A stretch of DNA of 64,000 bases. It comes from Patescibacteria group bacterium. GTDB lineage: Bacteria > Patescibacteriota > Minisyncoccia > UBA6257 > GWB1-50-10. Of this stretch, positions 1 through 64,000 are shown one piece after another. Below the pieces are notes generated by a model. It saw nothing but the letters and a program-made list of their open reading frames with translations. It was not told where the DNA came from and ran no database searches. The translations under genes were made by a program, and so were the position numbers. Location: contig JASEHZ010000001.1 in NCBI GenBank assembly GCA_030018585.1, positions 9,484 through 73,483 on the forward strand, given 5' to 3'. Positions within the stretch are counted from its first letter, which is position 1, and each line of letters starts with the position of its first letter.

Positions 1-2
1 TA

Positions 3-1691
3 TGTCCACGTTATACAGCTTGTTATCTTGAGGGAATTTTAATTAAAGATTCGCCAAAATGGCTGCAGGATGTTTTGATAGATTGCGGATTAAGGCCGAT
101 TAACAATGTGGTGGACATTATGAACTATGTCATGCTTGAAATGGGTCAGCCTTTACATGCTTTTGATGTTGATAAATTAGAAGGCGGGAAGATTATTATC
201 CGTTGGGCGAAAAGAGGAGAGAAAATGATAACAATTGATGGAGTAAAATACGATTTAACGCCGGAAATACTGGTAATCGCGGATGCTAAAAAACCCGTGG
301 CTATTGCCGGCATTAAAGGCGGTCGGGGACCTGAAGTTTCGGAAACAACCAAACGGATTATTATTGAAGCAGCCAATTTTGATTCGGTAAGTATTTACAA
401 AACTTCAAAAATACTCGGGCTTGTGACTGATGCGTCAGTTAGATTTTCCCATTTATTGAGCGGGGAACTTGCGATTTTGGGTTTGGGCCGATCAGCCTAT
501 GTTTTGAAAGATTTGTTTGGTGCCCAAATAATTGATTATTTTGATTCAAGAAAAAAACCATTACCAAAACATATTTTAAAATTTGATATTAATAAATTTA
601 ATAAATTTATTGGTACTAAATTAAAGTGTGAAGAAGTAGGGGCTTATTTGAGGCGATTGGGTTTTAGAAATGTTTTGAAAGACGAATGGGAGGTGCCGAT
701 TTTACGGACAGATATAGAAAATCATGAAGACGTGATTGAAGAAGCGGCGCGCCTTCAGGGTTTTAATAATTTAAAACCGCAGGCACCCAAAGTAAATCTT
801 GTACCGGCCACGGAAGACGATGTGATTATATTGAAAGAAAAAGCAAGATGCGCGCTTGCAAGTTTCGGCGTTGATGAGGTCTATAATCATTCTTTCGTTG
901 CTAAAAAAGATTTGAATTTGGTTGGTGTTAAACTAGATGGAGCGGTTGAACTTGAAAATCCGATTAGCCAGGAATTTCAGTATTTGCGTCCATCTCTTAA
1001 ACCGGGCCTGATTGCTAATTTTGAACATAATTCTAAGTTTTTCAATGATTTTAAAATTTTTGAAATCGGAAAGATTTTTAACCGTAACGGCAAACGTATT
1101 AAAGAATATAATTCTTTTGGAATTTTATTTGCTTCAAAAAACAAAGAGACCTTTTTCCCTTTAAAAGGCGTTATGAATTCATTTTTAAAAAGTTTGGGTG
1201 TGATTGATTTTATTTTTGCGCCGGAGAATTCTTCAAAGCTTGCGCCTTTTCAAGAAAATTCAGCATTAAAACTTGAAGTGGATGGAAATGTAATTGGTTA
1301 TTTGGGTAAATTCGCTGACGTATTTAAAGATTGGCAGGTAAGCATTTCGGAATTAGATTTTGATAAATTACTTGAGTCTATTGAAAGCGAAGAAGAATTT
1401 CAGCCGTTATCAAAATATCCGGCCGTCATTCGTGATATTTCGATTTTCGTGGGTAAGGCTGTTCAAATCGGTGACCTTATGCAGGAAATTGAATTAAGCA
1501 ACAAAGAGTTGATAAATGATGTTGATTTAGTTGACGAATATTTCGATTCTAAACGCAGTAATAAGCAGAGCTTGACTTTTAGGATTGTATTTCAAGCTAA
1601 AAATAAGACTTTAACAAGCGAAGAAGTTGACCGGGAAATGGATAAGATTATTTCTCTTTTAAAGCGTAAATTTGGCGTTGAAATCCGTTAA
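3..1691 (+). CDS. pheT: Phenylalanyl-tRNA synthetase beta subunit, C-terminal ~560 aa (5' end cut by window edge)
   Basis: Frame is open from window start; motif GQPLHAFDVDKL and B5/anticodon-binding-like C-terminus typical of PheT. Confidence 0.85.
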   Translation, partial: CPRYTACYLEGILIKDSPKWLQDVLIDCGLRPINNVVDIMNYVMLEMGQPLHAFDVDKLEGGKIIIRWAKRGEKMITIDGVKYDLTPEILVIADAKKPVAIAGIKGGRGPEVSETTKRIIIEAANFDSVSIYKTSKILGLVTDASVRFSHLLSGELAILGLGRSAYVLKDLFGAQIIDYFDSRKKPLPKHILKFDINKFNKFIGTKLKCEEVGAYLRRLGFRNVLKDEWEVPILRTDIENHEDVIEEAARLQGFNNLKPQAPKVNLVPATEDDVIILKEKARCALASFGVDEVYNHSFVAKKDLNLVGVKLDGAVELENPISQEFQYLRPSLKPGLIANFEHNSKFFNDFKIFEIGKIFNRNGKRIKEYNSFGILFASKNKETFFPLKGVMNSFLKSLGVIDFIFAPENSSKLAPFQENSALKLEVDGNVIGYLGKFADVFKDWQVSISELDFDKLLESIESEEEFQPLSKYPAVIRDISIFVGKAVQIGDLMQEIELSNKELINDVDLVDEYFDSKRSNKQSLTFRIVFQAKNKTLTSEEVDREMDKIISLLKRKFGVEIR

Positions 1692-1699
1692 AATAAAAT

Positions 1700-1735
1700 C
1701 CCGTCAGTTTTTGGACTGACCGGGATATTTTAATA
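1700..1735 (+). terminator. Putative intrinsic terminator after pheT
   Basis: CCCGTCAGT-loop-ACTGACCGGG hairpin followed by AT/T-rich tract. Confidence 0.45.
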
Positions 1736-1815
1736 ATTTCCTCTCTCAAAATCTTTGATAATTTCAATAAAATTTCCGGTCTGATGAAGAATGTGTTTTT
1801 GAGGTAAGCCAGCTC

Positions 1816-1966
1816 TTAGGAATTTATGTTCTTTTTGATAACTTTGGCGTCACATTCTCGAACTGCTTTTATAAAAAGAGTTTTGTCTTGTTCGGTGCCT
1901 TGAGTAAGCGTTCCGTCAAAATCAAAAATGATCGCTGGTTTTTTGACCTTTTCGATTTTCAATCAT
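1816..1966 (-). pseudogene. HAD-family hydrolase N-terminal remnant (~55 codons, DxDGT motif)
   Basis: Minus-strand reading gives KPAIIFDFDGTLTQGTEQDKTLFIKAVRECDAKVIKKNINS-stop; upstream ATG with AAGGAA SD is out of frame by one A in an A6 run; far shorter than ~200-aa HAD proteins. Confidence 0.4.
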
Positions 1967-2045
1967 TTATTCCTTATGCAGTGAGTATTATTTTTAAAAT
2001 TTACTGTTCGTAATTCTAGTAATTGTTGTTTTTAAAGTCAAGTTT

Positions 2046-4208
2046 TTATTCCCAATGAACTTGTTTTTGAAATTGGTTTAAATAATTGTGGAGGTCAGGG
2101 TGATTTTTTAGAAGTGGATCGTTAGTGAGGATATTTATTGCTGCTTCGCGGGCTGATTTTACCAAATCAGGATTTTGGATTGCTTTCATTGCAATGTCGG
2201 GCATACCAGTTTGAGCTTCGCCCAAGAACTCGCCTGGGCCGCGAAGTCTTAAGTCTTTTTCAGCAAGTTCAAAGCCGTTTTTCGCTTCCACAATTGATTT
2301 TAATCTTTGGTGGGTTGTTTTTGACGTAGATTCTGTAAAAAGAAAGCAAAATGATTGGTGTTCACCGCGGCCGATCCGTCCTCTGAACTGGTAAAGCTGG
2401 GCCAAGCCGAATCGGTCAGCGCCTTCAATCATCATAATGGTGGCGTTTGGCACATCAACGCCGACTTCAACAATAGATGTGGCAACGATAATGTCGATTT
2501 TGCCTTCCGCAAAATCTCTCATAATCTTTTCCTTGGTTGGTTTTCCGTCAAAGGCGAGCTTGTTTCGAGTAGGCATTTTTCCATGAAGCATAGCAACTTT
2601 AAAATCAGGAAATATTTTTTTTGAAAGCTTCTCGTATTCTTCCTTGACTGCTTTGATGTTAACCCACAATCCGAAATTATTTTGAATTGATTCTTCTTTT
2701 TTCTCCGATGGTTCAATTCTCGGGCAAATTACAAATGCTTGACGCCCCTTTTTAATTTGTTCTCTAATGAAGGCGTAGGCCTTGTTACGGTTTTTTGGAT
2801 CTACCACTTTCGTGATGATTTGTTTTCTGTTTTTCGGCAATTCGTCTATCAGAGAAAGGTCAAGATCGCCGAAAATAGTAAGGCTTAAAGTTCTCGGGAT
2901 TGGTGTGGCTGACATACTTAGAAGATGGGGTGTAAATTCCTTATTTTTTACGAGTTCTGCTCGCTGTTTTACGCCAAATCGGTGCTGTTCGTCAACAACA
3001 ACAAGAGTTAAATTATTAAAGATTAAATTTTTTTGAATAAGAGCATGAGTGCCGATAATTATTTTTATTTTGCCTTGAGAAACACCTCGGTATAGACATG
3101 TTTTTTTGGTGTTTGCTTCCAGTTCGTGGCCATACCGCGTTTTTGATTCGTTTGATGTAAGAAGCGCAAGACCGTCTCCGAATTCCGGGAATATTTTTTT
3201 GAATGTGCGGTAATGTTGTTGGGCAAGAATTTCAGTCGGCGCCATGAAAACGGCTTGGCATCCGTTTTGAGCCGTAATTAAAGCAGCAATGGCAGCCACA
3301 ACGGTTTTGCCAGAACCCACATCGCCTTGTAAAAGACGGTTCATTGGGCGGGGTTTTTCTAAATCTTGCAATATTTCCCAAAGAGATTTTTTTTGGGATA
3401 AGGTGAGTTCAAACGGCAGGGCTTTAATGAGTTTTTTTGTTTTTTCAAGCTCATTTTTAATTGGCATTGATTTTTCTTTGGCTAATTTTAATCGTTCGCG
3501 AACATTAATAAGTTGTAAAAAAAACAAATCTTCGAAAGCAAAACGCCGTTTGGCAATTAAAGCTTCTTCAATTGTATTTGGAAAATGGATTTTTCGAATG
3601 GCAATATTTATTTCCAATAATTTTTCTTTTTCCAAAATTTCATAAGGAATTATTTCCTGAATTTCCGTAAGTCCATTCAAAATGGGTTTTATTAAGTATC
3701 GAAGCCCTTTAGATGTAAGTCCGCGGGTTTCCGGATAAATCGGCACGATTCGCGCTGTATGTTTGGTTTCGTGATAGATTTTGTGAGTATTTACTAATTC
3801 ATAAGTCGGGTTGGAAAGATAAATATCGCCGTCTTTTCTTGAAACCGTTATTTTGCCGGAAAAATTAGCTAGGCGACCGGGCTGAAGAACATTTTTTATG
3901 TAGGGCTGGTTAAACCAAATAGCTCGAATTGAACCAGTATCATCGCTAATCTCAGCTTCCATCAGAAATAGATTTCTATGCCAAGTTCTTCGGCTTTTGA
4001 TTTTTTCTACTGTACCTTGGATTGTGGCTTCTTGGTTAGGGATAAGTTCGGCAATTTTATAGATTTTAGAAAAATCTTCGTAGCGGGTTGGAAAGTGCCA
4101 GAGTAAGTCTTTTACTGTTTCAATATTCATTTTTTTTAGCTTGGCAATAAATCGCGGAGCAATGCCGCTGATTTGAATAAGGGGAGTGTTTAAGTTTATT
4201 TCGTTCAT
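2046..4208 (-). CDS. recG: ATP-dependent DNA helicase RecG
   Basis: GDVGSGKT Walker A, DEQHRFGV motif II, wedge/OB N-terminal region, 720 aa. Confidence 0.9.
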   Translation of the reverse strand: MNEINLNTPLIQISGIAPRFIAKLKKMNIETVKDLLWHFPTRYEDFSKIYKIAELIPNQEATIQGTVEKIKSRRTWHRNLFLMEAEISDDTGSIRAIWFNQPYIKNVLQPGRLANFSGKITVSRKDGDIYLSNPTYELVNTHKIYHETKHTARIVPIYPETRGLTSKGLRYLIKPILNGLTEIQEIIPYEILEKEKLLEINIAIRKIHFPNTIEEALIAKRRFAFEDLFFLQLINVRERLKLAKEKSMPIKNELEKTKKLIKALPFELTLSQKKSLWEILQDLEKPRPMNRLLQGDVGSGKTVVAAIAALITAQNGCQAVFMAPTEILAQQHYRTFKKIFPEFGDGLALLTSNESKTRYGHELEANTKKTCLYRGVSQGKIKIIIGTHALIQKNLIFNNLTLVVVDEQHRFGVKQRAELVKNKEFTPHLLSMSATPIPRTLSLTIFGDLDLSLIDELPKNRKQIITKVVDPKNRNKAYAFIREQIKKGRQAFVICPRIEPSEKKEESIQNNFGLWVNIKAVKEEYEKLSKKIFPDFKVAMLHGKMPTRNKLAFDGKPTKEKIMRDFAEGKIDIIVATSIVEVGVDVPNATIMMIEGADRFGLAQLYQFRGRIGRGEHQSFCFLFTESTSKTTHQRLKSIVEAKNGFELAEKDLRLRGPGEFLGEAQTGMPDIAMKAIQNPDLVKSAREAAINILTNDPLLKNHPDLHNYLNQFQKQVHWE

Positions 4209-4434
4209 AAGAACTGCTTTTGCGCCATATTATAGCATATAATCAATACATTTCCGACTATTGACTTTCCCATGATGGTATGCTACACTTATGTTAGTTT
4301 AATTAATAACTAAATAATAATGTAAGAAAGGATTAAAACAATGAATTATCAAAAAACGTTGATGTTGCGTTGGTCAATATTTTTCCGCTCTTTTAATTGC
4401 TCTATTTTGGGCAATTTGGAGCATATTTGCGCCA

Positions 4435-4779
4435 GTGCCGGTTGTAACCAGTATAAAAATAACACCGACCTATTCATATGAGTTGCCCTTTACCCTATCC
4501 CGCTGGTTAGATATTTTAATTGGACCAATATATTCTTGTATTTTCATATTTATTTTTACTAACAAGAAAATACAAAAAAATGAGGATTTAACTTTTAGTC
4601 TGGCTGTTGGTCTGGCTCTTGGTCTGGCTTTTGGTCTGGTTCTTGGTCTGGCTGTTGGTCTGGTTCTTGGTCTGGCTTTTGGTCTGACTGCTGGTCTGAC
4701 TGCTGGTCTGGCTACTCTAATAAAATTAATTTTTAGCAGCCGGTTTAAAAACTGGCTGTTGGCTGAAGATAAAAAATAA
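4435..4779 (+). CDS. Small membrane protein with glycine-zipper (GLxxGLxxGL...) repeat
   Basis: 114-aa ORF; N-terminal TM segment; middle encoded by ~10 tandem 12-nt repeats. Confidence 0.45.
   Translation: MPVVTSIKITPTYSYELPFTLSRWLDILIGPIYSCIFIFIFTNKKIQKNEDLTFSLAVGLALGLAFGLVLGLAVGLVLGLAFGLTAGLTAGLATLIKLIFSSRFKNWLLAEDKK
4597..4716 (+). repeat. Tandem 12-nt repeat (GGTCTGGCTNNT)x~10 inside CDS
   Basis: Direct reading: ggtctggctgtt ggtctggctctt ggtctggctttt ggtctggttctt ... ggtctgactgct ggtctggctact. Confidence 0.8.
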
Positions 4780-4865
4780 ATACCGAGCGAGTTAGGTTAC
4801 CAGCTTATTAGATTGAAGACGTCCCCTTTTACGAAAGAAAGGAGGTTTGAAGTGTAAGATTTAAA

Positions 4866-4905
4866 ATAAAAAAGCGCTATCCGTTGATAGCGCCTTTTTT
4901 ATTTT
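4866..4905. terminator. Bidirectional intrinsic terminator (A-run, GCGCTAT-CCGTTG-ATAGCGC, T-run)
   Basis: Perfect 7-bp stem flanked by A8 and T-rich runs between a + gene and the - strand tRNA. Confidence 0.6.
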
Positions 4906-4981
4906 TGTCCACCCCCTGGGACTCGAACCCAGAGCCTCGCGCTTAAGAGGCGCTTGCTGCTACCAATTGAGCTAGGGGTGG
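4906..4981 (-). tRNA. tRNA-Lys (anticodon CTT), no encoded CCA
   Basis: Manual cloverleaf fold: acceptor CCACCCC/GGGGTGG, T-arm CTGGG-TTCGAGT-CCCAG, anticodon loop CTCTTAA. Confidence 0.65.
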
Positions 4982-5718
4982 CTATATTTCTAAGTTAACC
5001 GGTCGGTTAATTTTCGTCAACCGTACCCATCTTCTTTCGATATTTTTTACTTTCACATCTTCCCGTTCTAAAACTGCTTGCGTCCATCCGTATACTCGAT
5101 GGATATAATCGCCGCTTTTGGGGACCTCAACTCTTATCGTGCCGTAGTAAAGGTTATTTTTCTTATAGCCCTTACTGAATGGTTTGACATAACTCTTCCC
5201 AAAATTTTTTATTGGTATTCCGGTGAGGTCTGACCAAAATCTTTTTATTTCTTCTCTGTTTTGCTGCGGATAGATATTAAGTCGAGCTTTCAATGTGTTC
5301 CTCCTGATGTTAAATATTTTTTCAATCCAGTGAACCATAAACAATATGAGGCGTGGATCAGAATTCGTTACCTGAAACACATTTCCTTTCGTGCCCTCGC
5401 CCCAATACAATGCCGCTCCAAAGAGTTTGAATGTTTGTTCTGAAATGGGTATGGTGATTTCTCTTTTTGCGTGTTCAATAATTTTTCGTTGACTTCCCGT
5501 TTCCTTCGCTCCTTCTGTGATTGAGCTCCTCGGGAGAGGACTTGAATTTGTTTCGTATAAAGTCGCTCTCGATGTTCGGCTTTAAGGGGGATACTCTTTA
5601 ACCACAAACTTAATGTGCTTTTTGAAACCCCGATTATTTTCCGTATTTCATTGTAGCTTAATCCCTTTTTTCTTAGCGCTTCGGCCCCTTTCTTTAATTT
5701 AAGGTAATTATTTCCCAT
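4982..5718 (-). pseudogene. HTH-domain protein split over two frames (5368-5718 HTH N-terminus; 4982-5410 C-terminal domain of unknown type)
   Basis: N-terminal ORF has resolvase-like HTH GLSYNEIRKIIGVSKSTLSLWLK; downstream ORF overlaps by 43 nt in another frame; abuts tRNA-Lys. Confidence 0.35.
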
Positions 5719-5807
5719 ACTACTAATTATAGCACATAGGGCAGCTGCTCTACTAATTGGGCTATGAACGGATGAGCTTGCTTTACTAATTCTTTGATGT
5801 TTTACAA

Positions 5808-6369
5808 CTAATTTGTTTTATTGGAGCAAATATAAACAAAAGCCGGCGGTACGTTCATTAATACGAATTTCACTTCAATATTTTTAAAAAACGGTATAAG
5901 CGCAGTATGACGGTTTAGCGAATAGGCAAATTGGATATAAATTCCGTCTTTTGCAATTTCTTTTGATATAGCAGTAAGGAGTTTGTTAAGCGCCGGTTTT
6001 TTCCAACGGTCAAGCGGTAAAGACGAGAAAAAACAAATTGGTTTTTTAATTTCAATGGCTTTTAAATGTTTCTCAAAATTTTCAGCGCTGTCTTCGATAA
6101 TAATATAGCGGGGATCTTTTATGTTTTCCAGATTTTTAATGAAAATCTTGCTTATTTCAAAGGAAATCATTTTTTGGGTCTTTCCGCATTTTATTAAGCA
6201 ATGCTTTAGTGGTGTTGCCAGCGCCTGGTCCGAACTCAATGATGTCGCCGATTTTTTTAAAATCAATCGCTTTGATCATTTTCTTTATGAGTTGAGGCGA
6301 ACTGGGCGTAACCGCGCCCAAGGTTTTCGGTTTTCTCATATATTCTTTCAGGAATTTGATTTTTTTCAT
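5808..6369 (-). pseudogene. Class I SAM-dependent methyltransferase (COG3963/PmtA-like), split by a frameshift
   Basis: 70-aa ORF 6157-6369 holds GAVTPSS...EFGPGAGNTT SAM-binding motif; 152-aa ORF 5808-6266 continues with MNVPPA-type motif in another frame; T6 run at ~6171-6176 in the overlap. Confidence 0.45.
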
Positions 6370-6371
6370 TT

Positions 6372-7241
6372 TTATCCGCTTATATACGAAATAATTAAAA
6401 CGCTCGCAATAGCAATAATAATGCCAAAAATTTGATGGCGCTGAAGTTTTTCTTTGTTAATAAAAACGCCTAAAAGCACGGTAAACGCAATATAGCTTTC
6501 GCTGATTGTTGTTGCAACGGAAATCGCTATAAAACTTGCGGCATAAGCGTAAAAAATCCAAGCCATGTTATCTAAAATACTTTCGGCCATGAGAATTCTC
6601 GGATGATATTTTATGTCAGTCCAAATACTTTTAAATTGGCCCTTGGCGACAATATAAACAACGCAAAAAACCGTAAAAATTAAATTAGTAAACCAAATAG
6701 TAAGAAGTGGCGAAGTGCTTTGGCTTGATGCGCCAACCAGAAAATTTACAAGTCCCATTACAATTGCACCAATTCCGGCAAACATCACGCCCCTTTCTAG
6801 AAGTCTTTTGTGATAATGGAGATGAGCGTGATGAGTCGTGACGCTTAGCGTGATGCCGATAAAAGTAACAGTTACTAAAAAAAGTTGGGGAAGTGATAAT
6901 TTTTCTCCCCAAAATAGGGCGCTTAAAGCGACCGTGATTGGCAGTTCAATGGCGAGAATCGGTTCGATAATTGCGAGTTTGCCGCGCTTCAATGCTTCAA
7001 AATCAAAAAGCGCAGCAAAAAATATTACTACGCCGGTTAAAGAAAGAAGAATTAATAAATGAGGGGTATGGAAAAAAGCATTAAGTTCAGAATAAATAAA
7101 AGGAAAAATCGCGATTACTCCGACGATGCCAATATAAAAAAGCGTTTTAAAATCACCGAAAATCCGCGTTGCGCGCTGAATTGAAAAATCGCCAAATCCC
7201 CAGGAAAGAAGCGCTAGTAATGAAAAGATTATTCCTAGCAT
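6372..7241 (-). CDS. EamA/DMT-family transporter (10 TM)
   Basis: 289 aa, two internally repeated hydrophobic halves typical of DMT/EamA. Confidence 0.6.
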   Translation of the reverse strand: MLGIIFSLLALLSWGFGDFSIQRATRIFGDFKTLFYIGIVGVIAIFPFIYSELNAFFHTPHLLILLSLTGVVIFFAALFDFEALKRGKLAIIEPILAIELPITVALSALFWGEKLSLPQLFLVTVTFIGITLSVTTHHAHLHYHKRLLERGVMFAGIGAIVMGLVNFLVGASSQSTSPLLTIWFTNLIFTVFCVVYIVAKGQFKSIWTDIKYHPRILMAESILDNMAWIFYAYAASFIAISVATTISESYIAFTVLLGVFINKEKLQRHQIFGIIIAIASVLIISYISG

Positions 7242-7247
7242 AATATT

Positions 7248-7322
7248 GCGTCCCCAGAAGGACTTGAACCCTCAACCTCCGCGTCCGAAGCGCGGCGCTC
7301 TATCCAATTGAGCTATGGGGAC
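7248..7322 (-). tRNA. tRNA-Arg (anticodon TCG), no encoded CCA
   Basis: Manual fold: acceptor GTCCCCA/TGGGGAC, anticodon stem CCGCG/CGCGG loop CTTCGGA, T-arm GAGGG-TTCAAGT-CCTTC. Confidence 0.65.
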
Positions 7323-7493
7323 AAAGGTGTGGGGTCGACAATAATTACTTTATCGCATTTTTTTGAAAATAAAAAGTCGTTTTACCCAGCATTAAAAAAG
7401 CCGCAGGTTGTGTTTGCGGCTAATTTTTATAATAAATCAAAATGCTTTTGATAAATCAGATTATTGAGATTTTAGTGCTGGGCTTTTGAGCGG

Positions 7494-7868
7494 CTAGATA
7501 AAATTAGAAAAAAGAAGAATTGAAATTCTTGTGCGGTCCATTGAATCGCGGTTGTCTTTTGTAATTTCAATCAGTCTTTCAAATTTCTGTCTTAAGGCAA
7601 TATCAAAGCTGGTGCGATCAAGGATTTCTTGTATGGCTTCAATTATTTCAAGTTGAGCTTTTTTTGGATCAAGTTCGTTTTTTTCTTCTTCAAGCTGTTC
7701 AATCCGTTCTTTCAGGTCTTTTATTTGATGTTCATAATCTTCTTTTTCGCTTTGAAGTTCTGTTAGTTTCTCTTCAAAATCCTCGATTAATTTTTTTATT
7801 CCTTCTAATTTTTCTATTTTTTCGTCTAGAAAATCTCTAAAAGTTTCAATTTCTTTTCTGTCTATCAT
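7494..7868 (-). CDS. Hypothetical coiled-coil protein (E/K-rich heptads)
   Basis: 124-aa ORF, translationally coupled to upstream ORF (4-nt overlap). Confidence 0.35.
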   Translation of the reverse strand: MIDRKEIETFRDFLDEKIEKLEGIKKLIEDFEEKLTELQSEKEDYEHQIKDLKERIEQLEEEKNELDPKKAQLEIIEAIQEILDRTSFDIALRQKFERLIEITKDNRDSMDRTRISILLFSNFI

Positions 7869-8170
7869 AATTTCTCCTTTTTAAAACAGTTGCGCTTTAC
7901 TAGAAAATCAACTTCTTCAGCAAAAAGCGGATAAATTCTGCTTTCGGGTGGATTAGTTATACGACGTATCCAAAGAGCAACATGATCTTTGCCTTTGATT
8001 TTTTGAGAATACATACTTATTACTCGGTAAGTTCCTTCTGGTTTTGTATAACCATTTTTCATAGCCGGGTTGGCTAAAATTTTGCTGTCTAGCTTTACAA
8101 ACGGTTCAACCGTTTCGGTTTCGCCAAATCCGATTTTCTCCATTACATCAGCGAATTTTCTGAAAGTCAT
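7865..8170 (-). CDS. Hypothetical protein
   Basis: 101-aa ORF forming a two-gene unit with 7494-7868. Confidence 0.35.
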   Translation of the reverse strand: MTFRKFADVMEKIGFGETETVEPFVKLDSKILANPAMKNGYTKPEGTYRVISMYSQKIKGKDHVALWIRRITNPPESRIYPLFAEEVDFLVKRNCFKKEKL

Positions 8171-8264
8171 CTCATCTTTCCTTTCTTATGTTTGATAATT
8201 TAAAGATTCTGTTTTGATAATATATGCTTTAGCAAAATTTGTAAAGATACATTAAAATAAGTAT

Positions 8265-9728
8265 ATGCGAGTTGTTGTCGTGCCTAAAGAAATAAAAGAA
8301 ATTGCCGGTGTTTTAGAAAAAGCCGGTTTTGAAGCGTACTTAGTAGGCGGTTGTGTCCGTGATCTTTTAATTGGTAAAAAGCCGAAAGATTGGGACGTTG
8401 CGACAAATGCTAGGCCAGAAGAAATCCAGAAATTATTTTCCGATTCTGTATACGAGAATCAATTCGGCACAGTTGGCGTAAAAACCGAAAGTAGCGATTC
8501 CACGCTTAAAGTTATTGAAGTGACAACATATCGTATCGAGGGCAAATATACTGATAAGCGTCATCCGGACGAAGTTAAGTTCGCAAAAACCATTGAAGAA
8601 GATTTAGGCCGTAGAGATTTTACTATTAATGCTTTTGCCAAGGATTTGCTAAAAAAAGGAGAAGTTATTGATTTATATGATGGGCAAAAAGATTTGGAAA
8701 ACAAAATTATTAGAACCGTAGGCGATCCCAAGAAACGTTTTTGTGAAGATGCGCTTCGGCTTTTGCGGGCGATCAGATTTGCTTCAGAGCTTGGTTTTGA
8801 GATTGAAAAAAATACATTAGAAGCCATTCAGGAATGCGCTGGTTCTATTGAGGCGATTGCTAAAGAACGGATCCGCGACGAATTTGCAAAATTAATAATG
8901 TCGGATGGGGCAGCTCGTGGCATTATTTTATTGGAAGATGTCGGGCTTTTAAAATATATAATTCCAGAATTACGGGAAGGAATTGGTTGCTCACAAAACA
9001 AGCATCATATCTATACAGTTTTTGATCATAATGTTCGGGCGTTAAATTATGCGGTGGAGAAAAAATATCCGTTTGAAATTCGTTTGGCTTCGCTTTTTCA
9101 TGATATTGCCAAGCCTAAGACAAAAGCCGGCGATGGACCGGATTCGACTTTTTATAATCATGAAATTGTTGGCGCAAAAATAACTTTAAAAATTCTTGAT
9201 CGTTTGCGTTTTTCAAAAGAAATTATAGAAAAAGTAACTCATTTGGTAAGATGTCATTTGTTTTATTACAACGTTGGCGAAGTAACTGAAGCGGGTGTGA
9301 GAAGGTTTTTAAACCGGGTGGGACCGGAAAATGTTCCGGATTTAATAAAAGTGCGGGAAGCCGACAGAATAGGTTCGGGCGTGCCTAAGGCTGTGCCCTA
9401 TAAAATTCGCCATCTGCTTTTTATGATTGAAAAAGTAAAATCTGACCCGATTCATCCCAAAATGCTTGTTTTGCGGGGCGACGATATTATGAAAATTTTA
9501 AATATCCCGGCCGGGCCTAAAATCGGCCAGATTCTTTCAATTCTTTTGGAGGAAGTTCTTGATGACCCGAAAAAGAATAACCGGGAATATTTAGAATTTA
9601 GAGCTAAAGAGCTTAATCTATTTAGCGAAAAAGATTTAATTGCTCAATCAAAAAAAGCTAAAGAAAAGAAAGAGGAATTTGAGGGGGGAATTGAAAATGA
9701 AATGAAAAAGAAATATTATGTCAGGTAG
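8265..9728 (+). CDS. cca: CCA-adding tRNA nucleotidyltransferase (polymerase-beta head + HD domain)
   Basis: GGCVRDLLIGKKPKDWDVAT nucleotidyltransferase motif; HD-domain His/Asp cluster; 487 aa. Confidence 0.85.
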   Translation: MRVVVVPKEIKEIAGVLEKAGFEAYLVGGCVRDLLIGKKPKDWDVATNARPEEIQKLFSDSVYENQFGTVGVKTESSDSTLKVIEVTTYRIEGKYTDKRHPDEVKFAKTIEEDLGRRDFTINAFAKDLLKKGEVIDLYDGQKDLENKIIRTVGDPKKRFCEDALRLLRAIRFASELGFEIEKNTLEAIQECAGSIEAIAKERIRDEFAKLIMSDGAARGIILLEDVGLLKYIIPELREGIGCSQNKHHIYTVFDHNVRALNYAVEKKYPFEIRLASLFHDIAKPKTKAGDGPDSTFYNHEIVGAKITLKILDRLRFSKEIIEKVTHLVRCHLFYYNVGEVTEAGVRRFLNRVGPENVPDLIKVREADRIGSGVPKAVPYKIRHLLFMIEKVKSDPIHPKMLVLRGDDIMKILNIPAGPKIGQILSILLEEVLDDPKKNNREYLEFRAKELNLFSEKDLIAQSKKAKEKKEEFEGGIENEMKKKYYVR

Positions 9729-9770
9729 TAGAAGCTTGGCTTTTTTCAGCATTTCCCGCTAAAAGTAGAT

Positions 9771-9844
9771 CGGGGAGGAGTATGCCGGTAGTACGCACGC
9801 TTCGGGTGCGTGTAGACCGGGTTCGATTCCCGGCTCCCCGACCA
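9771..9844 (+). tRNA. tRNA-Pro (anticodon CGG) with encoded CCA
   Basis: Manual fold: acceptor CGGGGAG/CTCCCCG, anticodon stem CACGC/GCGTG loop TTCGGGT, T-arm CCGGG-TTCGATT-CCCGG, ends ACCA. Confidence 0.7.
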
Positions 9845-9871
9845 GACGAAACTTAAGAAAAACACCGAAAA

Positions 9872-10249
9872 TTATTTTTCAGTGTTTTTATCTTCATCAT
9901 TATTATTTTTCTTTTTGCGGATAAGGTGAGTAGCAACGCTAATTCCGGCAGCAAGTGCAGCAACAGTTCCGCCAACCCACCATTTTTTCTTAGCAAGAAA
10001 TTCTTTGACCCGATTGAATCGTTCATTAAACTTTCCGTTTTCAATTTCTTTTTTAAGCAAAGTTGCTTGGGCGGTTACTGTTTTTTCATCTTCTTCATTC
10101 CAATCGCAGAGTTTTTCGAGAGGTTTAATTACTTCCTCGTCATAATAAGAGCTATTGTAGGCGGCATTGGCCGTTGGTATATCGCATCGGCGTGGTATTT
10201 TTATAGCGCCGATTATTTTTTTTAATTTCGCTCGTTCTTTTTCAGTCAT
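9872..10249 (-). CDS. Hypothetical C-terminally membrane-anchored protein
   Basis: 125-aa ORF with C-terminal hydrophobic helix WWVGGTVAALAAGISVATHLI. Confidence 0.35.
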   Translation of the reverse strand: MTEKERAKLKKIIGAIKIPRRCDIPTANAAYNSSYYDEEVIKPLEKLCDWNEEDEKTVTAQATLLKKEIENGKFNERFNRVKEFLAKKKWWVGGTVAALAAGISVATHLIRKKKNNNDEDKNTEK

Positions 10250-10323
10250 GGCTCATTCTTTAGAATTATTAAAATTAACTTTTCTTATTATAGAATATAT
10301 GGCAGAATAAATAAAGTTTTAAA

Positions 10324-10447
10324 AGGGCCTATGGTTCAGTGGTAGAACGCGGTCCCGCCCATACTTCGTATAGCGGGGTTGCGATTTGTAAATAAAAATC
10401 TTATCATTTTTATACAAATCGGGAACATTCGCACTGTGCCCCGCACC
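10324..10447 (+). ncRNA. Unresolved tRNA-like structured element: tRNA-like acceptor+D-arm, two hairpins, then GCCCCGC-ACCA end
   Basis: GGGCCTATGGTTCAGTGGTAGAAC is a canonical tRNA 5' third but no matching 3' acceptor strand exists; hairpin CCCGCCATAC-TTC-GTATAGCGGG and long hairpin GCGATTTGTAAATAAAAAT...ATTTTTATACAAATCG follow; GCGGGGT pairs with GCCCCGC before ACCA. Confidence 0.3.
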
Positions 10448-10454
10448 AAATTTA

Positions 10455-10525
10455 TGGGGGTATAGTATAGTGGTAATACGCGGCATTCGCATTGCCGAGA
10501 CTCGGGTTCAATTCCCGATACCTCC
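10455..10525 (+). tRNA. tRNA-Ala (anticodon CGC), no encoded CCA
   Basis: Manual fold: acceptor GGGGGTA/TACCTCC (G3:U70 wobble), D-arm GTAT-AGTGGTA-ATAC, anticodon stem CGGCA/TGCCG loop TTCGCAT, T-arm TCGGG-TTCAATT-CCCGA. Confidence 0.7.
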
Positions 10526-10544
10526 ACTATTAAATTTTGGTGCG

Positions 10545-10582
10545 GGGTTGTCGAGACAGGAGTTCAATTCCCGATACCTCCA
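10545..10582 (+). repeat. Decayed duplicate of tRNA-Ala 3' end
   Basis: GTTCAATTCCCGATACCTCCAC at 10505-10526 recurs at 10561-10582; T-stem 5' strand mutated (TCGGG to AGGAG); copy ends ACCA. Confidence 0.55.
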
Positions 10583-10787
10583 CCAAGAGAAATTTTTCGA
10601 AAACATCACCCTTTTTATTTTTAATGGGATAGTATTTTTTTCTGGATGTTATTTAAGGGATGTCCGCTTGTGGTTTGGGGAAATAAACTGCGGATGGAAA
10701 TTGGTGCAATAAATATTTTGGATTTGCTTTGCCGCGCGGCATTACTTTATACGGGACGATCATTCTAGTGATATTTGGTTTTTTGTT

Positions 10788-11477
10788 TTAGAAGATACGG
10801 CGAATCAAATTTCTTATAGAAAGCATTCCATGCCGGAAAACCATTTCGCGCCACAATTTTTTGGGCCGGGTAATATTTTCAAATTTTTTTTCACGGATTG
10901 CTTTGAAAACCGAAGCGATATTTTTCGTTTCCATTTCAATTATGGCGTAATCTTTGTCTAGTCCCCAAAGATCGTGAGTGTCTGAAGAGGCGATAAAAGG
11001 AAGACTATATTTTTGGGCAATTTTTTCACCTTTTTTATTTCTATTAAATTGTTTGGAATAAAACCACGAATGTTCAATTGCATCAAAAAGATCAATATCG
11101 ATTTCAAGTTCGTTTTTTAAAGAATAGTTGCCGTAAAAAAAAGGATGAGGCGCGATAATAAATATTTCCGGATGTTCTTTTTTATATTTTCTTAATTCAG
11201 AAAATGTTTTTATTATTTCAATGTCTTTTTTTGTGTTTAGGATAAGAACGTGGCAATTTTCGATATTAAGTTCGACGCCGGAGATTAAAAGAATGCCGTT
11301 TTTTTTAGCGTATTTTTCGTATTCCTCGATATTAATAGATTTTTTGTGGCAGGTAAGAGCTAAAATATCAAAACCAAGCTCTTTTGCCCCATCAATGCCT
11401 TTTAAAAAAGTATAATTTATACCCTTGTCGTGAGGGTCATCGTTCGTGTGAAAATGCAGATTGGTCTTAAATTTCAT
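10788..11477 (-). CDS. PHP-domain metal-dependent phosphoesterase
   Basis: N-terminal HFHTNDDPHD motif and later His/Asp residues typical of PHP family; 229 aa. Confidence 0.65.
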   Translation of the reverse strand: MKFKTNLHFHTNDDPHDKGINYTFLKGIDGAKELGFDILALTCHKKSINIEEYEKYAKKNGILLISGVELNIENCHVLILNTKKDIEIIKTFSELRKYKKEHPEIFIIAPHPFFYGNYSLKNELEIDIDLFDAIEHSWFYSKQFNRNKKGEKIAQKYSLPFIASSDTHDLWGLDKDYAIIEMETKNIASVFKAIREKKFENITRPKKLWREMVFRHGMLSIRNLIRRIF

Positions 11478-11569
11478 AAGTCTGTATGCTATAATCTATA
11501 TTAGCGTAAACAACTAAAGGTCGACAATTATAATTTTTATAAAAAGGTCAAACAAGGTTAATTTTTAGT

Positions 11570-12250
11570 ATGGTTATTCAAGATTTAACAGATATTATTG
11601 GTGATCCATTACAGAATATTTGGTCAGGCGCAATGCAGGTAATCGGCAATATCATTGTTGCCGCCGTTGTGCTTATTGTTGGCATAATCATTGCTAACGC
11701 TTTGGCCAAATTAGTGGAAGAGATAATTAAGCGGATTAAACTTGACAGTGTTTTGTCTGGCGCGGGCTTGAAGCCTTATTTTGAAAGAGCCGGGATGAAT
11801 TTGAATAGCGGTCGATTTTTAGGTCAGCTGGTTTATTGGTTTTTGGCGATAGTTTTCTTGCTTGCTGCAAGCGATGTGCTTGGTTTTGTGGCGCTTTCTA
11901 GTTTCTTGCGCGGCGCAGTGGATTATATCCCAAATGTTATTGTCGCAGTTTTGATTATGCTTGCTGCGGTGATTATGGCTAATTTTTTACAACGCGTTAT
12001 TCACGCCTCAGTTAAAAGCGCCAAACTTCATGCTGCAAGTTTCTTGTCACATCTCACTTGGTGGGCAGTAGTGCTTTTTGGTTTCTTTGCCGCCTTGAGT
12101 CAGTTGGGAATAGCGGTTGCTATTATTAATTCGTTGATTACGGGTTTTGTGGCAATGCTTGCTCTTGCTGGCGGCATTGCTTTTGGTTTGGGCGGTAAGG
12201 ATTATGCATCATATCTTATCTCCAAGCTTCGCGAAAAAACCGAAAGATAG
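11570..12250 (+). CDS. Polytopic membrane protein with repeated conserved TM helices (MscS-associated TM_helix-like)
   Basis: 226 aa, several similar hydrophobic helices with short polar linkers. Confidence 0.4.
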   Translation: MVIQDLTDIIGDPLQNIWSGAMQVIGNIIVAAVVLIVGIIIANALAKLVEEIIKRIKLDSVLSGAGLKPYFERAGMNLNSGRFLGQLVYWFLAIVFLLAASDVLGFVALSSFLRGAVDYIPNVIVAVLIMLAAVIMANFLQRVIHASVKSAKLHAASFLSHLTWWAVVLFGFFAALSQLGIAVAIINSLITGFVAMLALAGGIAFGLGGKDYASYLISKLREKTER

Positions 12251-12273
12251 ATTTTTCTAAAAGAAAAATTTTT

Positions 12274-12306
12274 CCGCTCCGATCCAAAATCGGAGCGGGT
12301 TTTTAT
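12274..12306 (+). terminator. Intrinsic terminator (CCGCTCCGAT-CCAAAA-TCGGAGCGG then GTTTTTAT)
   Basis: 9-bp GC-rich stem followed by T-run. Confidence 0.65.
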
Positions 12307-12347
12307 AAACATTTGCAATTTTTAAAAGACATGTTAATATTTTTCAT

Positions 12348-12656
12348 ATGTTCGCAATAATAGAAACCGGCGGCAAGCAATATAAAGTTTTGTCCGGCCA
12401 AAAATTAAAAGTTGAAAAACTAGATGCAAAACAAAGTTCAATTATTCATTTTGATCATGTGCTTCTTAGAGCCGATGACGCAAGCGTTGCAATTGGTGAA
12501 CCGTATATAAAAGGAGCTGTGGTGGGGGCTAAAGTATTAAGAGAAGCGAGAGAAAAAAAGAAGATTGTCTTTAGATATCATTCCAAAACCCGCTATCGAA
12601 AATTCAAGACTCACAGGCAGCCTTTTACTGAATTGGAAATTACGAAAATCTACTAA
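12348..12656 (+). CDS. rplU: 50S ribosomal protein L21
   Basis: MFAIIETGGKQYKV start and ...YRKFKTHRQ... pattern; 102 aa. Confidence 0.9.
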   Translation: MFAIIETGGKQYKVLSGQKLKVEKLDAKQSSIIHFDHVLLRADDASVAIGEPYIKGAVVGAKVLREAREKKKIVFRYHSKTRYRKFKTHRQPFTELEITKIY

Positions 12657-12684
12657 AAATCTCCAAATTTTGGGGATTTTTTGT
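12657..12684 (+). terminator. Intrinsic terminator after rplU
   Basis: AAATCTCCAAA-T-TTTGGGGATTT hairpin followed by TTTTGTTG. Confidence 0.55.
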
Positions 12685-12699
12685 TGTTTGGCCATCCTC

Positions 12700-12728
12700 T
12701 TGACAGAATTTAGGAGTGGCACTATAAT
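12700..12728 (+). promoter_or_regulatory. Consensus sigma70-type promoter TTGACA-17-TATAAT
   Basis: TTGACA at 12700-12705, 17-nt spacer, TATAAT at 12723-12728, ~50 nt upstream of ORF 12779. Confidence 0.6.
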
Positions 12729-12778
12729 TATTCCAGCTTTACTTTAAATAATTTTTAAATAAACGAAAGGATTAATCA

Positions 12779-13159
12779 ATGAAATTATATACGGAAGTGA
12801 CTGAAACAAATGGCGCCAATATTCCGATTCGCTGGTGTATTAATAAAGAAGAATTTGAGTATTTAAAACATAACGAGATTAAAGACCCGTATTTGCTTAT
12901 TGTGGTAGTGCCTGAGCGTGGTAGATCTCTAGTGCAACGTTATCTTGTGCCGATTGGCCGATTAATGGAATATATTCAATTACGCGGCATCCCGGTAAAA
13001 ATCGCATCATGGCTTCTATTGTTTGGAGTGATCCTTGGACTCATAGAGGGTATGAGGGCTATGGGGGATTGTGGGAAAGATATTTGGGAAGAGGCTATAG
13101 TAGTAATTATCGCATTGGCATTCTTAATTACGATGGCGTTATTAATAAATCTGACTTAG
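12779..13159 (+). CDS. Hypothetical membrane protein (possibly N-terminal part of a frameshifted larger gene)
   Basis: 126-aa ORF overlapping the next ORF by 151 nt in another frame. Confidence 0.3.
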   Translation: MKLYTEVTETNGANIPIRWCINKEEFEYLKHNEIKDPYLLIVVVPERGRSLVQRYLVPIGRLMEYIQLRGIPVKIASWLLLFGVILGLIEGMRAMGDCGKDIWEEAIVVIIALAFLITMALLINLT

Positions 13160-13974
13160 GTCTTCATCTTGGTTATGATGAACTTTATGTTGATGTGCCA
13201 AAAGAACTTTTTGCTAAAGAACCGCCAGAATGGGAAAAGCGTTGGGTTAATTTCTGGTTTGAAACAAAAGCAGTTGATGAGTGTAAGTATAAAAAGCGCC
13301 GCATAGTTGCTTATATACCGTTTTTACAGCCAATGTGCGTTTTGTTTTGGTTAATAACAAAGATGATTTGGCGGTATCTTGTAGCTTTGATTTGTCTTTT
13401 GGTAGGCAGAGGAATTAATTTAAAACCGCTCGTTCGTCCTTGGGCAGAGGATTGCGAGGATTTATATAAATATCCAGACACAAAATTTTTTGTTGAGAAA
13501 AAACCATTGTTTTGGCCGCTTATCCCCGGAGTTTCTGTTTTTTTCTTGATAACCGGATATTTATTGTGGAAATTTGATATTGAACATTTTGCCTGGCTTA
13601 CCTGGTTTTATGCTGATTGGTATATGCTGTTAGTTGGGATAATAATAGTGATTGCTATTTTGTTTGCTCTGGAGTTTTTTGTAGTAGGATTTGTTTACTT
13701 TTTTAGCAGATTAATTGACTATTTTGCTGATAAAGCAAAAAAAGCAAAATCACAACCAACTATGACTGAAGAAACTTTAAAAGCGGAACAAAAGCGGAAA
13801 AAGGGACAGGAAAAGTTAAAGAGAAAATATCAGGAATTTGAAACATTACTTGCTTGTGATGGCGACCAAGAAAAATTTAAGCCAACTCTCGAAGCTTTAC
13901 CATCAAGCCATCGCACGATTTACCTTCGTTTTAAGGATTTAAAAGCAAAAGTTTGCAAACCTTTTGCCGGATAA
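13009..13974 (+). CDS. Hypothetical polytopic membrane protein with K/E-rich C-terminal tail
   Basis: 321-aa ORF; true start may be internal or fused to 12779 ORF by a frameshift. Confidence 0.35.
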   Translation: MASIVWSDPWTHRGYEGYGGLWERYLGRGYSSNYRIGILNYDGVINKSDLGLHLGYDELYVDVPKELFAKEPPEWEKRWVNFWFETKAVDECKYKKRRIVAYIPFLQPMCVLFWLITKMIWRYLVALICLLVGRGINLKPLVRPWAEDCEDLYKYPDTKFFVEKKPLFWPLIPGVSVFFLITGYLLWKFDIEHFAWLTWFYADWYMLLVGIIIVIAILFALEFFVVGFVYFFSRLIDYFADKAKKAKSQPTMTEETLKAEQKRKKGQEKLKRKYQEFETLLACDGDQEKFKPTLEALPSSHRTIYLRFKDLKAKVCKPFAG

Positions 13975-13990
13975 TCTTATTATGAATTAA

Positions 13991-14014
13991 CCCCGCTTGA
14001 CAGCGGGGTTTTTA
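13991..14014. terminator. Hairpin terminator CCCCGCT-TGACA-AGCGGGG + T5 (shared convergent terminator with recR)
   Basis: Perfect 7-bp GC stem with T-run on + strand. Confidence 0.6.
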
Positions 14015-14611
14015 ATTTCTTCTTTCCAAAGCACTATTTAATGTTTCTTCGTCAGCAAATTCAATTTCGCCGCCCGTAGGAATGCCGCGGCCCAGACGGG
14101 TTATTTTTTCTGCAAGATTTTTAAATTCCTGACGAATTATATCAGCGGTAAAATCGCCAAAAGTATTTGGATTTAAAGCAATAATAATTTCTTTTATTTT
14201 TCCGTTCGATTCTTTTATAATCCTGTCTTTCAAATGTTTTAACCGTAATTTTTGAATGGTTTCCAATGCGCCCCGTTCGTTTAATTCACCAAGGATTAAA
14301 TAATGGCCTTTGAAATGTCCGGTTTTTTCAATTGAGATTAAATCGGTTTCTTTTTCAACAATAGCGATAACAGCGCAGTCACGGCTTTTGTTTGAACAGA
14401 TTTCACAAATTTTTTCGCTGCTATTTTTAAGAAAAAAGCATCGTTCGCACCGGTCCAATTCTTTTAAGTTGCTTAGCGATGCAATAAGATTATCAAGGCT
14501 TGCGCGATCAAGGTTGAGTAGATAAAAAACAAGACGAGTAACAAGTCGAGGTCCCAAAGATGGGAGTTTTGAAAAATTATCAATAAATTTTTGAATTGAT
14601 TCTGGGATCAT
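14012..14611 (-). CDS. recR: Recombination protein RecR
   Basis: N-terminal HhH (LPSLGPRLVTRLVFYLL), C4 zinc finger CERCFF...CEICSN, Toprim region; 199 aa. Confidence 0.9.
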   Translation of the reverse strand: MIPESIQKFIDNFSKLPSLGPRLVTRLVFYLLNLDRASLDNLIASLSNLKELDRCERCFFLKNSSEKICEICSNKSRDCAVIAIVEKETDLISIEKTGHFKGHYLILGELNERGALETIQKLRLKHLKDRIIKESNGKIKEIIIALNPNTFGDFTADIIRQEFKNLAEKITRLGRGIPTGGEIEFADEETLNSALERRN

Positions 14612-14735
14612 CCCGTTAGAAACAGGTCGTCTAGGGCGACCGTAAATAAAGCGGCCTTTTATTTAATATTTATGTTTTTTGGCAAATGCTTAATATTCAT
14701 AGATTTCATAATTTGGTTGCTTCTAACGGGATCAT
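14612..14735 (-). repeat. ATG-flanked palindromic leader element, copy 1 (dnaB-recR intergenic)
   Basis: Minus-strand reading ATGATCCCGTTAGAAGCAACC...CCTGTTTCTAACGGG then ATG of recR; shares internal TATGAATATTAAGCATTTnCCAAAAAACATAAATAT with copy 3. Confidence 0.7.
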
Positions 14736-16084
14736 AACGGTTCTTCGGTTGAGTGTTGGGTATCAATACTCCGAAAGCTTACTTTTTCCGGGTCAAAACG
14801 CAATTTTATTGATCCAACAGGTCCGTTTCTGTGTTTGGCAATAATAATTTCCGCGATATTCTGTTCTTCTTCCGGGATATCAATTCTTTCCCTGTCTTTT
14901 CTGTAAATGAAAATCACGACATCAGCGTCCTGTTCTAATGATCCGCTTTCTCGAAGATCGGAAAGGCGAGGTATTTTAACTTCTCTTTTATCAACGTCGC
15001 GGGAAAGCTGGGAAACGGCCAAAACCGGAATATTTAATTCGCGGGCCAGTGCTTTTAATCCTCGGGAAGTTTCTGTGACCTGTTGAACAATATTGTCGCT
15101 ATTTGTCCTAGGGTTAATAAGCTGAATATAGTCAATTATCAAAAGGTCAAGTCCATGTTCAATCTGAAGTCTGCGGGCCATTGATCGCATTTGAAGAATA
15201 TTTGGTGATGGTGTGTCATCAATAAAAAGCGGCGCTTTTGACAATTCTTCAAGAGCTTGCTGGACTAAAGCAAATTCAAGTTCGTCATTTAAACGGCCCG
15301 TACGTAATCGCCACAGCGGAATTTGGGCTTGGCTTGCGATGATTCTATCAATTATTTGTTCCCGGGACATTTCAAGAGAGCAGACGCCCACGATTTTTCC
15401 GTTAATCGCGGCTTGGCGGGCAATGTCGAGGGCAAGCGTTGTTTTGCCAAAAGAAGGTCGTGCGCCAACAATAATAAAATCTGAACGTTGAAGGCCGGAA
15501 AGTAAATTATCGAGTTGAGGGAAAAAAGTCGGGATACCTCTTAAGCCGCCTTTTTCTCCTCGGTGAAGTTTTTCTAGTCTTTCATAGGCTTCAGCGAGTT
15601 CCTCTTTTACTTGGATGAATTTTTGCGGTCTGGAAGTGCCGGCAATACTGAAGATTTTTTGTTCGACATTATCAAGAAGCGTTTCAAAATCGCGGTGATC
15701 AAGGGCTTGTTCGTTGATTTGAGAAGATGCTTCAATAAGATCGCGGCGGACTCTTTTTTCTCTTACAATTTCAGCATAACGATCGACATGGGCGGAGGTC
15801 GGTACTGAAGAAACAAGTTCGGTTAAATAATCTGCGCCGCCAATTTCTTTTAATTGTTTTTTTGATTTTAATTTATGCGAGACTGTTAAAAGGTCGATTG
15901 GTTCGCCTTTTTCAAAAAGTTCTATGGTTGCATCATAGATTTTTTGATGAGCAGGATGATAAAAATCAATTGGCCGTAAACAGTCAGCAACTTTTATAAT
16001 CGCATTTTTATCAAGCATGATAGCGCCCAAGACTGACCGCTCGGCTTCTAAGTCTTGCGGCGGCAATTTTATGTTTTTAGCCAT
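14732..16084 (-). CDS. dnaB: Replicative DNA helicase DnaB
   Basis: N-terminal DnaB domain (ERSVLGAIMLD), Walker A GARPSFGKTT, 450 aa. Confidence 0.9.
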   Translation of the reverse strand: MAKNIKLPPQDLEAERSVLGAIMLDKNAIIKVADCLRPIDFYHPAHQKIYDATIELFEKGEPIDLLTVSHKLKSKKQLKEIGGADYLTELVSSVPTSAHVDRYAEIVREKRVRRDLIEASSQINEQALDHRDFETLLDNVEQKIFSIAGTSRPQKFIQVKEELAEAYERLEKLHRGEKGGLRGIPTFFPQLDNLLSGLQRSDFIIVGARPSFGKTTLALDIARQAAINGKIVGVCSLEMSREQIIDRIIASQAQIPLWRLRTGRLNDELEFALVQQALEELSKAPLFIDDTPSPNILQMRSMARRLQIEHGLDLLIIDYIQLINPRTNSDNIVQQVTETSRGLKALARELNIPVLAVSQLSRDVDKREVKIPRLSDLRESGSLEQDADVVIFIYRKDRERIDIPEEEQNIAEIIIAKHRNGPVGSIKLRFDPEKVSFRSIDTQHSTEEPL

Positions 16085-16093
16085 AGTTTTGTT

Positions 16094-17563
16094 TTACGGA
16101 GTATTTTTTGAAGATGTTTTAATAAAAGGACCCGTCGGCGTATCTTCTACTTCATATCCTAATTTATTTATTTTTTTCCTCAAGACGTCGGCTTGGATAA
16201 ACTGTTTATGAGTTCTGCATAATTCTCGGTTTTTGACTATTTTTATGACTTTGGGCGGAAGTTTTAGAGATTTTAGGTTAATGCCAAGGATATTTAATAA
16301 AAATTCAATGTATTTTTTGAGCAATTTTGCTTCCGAGCTTTTCATTTGCCAGATTTGTTTTTGATATTTAAGGCCAAAATCAAAAATATGGGCAATGGCG
16401 AAAGCTGTATTTAGGTCGTTATCCATGCCAGTAAAAAATTCTTCTTGTGCCGTCTTAAGATTGTTTTTAAGATTGAAATTTTCTCCTTTTTCATTTTTTG
16501 AATCAATGACTTTTTGGAGCTTTCTTAAAAATTCTTGAACGGAATTTAATGAATTTTGCGCTTGATTAGTTAAACTGTCCGTATAATTTATCGGTGAGCG
16601 GTAATGATGGTTTAAAACAATCCAGCGCAAAATTAGAGGGTCGTATTTTCCCAAGAATTTTTCAATGCTAATAAAATTATTTAAACTTTTTGACATTTTT
16701 TTCCCGTTAACAAGGAGAGATCCGGTATGCATCCAAATTTTTACAAACGGTTTTTTCCCCGAAGCCGATTCTTGCTGGGCGATTTCCGCTTCATGGTGAG
16801 GAAATTTTAAATCAATGCCGCCGCCGTGGATATCGTACTGCGGACCAAAGAATTTTTCCGTAATTGCCGTATCTTCAATGTGCCAGCCGGGTCTGCCCCA
16901 ACCTAGCGGTGTAAACCACGCTGGTTCGCCGTCGCGAGTTAAGACCTTTTTGTAGTTTTTCCATTTTCGATCTTGGATTATTTCTAATTTTGGAAATTTC
17001 CAAAGACAAAAATCCCCTCTATTTTTTTTATTTTTGCTGGTATCGATCCTTGAAATGGCGTCTTCGGCTTGTTCGGTTGTTCTTTTTGATAATTTTCCGT
17101 AATCAGAGAATTTTGAAATATCGAAATAAATACCATCATCTTTTATTTTATAAGCATAATTTTTATTAATTAGTGTAGTGACTTGTTTTATAATTTCGGG
17201 AATAAATTTGCTTGCTTCGGCATATTTATTAATTGAAGCTACATCAAGCTTTTTCATATCTTTTTTATATTCTTTAGTAAAAAATCGGGCTAATTCGTCC
17301 GGTTTTTTGTTTTCTTTTTTTGCTCGAACAATTATCTTGTCATCAACATCAGTGATGTTTTGAAGGTAGAAAGTTTTAAAACCTCGCGCTTTTAAATATC
17401 GGACTAAAACATCGAAAACGATGTAAGTTCGAGCGTGGCCAATATGGGGATAATCATAAACTGTTGGGCCGCAGACAAAAAGATTAATTCTTTGTTTTTT
17501 GGGGGACAGCGCTTCTTTTTTTTGGGAAAGAGTATTAAAAATTTGCATGAAGGTTATAACCAT
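16094..17563 (-). CDS. cysS: Cysteinyl-tRNA synthetase
   Basis: HIGH (HIGHARTY) and KMSKS motifs; 489 aa. Confidence 0.9.
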   Translation of the reverse strand: MVITFMQIFNTLSQKKEALSPKKQRINLFVCGPTVYDYPHIGHARTYIVFDVLVRYLKARGFKTFYLQNITDVDDKIIVRAKKENKKPDELARFFTKEYKKDMKKLDVASINKYAEASKFIPEIIKQVTTLINKNYAYKIKDDGIYFDISKFSDYGKLSKRTTEQAEDAISRIDTSKNKKNRGDFCLWKFPKLEIIQDRKWKNYKKVLTRDGEPAWFTPLGWGRPGWHIEDTAITEKFFGPQYDIHGGGIDLKFPHHEAEIAQQESASGKKPFVKIWMHTGSLLVNGKKMSKSLNNFISIEKFLGKYDPLILRWIVLNHHYRSPINYTDSLTNQAQNSLNSVQEFLRKLQKVIDSKNEKGENFNLKNNLKTAQEEFFTGMDNDLNTAFAIAHIFDFGLKYQKQIWQMKSSEAKLLKKYIEFLLNILGINLKSLKLPPKVIKIVKNRELCRTHKQFIQADVLRKKINKLGYEVEDTPTGPFIKTSSKNTP

Positions 17564-18483
17564 CCTCTTTTTCTAAAGAACGCTGCTACGCCTAATAGAA
17601 TTGCAGAAATAACAAAAAAGTAAATCCAGAAATCAGCTGGCTCTTTTATAAAAGTCGCTTCTACTTGAGGTTGAAGAGCGATGGTTGCGTAAAGAACAAG
17701 CGGAAAAGTAAGAAAGCCGAGAATGGAAAATCTTCGGATGATTTCCGAGGTTTTAAATTCAAAAAGCTGGGAAACAGTTTGGCTGTAAGATTCAACAGTC
17801 GCTTTCAGATTTTCAAGCAAAAGGTGGATCTTAAGAAAGTCTCCTTCTAAATCGGCAAAATAAATTGCGGCATGTTTGCCCCAAAAATTAACGCCAATGT
17901 CAGAAAGAGAAGTAAGTGTTGATTTTTGCGGTACGGCAATAATAGCAAAATCAAGAAGGTCGCGTTTGATTGACGAAATGTCCTCCAATAATTTTCGGTC
18001 TTGGCGTTTAAATATTTGGTCGCCGACAAAGTTTACTTTCCGTTCAACGTGTTTTAATTGTCTTAAAGAGAAATCATTTACCTCTTCTAGAATGTAGTAG
18101 ACAATTTGTGCGGCGTTGTTGATTGTGTTTTGATATTTTTTTTCGAGATCCCGCTCAAATTGGTTAATTGGCTCGATTTCTTCGTAAGTGACGGTAATTA
18201 ATATTTCTTTAGTGGCGACAAAATCTATTTCTGCTCGGCGAGAGGTTTGTTCTAAATTGTTGTAAATTGGCAAGTGATAAACCAAAAAAAGATAATCGTC
18301 GTAAGTTTCAATCTTACTTCGGTCCGACGGGCTTAAAAGTTCGTCAAGAATTAAGGGGTGGATATTAAATTCGTTTTTTAATTCATTAACGTCGTTTTTG
18401 TTGGGACGAGTTAAGTGAATCCATTTTAAGTTATTTTTTATTTTTGTTTCGGTCATATTTTTAATATTTTTTAACGGCTCCAA
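17554..18483 (-). CDS. CorA-like divalent cation transporter (divergent; no canonical GMN)
   Basis: 309 aa, soluble N-domain plus two C-terminal TM helices in CorA arrangement; YGMN replaced. Confidence 0.45.
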   Translation of the reverse strand: MEPLKNIKNMTETKIKNNLKWIHLTRPNKNDVNELKNEFNIHPLILDELLSPSDRSKIETYDDYLFLVYHLPIYNNLEQTSRRAEIDFVATKEILITVTYEEIEPINQFERDLEKKYQNTINNAAQIVYYILEEVNDFSLRQLKHVERKVNFVGDQIFKRQDRKLLEDISSIKRDLLDFAIIAVPQKSTLTSLSDIGVNFWGKHAAIYFADLEGDFLKIHLLLENLKATVESYSQTVSQLFEFKTSEIIRRFSILGFLTFPLVLYATIALQPQVEATFIKEPADFWIYFFVISAILLGVAAFFRKRGWL

Positions 18484-28084: not shown

Positions 28085-28246
28085 AACCACGGGCTTATCC
28101 AGCCTTCGTAGTCCCGACTTATCGGGACGGAGTAGGCCGCTCGTGGTTTCTTTTGGAGTACAAGCTTCGCTTGCCTATGGTGGTATGACGTGTCATACCA
28201 CCATGGGATGCCTTCATCTACGGGCTTACGCCCGTGGTTTTCTTGA
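28085..28246 (+). ncRNA. Candidate structured small RNA ending in an intrinsic terminator (identity unknown)
   Basis: GC-rich island in AT-rich 850-nt gene-free gap; hairpins GTCCCGA-CTTA-TCGGGAC, GGTGGTATGAC-GT-GTCATACCACC, terminal CACGGGC-TTAC-GCCCGTGG + TTTTCTT. Confidence 0.3.
28219..28246 (+). terminator. Intrinsic terminator CACGGGC-TTAC-GCCCGTGG-TTTTCTT
   Basis: 8-bp GC stem with T-run. Confidence 0.6.
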
Positions 28247-28576
28247 AAGGGTATATAAAAATAGTCTGCGTACGCAGACTATTTATTGCCTAATTTAAAA
28301 TAAAAATAAAAAAGCGGACTGAAAAAACATACAAGAATTATTGAAATAACAATATTGATAATGGATAAAAACGGAGTAAAACACCAAGCAATATTTATAA
28401 ACATTCTCTTAATTTTGACAGGCATTACAAATCCTTTTAATGAGTAATAAAGAACTTGATTTAGCTTATTATAAGCAACTAAAAATTGCAATCTTCCATT
28501 CTTTTGTAGGGGGTGAGGAATAAAAAATTATCCCGCCATTCCATGGAATGACGGGATTGATTTTTACTTAAATCGA

Positions 28577-29176
28577 TTATAACCACTTAACCATTAGTGC
28601 TATTAAAATAATTATTGCGCCTAGGATCGCGGCATGCCAAGATCGTTTCGTAACTTTTTCTATTTTTATCTTATTTTCGTCACGATTTCCGCGAAGAGAG
28701 GTTGTTTCTTCTTGATAATAAGCAAAACTTAATGAAATTATCAGGAAACCAATTGCCCAAGCTGCTTCATGAGCAAAGAACTTTTGGGCAAGTAGAGCGC
28801 CGCCGCCCATGAAAATTACCCAAGCTAAAAACTTCAACAATCCCCAGATAACAGTGCAGATCAGAAATTCCCAAATCACGGTTACAATAAGAATTTCCCA
28901 GAGAAAATACAAAAGCCAGCTTACTCCAACAATCACGATGATAAATGGCCAAAATATTGAAAAGAGCATTTGGTCCCCAAGCAAAGAACTCCTTCTTTCA
29001 ATAGGCATTTCTGGTTTAGAAAGAATTTCCCATCCGCCAGCTAATGCTTTATCAAAAAAAGTATCAGGCGTTGTATAGAATACATGGTAATAATAATGTG
29101 TGGCTAAACCTCGACCGATATTTAGGGAAATCGTGATAATAATCGTCCAAGTCAAGATTTTCTTGAAAAGTTTCAT
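28577..29176 (-). CDS. Hypothetical polytopic membrane protein
   Basis: 199 aa, several TM helices. Confidence 0.35.
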   Translation of the reverse strand: MKLFKKILTWTIIITISLNIGRGLATHYYYHVFYTTPDTFFDKALAGGWEILSKPEMPIERRSSLLGDQMLFSIFWPFIIVIVGVSWLLYFLWEILIVTVIWEFLICTVIWGLLKFLAWVIFMGGGALLAQKFFAHEAAWAIGFLIISLSFAYYQEETTSLRGNRDENKIKIEKVTKRSWHAAILGAIIILIALMVKWL

Positions 29177-29243
29177 ATTAACCTCTAAAGTTGTTATTGA
29201 TATTTAATTATTTAAAAAAACTACTATAATTATACTCTTTTAT

Positions 29244-30413
29244 ATGAAAAAGTCAAGTGTTAAAAAGCAAGGAAAAATAAGGGTTTTTGTCGCGATGTCT
29301 GGCGGTGTTGATTCATCTGTGGCAGCTTATTTACTTAAAAAACAGGGCTATGATGTGACCGGCGTTTTTATGAAATGTTTTAATATTGACGGCTGCGCGG
29401 AAAAAGACGCATTTGATGCGAGGCGGGTAGCGGAACATTTGAAAATTCCTTTTTATGTTTTTGATTTTGAAAAAGAATATAAAAAAAGAGTGGTTAAGTA
29501 TATGGTAGATGGCTATCGCGAAGGGCTTACGCCCAATCCGGATGTGATGTGCAATAAAGAAATTAAGTTCGGGTTGTTTTTGGAAAAAGCGTTAAAGCTT
29601 GGGGCGGATTATGTGGCGACCGGGCATTATGTGCGTATTCGTGAGTTTGAAAGTCAAAAGTTGAAAGTTAAAAGGATCGAAGAAATAAAAAACTTTAAAC
29701 TTGATAAACTTTATAAACTTTTTACTGCTTGCGACGCAAGCAAGGACCAGAGTTATTTTTTATGGACATTAACGCAGAATGAGTTGCAATATTGTTTGTT
29801 TCCGGTTGGCGATTATTTAAAAAGCGAAGTGCGCGCTATTGCAAAAAAAGCTGGATTGCCGACAGCTGAAAAAAAAGACTCGCAGGGTATTTGTTTTTTG
29901 GGCGATGTGTCAATCCGCGATTTTTTGAAAAATTACATTAAGCCGAAAAAAGGCGTGATTATGACAACAGACGGCAAAAAAATCGGCGAGCATAACGGTG
30001 TTTGGTTTTATACAATTGGCCAGCGGCATGGGCTTAATTTAAAAACCAAGAATCAAGAATTAAGAATAAAAGGGAAATACGAAACAAAACCACATTATGT
30101 GGTTTTGAAAAGCGTAAAAACAAATACGCTTGTTGTTGCTGAAGGCGAGGATAATCCCGTATTAAAGCAAAAAGAAATTGAGCTTATTAATTTGAGTTTT
30201 TTACGTCCCGTAATTCATAATTCATTATTCAAGATTCAAGTCTTGGTTCGTGTTCGTTATCGTCAGCCACTTACAGAAGCTACGCTTTTTCTGGAAAAGG
30301 AAAATTTAGCGCGGCTTCAATTTAAAACTCCGCAAAAGTTTATTGCTTCAGGCCAATCAGCGGTTTTTTATACTGATAGTGGTGAAATGTTGGGCGGCGG
30401 CGTGATTTTATAG
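29244..30413 (+). CDS. mnmA: tRNA-specific 2-thiouridylase MnmA
   Basis: PP-loop SGGVDSS; 389 aa with MnmA-like C-terminal domains. Confidence 0.85.
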   Translation: MKKSSVKKQGKIRVFVAMSGGVDSSVAAYLLKKQGYDVTGVFMKCFNIDGCAEKDAFDARRVAEHLKIPFYVFDFEKEYKKRVVKYMVDGYREGLTPNPDVMCNKEIKFGLFLEKALKLGADYVATGHYVRIREFESQKLKVKRIEEIKNFKLDKLYKLFTACDASKDQSYFLWTLTQNELQYCLFPVGDYLKSEVRAIAKKAGLPTAEKKDSQGICFLGDVSIRDFLKNYIKPKKGVIMTTDGKKIGEHNGVWFYTIGQRHGLNLKTKNQELRIKGKYETKPHYVVLKSVKTNTLVVAEGEDNPVLKQKEIELINLSFLRPVIHNSLFKIQVLVRVRYRQPLTEATLFLEKENLARLQFKTPQKFIASGQSAVFYTDSGEMLGGGVIL

Positions 30414-30651
30414 GTTTGAAGTTAGAATTAGAGAAAGAAAACCTTTCTTCAACGGACAAAGTTTCCGCTCGAATAAATTATCCTCGCTTAGCGTCGGTTA
30501 TAGACGGGAAATTGCGAACTCTCCGCCCGTCAGCGGATCAAACAACGCAATTTCCCGATAACCTTCCTTTTCGCTCGGTAATTTATAAATCTCGTTCCAA
30601 CAGTCCGGTTTCAGAAAGTTTTTCTTTTTCTCTTTATGTTGAATTATTTAT

Positions 30652-32975
30652 TTGATTGGACCAAAATTAAATAAAATGCGGTCGTACGATATTTTCTTTT
30701 TTAGTTCGTTTTTCTTTTTGATTGGTATTTTGTTTGCGAGCTTAGGTTTAAAATTGAGCACTTTAATTATCGCTTTAATCGGTATTATTTCCTTTTTTAT
30801 TTTCGGTTTAATACGAAAAAACAAAAGATTTTTTTGGCTTGCCGGTCTTGCGGTTTTTATTTTAATCGGCGCTCTTTACTATACTTACGATGATTTAAAA
30901 TTTCATAAGTCGGCAAATATCGAATTTGGCAAAAAAATATTGTTTTCCGGCATTATCATTAACAACCCGGTTATTAAAATACTAACCAGGAATTTGTATT
31001 AAAACTTTCAAAACCGCAAAACGGAAAAATTTTAGTGAAAGCGTCGCTTTATCCAAGATTTGAATATGGAGATAATTTGAAAATTAACGGTTTGATTCAA
31101 AAACCTTCTACGGCGGAATATGCTGGATATCTTGAAAAGGAAAAAATTTCTGGTGTTGTATCTTTTTCAGAAATCAATATTTTGAGCCGTCACAACGGTT
31201 CGGTTTTAAAAGAAAAACTTTTTAAAATAAAAAATACAATTAGTGAATCATTCCAAAAATTTTTGAACGTTAAAGAAGCGGCATTTTTAAATGGCCTTAC
31301 TTTAGGCGGGACAAGCGGCCTTTCAGATGATTTTAAAAGAGCAATGAGTTTGAGCGGGACAACGCATTTGGTCGCGCTTTCGGGATATAATATTACGATT
31401 CTTGTCTGGATTACGATGGGAATATTTATTTATTTTTTGCCGAGGCGTTTGTCTTTTATTTTGACTTTTATCGCTATATTCGCATTTGTGGCCATGACTG
31501 GCGCGGAAAGTTCAGTGGTACGGGCCGGCATTATGGGCATGCTTATACTTTTAGCTCGGGAAGTAGGCAGGATTTATGATTTTAGAAATGCTATTATTTT
31601 AGCCGCGCTTGTAATGGTTTTAATTAATCCGAAAGTACTTGTTTTTGATATTGGTTTTGAGCTTTCGTTTCTGGCGCTTTTGGGTATTGTTTATTTGCGA
31701 CCCACGCTTATTAAAATTTTCAAAATCAAAGAAGATATAAGTTTTCTTTCTTGGCGGGATAATTTGCTTACCACGGCTTCGGCTCAGCTTGCGGTGGCGC
31801 CGATTTTAATCGCAAATTTCGGAAATTTTTCGCTGACATCTCTTTTTCTAATGTTCTTATTTTGGAATTAGTGCCACTCACAATGATGTTCGGTTTTTTT
31901 ATTGCGGTTGCGAGTTTTATTTCATATTATCTTGCGCTCGTGTTTAGTTGGTTTGCGATGATTTTGTTGAAGTTTGAAATTTTTGTTATAGAACTTTTTG
32001 CAAAAATAAGCGTTCCTGTTAGCCTAAATTTGACTCTGTTTGTTATTGTTTTTTATTATTCGCTTTTAGTTAGCATTATTTTTTATGTTCAAAGAAATTA
32101 TAGAAAAAATTAATATACATAAACCGGTTTTTGTGATTTTAACAACGGTTTTTTTAGTGCTTGATATTTTTATTTATTCGCAGATTTTTGCGTTGGATTC
32201 GGGCAATAAAAATCTCGAGCTTTATTTTTTGAATGTTGGTCAGGGTGATAGTGAATTAGTTGTTTTGCCGGGAGGAGTAAAAGTTTTAATTGATGGCGGA
32301 CCATTAAACAGCAAGGTTTTAGAAGGGCTTTCAAAAGCATTGCCAGTTGGAGAACGTTATATTGACTTAGTGATATTAAGTCACCCGGAAATTGATCATT
32401 TTGGCGGGCTTATTGACGTTGTGAGGCGTTATAAAATTGGCGCTTTTATTTGGAACGGCGAACAAGGAGAAGCGCGCGCTTTTCAAGACTTGAAATCAAT
32501 TCTGGTTAAAAACGATATTGAGACAATTGCTTTGGGTGTCGGCGATTCAATTAGTTATCAAAACAGTCATCTTAACGTTCTTTCGCCGCATCAAAAGCTT
32601 TTAAAAAGCAAAAGCGTTAACGAAAAAACGCTGGTTTTGTTGCTTTCAAGTAATAATTCTAGGACTGTTTTTGCGGGAGACATTAATGAAAAAATTGAAA
32701 AACAAATTGTCGCTCAGTTTGATTCAAGGGTTGATGTTTTGAAAGTTGCGCATCATGGTTCTAAGTTTTCTTCGTCAGCTAATTTTTTAAGTGCTTTAAG
32801 ACCGAAGATAGCTGTAATTGAAGTCGGTAAGAATAGTTATGGTCATCCGGCAAAAACTGTTTTAGACAGGCTGGCGGAGGTGGGCGCGCGGGTTTTTAGA
32901 ACTGATGAGAATGGCACAACAAAACTTACGATTAATAATGGTTCTATTAAAGTTTTTTATAATATTGCCTTATGA
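30652..32975 (+). pseudogene. comEC: ComEC/Rec2 DNA-uptake channel split into four ORFs (30652-31002 DUF4131-like N-terminus; 31035-31871 and 31862-32113 competence domain; 32085-32975 metallo-beta-lactamase domain)
   Basis: Competence-domain motif SGTTHLVALSGYNITIL; MBL motifs VGQGDS...HPEIDH...HHGSK; adjacent frames are open across each junction; junctions near A/T homopolymers. Confidence 0.65.
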
Positions 32976-33043
32976 GGGATATTTATGTTAAATTAAAATT
33001 AGAACTAAACTTTAAATATTTATATTGAAAGGAGTGAATTGTT

Positions 33044-33769
33044 ATGACTGACGTTTTAGTTTTAAATCCGAATGTTTTTGGTTTTCATGAGTTGCGGCGA
33101 TTTTATAAAAAGTATCTTTTATCTGCGTTTCTTATTGCTGTTTTTTTGCATTTGACGATGATCGGTGTTTATTTTCTAGTTGAATATTTAACAGAGGAAG
33201 AAGAACCGGTTATATTTATTCGACTTACAACGTATACTGATTTAGGTCCACCGCCGTCATTAATTGAAACAGAAGCAATGCCAGCGGTCGCCGTGTCTGC
33301 GTTAACCGCAAAGCCAAGCTTGGGGATACCAGTGCCGGTTCCTGATGTGGATGTAAGTCCCGAACAAACAATTGCAACTCAACAGGAGTTATCTGCAATT
33401 CAAAGTCCTGTATTACAACAGCAGCAAATGGAGGGTGGGGAAATTAAAATTGAGCAGGATATTTTTGTTGAAGAAGAACCACCCGATTTTGTGCCAGTAG
33501 AAAAACAACCGGTGCCAGTTAATAGGGTTATGCCCGAATATCCCGAAATTGCTCGTCGAGCCGGAGTAGAAGGTACGGTTTGGGTGAAGATGCTTGTGGG
33601 CAAGGACGGTAAAGTTAGAAAAGCAGTGGTGCAAAAAAGCGACGCGGAAATTTTTAATGAAGCAGCAATCAAAGCTGCGCTCCAATGGGTGTTTACGCCC
33701 GCCATGATGAATAATGGTCCGGTTGCGGTTTGGGCTTCGGTCCCGCTTCGTTTTAAGTTGAATAAGTAA
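33044..33769 (+). CDS. TonB C-terminal-domain protein (N-terminal TM, Pro/Glu-rich linker)
   Basis: C-terminus VMPEYPEIARRAGVEGTVWVKMLVGKDGKV...FTPAMMNNGPVAVWASVPLRF matches TonB_C fold signature. Confidence 0.55.
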   Translation: MTDVLVLNPNVFGFHELRRFYKKYLLSAFLIAVFLHLTMIGVYFLVEYLTEEEEPVIFIRLTTYTDLGPPPSLIETEAMPAVAVSALTAKPSLGIPVPVPDVDVSPEQTIATQQELSAIQSPVLQQQQMEGGEIKIEQDIFVEEEPPDFVPVEKQPVPVNRVMPEYPEIARRAGVEGTVWVKMLVGKDGKVRKAVVQKSDAEIFNEAAIKAALQWVFTPAMMNNGPVAVWASVPLRFKLNK

Positions 33770-33780
33770 ATTATTACCCC

Positions 33781-33845
33781 GTCTATTATATTAATAGACG
33801 GGATTTATCCTCCCACCCATACATAGGTGGGAGGATTTATTTTTT
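33781..33845 (+). terminator. Double-hairpin intrinsic terminator
   Basis: CCCGTCTATTA-TAT-TAATAGACGGG and CCTCCCACC-CATACATA-GGTGGGAGG followed by ATTTATTTTTTCTT. Confidence 0.7.
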
Positions 33846-33878
33846 CTTAAAATCGTGCTAAAATTTTTTCATTGAATT

Positions 33879-35165
33879 ATGAAAATTTTTATCGGCGGAA
33901 TTAATGAATATGAAGGTAAAGAAGTTGTTTTGTGCGGCTGGGCAGTTAATGTTAGGTCTTCAGGCAAAATTCATTTTATTCAATTTAGGGACGGTACCGG
34001 ATTTTTGCAGACCGTGGTTGATGAGGCGGCGGTTTCAAAAGAATCATTGGAAGAAATAAAAAAAATCACGATTGAATCAGCAATTGAACTACAAGGCGTT
34101 GTTTCAAAACATCCGAAGCACGATGAGTATGAATTGCAGGTAAAGAAACTCGTTTTATTGAGCCGAGCCGAAGAATATCCGATTGGAAAAAAAGAGCATG
34201 GGCCGGATTTTTTATTAGATAACCGTCATTTGTGGCTTAGGTCATCTCGGCAATGGGCGATTCAAAGAATTCGGAATACCATCATTAATGCCACTTACGA
34301 ATTTTTAAACAAAGAAAGGTTTATTAAAATTGATTCGCCAATTCTGACGCCCACTTCTTGTGAGGGAACAACTACGCTTTTTGAAGTTGATTATTTCGGC
34401 GAAAAAGCATATTTGACCCAATCCGGCCAACTTTATTTGGAAGCGGCTATTTTTTCCTTGGGAAGAGTTTTTGATTTTGGTCCGGTTTTCCGAGCGGAAA
34501 AATCAAAAACCAGAAGACATTTGATTGAATTTTGGATGATGGATGCGGAAGCGGCTTTTGTGGAACATGAAGAAAATTTAAAAATTCAGGAGAATTTAAT
34601 AAGTTTTATTGTCAAAGAAGTTTTGAATAAAAACAAAAGAGAATTGGAGATTTTGGAACGCGATTTAAAAATTTTAGAAAATACCAAGCCGCCTTTTTAT
34701 CGGCTTACGCACGCCGAGGCGATTAAAAAATTAAGAGCCAAAGGAAGTAATATCGGCGAAACAGATGATTTAGGCGGTAATGACGAAACAATGCTTACAA
34801 AAATGTACGACAAACCGGTTTTTATTGAAAAATATCCAGCTCAAGTAAAAGCTTTTTATATGAAGCGTGATCCGAAAGATTCGACGAGAGTGCTTAATGC
34901 CGATTTGCTTGCGCCAGAAGGCTATGGAGAGATTATTGGCGGGTCGCAGCGTGAAGATAATTACGAAGAGTTATTAAAAAGAATGAAAGAGCATAAAATG
35001 CCCATCGAGCCGTTTCAATGGTATTTGGATTTACGCAAATACGGAAGCGTGCCGCATTCTGGTTTTGGTTATGGGTTAGAACGCATTGTCGCTTGGATTT
35101 GCGGGTTAGAACACGTGCGTGAAAGTATTCCTTTCCCGAGGTTATTAAATAGAATGCGACCTTGA
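33879..35165 (+). CDS. asnS: Asparaginyl-tRNA synthetase
   Basis: Class IIb motif 2 FRAEKSKTRRHLIEFWMMDAE and motif 3 GGSQRE; 428 aa. Confidence 0.75.
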   Translation: MKIFIGGINEYEGKEVVLCGWAVNVRSSGKIHFIQFRDGTGFLQTVVDEAAVSKESLEEIKKITIESAIELQGVVSKHPKHDEYELQVKKLVLLSRAEEYPIGKKEHGPDFLLDNRHLWLRSSRQWAIQRIRNTIINATYEFLNKERFIKIDSPILTPTSCEGTTTLFEVDYFGEKAYLTQSGQLYLEAAIFSLGRVFDFGPVFRAEKSKTRRHLIEFWMMDAEAAFVEHEENLKIQENLISFIVKEVLNKNKRELEILERDLKILENTKPPFYRLTHAEAIKKLRAKGSNIGETDDLGGNDETMLTKMYDKPVFIEKYPAQVKAFYMKRDPKDSTRVLNADLLAPEGYGEIIGGSQREDNYEELLKRMKEHKMPIEPFQWYLDLRKYGSVPHSGFGYGLERIVAWICGLEHVRESIPFPRLLNRMRP

Positions 35166-35193
35166 ATTTATATATGTTAAAATTATTCGTATA

Positions 35194-36618
35194 ATGAATC
35201 GAATTTTTATTAGTGAAGCTATTCAAAAAATAAACGAGCAGGTTTTTCTTCAGGGTTGGGTGCATGTGAGGCGCAATTTGGGGAAACTTGTTTTTGTAGA
35301 TTTACGCGATCGAACCGGTTTAATGCAGGTGGTTTTGGTGCCGGCCGAACTTGATTCCGGTTCGCGGGAAATAATAGATAAAATCAGGCCGGAATTTGTG
35401 ATCAGTGTTTTCGGTACTTTACAAAAAAGAAAAGAAGGCAACGAAAACAAAGATTTACTCGGTGGCCAAGTGGAGGTTTTAGCCGAGAAAATAGAAATTA
35501 TAAGCGAAGCCAAAACACCGCCATTTGAAATTTTAAATGATGAAGTGGAAGTAAGCGAAGAATTGCGGATGAAATACCGATATTTGGATCTACGACGGCC
35601 CAAGATGAGAAAAATTCTGGAGAATCGTTTTAAGATAACAAAATTCATCCGCGATTTTCTTGCGGAAAAAGGATTTATTGAAGTGGAAACGCCGATTTTG
35701 GGCAAGTCCACGCCCGAAGGCGCGCGCGATTATCTGGTGCCTTCAAGGGTTTATCCGGGAAAGTTTTATGCCCTGCCCCAATCGCCGCAGCAATACAAAC
35801 AATTGCTGATGGTGGCGGGTTTTGAAAGATATTTTCAGATCGTTAAATGTTTCCGGGATGAAGATACGCGCGGCGATCGTCAGCCGGAGTTTACCCAGCT
35901 TGATATTGAAATGAGTTTTACTTCAGAAGAGGAAATCTTGGATTTGGTTGAAGAATTATATTTAAGCTTAGTTAAAAAATTATACCCCAACAAAAAAGTT
36001 AAATTGGATAAAAACGGGAAAATCATCCGCATGACTTACAAAGAGGTAATGGAGAAATATAACAGTGATAAGCCGGATATCCGCGACAATAAAAATAATC
36101 CAAACGAGTTAGCATTTTTATTCGTAGTTGATTTCCCGATGTTTGAGTGGAAGGAAGCCGAAAAAAGATGGGACGCGGTTCATCATCCTTTTACCATGCC
36201 GAAAGTAAAAGATGTTAATGATTTTAAGCAAGCGTTCAAGAAAAATCCCGCGGACATTTCTGCTTACCAATATGATTTTGTTTTGAATGGTTATGAAATT
36301 GCCGGCGGTTCCATTAGGATTCATAATCCGACATTGCTTCAGACGGTTTTTGAAGCAATGGGCAACAAGCTTGAAGATATAAAGGAAAAATTCGGCCACA
36401 TGCTCGAAGCATTTGAATATGGCGTTCCGCCTCATGGCGGAATCGCGCCGGGGCTTGATAGATTGGTTATGATTTTAGAAAATGTTTCGAGCATCAGGGA
36501 AGTTATTGCTTTTCCTAAATCGGGCGATGGAAGGGATTTGTTGATGAATGCTCCATCCGAAGTTTCAGACGATCAATTAAAAGAGTTGCACATTAAAGTT
36601 GATAAGAAAAATAAATAA
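35194..36618 (+). CDS. aspS: Aspartyl-tRNA synthetase (short form lacking large insertion domain)
   Basis: Motif 2 FRDEDTRGDRQPEFTQLDIEMSF, N-terminal OB domain; 474 aa. Confidence 0.8.
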   Translation: MNRIFISEAIQKINEQVFLQGWVHVRRNLGKLVFVDLRDRTGLMQVVLVPAELDSGSREIIDKIRPEFVISVFGTLQKRKEGNENKDLLGGQVEVLAEKIEIISEAKTPPFEILNDEVEVSEELRMKYRYLDLRRPKMRKILENRFKITKFIRDFLAEKGFIEVETPILGKSTPEGARDYLVPSRVYPGKFYALPQSPQQYKQLLMVAGFERYFQIVKCFRDEDTRGDRQPEFTQLDIEMSFTSEEEILDLVEELYLSLVKKLYPNKKVKLDKNGKIIRMTYKEVMEKYNSDKPDIRDNKNNPNELAFLFVVDFPMFEWKEAEKRWDAVHHPFTMPKVKDVNDFKQAFKKNPADISAYQYDFVLNGYEIAGGSIRIHNPTLLQTVFEAMGNKLEDIKEKFGHMLEAFEYGVPPHGGIAPGLDRLVMILENVSSIREVIAFPKSGDGRDLLMNAPSEVSDDQLKELHIKVDKKNK

Positions 36619-36620
36619 AA

Positions 36621-37207
36621 ATGAAATTTAAAGAGGAAAAAACCTTAGTTTTAATTAAACCGGATGGTGTAAAAAGAGGGTTAACCGGCGAGATTATCCG
36701 CCGGATTGAACAACGCGGTTTGAAAATAATTGCCTTGAAAATGTTTTGGGCAACAGAAAAAGATTTAGCCAGACATTATCCAAAATCAAAAGAGTATTTT
36801 ATAAATCTGGGCAATAAGACACTGGCTACGTATGCGAAGTATGATTTGGATGCCAAAAAGGAAATTGGCACCGATGACTCGGAAAAAATCGGCGAATTGG
36901 TTCATGGCTGGCTTGTTGATTTTATGACCTCCGGACCAATTGTTAAAATGGTTGTGCAAGGATTGCATGCGGCTGAAATGGTACGGAAGCTTGTGGGGAG
37001 CACCATGCCTTCACAAGCAGAAATGGGGACAGTAAGAGGTGATTTTTCGGTTGATTCAGCGGCACTCGCCAAATGCAAAAAAGGGCAGTGCGTAATTTAG
37101 TTCATGCTTCCGGCACTATTGAAGAAGCAGAAAAAGAAATTTCTCTTTGGTTTGCGTTTGAGGAAATCCATGAATATAAGCGCGCCGAGGAAGATATTAT
37201 GTTTTAG
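36621..37207 (+). CDS. ndk: Nucleoside diphosphate kinase, interrupted by a +1 frameshift at an A6 run (~37076-37081)
   Basis: N-terminal LVLIKPDGVKRG; C-terminal NLVHASGTIEEAEKEISLWF is read in the next frame and ends at 37207; adding one A restores the frame. Confidence 0.75.
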
Positions 37208-37211
37208 AAAA

Positions 37212-37236
37212 AACAGCCAATTCGGCTGTTTTTTAT
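37212..37236 (+). terminator. Intrinsic terminator AACAGCC-AATT-CGGCTGTT + T6
   Basis: Immediately after the corrected ndk stop. Confidence 0.6.
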
Positions 37237-37453
37237 CCACCGCGAGGGTGTTGATTAAACTTTTCTATGCTATACTAATAATAGATCCCGCTTTTAGATT
37301 CCGGATCAAATGATTCTTCAAAGGGACTTTTATATCGTCTGGTTCGACAGAGAATGAATACTTTTCTTCAGGATCAGATTGCAAAGACCCACTTGGCATT
37401 CTGCCGGGAATCATCTAGAGCGGGATTTTTGTTTCTAAAAATAAAGTTGCACT

Positions 37454-37729
37454 TTATGCGTGTACAGCTTTATTTTTTCTCAAATCATATTTTATCGTTA
37501 TCCAAGTTCCCAAAAATCCGCCTATCGTGGCTGGGATAAGATAAAATGCATTTTCAACATAGCTTGTTACTACCATTCCGCCCAAAACTATAATAGCAGC
37601 AGAAAAAAAAGCGGCAGAAAACGCCCGTCCTTCATTAGTCCGCCGTATATAAAGAGTCCAAAGCACGTCAGCAAGAATAGTGGCGAAAAAGACTGAAATT
37701 ATTTTCCACAAACTTATTGTTTCGAACAT
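37454..37729 (-). CDS. Hypothetical small membrane protein (3 TM)
   Basis: 91-aa hydrophobic ORF. Confidence 0.3.
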   Translation of the reverse strand: MFETISLWKIISVFFATILADVLWTLYIRRTNEGRAFSAAFFSAAIIVLGGMVVTSYVENAFYLIPATIGGFLGTWITIKYDLRKNKAVHA

Positions 37730-37784
37730 TTAGCACCTTTTTGATTGTTAAGTTACTTTTTATTTTTACACTATAATATTTTAT

Positions 37785-38816
37785 TTGTCAAGTTTGACTT
37801 TTATTCATCGGTCCTTTAAGAATATATCACGCATGATTAAACTACCCCGATTAAAATCTGGTGATGTGGTAGGTGTGATTTCTCCTTCACTTCCGGTGTT
37901 TTCCAAAAAATCTCTTTCCCGCGGACTTAAAATTTTGGAGTCTCTTGGATTGAAACCAAAGTTGGGCCATAAAGCGTTTGAAGTGAATACGAATTATCAA
38001 GCCGGTACGCGTGCGGATCGCATTTCAGATTTGCACTCAATGTTTTTAGATGATGAGGTGAAAGCTATTTTTTGCGTGGGCGGCGGTTATTCGGCTATCC
38101 AATTATTACCGGATATTGATTGGGATATTATTGAGAAAAACCCGAAAATTTTCGTGGGTTATTCTGATATTACTACTTTACTTGTTCCAATGACGGAAAA
38201 AACCGGGCTAATAACATTTCACGGCCCTACCGTAGAAGACAGTCTTTCTTTTGACTTGTCCTCGCTTTCAAAAGGTAAAAAATTTACTTTTAAAAATTTT
38301 AAAAACACTTTATTTAAAGGAGAAACAGGAAGATTGCCCAATTTTACAGAGTGGAAAGCGTTGTGTCCTGGACGCGTGGAGGGAACTTTGATTGGCGGGA
38401 ATTTAAATATTATTTTGAGCTTGATTGGAACTCCTTATGAGCCAAAATGGGATGGGAAGATTTTGTTTTGGGAAGAAGTCGGGGAATCAATTGAAGATAT
38501 TGATAATTATCTTTGGCGGCTTCGCATTGCAAAAGTGTTTAAAAAAATTGAAGGAATGATTGTAGGCAAAATTACAGATATCCTTGCGATTGATTCAGAT
38601 GATGAAAAGTGGACGAATTTAGATAAGCCGCCGACCATTGAAAATGTGATTTTGAAAGCAACTGAAGGCTTTAACTTCCCTATTTTATATGGCGCTGATT
38701 TTGGCCATGATGTGCCAAGTTTAACATTGCCTTTAGGCGCACAGGCGGTCCTTGATTGTCCGCCAAAAGGAAGAGTGGGGAAAATTACAATTCCACAAAA
38801 GTATCTTGCTGATTGA
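37785..38816 (+). CDS. ldcA: LD-carboxypeptidase (peptidase S66 family)
   Basis: GDVVGVISPS...GT..RA.D...D...KAIFCVGGGY architecture of S66 Ser/His/Glu peptidases; 343 aa. Confidence 0.7.
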   Translation: MSSLTFIHRSFKNISRMIKLPRLKSGDVVGVISPSLPVFSKKSLSRGLKILESLGLKPKLGHKAFEVNTNYQAGTRADRISDLHSMFLDDEVKAIFCVGGGYSAIQLLPDIDWDIIEKNPKIFVGYSDITTLLVPMTEKTGLITFHGPTVEDSLSFDLSSLSKGKKFTFKNFKNTLFKGETGRLPNFTEWKALCPGRVEGTLIGGNLNIILSLIGTPYEPKWDGKILFWEEVGESIEDIDNYLWRLRIAKVFKKIEGMIVGKITDILAIDSDDEKWTNLDKPPTIENVILKATEGFNFPILYGADFGHDVPSLTLPLGAQAVLDCPPKGRVGKITIPQKYLAD

Positions 38817-38828
38817 TTAAGTTTTGAT

Positions 38829-38902
38829 TGGTCGGGCTGCCGGGAGTTGAACCCGGATCGCACCCACCCCAAGGGTGTATACTACCGCTGTACTACAGCC
38901 CG
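38829..38902 (-). tRNA. tRNA-Pro (anticodon GGG) with encoded CCA
   Basis: Manual fold: acceptor CGGGCTG/CAGCCCG, anticodon stem CACCC/GGGTG loop TTGGGGT, T-arm CCGGG-TTCAACT-CCCGG, ACCA end. Confidence 0.65.
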
Positions 38903-38905
38903 CTT

Positions 38906-39379
38906 TTTATTGATTATAAAAATAATTGAATTAATTACAATAATTAAAATTAAGCTTAACCAAATAAGCCAAGAATTTTCCCACCAATTTAAACCGAAAG
39001 ATCGCGCTTCGCTATATTTTACTAGGGGATAAAAAAGCCGCGAGAAAATATCGGTTTGATGCGTGAGGATATCAATAAAAACGTGAAAAATATAAGGGAT
39101 GGTTAAAATATACACTCCACGTTTTATAAAAAATAAAAGAAGAAAAACAACTAAAATTCCCAAAATTGAGTGCCAAAAATGATAGTTTTCTTTTGCGAAT
39201 TGCGGCATTAATTGCCAAAAATTGGGAGGTAAAAATTGTTTTTGCTTAAACAAGGTGTATAAAATACCAGGTCCAGTGCCGAGAATATCAGGCGCGGCGC
39301 CAAATAAAAAAGCCCACCAAACAAATGGCCTTTTCCTAATAATAGTGGTTCCCCAGAGAGCGTGAGAAAAAATATCCAT
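38906..39379 (-). CDS. Membrane protein (YdjM/DUF457-like metal-dependent hydrolase fold?)
   Basis: ORF 38882-39379 trimmed at 3' side to avoid tRNA overlap; MDIFSHALWG start typical of YdjM-like proteins. Confidence 0.35.
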
Positions 39380-39392
39380 GTATGGATAAATT

Positions 39393-39581
39393 TTATTTTG
39401 AACGGCTAATCATCTTCAGACAACGAGTGCAAACCAAAGATCTTTTACCCGGTTTTAAAAGTTTGGTCCATTGCAAATTGGCCCGCTTTTTACTATAAGC
39501 AGTCGGGTTGTAATGGCCGCGCAAAAGTTTGCGCGTGCCGCCGCCTTTGTATGATTTTCCGCATTTTTCGCACGATCTCAT
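39393..39581 (-). CDS. rpmB: 50S ribosomal protein L28
   Basis: 62 aa, C..CGK...VS.S.....R.F.PNLQ...VC..C pattern. Confidence 0.75.
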   Translation of the reverse strand: MRSCEKCGKSYKGGGTRKLLRGHYNPTAYSKKRANLQWTKLLKPGKRSLVCTRCLKMISRSK

Positions 39582-39629
39582 ATCCAGTAGTATATATATT
39601 TATTTTTTTGATGCAAGTTCTTATTTGAT

Positions 39630-40268
39630 TTATCCAATCACTGTTTCTTTATAAGTTTTTCTTAAAAAATTAAATTCGTAGAATTTCAGATTTTCGCCGG
39701 ATCCGGTCTGGAGAATGATTAAGTCTTGAGTCGGCGGAATTTTAAAAATAACGCTGCCTGATACTGCGTTTTTGGGCGGAATAGAATTAAATTGTCCCGA
39801 CAAATCAATTGGTTTTTGATTATCGCCGTTCAAATTTATTAACTGGAATAAATCACGCGGTTCAAGAGCGCTGTAAGAAGTCGCTTCGTTGGTAAAAGCC
39901 TTAAAATTGACCTTGATTGAGCCGTCGTCGGATTTGCTTAGAGTATCTACGGTAATGGTTATTTTTGTGACGGGTTGAAGTACTGGGCTTGAACTGGCAT
40001 CAAAAATAATTGCTGTTGGCATAACTATAGCGGTTTGATTTTGGTTGGTTGGCGTTGTCGATGTCGCTTCTGGATTTTTTGTCGGTTCATTTTGAGTAAT
40101 AATAGGAGATTCTTTTTTGTTTTGAGAAATAAGTTCAAGTTTTAATTCTAAATTTTGCACGTCAGATTTTATACTGCTTATCTTATCGAAAATTAAATAA
40201 AATCCGCTTAATACCAAAAGCGCAAAAATGACTATAGTTGTATAAATCAAACCATTATTTTTATTCAT
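39630..40268 (-). CDS. Hypothetical secreted/membrane-anchored protein
   Basis: 212 aa, N-terminal TM, Thr/Pro-rich linker. Confidence 0.35.
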   Translation of the reverse strand: MNKNNGLIYTTIVIFALLVLSGFYLIFDKISSIKSDVQNLELKLELISQNKKESPIITQNEPTKNPEATSTTPTNQNQTAIVMPTAIIFDASSSPVLQPVTKITITVDTLSKSDDGSIKVNFKAFTNEATSYSALEPRDLFQLINLNGDNQKPIDLSGQFNSIPPKNAVSGSVIFKIPPTQDLIILQTGSGENLKFYEFNFLRKTYKETVIG

Positions 40269-40373
40269 AGTGGTTTTATTATAACATAAAAAATGAATCT
40301 TATTATTGCTGAGACCGATATAAAAAATCAGCTTGCAGAGAGCTGATTTATTTATTAAAAGAGAAACTGTTTG

Positions 40374-40742
40374 TTAAAATGCCAGAAATTTTACTACAGA
40401 ATCTATAGGAATTAAGCTTCCTAGATAAAACACACTTAAAATTGTTATAAGAAAGAAAAAAACAAATATTAAAAATCTAAACGTCGTGTATTTTTCTTTA
40501 ATTATTTTTTCTTGGTATTTAATCATCCCATAACTGCCCCATAGCATTGAAATAATGCTGATTAAAATAAAAAATGACCAAGAAAGCTTCCACCAAAAAA
40601 GAACTACGCCCGCGATCAGTAGGAAAACAGAAGCAAAAAGACCTATCCAAGGCATTTTTTTGTTATGTTTTTTTTCTTCAAAACTTCCGATAAGACTAAT
40701 TATTCCAGCCACAATAAGTCCGGTAGCAACTATAAATCCCAT
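40374..40742 (-). CDS. Hypothetical 4-TM membrane protein
   Basis: 122-aa hydrophobic ORF. Confidence 0.35.
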   Translation of the reverse strand: MGFIVATGLIVAGIISLIGSFEEKKHNKKMPWIGLFASVFLLIAGVVLFWWKLSWSFFILISIISMLWGSYGMIKYQEKIIKEKYTTFRFLIFVFFFLITILSVFYLGSLIPIDSVVKFLAF

Positions 40743-40882
40743 AAATTACTCCTTCTTTTATTGATTTAAAGTTAAAAAGCTAAATTTAATTTAATTTAGA
40801 ATATATGCTTTGTCAATACTTATTAGTATTGAAAAAATTATGATTTTTAAATAATTCCTTTTTTGTTGTATAATTTCTTAAA

Positions 40883-41506
40883 ATGGAAATTGTTTTCCAG
40901 CTAATTGTTTTAATTTTTTCGGTTGTTATTCATGAAGTATCTCACGGATTTATAGCTGAAAAATTGGGCGATCCCACGGCGCGGCTTGCGGGCCGGCTTA
41001 CTTTGAATCCAATAAAACATTTGGATGTTTTTGGTTCAGTTATTTTGCCGTTGCTTTTGTGGGTTTCCGGGACGGGTATTATTTTTGGTTGGGCTAAGCC
41101 CGTGCCTTATAATCCGCATAATTTAAAAAATCCGGATAAGGACGGCGCGCTGGTCGCGGCCGCCGGACCTCTAAGCAATTTTTCTATTGCCCTGGTATTT
41201 AGTTTATTCTTGCGTTTGGTTATGGGAATGGGCAGTTTTCAATTTAGGAACTTGGCCGATCTTTTCGCTCAAATCGTTTTATTGAATATTGTGCTTGCGA
41301 TTTTTAATTTAGTGCCTATTCCGCCGCTTGATGGCTCTAAAGTGCTTTTTGCTTTTTTGCCGGAAAGTGCCAGGAAGATAAGGTTTTTTCTTGAACAATA
41401 CGGAATGTTTATTGTTTTTGCTTTTATATTTTTCGGCTTTAAAATAATCCTTCCGATTATTTGGTGGGTTTTTCAAGTTTTGACCGGGATTGGTGTTGGC
41501 GATTAA
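40883..41506 (+). CDS. Site-2 protease family (peptidase M50) intramembrane metalloprotease
   Basis: HEVSHG (HExxH) within first TM, multiple TM helices, 207 aa. Confidence 0.7.
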   Translation: MEIVFQLIVLIFSVVIHEVSHGFIAEKLGDPTARLAGRLTLNPIKHLDVFGSVILPLLLWVSGTGIIFGWAKPVPYNPHNLKNPDKDGALVAAAGPLSNFSIALVFSLFLRLVMGMGSFQFRNLADLFAQIVLLNIVLAIFNLVPIPPLDGSKVLFAFLPESARKIRFFLEQYGMFIVFAFIFFGFKIILPIIWWVFQVLTGIGVGD

Positions 41507-41564
41507 AGTTCTTGTATTTTTTATTTGGATAATGTATTCTTAACTACGCTTTAATTATTTTAAA

Positions 41565-41984
41565 ATGCCGACAGTTCAACAATTAATTAAAAAAGGAAGA
41601 AAAAGAATCGGATCTAAAGAAAAGACGCCGGCTTTGACGTCTTATTTTAATTATTTAAAAAACTGGCCGGTTAATTCTCCTTCGCCGTTTAAGCGCGGTG
41701 TTTGTTTGAAAGTTTTTACAACTACACCCAAAAAGCCTAATTCGGCTTTAAGAAAAGTTGCGCGCGTAAGACTTACTAATGGCATGGAAGTAACGGCTTA
41801 TATTCCGGGCGAGGGGCATAATTTGCAAGAGCACTCGGTGGTATTGATTCGCGGCGGCCGCGTTAAGGATTTGCCGGGTGTAAGATATCATATTGTTCGG
41901 GGCATTTTAGATACGCAGGGCGTTGAGCGAAAACAGCAAAGATCAAAATACGGTTCTAAAAGACCCAAGACCCAAAAAACATGA
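41565..41984 (+). CDS. rpsL: 30S ribosomal protein S12
   Basis: [11 protein letters not shown]...[11 protein letters not shown]...HNLQEHS...[12 protein letters not shown]. Confidence 0.95.
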
Positions 41985-42460
41985 GAAAAAGAAGTTATTA
42001 TAAAAAAAGAGATTTTAAAGGGGATTTTACCCATAATCGGGTTGATATTAGCCGGTTTATTAATTATCTTATGAGTGAAGGCAGAAAAACTGCCGCGGAA
42101 AAAGTTTTTTACGGCGCTTTGGAAAAAGTAAAAGAAGCAACCAAAAGCGAACCCGTGGCTGTTTTTGAAAAAGCTCTGCAGAACGCGACGCCGATGCTTG
42201 AAGTTTCTTCGCGCCGAATCGGCGGAGCGAATTATCAGATTCCCCGCGAGGTGCGGCCCGAGCGGCAATTCTTTTTAGCATCGCATTGGATTATTAACGC
42301 GGCGCGAAGCAAAAAAGGAAAACCAATGGCGGAAAAATTAGCTGAAGAATTAATCGCGGCTTCCAAAAATGAAGGTGCGGCCATTAAGAAAAAACAAGAT
42401 ACCCACAGAATGGCCGAAGCAAACCGCGCTTTTGCTTCGCTTATGAGGAAAAGTTTTTAA
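41981..42460 (+). CDS. rpsG: 30S ribosomal protein S7
   Basis: 4-nt overlap with rpsL; S7 length and conserved regions. Confidence 0.9.
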
Positions 42461-42483
42461 GAGTCGATTTTAGATAATGAAAA

Positions 42484-42510
42484 TCGGCTCGCGAAGAGCC
42501 GAATTTATTT
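42484..42510 (+). promoter_or_regulatory. Hairpin TCGGCTC-GCGAA-GAGCCGA + ATTTATTT between rpsG and fusA (partial terminator/attenuator)
   Basis: GC stem and T-rich tail inside the str operon. Confidence 0.35.
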
Positions 42511-42517
42511 AAAATTT

Positions 42518-44623
42518 ATGCCACGTCAATACCCAATAGAAAAAACTCGTGATATAGGAATAATAGCCCACATTGATGCGGGCAAAACAACCGTAACCGA
42601 ACGGGTGCTTTTTTATACCGGCGTTTCCCACAAAATCGGCGAAGTCCATACCGGTGACACGGTTATGGATTGGATGGAACAGGAACGTGAACGCGGTATT
42701 ACTATTACTTCTGCGGCTACAACTTGTTTTTGGATTCCGACTTATCATAATGATGATAAAAAATATGAGCATCGGATTAATTTGATTGATACGCCGGGAC
42801 ACATTGATTTTACGGTTGAAGTGAAACGTAGCTTGCGTGTATTAGATGGCGCGGTAGTTGTTTTTGACGGCGTGGCTGGCGTTGAGCCGCAATCAGAAAC
42901 CAATTGGCGTTATGCTGACGAATACGGCGTGCCGAGAATTTGTTTTATTAATAAGCTTGACCGGATGGGTGCGAATTTTGAAAAAGATGTTCAATCGATT
43001 CATGAGCGTTTAACGCCTTATGCGGTTGTGCTTCAGTTGCCGATCGGCATTGAAGATAAACTTGAAGGCGTTTTGGATCTTTTGACCCGCAAGGCTTATT
43101 ACTTTGAGGGTGAAAAAGGAGAAAAAATTATTGAAAAGGAAATTCCGGCCAATATGAAAGAATTAGTTGAAAAAAAGCGGCACGAGCTTGTGGAAAAAAT
43201 TGCGGAAACCGACGATAAATTAATCCACGCATATTTGGAGGGCAAAGAAATTCCCGTGGCGGATTTGAAAAAAGCATTGCGTGCTGCAACTTTGAAAGTT
43301 CGATTAGTGCCGATTCTTTGCGGTTCGGCCTTGAAAAACAAAGGTGTTCAATTGGTGCTTGACGCAGTAATTGATTATTTGCCTTCGCCAGTAGATTTGC
43401 CGCCCGTAAAAGGTATAAATCCCAATAATCATAATGAAGAAACAAGAAAACCCGATGATAATGAGCCTCTTTCAGCTTTAGCTTTTAAAATTGCCGCTGA
43501 TCCATTTGTCGGGTCTTTAACGTATTTCCGCGTTTATTCTGGTGTCTTGAAGCGCGGCAGTTATGTTTTAAATTCAACTAAAAACAATCAGGAACGTATT
43601 GGCCGGATTGTCCGGATGCATGCCAATCATCGTGAAGAAGCAGAAGAAATTTGCGCTGGCGATTTAGGCGCGATTGTTGGTTTAAAAAATACCACAACTG
43701 GTGACAGTTTGGTTGATCCGGAACATCCGGTAGTTCTTGAGAATATTACTTTCCCGGAGCCTGTTATATCAATTAGAATTGAACCAAAAACAAAAGCCGA
43801 TCAGGAAAAAATGGGTATTGCCTTACATCGTTTGGCCGAAGAAGATCCGACTTTCAGAGTGAGAGGTGATTTAGAAACCGGCGAAACAATTATTGACGGC
43901 ATGGGCGAGCTTCATCTTGAAATTATTGTTGATCGCATGAAGCGGGAATTTAATGTCGAGGGCAATGTTGGCCGGCCGCAAGTTGCTTATAAAGAAACTA
44001 TTAAAGGGAAAGCTGATGCGGAAGGAAAATATATCCGTCAGTCCGGCGGCCGCGGTCAATATGGCCATGTTTGGCTTAAAATAGAGCCGTTGGAACGGGG
44101 CAAGGGATTTGAATTCATTGACGAGATTAGGGGCGGTGTTATTCCCCAGGAATTTATTACGCCGATTGAAAAAGGTGTTCGGGAAGCCGCGGAAAAAGGC
44201 GTGCTTGCCGGTTACCCGCTAACCGATCTTAAAGTTATTTTGTATGATGGTTCGTTCCACGAAGTTGATTCATCAGAATTTGCTTTTAAGATTGCCGGTT
44301 CAATAGCTTTACAGGAAGCGGCGAAGCAGGCGAAATTGGTTTTGCTTGAACCGGTAATGAAAGTGCAGGTGATTATGCCGGCTGATTTCTTAGGTGACGT
44401 GACTGGAGATTTAAGTTCCCGCCGGGCAAAGATAAACGCAATGGGCGAGCGAATTAATGTGAGAGTGGTTGATGCAACTGTGCCTTTGGCTGAAATGTTC
44501 GGGTATGTCACGAATTTGCGTTCTATAACTCAAGGACGGGGCTCGTTTACTATGGAGTTTAGCCATTATGAAGAAGTTCCAAAAAGTGTTGCCGAGCTTA
44601 TTATTGAAGGGAAGAAAAAATAA
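42518..44623 (+). CDS. fusA: Elongation factor G
   Basis: [10 protein letters not shown]1 motif, DTPGHIDF, 701 aa. Confidence 0.95.
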
Positions 44624-44689
44624 AACATTTTCTTTCTTCATCAGCCAAAATCTTCGCTCGAATAAATTTAACTCTTTCGTCGTCAAAAG

Positions 44690-44762
44690 CTAACGGAATT
44701 CATCGAACTCAACCCCGACGTACGGTCGGGGGATTTAAACAACGATGAATTCCTGTTTTTTA
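44690..44762 (+). terminator. Long compound terminator after fusA
   Basis: GGAATTCATCG...inner CCCCGAC-GTAC-GGTCGGGG...CGATGAATTCC followed by TGTTTTTT. Confidence 0.65.
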
Positions 44763-44875
44763 CCTCCCTTTTTGTTAATTTATTATTTCGCTTCGATAGG
44801 CTTCTTCAAAAAGAAAATGTTTTATTGTGTATTGAAGGAAGGGGTGGATAGTGTATAATAATTTAATAAACAAAG

Positions 44876-44901
44876 AGCCGCTTGTGAGGAGCGGCTTTTT
44901 T
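44876..44901 (+). repeat. Terminator-like hairpin AGCCGCT-TGTGAGG-AGCGGCT-TTTTTT; left copy of a 20-nt direct repeat (TTGTGAGGAGCGGCTTTTTT)
   Basis: Same 20-mer recurs at 47000-47019; preceded by TATAAT-type promoter at ~44853. Confidence 0.55.
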
Positions 44902-44906
44902 GTGTT

Positions 44907-44939
44907 CTTGACAGAATAATACTAATCATGCTATCATAT
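44907..44939 (+). promoter_or_regulatory. Sigma70-type promoter TTGACA-18-TATCAT for the downstream 4-gene block
   Basis: TTCTTGACAGAATAATACTAATCATGCTATCATAT; same cTTGACAGAAT core as the 12700 promoter. Confidence 0.5.
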
Positions 44940-45108
44940 ATATGTTCTTTAATAACTCGTTTTATTGATTATTATTCAAGAGAAATTCTGGATTAAAGCA
45001 AATTAATTGCGGTCTGGGTTACTTCATTTGCGTTAGATCAAGCGTTTCTAGAAGTAGATGAAGTAGAGTTCAATTGTGTTCCACAAAAACAAATGAAAGG
45101 AAAAAATT

Positions 45109-45513
45109 ATGGAACGAAAATTGAAACATCTCGCTGGCAAGAGATTTTATATTGCCTACAATAATGGCGTATATGCTATAGCTGACGAGAAAAGTTACCA
45201 CGCTTTTCTTGGCGGTAAATATCTAATTGAAACTATTTTGTCAGAAGTAAGCAATTGGAATATTTTCATCTTCGTGCGATCGGATCGTTATCAACGTGAT
45301 CATTGGTTTCTCGGCACGCATGAAATGTTTGAGCGACTTATTCAAGAACTTAAAAATAGCGGTGCTAGGATCATTGATATTGGTCAAGATATGTATGTAC
45401 CATTTTCAAATGGTAACCCTCCTAATCGGTTCGAGTGGCATTTAATACGTCGAGCGTATGACTTTTTTAAAGTCTTTAACATTCGGCTAGAAGAATTTAG
45501 AGAGGAAGTATAG
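45109..45513 (+). CDS. Hypothetical protein (no recognisable motif)
   Basis: 134-aa ORF, first of four tightly packed genes. Confidence 0.4.
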   Translation: MERKLKHLAGKRFYIAYNNGVYAIADEKSYHAFLGGKYLIETILSEVSNWNIFIFVRSDRYQRDHWFLGTHEMFERLIQELKNSGARIIDIGQDMYVPFSNGNPPNRFEWHLIRRAYDFFKVFNIRLEEFREEV

Positions 45514-45515
45514 TT

Positions 45516-45875
45516 ATGAAGCGAAGAAATTTTGTCCGCGTACTGAAACTACTTTGGTTACTCTTCGTTATTCTAACTTTTATACTGTTAGGTTGGGGGC
45601 ATCCGCCTCCAGGGCTTTTATTAATTATGTTTCCGCTTTACTTTATTCTACTTTTCATGAGCCCAATTAAAATAGCTGTAGGGATGTTATTATGTGCGGC
45701 ATTAGTGGTTGCTTCATTAATAAATATTAAATTATATTACGAACTTAATGACAAATATTCTTTCTTTATTAAAGAAGAAATCATTGATAAACGGAAGATT
45801 ATTAGTGAGCTGATTGAATCTAGTCTTGCGTTTTTGCCGGCTGGGATTCTGTCTTTGATCTATATATTACTTTAA
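45516..45875 (+). CDS. Hypothetical 3-TM membrane protein
   Basis: 119 aa, starts 3 nt after previous stop. Confidence 0.4.
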   Translation: MKRRNFVRVLKLLWLLFVILTFILLGWGHPPPGLLLIMFPLYFILLFMSPIKIAVGMLLCAALVVASLINIKLYYELNDKYSFFIKEEIIDKRKIISELIESSLAFLPAGILSLIYILL

Positions 45876-45923
45876 TCTAACTTTCAATCTTTAAGACTTC
45901 CCCATTTAAAATGGGGAGTTTTT

Positions 45924-46316
45924 TTGCTACCATTTTTTATGAATAGAATAGAAAATTATTTTTTCGTTCCGGAAGCAGAAAAAGAACTGCCAAAAAATTT
46001 TGAATGTTTGAAAATATCACTTGAAAAAGAATTGGAAGAGAAGAATATTATTTCTGATGTCGATTTGGCGAAATTAGTCGAAGTTCAGGAAAATAAACCG
46101 ACCAAGGTTTTTTACCACGCGACGCCGTTCAATAAATGGCAGAAAATAGAACCAAATTATTTTGATAGAGATGAGATTATTCTTGCGGGAGGTCACTTTT
46201 CTTTTAAAGCCGATAATTTATCTTATGGCAGTTATGATCCGTCGCAATTAATAGAGTTTCGTGTTATCGATCCTTATGAAGAATTGAAAGACACATCGAC
46301 TACTGGCGAGGGTTAG
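45924..46316 (+). CDS. Hypothetical protein
   Basis: 130-aa ORF. Confidence 0.35.
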   Translation: MLPFFMNRIENYFFVPEAEKELPKNFECLKISLEKELEEKNIISDVDLAKLVEVQENKPTKVFYHATPFNKWQKIEPNYFDRDEIILAGGHFSFKADNLSYGSYDPSQLIEFRVIDPYEELKDTSTTGEG

Positions 46317-46364
46317 CAAGTTGGTCATGAAGCTATTGCAATACGGCCAGTAGTTTTAAAGAAG

Positions 46365-46970
46365 TTGGATGACGGGTTTTATAAAAGCAGTGAAATAGCG
46401 ATTCAATCAGGATTAGACAAAAATTACTATGGTACTCTAAACGAAGAAGAAGATAAAATAAACGTTCGTCAAATAACGTATATTATTGATAAAGAAGCAA
46501 CAGAAAAAGGCGATATAAATGAATTTTTGCATGATCCAGCTTTTGCTTCCAAATATTTAAATGAACAAGTTAAAGAATCTTTGGATGATCCAGTGCGTTG
46601 GATGAATGAAAAGTCGGCGATGGAATTTATTCGTTTTTATGAGTTAGACGAAAAAATCTTCGATCAACCAAAAATTTTAAAAAGTTTGGAAGAAATAAAG
46701 CTAAAATTTGGAGGATGGTTTCATAAAGCATTAGCAAAAGAAAATCAGGTGGTTGAAGTTTTGGCCGAAGAGGGTATGACGTGGCAGGAAAAAACAGACA
46801 AAGTTTTACAACGCGTGATCCAAGGTGAGAAATTTATTGAATTCTATTTAAACGAGTATTTGCCTCGTCTTTTATCAGATGGTGGTTTATATAATATCAA
46901 TGAAAAAGAGCTAGAGGAATTAAAGGCAGGCGTATTAAAAAAGATAGAGCAGTATAAACTCTTAAAATAG
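46365..46970 (+). CDS. Hypothetical acidic protein
   Basis: 201-aa ORF. Confidence 0.4.
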   Translation: MDDGFYKSSEIAIQSGLDKNYYGTLNEEEDKINVRQITYIIDKEATEKGDINEFLHDPAFASKYLNEQVKESLDDPVRWMNEKSAMEFIRFYELDEKIFDQPKILKSLEEIKLKFGGWFHKALAKENQVVEVLAEEGMTWQEKTDKVLQRVIQGEKFIEFYLNEYLPRLLSDGGLYNINEKELEELKAGVLKKIEQYKLLK

Positions 46971-46999
46971 ATTGTGATAGCTAATTTAGTGGAATTTCG

Positions 47000-47019
47000 T
47001 TGTGAGGAGCGGCTTTTTT
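47000..47019 (+). repeat. Right copy of 20-nt direct repeat TTGTGAGGAGCGGCTTTTTT (degenerate terminator)
   Basis: Identical 20-mer to 44882-44901; 5' half of the hairpin is decayed here. Confidence 0.55.
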
Positions 47020-47102
47020 AATTGATTCTCCTCGTGGCAAGTTTTGACCTTCCATGGTCAGGGTAGTTGACAGGGAATATTAAAATCTTGAAAATATAGT
47101 TT

Positions 47103-47660
47103 ATGGAACAAAAATTAGAAAATCTTAAACCATCATTAAATAAAATAAAAAAATCAAAAAAAGTTTTTGTAGTCGTTGCTTTTGCAATTATTGCGCTTGG
47201 ATTTTTTATTTGGCTGATTCTTTTAAATTTAAAATTTAACAACCAAGTTAAATTTGAAGAAAAATACGCTAAAGCGCGAAAATCTTTATCTGGCTTTGAA
47301 AAAATAATGCGTGATGATGTTTATGGCGGTAAAACTCCGCAAGAAACGCTGGATTTGTTCATTGCCGCCTTAAAAAAGGACGACTTGGAATTGGCCAGCG
47401 AATATTTTTTATTGGAAACTAATTTGGAGGATAAAAATTATTTAACTAAAAATAAAGCTTTAGCAGCCTTATTGGATTTTAAAAAGCAGAACAAAATTCA
47501 ATACATAATTGATTTACTTTCACGAGCAGTGCCAGCGTCCACTTCCTCTCTTTATGAAGGCGATTATAATTTTGTTGCTTATGACGGTAAAATGTTAGTT
47601 TCAGAAATTAATCTGGAATTTAATAAATATTCTCAAGTGTGGAAAATCCAGAGTTTTTGA
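47103..47660 (+). CDS. Hypothetical membrane-anchored protein
   Basis: 185 aa, N-terminal TM. Confidence 0.35.
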   Translation: MEQKLENLKPSLNKIKKSKKVFVVVAFAIIALGFFIWLILLNLKFNNQVKFEEKYAKARKSLSGFEKIMRDDVYGGKTPQETLDLFIAALKKDDLELASEYFLLETNLEDKNYLTKNKALAALLDFKKQNKIQYIIDLLSRAVPASTSSLYEGDYNFVAYDGKMLVSEINLEFNKYSQVWKIQSF

Positions 47661-47661
47661 T

Positions 47662-50067
47662 ATGAATTTCAAAAAAATTAAAATTATTTTTTTAATTTTA
47701 AGCTTTTTATTTATTCCATTTAATTTTATTTTTGCTTATAACACCGAAACTCACGCTTATTTAACTAAAGAAATAATTGATTTTTATAATAGTAATTTTA
47801 AAACCGCTTCAATATCGAAGAATTTTGAAGACGATTTAATTAACGGTTCAAGACACGAGGATATTTTTCCTCGCTGGATGAATCATTTTTATGATCCGGT
47901 TTACGATCGCGGCTTATCAAGTATTATTTTAGGCAATTGGGAAAAATCAAAAGATTGGGCCGAAAACGAGAACAGCCAAAACAATATAATTTATAAGGTT
48001 TCTTATTTGCCAGGTTATTTGCTTGGTATTTTCGGGAAAAAAGAAGAACAAGATTATTCAGTTTTTACTTGGCAAAAAGCCATTGATTATTGGCTTGAGG
48101 GTAGGAAAGGCGAGGCTTTGTTTGTGCTCGGCCATATTTTGCATTTGATTGAAGATTCTTCAGTGCCGGATCATACGCGCAATGACGCCCATCCTAACGA
48201 CAGTCCTTATGAAAATTGGACCAAAAAATACATTCTAAAAAATCCCGACATTGGTTTAAAACAAAGGTTGCAAGGGAAAAATCCGATTTCATTTCCTAAT
48301 TTGGCAGAGTACTTTAATAGTTTGGCAAAATACGCGAATAATAATTTTTACAGCAAAGATACGATTGGTATAACCGGCGGTTATAAATTGCCGGATGTAG
48401 ATTATTTTAGCGTTGAGAGCGGAGTAAATTACGGCGTAAAAACCGATTTTGAATTCGGCGATTACCATTTAATCAAGACTCCCCAGAAAGCTTTGGGCGT
48501 AAGTTTTGATAACGAGGATTTTTTAAAAGACAATTTCGTTTTAAATGATTACTGGTCGCGGTTATCAACAAAAGCGGTTCAGCATGGCGCTGGTGTGGTA
48601 AATTTATTTTTTCAGGAAATTAGAAGGATTGAAGCGAGTAATATTGAAAGTAAAAATTCTTTTTTCGCGAACATTTACGAAGCATTAAAAAATCAAATCT
48701 CCGCGATTATTGAAATATTAAAAGATTCTAATAATGATGTTTCTGATAGCGTTTTGTCAATTGAAAAAATAATTGAAGAAATGAGAAAACAATCGGTAGC
48801 AAGCGAAGATGACGTTGAAGATCTAGAAGGGGTGGTTCAAGATTTTGGCGTGGCAGTAAACAAACCAATGATTTTGAACCGTGAAGTTCAAGAAAAACTT
48901 CAAAAAATATTAGCAAATTTAAATGATTTGGTGGATGAATTAAAATCATTTTCGTCTGTGAATAATTCCGGAAATCAAGATCATCCTGCGGCTCCGACGC
49001 TTGTTTTTGGCGGCGGCAGTCCGCCGGTTCAGGTTAGTGAAAATCAAGAAAACAGCGAGCAAAATCAAAATACCCCCAATGATTCTAATAGTTCTAGTAG
49101 TAGCAGTTCTGCACAATCTGAAATAGCAGAAACAGTGACATCAACTAGCAGCGCCGAAAATAGCAGCAGTATTTCAGCCGAAGCCTCAAGTACGCCGGTT
49201 GTTTATCCCAACTTGAACTTCAGCGCTATTTTTAATTCAAGCACCAAAGACATATTTTTCAGTTGGAATAGTTTGATTGATGCAAGCAGTTCAACTATTT
49301 TTATTGTCTATGAAATTTATGATATTTCGAGTTCTAGTGAAATGATTTTTGAAACTTCAAGTACAACTGAATTCAAAAAAGAAATAAATGAATTCGGTCG
49401 GGACTATAGTTTTTTGCTTAGCGTAGTTGATGGGGGTAATAATGAAGTAGCGTCGAGTTCGGCAACGGTTTCTGTGCCTGAAATTATTCTTGAACCCATT
49501 CTAACAACTTCAACCACAAGATTTTATATTGTTCAAACCGAACAAAATTCGTGGAGCAATATAATCGGCCGAGTCGCGATAAATTCTTTTGACCCGGATA
49601 GCGCAAGTTTCCAAAGTTTTATATTCCAAGAAGATTTTTCTTTTAATAAAGTTGTTCTTCGTTTTCAGTGCGGCGAGGGGTGCGGCGATACGGCTAATGT
49701 GCGTCTTGTAGTTTATAAAGACAGTGGAAATAATGCGCCGGATTTTAGCAATCTGCTTGGTGTCGCGTTTCATTATTTTGATTGGAATGATATTCATCCC
49801 GCGCCGGATCAAGATATTTCTTTTTTATTTGCCGCGCCAATCAGAGCAGAAAAAGAAAATCGTTATTGGTTTTTATTGGACGTGGCAAATTACTCTGACG
49901 CGCGGGCGTATTTCAGGGAAAGAGGAAGCGATTGGCGGAATGCCTTAATGAAAGGCGTTGATGTTTATGAATGGGGGGGGCGGGCGTTGGTTCCGGGCCG
50001 GGCATGGGTTCTGGTTCTGCTAGTTTTGGCGGATTTTATTCTGACGGTCCGGCTGACTGGTATATGA
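47662..50067 (+). CDS. Large secreted protein with N-terminal zinc-dependent phospholipase C / S1-P1 nuclease-like domain, Ser-rich linker and C-terminal beta-rich domains
   Basis: Signal peptide; His-rich metal motifs HAYLTKEI... and GHILHLIEDSSVPDHTRND; low-complexity SSSSSS tract; 801 aa. Confidence 0.5.
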   Translation: MNFKKIKIIFLILSFLFIPFNFIFAYNTETHAYLTKEIIDFYNSNFKTASISKNFEDDLINGSRHEDIFPRWMNHFYDPVYDRGLSSIILGNWEKSKDWAENENSQNNIIYKVSYLPGYLLGIFGKKEEQDYSVFTWQKAIDYWLEGRKGEALFVLGHILHLIEDSSVPDHTRNDAHPNDSPYENWTKKYILKNPDIGLKQRLQGKNPISFPNLAEYFNSLAKYANNNFYSKDTIGITGGYKLPDVDYFSVESGVNYGVKTDFEFGDYHLIKTPQKALGVSFDNEDFLKDNFVLNDYWSRLSTKAVQHGAGVVNLFFQEIRRIEASNIESKNSFFANIYEALKNQISAIIEILKDSNNDVSDSVLSIEKIIEEMRKQSVASEDDVEDLEGVVQDFGVAVNKPMILNREVQEKLQKILANLNDLVDELKSFSSVNNSGNQDHPAAPTLVFGGGSPPVQVSENQENSEQNQNTPNDSNSSSSSSSAQSEIAETVTSTSSAENSSSISAEASSTPVVYPNLNFSAIFNSSTKDIFFSWNSLIDASSSTIFIVYEIYDISSSSEMIFETSSTTEFKKEINEFGRDYSFLLSVVDGGNNEVASSSATVSVPEIILEPILTTSTTRFYIVQTEQNSWSNIIGRVAINSFDPDSASFQSFIFQEDFSFNKVVLRFQCGEGCGDTANVRLVVYKDSGNNAPDFSNLLGVAFHYFDWNDIHPAPDQDISFLFAAPIRAEKENRYWFLLDVANYSDARAYFRERGSDWRNALMKGVDVYEWGGRALVPGRAWVLVLLVLADFILTVRLTGI

Positions 50068-50156
50068 AAATCGGTTTGGAAGAATAACTTAAAAATTCGC
50101 TAAAATTTAGGCTATTGACAAACGAACATTAGTTATGTTTAACTGTATAAACTTTA

Positions 50157-50188
50157 AAAGCCCCGAAATTTCATCGGGGCTTTATAAT
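50157..50188. terminator. Bidirectional terminator AAAGCCCCGA-AATTTCA-TCGGGGCTTT
   Basis: 10-bp stem flanked by A- and T-runs between convergent genes. Confidence 0.6.
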
Positions 50189-50196
50189 TTGAAAAA

Positions 50197-50628
50197 TTAA
50201 CATTGATGAGCAGAACTCTCATATACAAAGATCAAGGAACCATCTTCGCGTTGGAAGGTTATCCATTCGTGTTCGTGTTCTTCTGCGTCTTCTTTTGCTT
50301 CTTTTTTAAGAATACTAGGCATGTAAGTTGTGCGTCGAGTAATAAAAGTGCAGTTCGGAATAATAATATTGCATTTTTTTTCATCAGTTGATAAACCAAG
50401 ATTTATTAAATCACCACGTTCCAGGTTTATAAGTTTACCGCTCAGTTTTTTATTTTTTTCTGGTCGCGGTAAAGGCTTTTCCGAAACTATTAATGTTGAA
50501 GTCATGTTTTGTTTTTGAGTTGAACCAAGTTTGAGAAATTTTCCGGTTTCGTTGAATATTTCAAGATTAAACATTCGGCTGTAAAAATACATTCCGCGCA
50601 TAGTTTTGATTTTCTTTATCTTTTTCAT
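50197..50628 (-). CDS. Hypothetical protein
   Basis: 143-aa ORF. Confidence 0.35.
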   Translation of the reverse strand: MKKIKKIKTMRGMYFYSRMFNLEIFNETGKFLKLGSTQKQNMTSTLIVSEKPLPRPEKNKKLSGKLINLERGDLINLGLSTDEKKCNIIIPNCTFITRRTTYMPSILKKEAKEDAEEHEHEWITFQREDGSLIFVYESSAHQC

Positions 50629-50644
50629 TTTTATTCCTTTCGTT

Positions 50645-51640
50645 TTATTTATTGAACATTCCGCTAATCGCGCTTAAAGATTGATTAGTATGATTTCGGT
50701 AAATTGCTTCGCCGATTAGTTCGCCAACTGAAGTAACCGTAATTAATTCTTTGGGCAGATTGTCATTTTCATGGTTAATAGAATCGGTAATAAATACGTG
50801 TTTTACTTTCGCTTCAATAATATTTTCAATCGCCCCTTTGGCTAAAACGCCGTGAGTAGCGAAAATATAACCAGTATTTTTTTCTGCGCCTTTTTCATAA
50901 AGCTTAAACATAACCCCTTTTAAGGTATTTGCCGTATCGATAATGTCTTCGAAAATGCCCGGTATTTTTCCGAGAATGTATCCAACAATATCTTTTATAT
51001 ATGCTTGATCATCTTTATCTCGACGTTTATCAGCAAAAGCTAAATTTTCAGATTCAAGTCTTTTAGCAAAAATGCTTGCTAATTTTAAAGCACCAGTATC
51101 TGGAGCAACGGGGATAAAGTTTGATAAATTTTCACCAAGCACTTCTTTTAGTTGTCGGATTATAATATCGGTTGGATAAATCAGATCAGTTGGAATATCA
51201 AAAGCAATTTGAATCTGTTGAAAATGAGGGTGAAGAATAATAACGTGTCGACGGGGAGCGCCAGTCATTGCTTGTTCAATTTCTTTCGCTACTTGTTTTG
51301 CGGTGATGTCAACGCGTGGTCTGTCTTTTCGATCTTGGCGCAAGCCGCCCATATAAGGCAGAACCGCTGTAACCGAGAAAGCCGAAGCGCCCGCTGCCGC
51401 GCCGAGTAAAAGTTTCAAGTATTTGAAATTTTCTTCTGGTTGATTTGTGGGTTGGACAACATATACGTCAGCGCCACGAACATTTTCATTGATTTGTGGT
51501 AAGAATTCGCCATCACGAAATTTGTGATTTTTCCAGGTAGTCACTCGAAATGGTCGACCAGATAATTCAGTAATTCTTTTCTCTATCCCGCTTATTAGCG
51601 TTTCTGCGCAAGCTGGACCAGTAATAATAGAAAGTTCCAT
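50645..51640 (-). CDS. prs: Ribose-phosphate pyrophosphokinase (PRPP synthetase)
   Basis: N-terminal Pribosyltran_N pattern (DGEFLPQINENVRGADVYVVQ), PRPP-binding loop; 331 aa. Confidence 0.8.
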   Translation of the reverse strand: MELSIITGPACAETLISGIEKRITELSGRPFRVTTWKNHKFRDGEFLPQINENVRGADVYVVQPTNQPEENFKYLKLLLGAAAGASAFSVTAVLPYMGGLRQDRKDRPRVDITAKQVAKEIEQAMTGAPRRHVIILHPHFQQIQIAFDIPTDLIYPTDIIIRQLKEVLGENLSNFIPVAPDTGALKLASIFAKRLESENLAFADKRRDKDDQAYIKDIVGYILGKIPGIFEDIIDTANTLKGVMFKLYEKGAEKNTGYIFATHGVLAKGAIENIIEAKVKHVFITDSINHENDNLPKELITVTSVGELIGEAIYRNHTNQSLSAISGMFNK

Positions 51641-51778
51641 TATTTTTCCTTGTACGAATATTTATTATTTAAAGATTCTGCATTTAGTATGAACTTTCAA
51701 AATTATGTTTGTTTGTCAAGTTTTTATTTTTTATTTATTGCACGCTTCACTCGATAAGCTATAATTAAATTAATTGTT

Positions 51779-51902
51779 ATGAATCCCGTTAGAGACAACA
51801 ATGCCATGATTTTCAAAACAAATCTTGTTATATATCAGAAAAAGTCGATAGCAGTTAAAACGGCTGATTTACGGTCGCCTTGGGCGACCTGTCTCTAACG
51901 GG
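51779..51902 (+). repeat. ATG-flanked palindromic leader element, copy 4
   Basis: ATGAATCCCGTTAGAGACAAC...inner hairpin GGTCGCC-TTG-GGCGACC-TGTCTCTAACGGG then ATG of eno; arms show compensatory AAGC/GCTT to AGAC/GTCT change. Confidence 0.7.
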
Positions 51903-53102
51903 ATGAAAATAAAAGACATAATTTTACGTGAGGTTTTTGATTCTCGAGGTGAATCTGTGTTGGAAGTGGGCATCGAAGATTATTTGGGGCATAAATTTAT
52001 TGCTCAAAATCCTTATGGTGCAAGCCGGGGCAGTAATGAAGCCTCAGTTTTTTCCTGTGAGCGGGCAAAAAAGATTTTAAATGGCGGCTTGGCGAGAGAA
52101 ATTATTAAAAAAAATTTTGGATCAGTTAGAAATTTTGATCATATTCTTTTTAATTTTGACGGCACGGCTCGGAAAGAAAAAATTGGCGGGAATTTAGCGC
52201 TCGGTCTTTCGGTTGCATTTGCGCGTGGGCTGGCTTATGAACGGGGGCAATTATTATGGGAGCTTTTAAACGAGGAATTTTTTTTCAGTCGGCCCTTTCG
52301 CAGTTATCCTTTAATTTTTTCTAATTTAATTAATGGCGGTGCTCACGCTGATAATAATCTTGATTTTCAGGAATATATAGTGATTGTGAAAATCACCGGT
52401 TCGGTTAAAGATACTATAGAAAAACTTATTGATTTTTATAAAAAATTAGGCATTCTTCTTAAGAAAAGGTTTAGCAAAAAAGAATTGGTTATTGGCGATG
52501 AAGGCGGTTATTCTTTGATGTTTGAAAATAATTTTGAACCAATTGATATTTTAGGCAATCTTATTGAAAAAGAGCGGCTTATGAGTAAGTATGGTTTGGG
52601 ATTGGATGCGGCGGCTTCGAATTTTTATAGCAACAGCCGTTACTCTTTTGAGGGCAAAAGGATTTCTAAAAAAGATCTGTACGAAAAATACCTTGAATAT
52701 TTTAGAAAATCCAAGTTTTTGTTTTCAATTGAAGATCCTTTTAATGAACGCGACATTCAGGATTTTAAAAATTTGAGCATTGAACTTTCTGACAAACTTA
52801 TAATTGGTGACGATTTGACGACCACCAACTCGGCAGCGATTTTGGCGCTTGCGAAGGAAAAAGCAATTAACGGTGTTATTATCAAACCTAATCAAATTGG
52901 CTCCGTGACGGAAAGCTGCGAAGCAATAAAAGTTGCTCATGAAAATGGCGTAAAATGTATTATTTCTCACCGATCAGGAGAAACCGAAGATAATTTTATT
53001 ATTAATCTTGCTCGAGCAAGCGGCGCCGAAGGCGTAAAAATTGGCGCTCCAGTTCGCGAAAGACTTTCTAAATTCAACGAGCTAATAAGAACTTATAATT
53101 AA
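51903..53102 (+). CDS. eno: Enolase (divergent, short)
   Basis: N-terminal DSRGESVLEV pattern and SHRSGETED signature; 399 aa. Confidence 0.75.
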   Translation: MKIKDIILREVFDSRGESVLEVGIEDYLGHKFIAQNPYGASRGSNEASVFSCERAKKILNGGLAREIIKKNFGSVRNFDHILFNFDGTARKEKIGGNLALGLSVAFARGLAYERGQLLWELLNEEFFFSRPFRSYPLIFSNLINGGAHADNNLDFQEYIVIVKITGSVKDTIEKLIDFYKKLGILLKKRFSKKELVIGDEGGYSLMFENNFEPIDILGNLIEKERLMSKYGLGLDAAASNFYSNSRYSFEGKRISKKDLYEKYLEYFRKSKFLFSIEDPFNERDIQDFKNLSIELSDKLIIGDDLTTTNSAAILALAKEKAINGVIIKPNQIGSVTESCEAIKVAHENGVKCIISHRSGETEDNFIINLARASGAEGVKIGAPVRERLSKFNELIRTYN

Positions 53103-53118
53103 ATTAAACATAAAATTT

Positions 53119-54684
53119 ATGATTAAAAAAACCAGCATTCTAAAAACGAAATTATTCTTATTTATTGGTATAGCAGTTATAATTATCGCGGCTTTTCTGG
53201 TCTTTAAATCTAATAATGATTCAGGACTTGAATTGATTACAGTGAAGCGGGGAGTGATAAGTCAGGAAGTTTCTGTGATAGGTAAGGTGAAAGCAATAGA
53301 AAAAGTTGATCTTAGTTTTGAACGAAACGGAACTATAAGCGAGGTAAATTCAAAAATCGGAGATAAGATTAATGTCGGCCAGAGTATTTTAAAATTGGAT
53401 ACAAGCGAACTTTTGGCAAAATTAAAATCCGCTGAAGCCGCTTTAGAAGCGGAGCGAGCGAAATTAAACGAGTTGAAAGCCGGTACAAGATTGGAAGAAA
53501 TAAAAGTGAAAGAATCAGAGCTTAAAAAAGCCGAACAGGATTTATCTAATTATTACAGCGACGTCATTGATGTTTTAAACGATGCTTACGCCAAAGCCGA
53601 TGATTCGGTAAGAAAGCAAACCGACGAATTTTTCTCAAATGACGAAGAATCAAATCCTCAACTTTCTTTTAAGACTATCAATTCTCAATTTGAAATTGAC
53701 GCTGAATCAGGCCGGCAGATTGCGAGCAAGGAATTAAATAATTGGAAAACCGAATTAAGCGATTTATCAATGATTAATTCTTCCCGAACGGATTTTGACC
53801 AAGGCCTTAAAAATGCGAAAAATTACCTTAATGCAATTCTTGATTTTTTGAATAAAACAACCAAGGCTTTAATTGATCAAATTAATTTAACTCAAGCTAG
53901 TTTTACGGCTTATTGGACAAGCTTGAACACGGCGCGCAACACTGTTGTGACAGCACTTACTAATATCAATAATCATGAGCAGTTAATTAGTGCGCAAATC
54001 ATTACGGTTCAGAAAACAGATAATGAGCTTAAATTAAAACTAGCCGGCGCCTTACCTGAACAAATTGCCGCTCAAGAAGCAAAAGTAAAACAAGCCGAAG
54101 CTGAAAAATTATCTATTCAAACCCAGATAAGAAAATCTGTTTTAAAATCACCCATAAACGGTACGGTTACAAAATTGGATTTGAAAGTTGGCGAAGTTAT
54201 TAGCTCCAACATAGTTTTGATATCGGTGGCGTCAGAGGACGGTTTGAAAATAGAAGCAAATGTTCCGGAAGTTGATATTGTAAAGGTAAAAATTGGCAAC
54301 AATGCTAAGGTGACGCTTGATGCTTATGGCAATGATATGGTTTTTAAAACTGCGGTCGCGGACATAGAGCCGGCCGAAACTATTATTGAAGGCGTAGCAA
54401 CATATAAAGTCATCCTTCAGTTTATTGAAAAGAATGAACAGATAAGGTCGGGGATGACGGCTAATATTGATATTTTAACCGAGAAGCGGGAAAATGTTTT
54501 AATTATTCCGCAAAAAGTTATTGTTTCTCAAAATGGAGATAAATTAGTGAAAGTTTTAGACGAAAATAACGAACAAAAAGAAGTAAAAATAAAAACCGGC
54601 ATCCGCGGTTCTGACGGTAATGTGGAAATTATTGAGGGATTGATTGAGGGAGATAAGATTATTGTTTCAAGCGGATTAAGATAA
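53119..54684 (+). CDS. HlyD/MacA-family periplasmic adaptor (membrane fusion protein)
   Basis: N-terminal TM, long coiled coil, beta-barrel/lipoyl-like C-terminal regions; 521 aa. Confidence 0.65.
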   Translation: MIKKTSILKTKLFLFIGIAVIIIAAFLVFKSNNDSGLELITVKRGVISQEVSVIGKVKAIEKVDLSFERNGTISEVNSKIGDKINVGQSILKLDTSELLAKLKSAEAALEAERAKLNELKAGTRLEEIKVKESELKKAEQDLSNYYSDVIDVLNDAYAKADDSVRKQTDEFFSNDEESNPQLSFKTINSQFEIDAESGRQIASKELNNWKTELSDLSMINSSRTDFDQGLKNAKNYLNAILDFLNKTTKALIDQINLTQASFTAYWTSLNTARNTVVTALTNINNHEQLISAQIITVQKTDNELKLKLAGALPEQIAAQEAKVKQAEAEKLSIQTQIRKSVLKSPINGTVTKLDLKVGEVISSNIVLISVASEDGLKIEANVPEVDIVKVKIGNNAKVTLDAYGNDMVFKTAVADIEPAETIIEGVATYKVILQFIEKNEQIRSGMTANIDILTEKRENVLIIPQKVIVSQNGDKLVKVLDENNEQKEVKIKTGIRGSDGNVEIIEGLIEGDKIIVSSGLR

Positions 54685-54687
54685 AAA

Positions 54688-55440
54688 ATGCAGATTTATA
54701 ATAAAGAACAATCCTTTGAATCTCCTTTAATTTTTGTTCGGGATCTTGAAAAAAAATATGTGAATGATGACGTGGAAACGCCCGCTTTGCAAGGCGTTTC
54801 TTTTACTATAAAAAGCGGCGAATTTGTGGCGATTATAGGGCCTTCTGGTTCTGGAAAATCAACCATTCTTCATCTTTTGGGTTTTCTTGATGCGCCGACT
54901 GGCGGCGAATACAAATTTGAGGGAAAATCCGCAAGCGATTATTCCGAAGAAGAAATCGCTTATATTCGTAATAAAAAAATGGGTTTTGTTTTTCAATCTT
55001 TTAATCTTTTGGCACGGACCACGGTTTTTGAAAACGTTAAATTACCATTGTTTTATTCGGATGTGCCGGAATCGAAATGGAATGAGAGAGCTTATCAAGC
55101 TATTGAAGCAGTAGGTCTTTCGCATCGTATTCATCATGAATCTTCGCAGCTTTCCGGCGGCGAAAAACAAAGAGTGGCTATTGCGCGGGCATTGGTTAAT
55201 GATCCGCAGATTATTTTTGCGGATGAACCAACGGGCAATCTTGATTCTAAATCAGGGCAGGTCGTAATGGATGTCATTGAGCATCTTTCAAGAAAACAAA
55301 AACGGACCGTGGTGCTTATTACTCATGAAACTTATACAGCGAATTATGCCGAAAGAATCATCACTATGCTTGACGGCAAAATTGTGAGTGATGGGAAAGT
55401 TGATGAGCGGCACAATACTTCCGATTCCTTTAAAAAGTAA
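54688..55440 (+). CDS. ABC transporter ATP-binding protein (MacB/LolD-like)
   Basis: Walker [10 protein letters not shown], signature [15 protein letters not shown], Walker [13 protein letters not shown]. Confidence 0.85.
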
Positions 55441-55452
55441 TTTTTTACGACA

Positions 55453-56691
55453 ATGACTTTAAAACATACTTTTAAAACTGCTATTACTGGTCTTAAAACG
55501 CATCGATTGCGTTCCAGTCTTACCATTCTCGGTATTGTAATAGGCATTGCAGCGATTATTACCGTAATGGCTTTGGGTGAAGGAGCGCAAAATTTGATTT
55601 TAAGCCAGATTCAAAATATTGGCCCGAAACTTATTGCGGTCGTGCCTGGCCGTCAGCCCAAGGGGCCGACTGATATTTTTTCTTTATTTGCTGATTCACT
55701 CAAGCAGAGAGATTTAGAACTGATTAGCAGGAAGTCTAATGTTCCTCACGCTGATAAAATTATGCCGGTTGTTTTTGGCAATGAAAGTTTGGCTTTTACC
55801 AATGAAACTTATCGGGCGACAATTTTCGGCGTGACCGAACATTTTGCTAAAATTTACGACTTATATCCAGCGGAAGGAAGAATTTTTGGCGAAGATGAAA
55901 TAAAAAGCTACGCCAATGTAGTGATTATCGGTTTTAAGGTTAAAGACGAGCTTTTTGGGAATGATGAAGCGCTTGATCAGAAAATAAAAATAAAAGGAAG
56001 GAATTTTAAAGTAATCGGCATTTTGCCCAAAAAAGGGCAGTTTTCTTTTTTAAATTTTGACGAGACGGCAATTATTCCTTACTTAACAGCTCAGCAATAT
56101 ATTTTTGGCATCAAATATTTTCACCGGATTGCGGTTGAAGCCGATACCGAAGCTAACGTGGCAGAGACCGTTGAGGACATAAAAACAACGCTTAGAAATT
56201 CTCATAATATTACTGATCCGGAAAAAGACGATTTTTTCATAGAAACGCAAGTTGAGGCAATGGAAACGGTAAGCAGCGTGACTGATATTTTGACCATGTT
56301 TTTGGCAGCAGTGGCGGCTATTTCTCTTTTGGTCGGCGGCGTCGGCATTATGAATATTATGCTTGTTTCAGTAACCGAAAGAACAAGAGAGATTGGTTTG
56401 CGCAAAGCTATTGGCGCGACCGAAAAAAATATTTTGCTTCAATTTTTGCTGGAAGCAATGATTTTAACTGTTACCGGCGGCGTTATTGGGATTATTTTGG
56501 GCACAAGTTTTTCTTTTCTCGTTTCTTTTATCTTAAGTAAGGTCTTGGCTTTAAATTGGGCTTTTGTTTTTCCTATAGAAGGGGCGTTCTTTGGCTTAGT
56601 GGTGGCGGCTGGGGTCGGATTGATTTTTGGCCTTTATCCGGCACGCCAAGCGTCAAGAAAAAATCCTATTGATGCCTTGCGATATGAATGA
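55453..56691 (+). CDS. ABC transporter permease (MacB periplasmic domain + FtsX-like 4-TM)
   Basis: N-terminal TM, extracytoplasmic domain, C-terminal FtsX-like helices; 412 aa. Confidence 0.8.
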   Translation: MTLKHTFKTAITGLKTHRLRSSLTILGIVIGIAAIITVMALGEGAQNLILSQIQNIGPKLIAVVPGRQPKGPTDIFSLFADSLKQRDLELISRKSNVPHADKIMPVVFGNESLAFTNETYRATIFGVTEHFAKIYDLYPAEGRIFGEDEIKSYANVVIIGFKVKDELFGNDEALDQKIKIKGRNFKVIGILPKKGQFSFLNFDETAIIPYLTAQQYIFGIKYFHRIAVEADTEANVAETVEDIKTTLRNSHNITDPEKDDFFIETQVEAMETVSSVTDILTMFLAAVAAISLLVGGVGIMNIMLVSVTERTREIGLRKAIGATEKNILLQFLLEAMILTVTGGVIGIILGTSFSFLVSFILSKVLALNWAFVFPIEGAFFGLVVAAGVGLIFGLYPARQASRKNPIDALRYE

Positions 56692-56734
56692 TTTTTAGCT
56701 GGATATTCTGTAATTGTAAGTTAAAATAATAATC

Positions 56735-57073
56735 ATGATTTCTTTTGAAGATTTCAAAAAAATAGATTTGAAAATTGGGAAAGTTATGTTTGCTGAAAAA
56801 ATTTCCGGTTCTGACAAGCTTATCAAATTACAAATTGATTTGGGTGAAAAAGATGTTGGTGATAATTCTGGTTTAAGGCAAATTATAGCTGGTATTGGAA
56901 AATTTTATGAGCCAGAAAATCTCGTTGGTCGGGAAATTGTAGTGGTGGCAAATTTGGAACCGAGGATGCTTATGGGTTTTGAAAGTCGGGGTATGCTTTT
57001 AGCAGCAGAAGATGATGGTGTGGTACTTTTAAGGCCCGATAAAGAAATGTCGCCCGGAAGTTCAATCCACTAA
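56735..57073 (+). CDS. tRNA-binding domain protein (CsaA/Trbp111-like OB fold)
   Basis: DLKIGKV...GSDKLIKLQIDLGE...LVGREIVVVANLEP..LMGFESRGMLLAA. Confidence 0.7.
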   Translation: MISFEDFKKIDLKIGKVMFAEKISGSDKLIKLQIDLGEKDVGDNSGLRQIIAGIGKFYEPENLVGREIVVVANLEPRMLMGFESRGMLLAAEDDGVVLLRPDKEMSPGSSIH

Positions 57074-57080
57074 TTTAATT

Positions 57081-57758
57081 ATGGATTTTTTATTTGGTTC
57101 GTTTTTAACATGGTTGCCGTGGATTTTTTGGTGGTTAGTTTTTGTTATTATTGGATTTTTATATTTTTTTAGAAATAACAAAGAATTTATTTTAAACAAG
57201 TTGCCGAATTTTTTAAATTTTAATTTTTTAGTAAAAAGTTCGATCATTTTTCGAATTTTTTACGCGGCCCTTCTTACTTTTGGTCAATACTATATTTGGG
57301 CCCATGATTCATTCGGCAGAATTTTACTTAATTCACCGATAAAAGAATCTTTGCCCATATCTTTTATTTATCAGTTGCCGAAAATTTTTAATCAGCCGAT
57401 TGGCTATTTTTTTGTTTATTCTTGGGGGCGGTTTTGGCTTAACGTCATTGTTTCCATTGGCCTTGCTTTTCTTTTTTTATGGTTTTTGAAATTCTTGAAA
57501 AAAACCAAAGAAAGATTTTTTGAAGAAGGCGAAATTGAACTTGGGTTTTTGGGAATGTTGATTGTTGGTTGGCCGAATCAGTTGTTGTATATTGTTTTTG
57601 TCTTCGCGCTGGTTGTTGTTTTTTCAATTTTTCGTCAGCTTTTTCTTAAAAAACAATTAACGACTTTGGGCTGGCCGATTGTTTCTTCGGTTTTAATAAT
57701 ATTATTGTTTGGGAGTTGGCTTATTGAGTTTTTTTGTTTATCCTTATTTTTTGTTTGA
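57081..57758 (+). CDS. Polytopic membrane protein (weak resemblance to A24 prepilin peptidase)
   Basis: 225 aa, ~6 TM; GEIELGFLGMLIVGWP resembles PilD GDVKL..ALGAWLGW region. Confidence 0.3.
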   Translation: MDFLFGSFLTWLPWIFWWLVFVIIGFLYFFRNNKEFILNKLPNFLNFNFLVKSSIIFRIFYAALLTFGQYYIWAHDSFGRILLNSPIKESLPISFIYQLPKIFNQPIGYFFVYSWGRFWLNVIVSIGLAFLFLWFLKFLKKTKERFFEEGEIELGFLGMLIVGWPNQLLYIVFVFALVVVFSIFRQLFLKKQLTTLGWPIVSSVLIILLFGSWLIEFFCLSLFFV

Positions 57759-57845
57759 CGTTAATTAATTTGAATTGAACAGGTAAATAAATCTTTGTGC
57801 ATATTTTTGATTGGAACAACTTTATTTAAATGCTAAACTTATTAA

Positions 57846-59600
57846 GTGAAGACCTCAAAACGAGAACAAAAAAAGAGGGCATTTTTTGATATTCGGAATG
57901 AAGAATCTAAAAATTGGTGGTTTGATTGGATAAATTCGAAAAGAACCCTTAATTTAAGAAAAAAATTTTATGAACGGAAACCTATTGTAGCGTTACTTTT
58001 TGTATTTTTGATTAGTAGCGGAATTTTTGTTTTGAGAAGCGCTTTAACCAAGGCGGAAGCTGCTGATTTTTATCCCAATACTTGTTTGGGTACTTGGCAA
58101 AATCCGCAAAATGCCCAAGGCGTTCCAGAAACATTCAGTTCTGCAACAATTTTTGATGAAAATAATTCCGCTGTTTTCGCATCGGGAAGCGAAAGGATTT
58201 TCTGTGGCAGTTTTGTCCCACCCGATTATGAAACAGAAGGTAGCATTACTAATGCGGGTCTGACATTGGTTTGGGATTTTGTGGGGGTTTCCAGCTCTCT
58301 CTCAATAACCGAGCCCATTATTGAAGAAACCAGCACTGCCACATCAAGCAGCCCTTCGGAATCAAATCCGAATCTTTTACCAGATGCCAGCTCAACACAG
58401 GAAAATTCATCGGGGACGAGTCTTTATTTTAATAAGAACAAACTTTCTCTATTGGATCTTTTTTTTAATAAAGTTTATGCCGAAGGGGAATTGATGGTTG
58501 ATACGACTACTATCCAGGTTGTGTCGGTTGATGATAATAAAGATATTACTTCATCAACTGTTCAGGAAAGTTTAGATTTAAATAGTAATGTCGCTACGGG
58601 TTCTGTTTCAGAGATTGAAAATTCTTCTCAAGCAACAAGTTCCTTTGATGAAACATCAATATTTTTGGAAACAGTTAATTTGGGAGAAGCGTCCACGACA
58701 GAAGCATCCACTACTGTTATTATCGCTTCGCCAATTATTGCGCCGTTGGAACCGATTAGTTCATCAAGCGAGCCGATTTTAAATGGAACAGATGCTACAA
58801 TCTCTTCAATAGTGGCCCCAGTTACTGTTTTAGAATTAATTGAGCCGGTAATTGACGAGAATTTTATTTTGATAAGTTATAGTTTTGATGGCCAGGAATG
58901 GATAGAACTTAAGAAGGCCAATCAGGATAATTGGCAGAATCTTACTGTTACTTTACCGGTTAAATCTTGGGACGAGTTAAAAAAAATCCAAATTAGCATT
59001 GAAAATATTCCGACTTCTCTTTCGCAGATACCCCAAATTTACCTTGACGGTATGTTTTTAGAAGCTCATTATGAATTGTCTCCGGAATTAGTTGTTGGCG
59101 GCGGCGTAGTTTTGGAATCTGATGATTCAAACGGAGTAGATTTATCAGAAGCAGATCAGTTAATAGAATCTAATTTATCTTCAAGTTCTGTGTCGCAGCT
59201 AGCTACCAAACCTCTTCCGCGGGTATCTATCAAATCAGATGGTTTTAATTTAGAAAGCGAACAAACTGATTTTATTTTAGACCCAAAAGCTCTTTATGGC
59301 TGTAGAATTGAACCCTTTTCGCAAATTATTAAAAAAAACAACCCCGCCCATTATTTAGTTAATTTAAAACAATCAAATAAAGAAACGCCGTTTAGAATCA
59401 CTTTGGGCGATTTGCCGTTGGGTGTCGTTGCTTCTTTTTCGTCTTCTGGTTTTGAAGAATCGGGGGCAGTCAGTCTGGATTTTTCCCTTGGCGATAACGC
59501 TTCTCAAGGTTCTTATAATATAGTGGCGGTTTATGAAGAATTGGGTAAAGACGGTTTAGTTTCTTCAAATATGTGCCAGCTCAACCTTATTATTGATTAG
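57846..59600 (+). CDS. Large Ser/Thr-rich secreted surface protein
   Basis: 584 aa, N-terminal TM/signal, low-complexity S/T tracts. Confidence 0.4.
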   Translation: MKTSKREQKKRAFFDIRNEESKNWWFDWINSKRTLNLRKKFYERKPIVALLFVFLISSGIFVLRSALTKAEAADFYPNTCLGTWQNPQNAQGVPETFSSATIFDENNSAVFASGSERIFCGSFVPPDYETEGSITNAGLTLVWDFVGVSSSLSITEPIIEETSTATSSSPSESNPNLLPDASSTQENSSGTSLYFNKNKLSLLDLFFNKVYAEGELMVDTTTIQVVSVDDNKDITSSTVQESLDLNSNVATGSVSEIENSSQATSSFDETSIFLETVNLGEASTTEASTTVIIASPIIAPLEPISSSSEPILNGTDATISSIVAPVTVLELIEPVIDENFILISYSFDGQEWIELKKANQDNWQNLTVTLPVKSWDELKKIQISIENIPTSLSQIPQIYLDGMFLEAHYELSPELVVGGGVVLESDDSNGVDLSEADQLIESNLSSSSVSQLATKPLPRVSIKSDGFNLESEQTDFILDPKALYGCRIEPFSQIIKKNNPAHYLVNLKQSNKETPFRITLGDLPLGVVASFSSSGFEESGAVSLDFSLGDNASQGSYNIVAVYEELGKDGLVSSNMCQLNLIID

Positions 59601-59712
59601 CTTTTACAAGAAGTGCCAAAGAGATTTAGAGATTTAGATTTCCGTTATTTTTAAAGAGAAAAAATATAATCTTTAAAGAGAAAAATATATAATAACGCAA
59701 AATTGCTAACAA

Positions 59713-59730
59713 GGTTCAATCAATTGAACC
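59713..59730. promoter_or_regulatory. Palindrome GGTTCAAT-CA-ATTGAACC (copy 1 of 3), 20 nt upstream of regulator gene
   Basis: 8-bp arms, 2-nt spacer; same site recurs at 60151-60168 and 60490-60507. Confidence 0.55.
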
Positions 59731-59749
59731 GTTATGGTATTGTCGAAAT

Positions 59750-60148
59750 ATGGTAAGAATCACTAAACGGGGTATCACTCAAGAGTTAAATAAACAACTT
59801 GTTGATTTTTTATTGAGCGAAATAAAAAAGATTAAGACGAGTGATGGTTTGGATAAATTTATGAGCCGATTATTGACTTCCGAAGAACAGATAATGTTCA
59901 AGAAGCGTCTGGCAATTAATCTTTTCCTTGGTGAGAAAAAAAGAGTCAGAGATATCAGAAAAATTTTAGATGTTTCTAAGGCAACTATTGGTTTTGTCAG
60001 GCGAGGCTTGGTGAATCTTCCTAAAAAAGAGACAAGGACAGAGAAAATAATTGCCAAAAAAGATTCCAAAAAATCAGCACACAAATCTCGATATCCATAT
60101 CCGACTTACAAAGGTAGGGGTCGGTGGCGGTTTCTCGACCGCTTTTAG
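59750..60148 (+). CDS. TrpR-like YerC/YecD-family DNA-binding protein
   Basis: 132 aa; RLAINLFLGEKKRVRDIRKILDVSKATIGFVRRGL HTH region characteristic of YerC/YecD. Confidence 0.55.
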   Translation: MVRITKRGITQELNKQLVDFLLSEIKKIKTSDGLDKFMSRLLTSEEQIMFKKRLAINLFLGEKKRVRDIRKILDVSKATIGFVRRGLVNLPKKETRTEKIIAKKDSKKSAHKSRYPYPTYKGRGRWRFLDRF

Positions 60149-60150
60149 AA

Positions 60151-60168
60151 GGTTCAATTGATTGAACC
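60151..60168. promoter_or_regulatory. Palindrome GGTTCAAT-TG-ATTGAACC (copy 2), abutting the regulator stop codon
   Basis: Exact 18-mer. Confidence 0.55.
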
Positions 60169-60489
60169 TTGGAGGCGTTGTCTGAATATTTAATATTAGA
60201 TGTATATGAATAGATATAAAAGTAGATACAAAAACGGATATATGCGAATAGAACGTAAATAGATATTATTTGGATAAATGCGAGTGCTTTAATAGATATG
60301 AAAATGGATGAACAGGGGGGTGAACAGATATAAGTAGATGTTATTCAAGCGAGTATGTACAAGCAGGTACGTGTGAATATATGTTTTCTACAAAAATTGA
60401 AACGGGAAATTATAGAGTGTTATAATCTAGTAAAGCTCCGTGGTTTTTTTGATTTTTTTGACTGGCTGGGAATTCAGAAAGAAATGAAA

Positions 60490-60507
60490 GGTTCAATTGA
60501 TTGAACC
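60490..60507. promoter_or_regulatory. Palindrome GGTTCAAT-TG-ATTGAACC (copy 3), ~80 nt upstream of surface-protein gene 60590
   Basis: Exact 18-mer. Confidence 0.55.
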
Positions 60508-60589
60508 TCGGGGATATTTGATAAATATACGAGGTTTTTGAAATTTTTAAAAAAATTCCTTCAGAGTTTTTAAAACCATTTTAATATTA

Positions 60590-62731
60590 ATGAAAAAAAC
60601 ACTAAAATTCATATTAATTTTTTCACTGGTTTTGGGATGGGTTTTTTCTGGCTGGCCAAAGATTTGGCAAAATCCGAGAATTCCGCCGGAAATTCAAATA
60701 GCACAAGCAGCAACACTTGAATATGTTGGAGGGGCATCTGGCACGGGAACCGGAGCAACATATAGCGTTTCTCTTACCGGCCTTACAGGTGGCATTGGAA
60801 GTTCTGCGGCGGCAGGTGACCTTGTCATCGTTGTTACCGGATGGGCGAGTGCAGCCGATGGTAATCCTGGCGTTACCACACCCACTGGCTATACCGAAGT
60901 GTATGACCTTTACAAAAGTGACACTAGAGATGTTAATATGAGTGTCAACTGGAAGATTATGGGAGGAACTCCGGATACTTCTGTTACGGTAAGCGGCCAC
61001 AACAACGCGGCAAACGGAGGCGCGACTGTAGTTCATGTCTGGCGCGGAGTTGACTCGACAACGCCGATGGACGTTACTCCTCCTACTGGTGTCACCGCTG
61101 CCAACGCCTCGTCGCCAGATAGTCCGAGCATCACGCCAGTTACGAGCGGCGCGTATGTTTTATCCGTTGGTATGGGAACAGGGGATACCACACCACTGAC
61201 TAAAACTGCGCCGACTGGCTATGGCAATGCGCTATCTGTTGCGGGCAACGGCTCCACCATGTCGATTATCGCGAATATCGCGTCTAAGGTATGGAGCGGC
61301 AGCGGAGCGGAAGACCCTGCGGCATGGACCGGCGGCGAAACAAGCACTTCAGACTCGTGGGCCGCCGGCACTTTAGCAATACGGCCAGCGCCGTCTTTTA
61401 CCCAATCTGCTTACAGATTTTTTAATAATATAGATTCAACTGATGTTGGTTCAGTTTTGGCGAATCAAGATACGTCGGCAACGCTAAGTTCGAGTGGTGC
61501 TGAATTTCGTTTGCGTATGCTTTTACATATCGGCACAAGTCGGCTTGATGCTTCCGGCCAGCAATTCAAACTCCAGTTCGCCCAGATGTCCGGCACCTGT
61601 GATACGGTTTTTTCCGGCGAGTCATATGCTGATGTTACTGCGGCAACAGTTATTGCTTATAACAATAATACTACGCCGGCTGATGGCGATAATTTAACTG
61701 CCAATGCCAATGATCCGATTCACGGCGCAGATACTATTGTTAATCAGGATTATGAAGAATTAAATAATTTCACCAATTCTGTTGCGGCAATTCCTTCTGG
61801 TCAAGACGGTAAGTGGGATTTTTCTTTAAAGGACAATGGTGCTTCAGCAGAAACTGCTTATTGTTTTCGTGCAGTTTTATCGGACGGTACCTTATTTACT
61901 GCAGGTGGCGGTAGTTATAGCGTGGTTCCGGAAATTACTACGGCTTCGGCTAATTCAGCGCCAACAGTTTCTAATGTTGTTTTAAATAATTTGAACCCCA
62001 TTACTCTTACGCCGAACACCACAACTGCTGTTTTAGTTGTGGCGTCAACAACCGATTCTAACAACAATATTAGTTATGCTACTGGAACGATTTATCGGAC
62101 TGGCATTGGAGCAACCTGCGCGGCTGATAATTTAAATTGTTATCAGTTAGCAAGTTCAAGCTGCAGTTTTTCGGGCAGTACGAGTACTGTTACTTGTTCG
62201 GCTAATATCTGGTATTTTGCGCAAGCAACTGATTCTTCCTCTTCTTTTTCCGGCGACACCTGGTCAGGCAAGATTGCGGTTACTGACAGCGGCGGGCTTT
62301 CCGGCAGTTCTTCCACGGCGTCGCAGGTTGAGTTAAATACACTTCTTGCTATTGATGTTACGTCGGGAACAATTGATTACGGGACTTTAGTGCCGAATAC
62401 AAATACGGGTTCGACAAATCAAACTTCAACCGTAAAAAATGTTGGCAATTCTTCAACTACGCTTCAGCTTTCTGCTTCGCAGACATTAACTTCCGGTTCA
62501 AATTCAATTACCACAAGTTCTCAGCATTACGCAACTTCATCGTTTACTTTTGGCGGCAGTGAAGCGCAATTGAGCGATACGCCGACGACTGTAACAGGAT
62601 TTTCATTAACATCGCCCACAAGCACGAACGCGGTCTCAAGCATTGTTTATTGGGGCTTGAATGTCCCGGCTAGTAAGCCAACTGGCACTTATAGCGGGAT
62701 TAATGTTTTTACAGCGGTTTTTGTTCAGTAA
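60590..62731 (+). CDS. Giant Ser/Thr/Gly-rich surface protein (paralog A)
   Basis: 713 aa, N-terminal TM; C-terminal ~170 aa nearly identical to 62785 ORF. Confidence 0.45.
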   Translation: MKKTLKFILIFSLVLGWVFSGWPKIWQNPRIPPEIQIAQAATLEYVGGASGTGTGATYSVSLTGLTGGIGSSAAAGDLVIVVTGWASAADGNPGVTTPTGYTEVYDLYKSDTRDVNMSVNWKIMGGTPDTSVTVSGHNNAANGGATVVHVWRGVDSTTPMDVTPPTGVTAANASSPDSPSITPVTSGAYVLSVGMGTGDTTPLTKTAPTGYGNALSVAGNGSTMSIIANIASKVWSGSGAEDPAAWTGGETSTSDSWAAGTLAIRPAPSFTQSAYRFFNNIDSTDVGSVLANQDTSATLSSSGAEFRLRMLLHIGTSRLDASGQQFKLQFAQMSGTCDTVFSGESYADVTAATVIAYNNNTTPADGDNLTANANDPIHGADTIVNQDYEELNNFTNSVAAIPSGQDGKWDFSLKDNGASAETAYCFRAVLSDGTLFTAGGGSYSVVPEITTASANSAPTVSNVVLNNLNPITLTPNTTTAVLVVASTTDSNNNISYATGTIYRTGIGATCAADNLNCYQLASSSCSFSGSTSTVTCSANIWYFAQATDSSSSFSGDTWSGKIAVTDSGGLSGSSSTASQVELNTLLAIDVTSGTIDYGTLVPNTNTGSTNQTSTVKNVGNSSTTLQLSASQTLTSGSNSITTSSQHYATSSFTFGGSEAQLSDTPTTVTGFSLTSPTSTNAVSSIVYWGLNVPASKPTGTYSGINVFTAVFVQ

Positions 62732-62784
62732 AGTTGTCCACAGGACGTTTTTTCGCTTATTATGTAGTATAATTAATAAAAGAT

Positions 62785-63702
62785 ATGATAAAGACAATTT
62801 TGAGAATTTTTGGTGTTTTATTAATGACAGTTGCTGTTGGTGGTAGTTTGCTTTTAGTTTTACAAACCGTGATGGCGGTTAATATTTCAAGTTCAGTTAT
62901 TGTTGGCAATGCTGCGCCAACAGTTTCAGCTGTTTCAATAAATGGCGGTAATCCTATTACTTTAACTGCTAATGCGACAACTTCAGTGGTGGTTAATTTT
63001 ACTGTAACTGATAATAATGGCTGTTCCGATGTTTTTATGGGCGGTAATACCACAACCACTTCTTACCGGTCTGGTGTTGGCGGAAGTTGTACGGCTAGTA
63101 ATTTAAATTGTTATACCGTGACTTCCGTAACTAATAATTGTGCGGGCGGCAATAATGCTAATGCGACAGCGACTTTTGAAATTTATTATTTTGCTAATGC
63201 TACCGACGCCAGTTCTTCGTATTCGGCTCAAAATTGGCTGGCTCAAGTTTATGCCCGCGATGCTTCATCAGCAACCGGTACCGCTACTTCCACGGGCGTA
63301 GAATTAAATACTTTAACAGCCATTAATGTCACGACTTCTTCAATTAATTACGGCACTTTAGCGGCAGGCAGCAATACTGGCGCAACTAATCAAGTAGCAA
63401 CAAGTACTAATGCCGGCAATTCCTCAACCACACTTCAGCTTTCTTCTTCGCAAACTTTAACTTCCGGTTCTAATACGATTGCCACAAGTTCTCAGCATTA
63501 CGCGACTTCAACATTTAGTTTCGGCGGTAGTGAAGCGCAATTGAGCGGCACGCCGACGACTGTAACAGGATTTTCATTAACATCGCCCACAAGCACGAAC
63601 GCGGTAAGCCAGGCAGTATTTTGGGGTCTTGAAATCCCGGGCGGAACAGCAACCGGAACTTATAGCGGCGTTAATGTGTTTTCATCACTTTTCCAGCCGT
63701 AG
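62785..63702 (+). CDS. Ser/Thr-rich surface protein (paralog B, matches C-terminal half of 60590 ORF)
   Basis: 305 aa; shares AANSAPTVS..., NLNCY..., ELNTL.AI.VTS..I.YGTL and SQHYATS.F.FGGSEAQLS.TPTTVTGFSLTSPTSTNAVS blocks. Confidence 0.45.
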   Translation: MIKTILRIFGVLLMTVAVGGSLLLVLQTVMAVNISSSVIVGNAAPTVSAVSINGGNPITLTANATTSVVVNFTVTDNNGCSDVFMGGNTTTTSYRSGVGGSCTASNLNCYTVTSVTNNCAGGNNANATATFEIYYFANATDASSSYSAQNWLAQVYARDASSATGTATSTGVELNTLTAINVTTSSINYGTLAAGSNTGATNQVATSTNAGNSSTTLQLSSSQTLTSGSNTIATSSQHYATSTFSFGGSEAQLSGTPTTVTGFSLTSPTSTNAVSQAVFWGLEIPGGTATGTYSGVNVFSSLFQP

Positions 63703-63744
63703 TCTTAGGTTAAAAAGTTAATTAGTTAATAAAGTTAATTCAGT

Positions 63745-63775
63745 AAAAGCGTCTTTTATAAGGCGCTTTTAAATT
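63745..63775 (+). terminator. Intrinsic terminator AAAGCGTC-TTTTATAA-GGCGCTTT + TTAAATT
   Basis: Stem with one G:U pair and T-rich tail. Confidence 0.45.
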
Positions 63776-63804
63776 AAAGGAATTATGTTATAATAGAAAA
63801 ATTA

Positions 63805-64000
63805 ATGACTTTAAAAATAATTAAAAAATTAGTTTATTTATTGCTGTTATTTTTAATCGGTTTTTCAATTGTTATTCCGCAAGCGCGCGGCGCTTTTGGT
63901 ATATCGCCGCCGTTTTTAAACGCCGATCATTTGGTTAAAGGAACAAAATATATTCAAAAAATTTATCTTGTTCAAGATCAGCCAAACGAAGATTTGCGGA
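63805..64000 (+). CDS. Secreted protein, N-terminal fragment (cut by window end)
   Basis: ATG at 63805; MTLKIIKKLVYLLLLFLIGFSIVIPQARGAFG signal peptide; frame open to window end. Confidence 0.4.
   Translation, partial: MTLKIIKKLVYLLLLFLIGFSIVIPQARGAFGISPPFLNADHLVKGTKYIQKIYLVQDQPNEDLR

What the first reader, a model, noticed from the sequence alone, without database searches (positions are those of the whole stretch)
59601..60589. YerC/TrpR-like regulator bracketed by three identical 8-2-8 palindromes and followed by a TAGATA-like repeat field, between giant surface-protein genes
GGTTCAAT-NN-ATTGAACC occurs at 59713 (20 nt upstream of the regulator ATG, central CA), at 60151 (touching its stop codon, central TG) and at 60490 (~80 nt upstream of the 713-aa surface protein). 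A perfect 18-mer recurring three times within 800 nt is unlikely by chance. It is probably the regulator's operator, arranged for autoregulation plus control of the surface-protein gene, and possibly for DNA looping. The 300-nt spacer at 60180-60480 contains about eight irregularly spaced (A/G)TAGATA(T)/GGATA motifs. The upstream region has two tandem direct repeats (AGAGATTT x2-3 at 59630-59650; TTAAAGAGAAAAAaTATAAT x2 at 59650-59693). Together these look like a dedicated switch for surface-protein expression.
Basis: partly seen in the sequence, partly recalled or inferred. Interest (0 to 1): 0.7.

Follow-up and report, generated by a model that had tools for sequence, protein, structure and literature searches.

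The report
TrpR-family autoregulator bracketed by its operators
A small Trp-repressor-like DNA-binding protein of an uncultured Patescibacteria (CPR) bacterium sits between copies of its own 18-bp palindromic binding site; relatives in 22 other lineages show the same layout with lineage-specific sites, so this is a conserved self-regulating module and not a dedicated surface-protein switch.

Summary
GGTTCAAT-NN-ATTGAACC occurs exactly three times in 64 kb, all around the 132-aa ORF 59750-60148 (Pfam Trp_repressor). The decisive evidence is comparative. In 22 other lineages (29-64% identity, Parcubacteria-type CPR), every homologue has its own palindrome both just before its ATG and at or just after its stop codon, often in pairs or arrays. 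The closest relative (61-64% identity) keeps the identical 18-mer. Half-site positions 4-5 co-vary with one recognition-helix residue (Ala78 here, inferred equivalent of E. coli TrpR Ala80): Thr goes with GTCC, Ala with GTTT or GTTC, Ser with GTAC, Asn with GTAT. So the palindromes are almost certainly the protein's cognate operators. Site 1 overlaps a conserved extended -10 (TGgTATTGT, leaderless start), which implies negative autoregulation. The "surface-protein switch" reading is only weakly supported. Neighbouring genes differ between lineages (gatCAB/ABC transporter, ligA, convergent comF), and downstream sites sometimes lie between two stop codons. The TAGATA field is present but not statistically exceptional. 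The closest known system is HisR (B. subtilis YerC) and TrpR. This protein falls below both NCBIfam cut-offs and carries an extra conserved C-terminal tail. I rate it a new variant of a known kind, of moderate interest.

The parts
59713..59730 (.). Operator site 1, GGTTCAATCAATTGAACC (8-2-8 palindrome, centre CA). It lies at about -37 to -20 relative to the proposed leaderless start.
   Evidence: Exact match. The identical 18-mer sits at the equivalent position upstream of the closest homologue, L058. Cognate palindromes lie upstream of the ATG in all 22 other lineages.
59735..59743 (+). Predicted extended -10 promoter element TGgTATTGT. Its last T is 7 nt before the A of the ATG, which implies a leaderless or near-leaderless mRNA.
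   Evidence: Aligns with TGgTATAAT in L058; both operator and -10 are conserved while surrounding bases differ. Several relatives have TATAAT or TACAAT 6-7 nt before the ATG. This is an inference; no transcript data exist.
59750..60148 (+). 132-aa TrpR-family (YerC/HisR-like) HTH protein. The recognition helix is DVSKATIGFVRRGL (Ala78 is the specificity position). It has a conserved basic/aromatic C-terminal tail, YPTYKGRGRWRFL.
   Evidence: Pfam PF01371 32.5 bits against 27. PDB profile hits 3KOR, 3G1C and 3FRW at about 5e-6. AF2 model has pLDDT above 90 for residues 11-85, and Foldseek top hits are HisR-like structures and TrpR. The tail is conserved across 55 homologues.
60149..60170 (.). 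Operator site 2 (core 60151-60168, centre TG), extended to the 22-nt palindrome AAGGTTCAATTGATTGAACCTT that abuts the TAG stop codon.
   Evidence: A cognate palindrome lies at or within about 80 nt after the stop codon in all 22 other lineages.
60489..60508 (.). Operator site 3 (core 60490-60507, centre TG). It is 82 nt upstream of the 713-aa ORF and about 57 nt downstream of the start predicted from the 60397-60426 promoter-like site.
   Evidence: A second downstream copy 50-340 bp beyond the first also occurs in L001, L040, L061, L063, L064 and L066.
60397..60426 (+). Strong sigma-70-like promoter match TTGAAA-18-TGtTATAAT lying between sites 2 and 3. It is a candidate promoter of the 713-aa gene.
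   Evidence: 11 of 12 consensus positions plus TG. This is a consensus match only.
60196..60343 (+). Field of ten same-strand NN[AG]GAT[AG] motifs (the TAGATA/GGATA field). Its significance is weak and its function unknown.
   Evidence: positions; enrichment only in the top ~9% of windows; no periodicity, p = 0.72; only a 12-nt x1.9 tandem; not a decayed copy of the regulator gene; no Rfam match.
59620..59693 (+). Two short tandem repeats upstream of site 1: AGAGATTT x2.4 (59620-59638), and a 22-nt unit x2 (59650-59693) in which each copy carries a TATAAT.
   Evidence: (family D9). They may be alternative upstream promoters; this was not tested.
60590..62731 (+). 713-aa S/T-rich protein with an N-terminal hydrophobic segment. 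It is a possible, unproven, additional target of the regulator.
   Evidence: No Pfam hit. It shares a 57%-identical C-terminal ~260 aa with the next ORF, 62785-63702.

Best explanation
The 132-aa protein is a dimeric helix-turn-helix repressor of the TrpR family, closest to HisR/YerC. The three 18-bp 8-2-8 palindromes are its cognate operators.

Site 1 covers about -37 to -20 of the gene's own extended -10 promoter (TGgTATTGT). That promoter probably starts a leaderless mRNA at the ATG, so bound protein would exclude RNA polymerase. This gives negative autoregulation.

Sites 2 and 3 are auxiliary operators of the same module. A copy at or just after the stop codon is a universal feature of this protein family. 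I consider three roles most likely for them:
- cooperating with site 1, through higher local occupancy or looping;
- blocking transcription that leaves or enters the gene (roadblock or insulator);
- in this genome, placing the adjacent 713-aa gene under the same control, because site 3 lies between a strong promoter-like site and that gene.

Shown by sequence: the sites, the TrpR fold and family, the conserved layout, and the co-variation between protein and site. Inferred: actual binding, the sign of regulation, the leaderless start, the role of the downstream sites, and any effector.

My probabilities for the separate steps:
- cognate operator, about 0.9;
- autorepression, about 0.75;
- control of the 713-aa gene, about 0.35-0.4;
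- looping, about 0.3.
For: 1. Three exact copies, and no other in 64 kb.
2. The protein is in Pfam PF01371. Its nearest solved relatives are HisR-type proteins and E. coli TrpR, by sequence and by fold.
3. In 22 other lineages, each homologue carries its own palindrome upstream of the ATG and at or after the stop. The lineages were reached through; the sites are shown. This includes the most distant member examined (29% identity, Sungbacteria), which has an 11-4-11 palindrome.
4. The closest relative (61-64% identity, helix SKATICFVRRGL) has the identical core GGTTCAATCAATTGAACC at both ends of its gene.
5. Half-site positions 4-5 track the residue after DVS[RKP]. Thr goes with CC in 9 of 9 lineages, Ala with TT or TC, Ser with AC, Asn with AT, Arg with TT. 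Concordant lineage pairs number 144 of 153, and 0 of 100,000 permutations reached this. A tree built with the helix masked shows about five independent co-switches. The Thr -> GTCC rule, derived first, then held for two lineages fetched afterwards, L062 and L063.
6. That residue aligns with the Ala of HisR 'STATIS'. By inference from the HisR paper's statement that Ala80, Thr81 and Arg84 are conserved in HisR, it corresponds to TrpR Ala80, a DNA-contacting residue (PMC9413887).
7. Geometry matches the family. HisR and TrpR operators are 20-bp palindromes, with HisR consensus cacTTTA-N6-TAAAgtg, and about half of hisR genes are preceded by their own site (PMC9413887). Relatives here read GTTTA-N6-TAAAC; the window reads GTTCA-N6-TGAAC.
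8. Operator plus TGGTAT(T/A)(G/A)T is conserved between the window and L058, 7 nt before the ATG.
9. In relatives, cognate sites also occur right in front of other genes, for example a tandem pair 10 nt before gatC in L062 and L037. The protein family therefore can regulate neighbouring genes.
Against: - There is no binding or expression data.
- The source genome could not be scanned, so the number of sites genome-wide is unknown.
- Symmetry extends well beyond what a dimer should read, and with different sequences in different copies. Examples are 34-nt perfect palindromes in L058 and 30-42 nt ones in L047, L055 and L057. Extensions of 5 bp or more occur in 26% of sites against 0.25% in a null. 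This points to an added hairpin or cruciform requirement, or to a palindrome-perfecting mutational process, neither of which simple repression explains.
- L046 has two different perfect palindromes, one at each end of its gene.
- Downstream sites between convergent genes (L001, L038, L045) have no promoter to repress.
- Upstream and downstream sites show no conserved helical phasing.
- Site 3 is 82 nt from the 713-aa ORF, and its relation to the real promoter is unknown.
Confidence: 0.78

Rival explanations
1. This is the first reader's model: a dedicated switch in which the regulator's main job is to control the neighbouring surface-protein gene, with the three sites arranged for looping around its promoter.
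For: Site 3 lies 82 nt upstream of the 713-aa ORF. Sites 2 and 3 flank a strong promoter-like element at 60397-60426. Relatives have cognate sites immediately upstream of other genes: gatC in L062 and L037, and a TTGACA-17-TATAAC promoter in L063. L065 also lies next to a 2660-aa protein with no Pfam hit.
Against: The module occurs with unrelated neighbours in 22 other lineages, and multiple downstream copies are the norm whatever the neighbour is. Downstream copies can lie between convergent stop codons. The closest relative with the same 18-mer sits next to ligA, not next to a surface-protein gene. The TAGATA field is not above chance.
Confidence: 0.25
2. The palindromes act mainly as nucleic-acid structures: RNA hairpins that terminate or stabilise transcripts, or DNA cruciforms that insulate the gene. 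On this view they are not protein operators.
For: The palindromes sit at gene ends, often on or abutting the stop codon. In relatives the symmetry extends far beyond the core, with non-conserved, often G/C-rich arms. Predicted RNA hairpins there reach -25 to -39 kcal/mol. The tandem sites in L062 form perfect 40-nt super-palindromes.
Against: Structure alone does not explain three things: why the core sequence is identical at both ends of one gene, why it is conserved between the window and L058, and why it co-varies with a recognition-helix residue. The window's hairpins are weak (-8 to -10 kcal/mol, z about -2 to -3) and have no U-tract on the + strand. Imperfect tandem sites in L038, L042 and L045 keep the outer GTTTA/TAAAC but lose inner pairing, which is a half-site pattern and not a stem pattern. 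In many loci the upstream copy lies upstream of the -10 and so would not be in the mRNA. A combined role, operator plus hairpin, is not excluded.
Confidence: 0.1
3. This is a REP/RAYT-like or cassette-like selfish element: a gene flanked by its own species-specific palindromic repeats, which are also dispersed through the genome.
For: The gene is flanked by cognate palindromes that differ between lineages, as with RAYT and REP (own knowledge). Neighbourhoods vary. A few extra copies occur 2-8 kb away in L037, L062 and L063.
Against: The protein is only an HTH of the TrpR fold, with no HUH or other catalytic domain. Copy number is low: 3 in 64 kb here, all local, and no distant copies in L042/L043, L047, L051, L064 or L065. 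Partial synteny with ligA, the ABC transporter and gatCAB across lineages argues for vertical inheritance.
Confidence: 0.04
4. This is an invertible or excisable DNA switch. Site 1 (centre CA) is the exact inverted repeat of sites 2 and 3 (centre TG), as at the crossover sites of serine recombinases.
For: Arms of 21 nt are 100% complementary between 59710-59730 and 60151-60171 (pair I1). The asymmetric central dinucleotide gives the sites an orientation.
Against: The adjacent ORFs checked (57081-57758, 57846-59600, 60590-62731, 62785-63702) gave no recombinase-domain hit. In relatives the central dinucleotide is often itself palindromic (TA, CG), and CA/TG orientations are mixed within a locus. 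The flanks of all three copies are in direct register, not inverted (family D1).
Confidence: 0.02
5. This is a replication-related locus, either an origin or an RTP/Tus-like terminator whose gene lies beside its own sites. The GATA-rich spacer would then be a field of DnaA-box-like repeats.
For: RTP and Tus are autoregulated from Ter sites beside their genes (own knowledge). Some relatives lie near parAB, topA or relA. The reverse complement of TTTGGATAA resembles a DnaA box (my own reading).
Against: GC skew is positive across the whole window, with no switch at 60 kb. Genes on both sides of most relatives are co-oriented. Only one or two 8-of-9 DnaA-box-like matches exist, by my own reading.
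Confidence: 0.03

Closest known systems
HisR (B. subtilis YerC), the histidine repressor of the TrpR family in Firmicutes and other phyla (PMC9413887)
   Same: It is a small TrpR-fold HTH protein and gives the best hits among solved structures (3KOR, 3G1C, 3FRW). Its operator is a palindrome of about 20 bp with the same geometry: HisR has cTTTA-N6-TAAAg, CPR relatives have GTTTA-N6-TAAAC, and the window has GTTCA-N6-TGAAC. A site in front of its own gene is frequent (about half of hisR genes). The recognition helices are similar: S-T-A-T-I-S-R-V-K-R-S-L against S-K-A-T-I-G-F-V-R-R-G-L.
   Different: - It scores below the NCBIfam YerC/YecD cut-off (22.5 bits against 42.2; relatives 26-35).
- It is about 130 aa, with a conserved C-terminal tail FP.YKGKGRWRFL that HisR lacks.
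- The acidic helix-2 cluster proposed to bind histidine is not conserved in the alignment.
- No his genes lie near any locus. Extra sites were seen at gatC, an ABC transporter and other genes.
- Operators also follow the stop codon in every lineage. The HisR study did not report this, having searched only -350 to +50.
E. coli TrpR and its trp, aroH and trpR operators
   Same: It has the same fold (1TRR and 1TRO among the Foldseek hits). It binds as a dimer to a palindromic operator, TGTAcTnGTnnACnAgTACA, and represses its own gene (for the motif; autoregulation is own knowledge). The specificity residue found here corresponds, by inference, to the DNA-contacting Ala80. TrpR dimers are also known to bind in tandem (the title of 1TRR).
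   Different: It scores 16 bits on the TrpR equivalog model against a cut-off of 67. The operator sequence and the register of the half-sites differ. There are no trp genes nearby. The tryptophan-binding residues were not assessed.
Auxiliary-operator systems that repress through several sites (lac O1/O2/O3, gal OE/OI, lambda OL/OR)
   Same: Several identical or near-identical operators lie hundreds of bp apart around a promoter. Here, sites 2 and 3 lie on either side of a promoter-like element (own knowledge for the known systems).
   Different: Here the operators bracket the regulator's own coding sequence end to end in every lineage. Looping is not demonstrated, and no conserved helical phasing was found.
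REP sequences with their RAYT genes (REPIN-RAYT)
   Same: The gene is flanked by its own lineage-specific palindromes, and a few additional copies occur elsewhere (the REP/RAYT facts are own knowledge).
   Different: There is no transposase-like domain, the copy number is low, and the protein is an HTH repressor-type fold.

Membership tests
TrpR family (Pfam PF01371, Trp_repressor) | Sequence matches the family HMM above the gathering threshold | tested here: met
   32.5 bits against a cut-off of 27, residues 18-93. All homologues carry precomputed PF01371.
TrpR family (Pfam PF01371, Trp_repressor) | All-helical TrpR-like fold with a C-terminal HTH | tested here: met
   The AF2 model has pLDDT above 90 for residues 11-85 and five helices. 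Foldseek top hits are 3FRW, 3G1C and 3KOR (probability 1.00, TM 0.64-0.72 by target), then 1TRR and 1TRO. E-values are modest (2e-3 and weaker), and the model is a monomer.
TrpR family (Pfam PF01371, Trp_repressor) | Binds a palindromic operator of about 18-20 bp as a dimer | not testable with these tools
   The sequence evidence is strong: conserved cognate palindromes and residue-base co-variation. Binding itself needs EMSA or footprinting.
HisR / YerC-YecD (NCBIfam TIGR02531) | Score at or above the curated equivalog cut-off | tested here: not met
   22.5 bits against 42.2 for the window protein; 35.3 and 26.1 for two relatives (P0009, P0005); no TIGR02531 hit was listed for P0013.
HisR / YerC-YecD (NCBIfam TIGR02531) | Operator consensus cacTTTA-N6-TAAAgtg | tested here: inconclusive
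   Relatives L038, L042 and L045 read GTTTA-N6-TAAAC, and L067 reads CTTTGAT-TA-ATCAAAG. The window reads GTTCA-N6-TGAAC, and most lineages read GTCCA-N6-TGGAC (compared).
HisR / YerC-YecD (NCBIfam TIGR02531) | Regulon made of histidine biosynthesis or uptake genes, with histidine as corepressor | tested here: not met
   No his genes appear among the ORFs scanned in the window, nor in the sequence held (up to 20 kb) around relatives. The extra sites found lie at gatC, after a tRNA gene, near a Bro-N gene and after argS. Whole genomes and the effector could not be tested.
HisR / YerC-YecD (NCBIfam TIGR02531) | Short protein (<100 aa) ending soon after the HTH | tested here: not met
   The protein is 132 aa with a conserved tail, FP.YKGKGRWRFL (W126 invariant; P118, G122, R125 and F128 at 90% or more). 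The tail has low model confidence.
TrpR proper (NCBIfam TIGR01321) | Score at or above the equivalog cut-off | tested here: not met
   16.1 bits against 67.25.
REP / RAYT elements | Flanked gene encodes an HUH (Y1) transposase, and the repeats are dispersed in high copy number | tested here: not met
   Only TrpR/HTH matches were found. There are three copies in 64 kb, all at the gene.
Invertible DNA switch (site-specific recombinase with inverted crossover sites) | A recombinase gene in or beside the segment, and an asymmetric core kept in inverted orientation | tested here: not met
   The adjacent ORFs scanned gave no recombinase-domain hit. Central dinucleotides are TA or CG in many relatives, and orientations are mixed.
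Intrinsic (Rho-independent) terminator | G+C-rich hairpin followed by a U-tract on the transcribed strand | tested here: not met
   There is no + strand terminator-like site at sites 1-3. The only match is on the minus strand at site 3. The hairpins are -8 to -10 kcal/mol.

The most novel reading that the evidence does not exclude
The operator-gene-operator bracket, together with palindromes that are often perfected far beyond a dimer's footprint and an invariant basic/aromatic C-terminal tail, may mark a function beyond ordinary repression. This would apply to a large CPR-specific branch of the TrpR family (960 clusters at 50% identity with E <= 1e-10). One candidate function is a protein-dependent transcriptional insulator or terminator that seals a gene at both ends, possibly by recognising extruded hairpins or cruciforms. 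Another is an amino-acid-sensing regulator that couples nutrient status to tRNA-dependent amidation (gatCAB) and cell-surface genes, in organisms that lack most biosynthetic operons.
Probability: 0.2. Interest if true: 0.7.

Novelty: new variant of a known kind. Interest (0 to 1): 0.5.

Why it matters
Almost nothing is known about transcriptional control in CPR/Patescibacteria, which cannot be grown alone. This locus, with its relatives, gives three things.

- **A readable regulator-operator pair.** The family is large (960 clusters at 50% identity with E <= 1e-10). A one-residue specificity rule links the protein to its site: position 78 here, the inferred equivalent of TrpR Ala80, tracks half-site bases 4-5. 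With this rule, regulons could be predicted directly from metagenome-assembled genomes.
- **An unexplained, universal feature.** The gene's coding sequence is bracketed by its own operators, and the palindromes are often extended beyond the core. I found no report of this for TrpR or HisR in the literature I could search. It can be tested with simple in vitro and heterologous-reporter experiments.
- **Candidate targets.** These are gatCAB and an ABC transporter in several lineages, and a secreted S/T-rich protein here. They could show what these reduced bacteria sense.

If it turns out to be only a conventional autorepressor, it is an ordinary new subfamily of a well-known family.

Tried and rejected
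1. **Genome-wide scan for the 18-mer.** A scan of genome contigs gave 27 single hits in unrelated taxa. By my own estimate, about 17 are expected by chance in 596 Gb. One hit is in a Candidatus Jorgensenbacteria genome (L020:164-181), next to parA and a short distance upstream of a minus-strand ORF that is not a TrpR gene. No TrpR homologue lies in the 8 kb held. This is unresolved.
2. **Extending the source contig.** A look-up of the window protein failed: it is not on record.
3. **Spacer 60169-60489 as a decayed second copy of the regulator gene.** Alignment scores equal those of shuffles (z of 0.1 and -0.9). Rejected.
4. **TAGATA field as a phased array.** No periodicity was found (best period 11.5, p = 0.72). 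The 5-mer enrichment is only within the top ~9% of windows. TRF sees only a 12-nt x1.9 repeat.
5. **Known RNA family in 59550-60650.** None was found.
6. **Origin or terminus.** GC skew does not switch.
7. **Helical phasing between upstream and downstream operators across 21 lineages.** Not significant at 10-11 bp.
8. **Invertible-segment reading of the CA/TG centres.** Not supported.
9. **Literature.** No paper links TrpR-like proteins to Patescibacteria or CPR regulation.
10. **Third-operator flanks as promoters.** All three sites are followed by TTGAAC-N17-AATAT(G/T/A). However, the -10-like hexamers are poor, and for site 1 the hexamer overlaps the start codon. I treat this as evidence that the copies share a common origin, not as evidence of promoters.
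Full report
**1. The observation**

The window holds exactly three copies of GGTTCAAT-NN-ATTGAACC, at 59713-59730 (centre CA), 60151-60168 (TG) and 60490-60507 (TG). Allowing three mismatches adds only one match, at 5319. Dinucleotide-preserving shuffles give 0.48 matches on average, and none of 100 shuffles reached four.

The copies surround ORF 59750-60148, which is 132 aa. Site 1 ends 19 nt before the ATG. Site 2, as the 22-nt palindrome AAGGTTCAATTGATTGAACCTT, abuts the TAG stop. Site 3 ends 82 nt before the next ORF at 60590.

The three copies also align in direct register over 41 nt (family D1). By my own count, 8 of 21 flank columns are identical in all three, where base composition predicts about 1.6.

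The two small tandem repeats upstream are real.

The TAGATA/GGATA motifs exist: ten same-strand NN[AG]GAT[AG] at 60196-60343. They are not exceptional, however. A 5-mer count of 6 is reached in about 9% of equal-sized windows. The spacing is not periodic (p = 0.72). The flanking proteins are 584 and 713 aa with no Pfam hit passing threshold, so 'giant' is an overstatement.

**2. What the protein is**

- It passes the Pfam Trp_repressor threshold (32.5 bits against 27). A source names it 'Trp family transcriptional regulator' from a Patescibacteria MAG.
- A profile of the family finds the HisR-type structures 3KOR, 3G1C and 3FRW (E about 5e-6).
- An AlphaFold model built from 55 homologues is confident for residues 11-85. 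It matches the same structures and E. coli TrpR.
- It falls below the NCBIfam cut-offs for YerC/YecD (22.5 against 42.2) and for TrpR (16.1 against 67.25).
- It carries a conserved C-terminal tail, FP.YKGKGRWRFL, that HisR lacks.
- The family is large: 960 clusters at 50% identity with E <= 1e-10. Named members are Wolfebacteria, Liptonbacteria, Sungbacteria and 'Patescibacteria group'.

**3. Comparative evidence**

I fetched the genomic context of homologues at 29-64% identity. In all 22 other lineages, the gene has its own palindrome shortly upstream of the ATG and again at, or within about 80 nt after, the stop codon. The sites often form tandem pairs or triples, or arrays of up to seven.

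Examples:

| Locus | Palindrome |
|---|---|
| L001 | GGTTTAAT-TA-ATTAAACC |
| L005, L037 | TGTCCAAT-CA-ATTGGACA |
| L045 | AGTTTAGT-CA-ACTAAACT |
| L047 | AAGTACAAT-TA-ATTGTACTT |
| L056 | AGTATAAT-TA-ATTATACT |
| L061, L063 | TGTCCAGT-TA-ACTGGACA |
| L064 | GTGTCATT-TA-AATGACAC |
| L066 | GCTACGTT-TA-AACGTAGC |
| L067 | CTTTGAT-TA-ATCAAAG |
| L065 (Sungbacteria) | 11-4-11 palindrome |

The closest relative is L058 from a Liptonbacteria MAG. Its recognition helix differs at one residue. It has exactly the window's 18-mer at both ends of its gene.

**4. Protein-DNA co-variation**

Half-site positions 4-5 follow the residue after DVS[RKP] in the recognition helix:

| Residue | Half-site | Lineages |
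|---|---|---|
| Thr | GTCC | 9 of 9 |
| Ala | GTTT or GTTC | 5 |
| Ser | GTAC | 2 |
| Asn | GTAT | 1 |
| Arg | GTTT | 1 |

Concordant lineage pairs number 144 of 153, and no permutation out of 100,000 reached this. A neighbour-joining tree with the helix masked shows about five independent joint switches. The permutation test ignores phylogeny.

I derived the Thr -> GTCC rule from the first loci. It then held for two lineages fetched afterwards, L062 and L063.

The residue aligns with the Ala of HisR 'STATIS'. The HisR paper states that TrpR Ala80, Thr81 and Arg84 are conserved in HisR and that Ala80 contacts DNA (PMC9413887). From this I infer that the residue corresponds to TrpR Ala80.

That paper also reports that B. 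subtilis YerC is the histidine repressor HisR. It gives the HisR operator as a 20-bp palindrome with consensus cacTTTA-N6-TAAAgtg, compared with TGTAcTnGTnnACnAgTACA for TrpR. About half of hisR genes are preceded by their own site. The CPR sites share this geometry: GTTTA-N6-TAAAC in L038, L042 and L045, and GTTCA-N6-TGAAC in the window.

I conclude that the palindromes are the cognate operators of the adjacent protein.

**5. How it probably works here**

Aligning the window with L058 shows that the operator and a TGGTAT(T/A)(G/A)T element are conserved while the bases around them differ. In the window this is TGgTATTGT at 59735-59743. Its last T is 7 nt before the A of the ATG. This suggests an extended -10 promoter that produces a leaderless mRNA. 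Several relatives likewise have TATAAT or TACAAT 6-7 nt before the ATG.

Site 1 would then span about -37 to -20, and bound repressor would exclude RNA polymerase. That is classical negative autoregulation. It is inferred, not shown.

**6. The downstream sites**

Their universal presence right after the stop codon ties them to the regulator gene itself, not to whatever lies next.

- In L001, L038 and L045 they lie between two convergent stop codons, the other belonging to a comF-like gene. There is no promoter there to control.
- Elsewhere the next gene is gatC, an ABC transporter, PolX or a metallo-beta-lactamase-fold protein.
- The family does have additional targets. L062 and L037 carry a tandem operator pair 10 nt before the gatC ATG, about 2 kb from the regulator. 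L062 and L063 have further perfect sites 1.5-7.6 kb away.
- In the window no distant site exists in the 60 kb upstream.

Site 3 lies between a strong promoter-like element (TTGAAA-18-TGtTATAAT at 60397-60426) and the 713-aa gene. Control of that gene is therefore plausible (I put it at about 0.35-0.4) but unproven. Looping or roadblock roles for sites 2 and 3 are reasonable and untested. Upstream-downstream distances show no conserved helical phase.

**7. An unexplained feature**

In many relatives the symmetry runs well beyond a dimer's footprint, and the arms differ between copies of the same locus.

- L058 has two 34-nt perfect palindromes with arms ACCACGAT and CTTAGCGC.
- L047, L055 and L057 have upstream palindromes of 30-42 nt capped with G/C.
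- L062 has 40-nt super-palindromes built from two mirrored sites.

These are shown. Extensions of 5 bp or more occur in 26% of 42 sites, against 0.25% at random positions. Predicted hairpins in these relatives reach -25 to -39 kcal/mol, whereas the window's are -8 to -10.

This suggests an added hairpin or cruciform role, or a palindrome-perfecting mutational process. I cannot distinguish the two. It keeps a structural contribution alive as a partial rival, and it is the basis of the novel reading.

**8. Rivals rejected or down-weighted**

- **Pure hairpin or terminator.** There is no U-tract on the + strand. Structure alone cannot explain the identical core sequences or the co-variation.
- **REP/RAYT-like element.** There is no catalytic domain, and copy number is low.
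- **Invertible switch.** The adjacent ORFs scanned gave no recombinase-domain hit. Centres are TA or CG in relatives, and the flanks are in direct register.
- **Origin or terminus.** GC skew does not switch.
- **Spacer as a decayed gene copy.** Alignment scores equal those of shuffles.
- **Known RNA family.** None was found.

**9. Comparison and novelty**

This locus works like HisR and TrpR: a dimeric HTH repressor, a palindromic operator and autoregulation. It belongs to the Pfam TrpR family. It is not an equivalog of HisR/YerC or of TrpR. It differs in three ways: a conserved C-terminal tail, no link to his or trp genes in the loci seen, and operators that bracket its own coding sequence.

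I found no paper on TrpR-like regulators in CPR. I classify it as a new variant of a known kind, with interest of about 0.5.

**10. Limits**

- The genome-wide distribution of the 18-mer in the source organism could not be determined.
- All functional statements rest on sequence inference.
- Promoter assignments are consensus matches.

Noticed in passing
L041-L044 (e.g. L042:10001-10390): The TrpR-like homologue in four independent assemblies from one study has an in-frame TAG at codon 71. The reading frame continues through the recognition helix and the conserved tail (…EIS*LLDVSCATISFVKGGL…GKGRWQFLYRF). It could be a pseudogene, a case of readthrough, or stop-codon recoding.
   Followed up: no
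L020:164-181 (Candidatus Jorgensenbacteria GW2011_GWA1_48_11): The exact window 18-mer, GGTTCAATCAATTGAACC, occurs once in another Parcubacteria genome. It sits beside a parA-like gene and a short distance upstream of a minus-strand ORF that is not a TrpR gene. No TrpR homologue lies in the 8 kb held. By my estimate a chance hit in such a small clade is unlikely, so it may be a regulon site of an orthologous regulator.
   Followed up: partly
L062:12316-12354 and L037:12432-12468: A tandem pair of cognate operators lies 10 nt upstream of the gatC start codon, about 2 kb from the regulator gene. This suggests that gatCAB (tRNA-dependent amidotransferase) is a target of this regulator family in some lineages. 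ligA, an ABC transporter and gatCAB recur as neighbours, which recalls the yerC region of B. subtilis (own recollection, not checked).
   Followed up: partly
L058:2430-2463 and 2843-2876; L055:471-512; L062:9922-9961 and 10395-10434: These operators are embedded in perfect palindromes of 34-42 nt. The outer arms differ between copies at one locus, and predicted hairpins are -25 to -39 kcal/mol. In L062, two imperfect sites mirror each other to form a perfect 40-nt palindrome.
   Followed up: partly
window 60590-62731 and 62785-63702: The 713-aa and 305-aa S/T-rich proteins share a C-terminal region of about 260 aa at 57% identity (E = 2e-75). Both have N-terminal hydrophobic segments and no Pfam match. 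They appear to be a paralogous pair of secreted or surface proteins of unknown family.
   Followed up: partly
window 4598-4713: A 12-nt tandem repeat, GTCTGGCTGTTG x9.7 (also read as a 48-nt unit x2.4), lies inside ORF 4435-4779, next to tRNA-Lys (4907-4981).
   Followed up: no
window 25239-27110 and 22396-24042: The window encodes a VirD4/TraG-type coupling protein (TrwB_AAD_bind, T4SS-DNA_transf) and a Lamin Tail Domain protein. T4SS-pilin genes also lie near the TrpR-like gene in L066 and L067.
   Followed up: no
window 60444-60461 and 60431-60457 / 60522-60548: TTTTTTTGA x2 lies just downstream of the 60397-60426 promoter-like site. A 27-nt segment following that site recurs at 74% identity after operator site 3 (TAAAGCTCCGTGGTTTTTTTGATTTTT against TAAATATACGAGGTTTTTGAAATTTTT).
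   Followed up: no
L066:9174-11633: Unusually long non-coding stretches for a CPR genome (about 830 and 1240 bp) flank the TrpR-like gene. They hold seven copies of its palindrome GCTACGTTTAAACGTAGC, plus other G/C-rich hairpins. parB, relA and topA are nearby.
   Followed up: no
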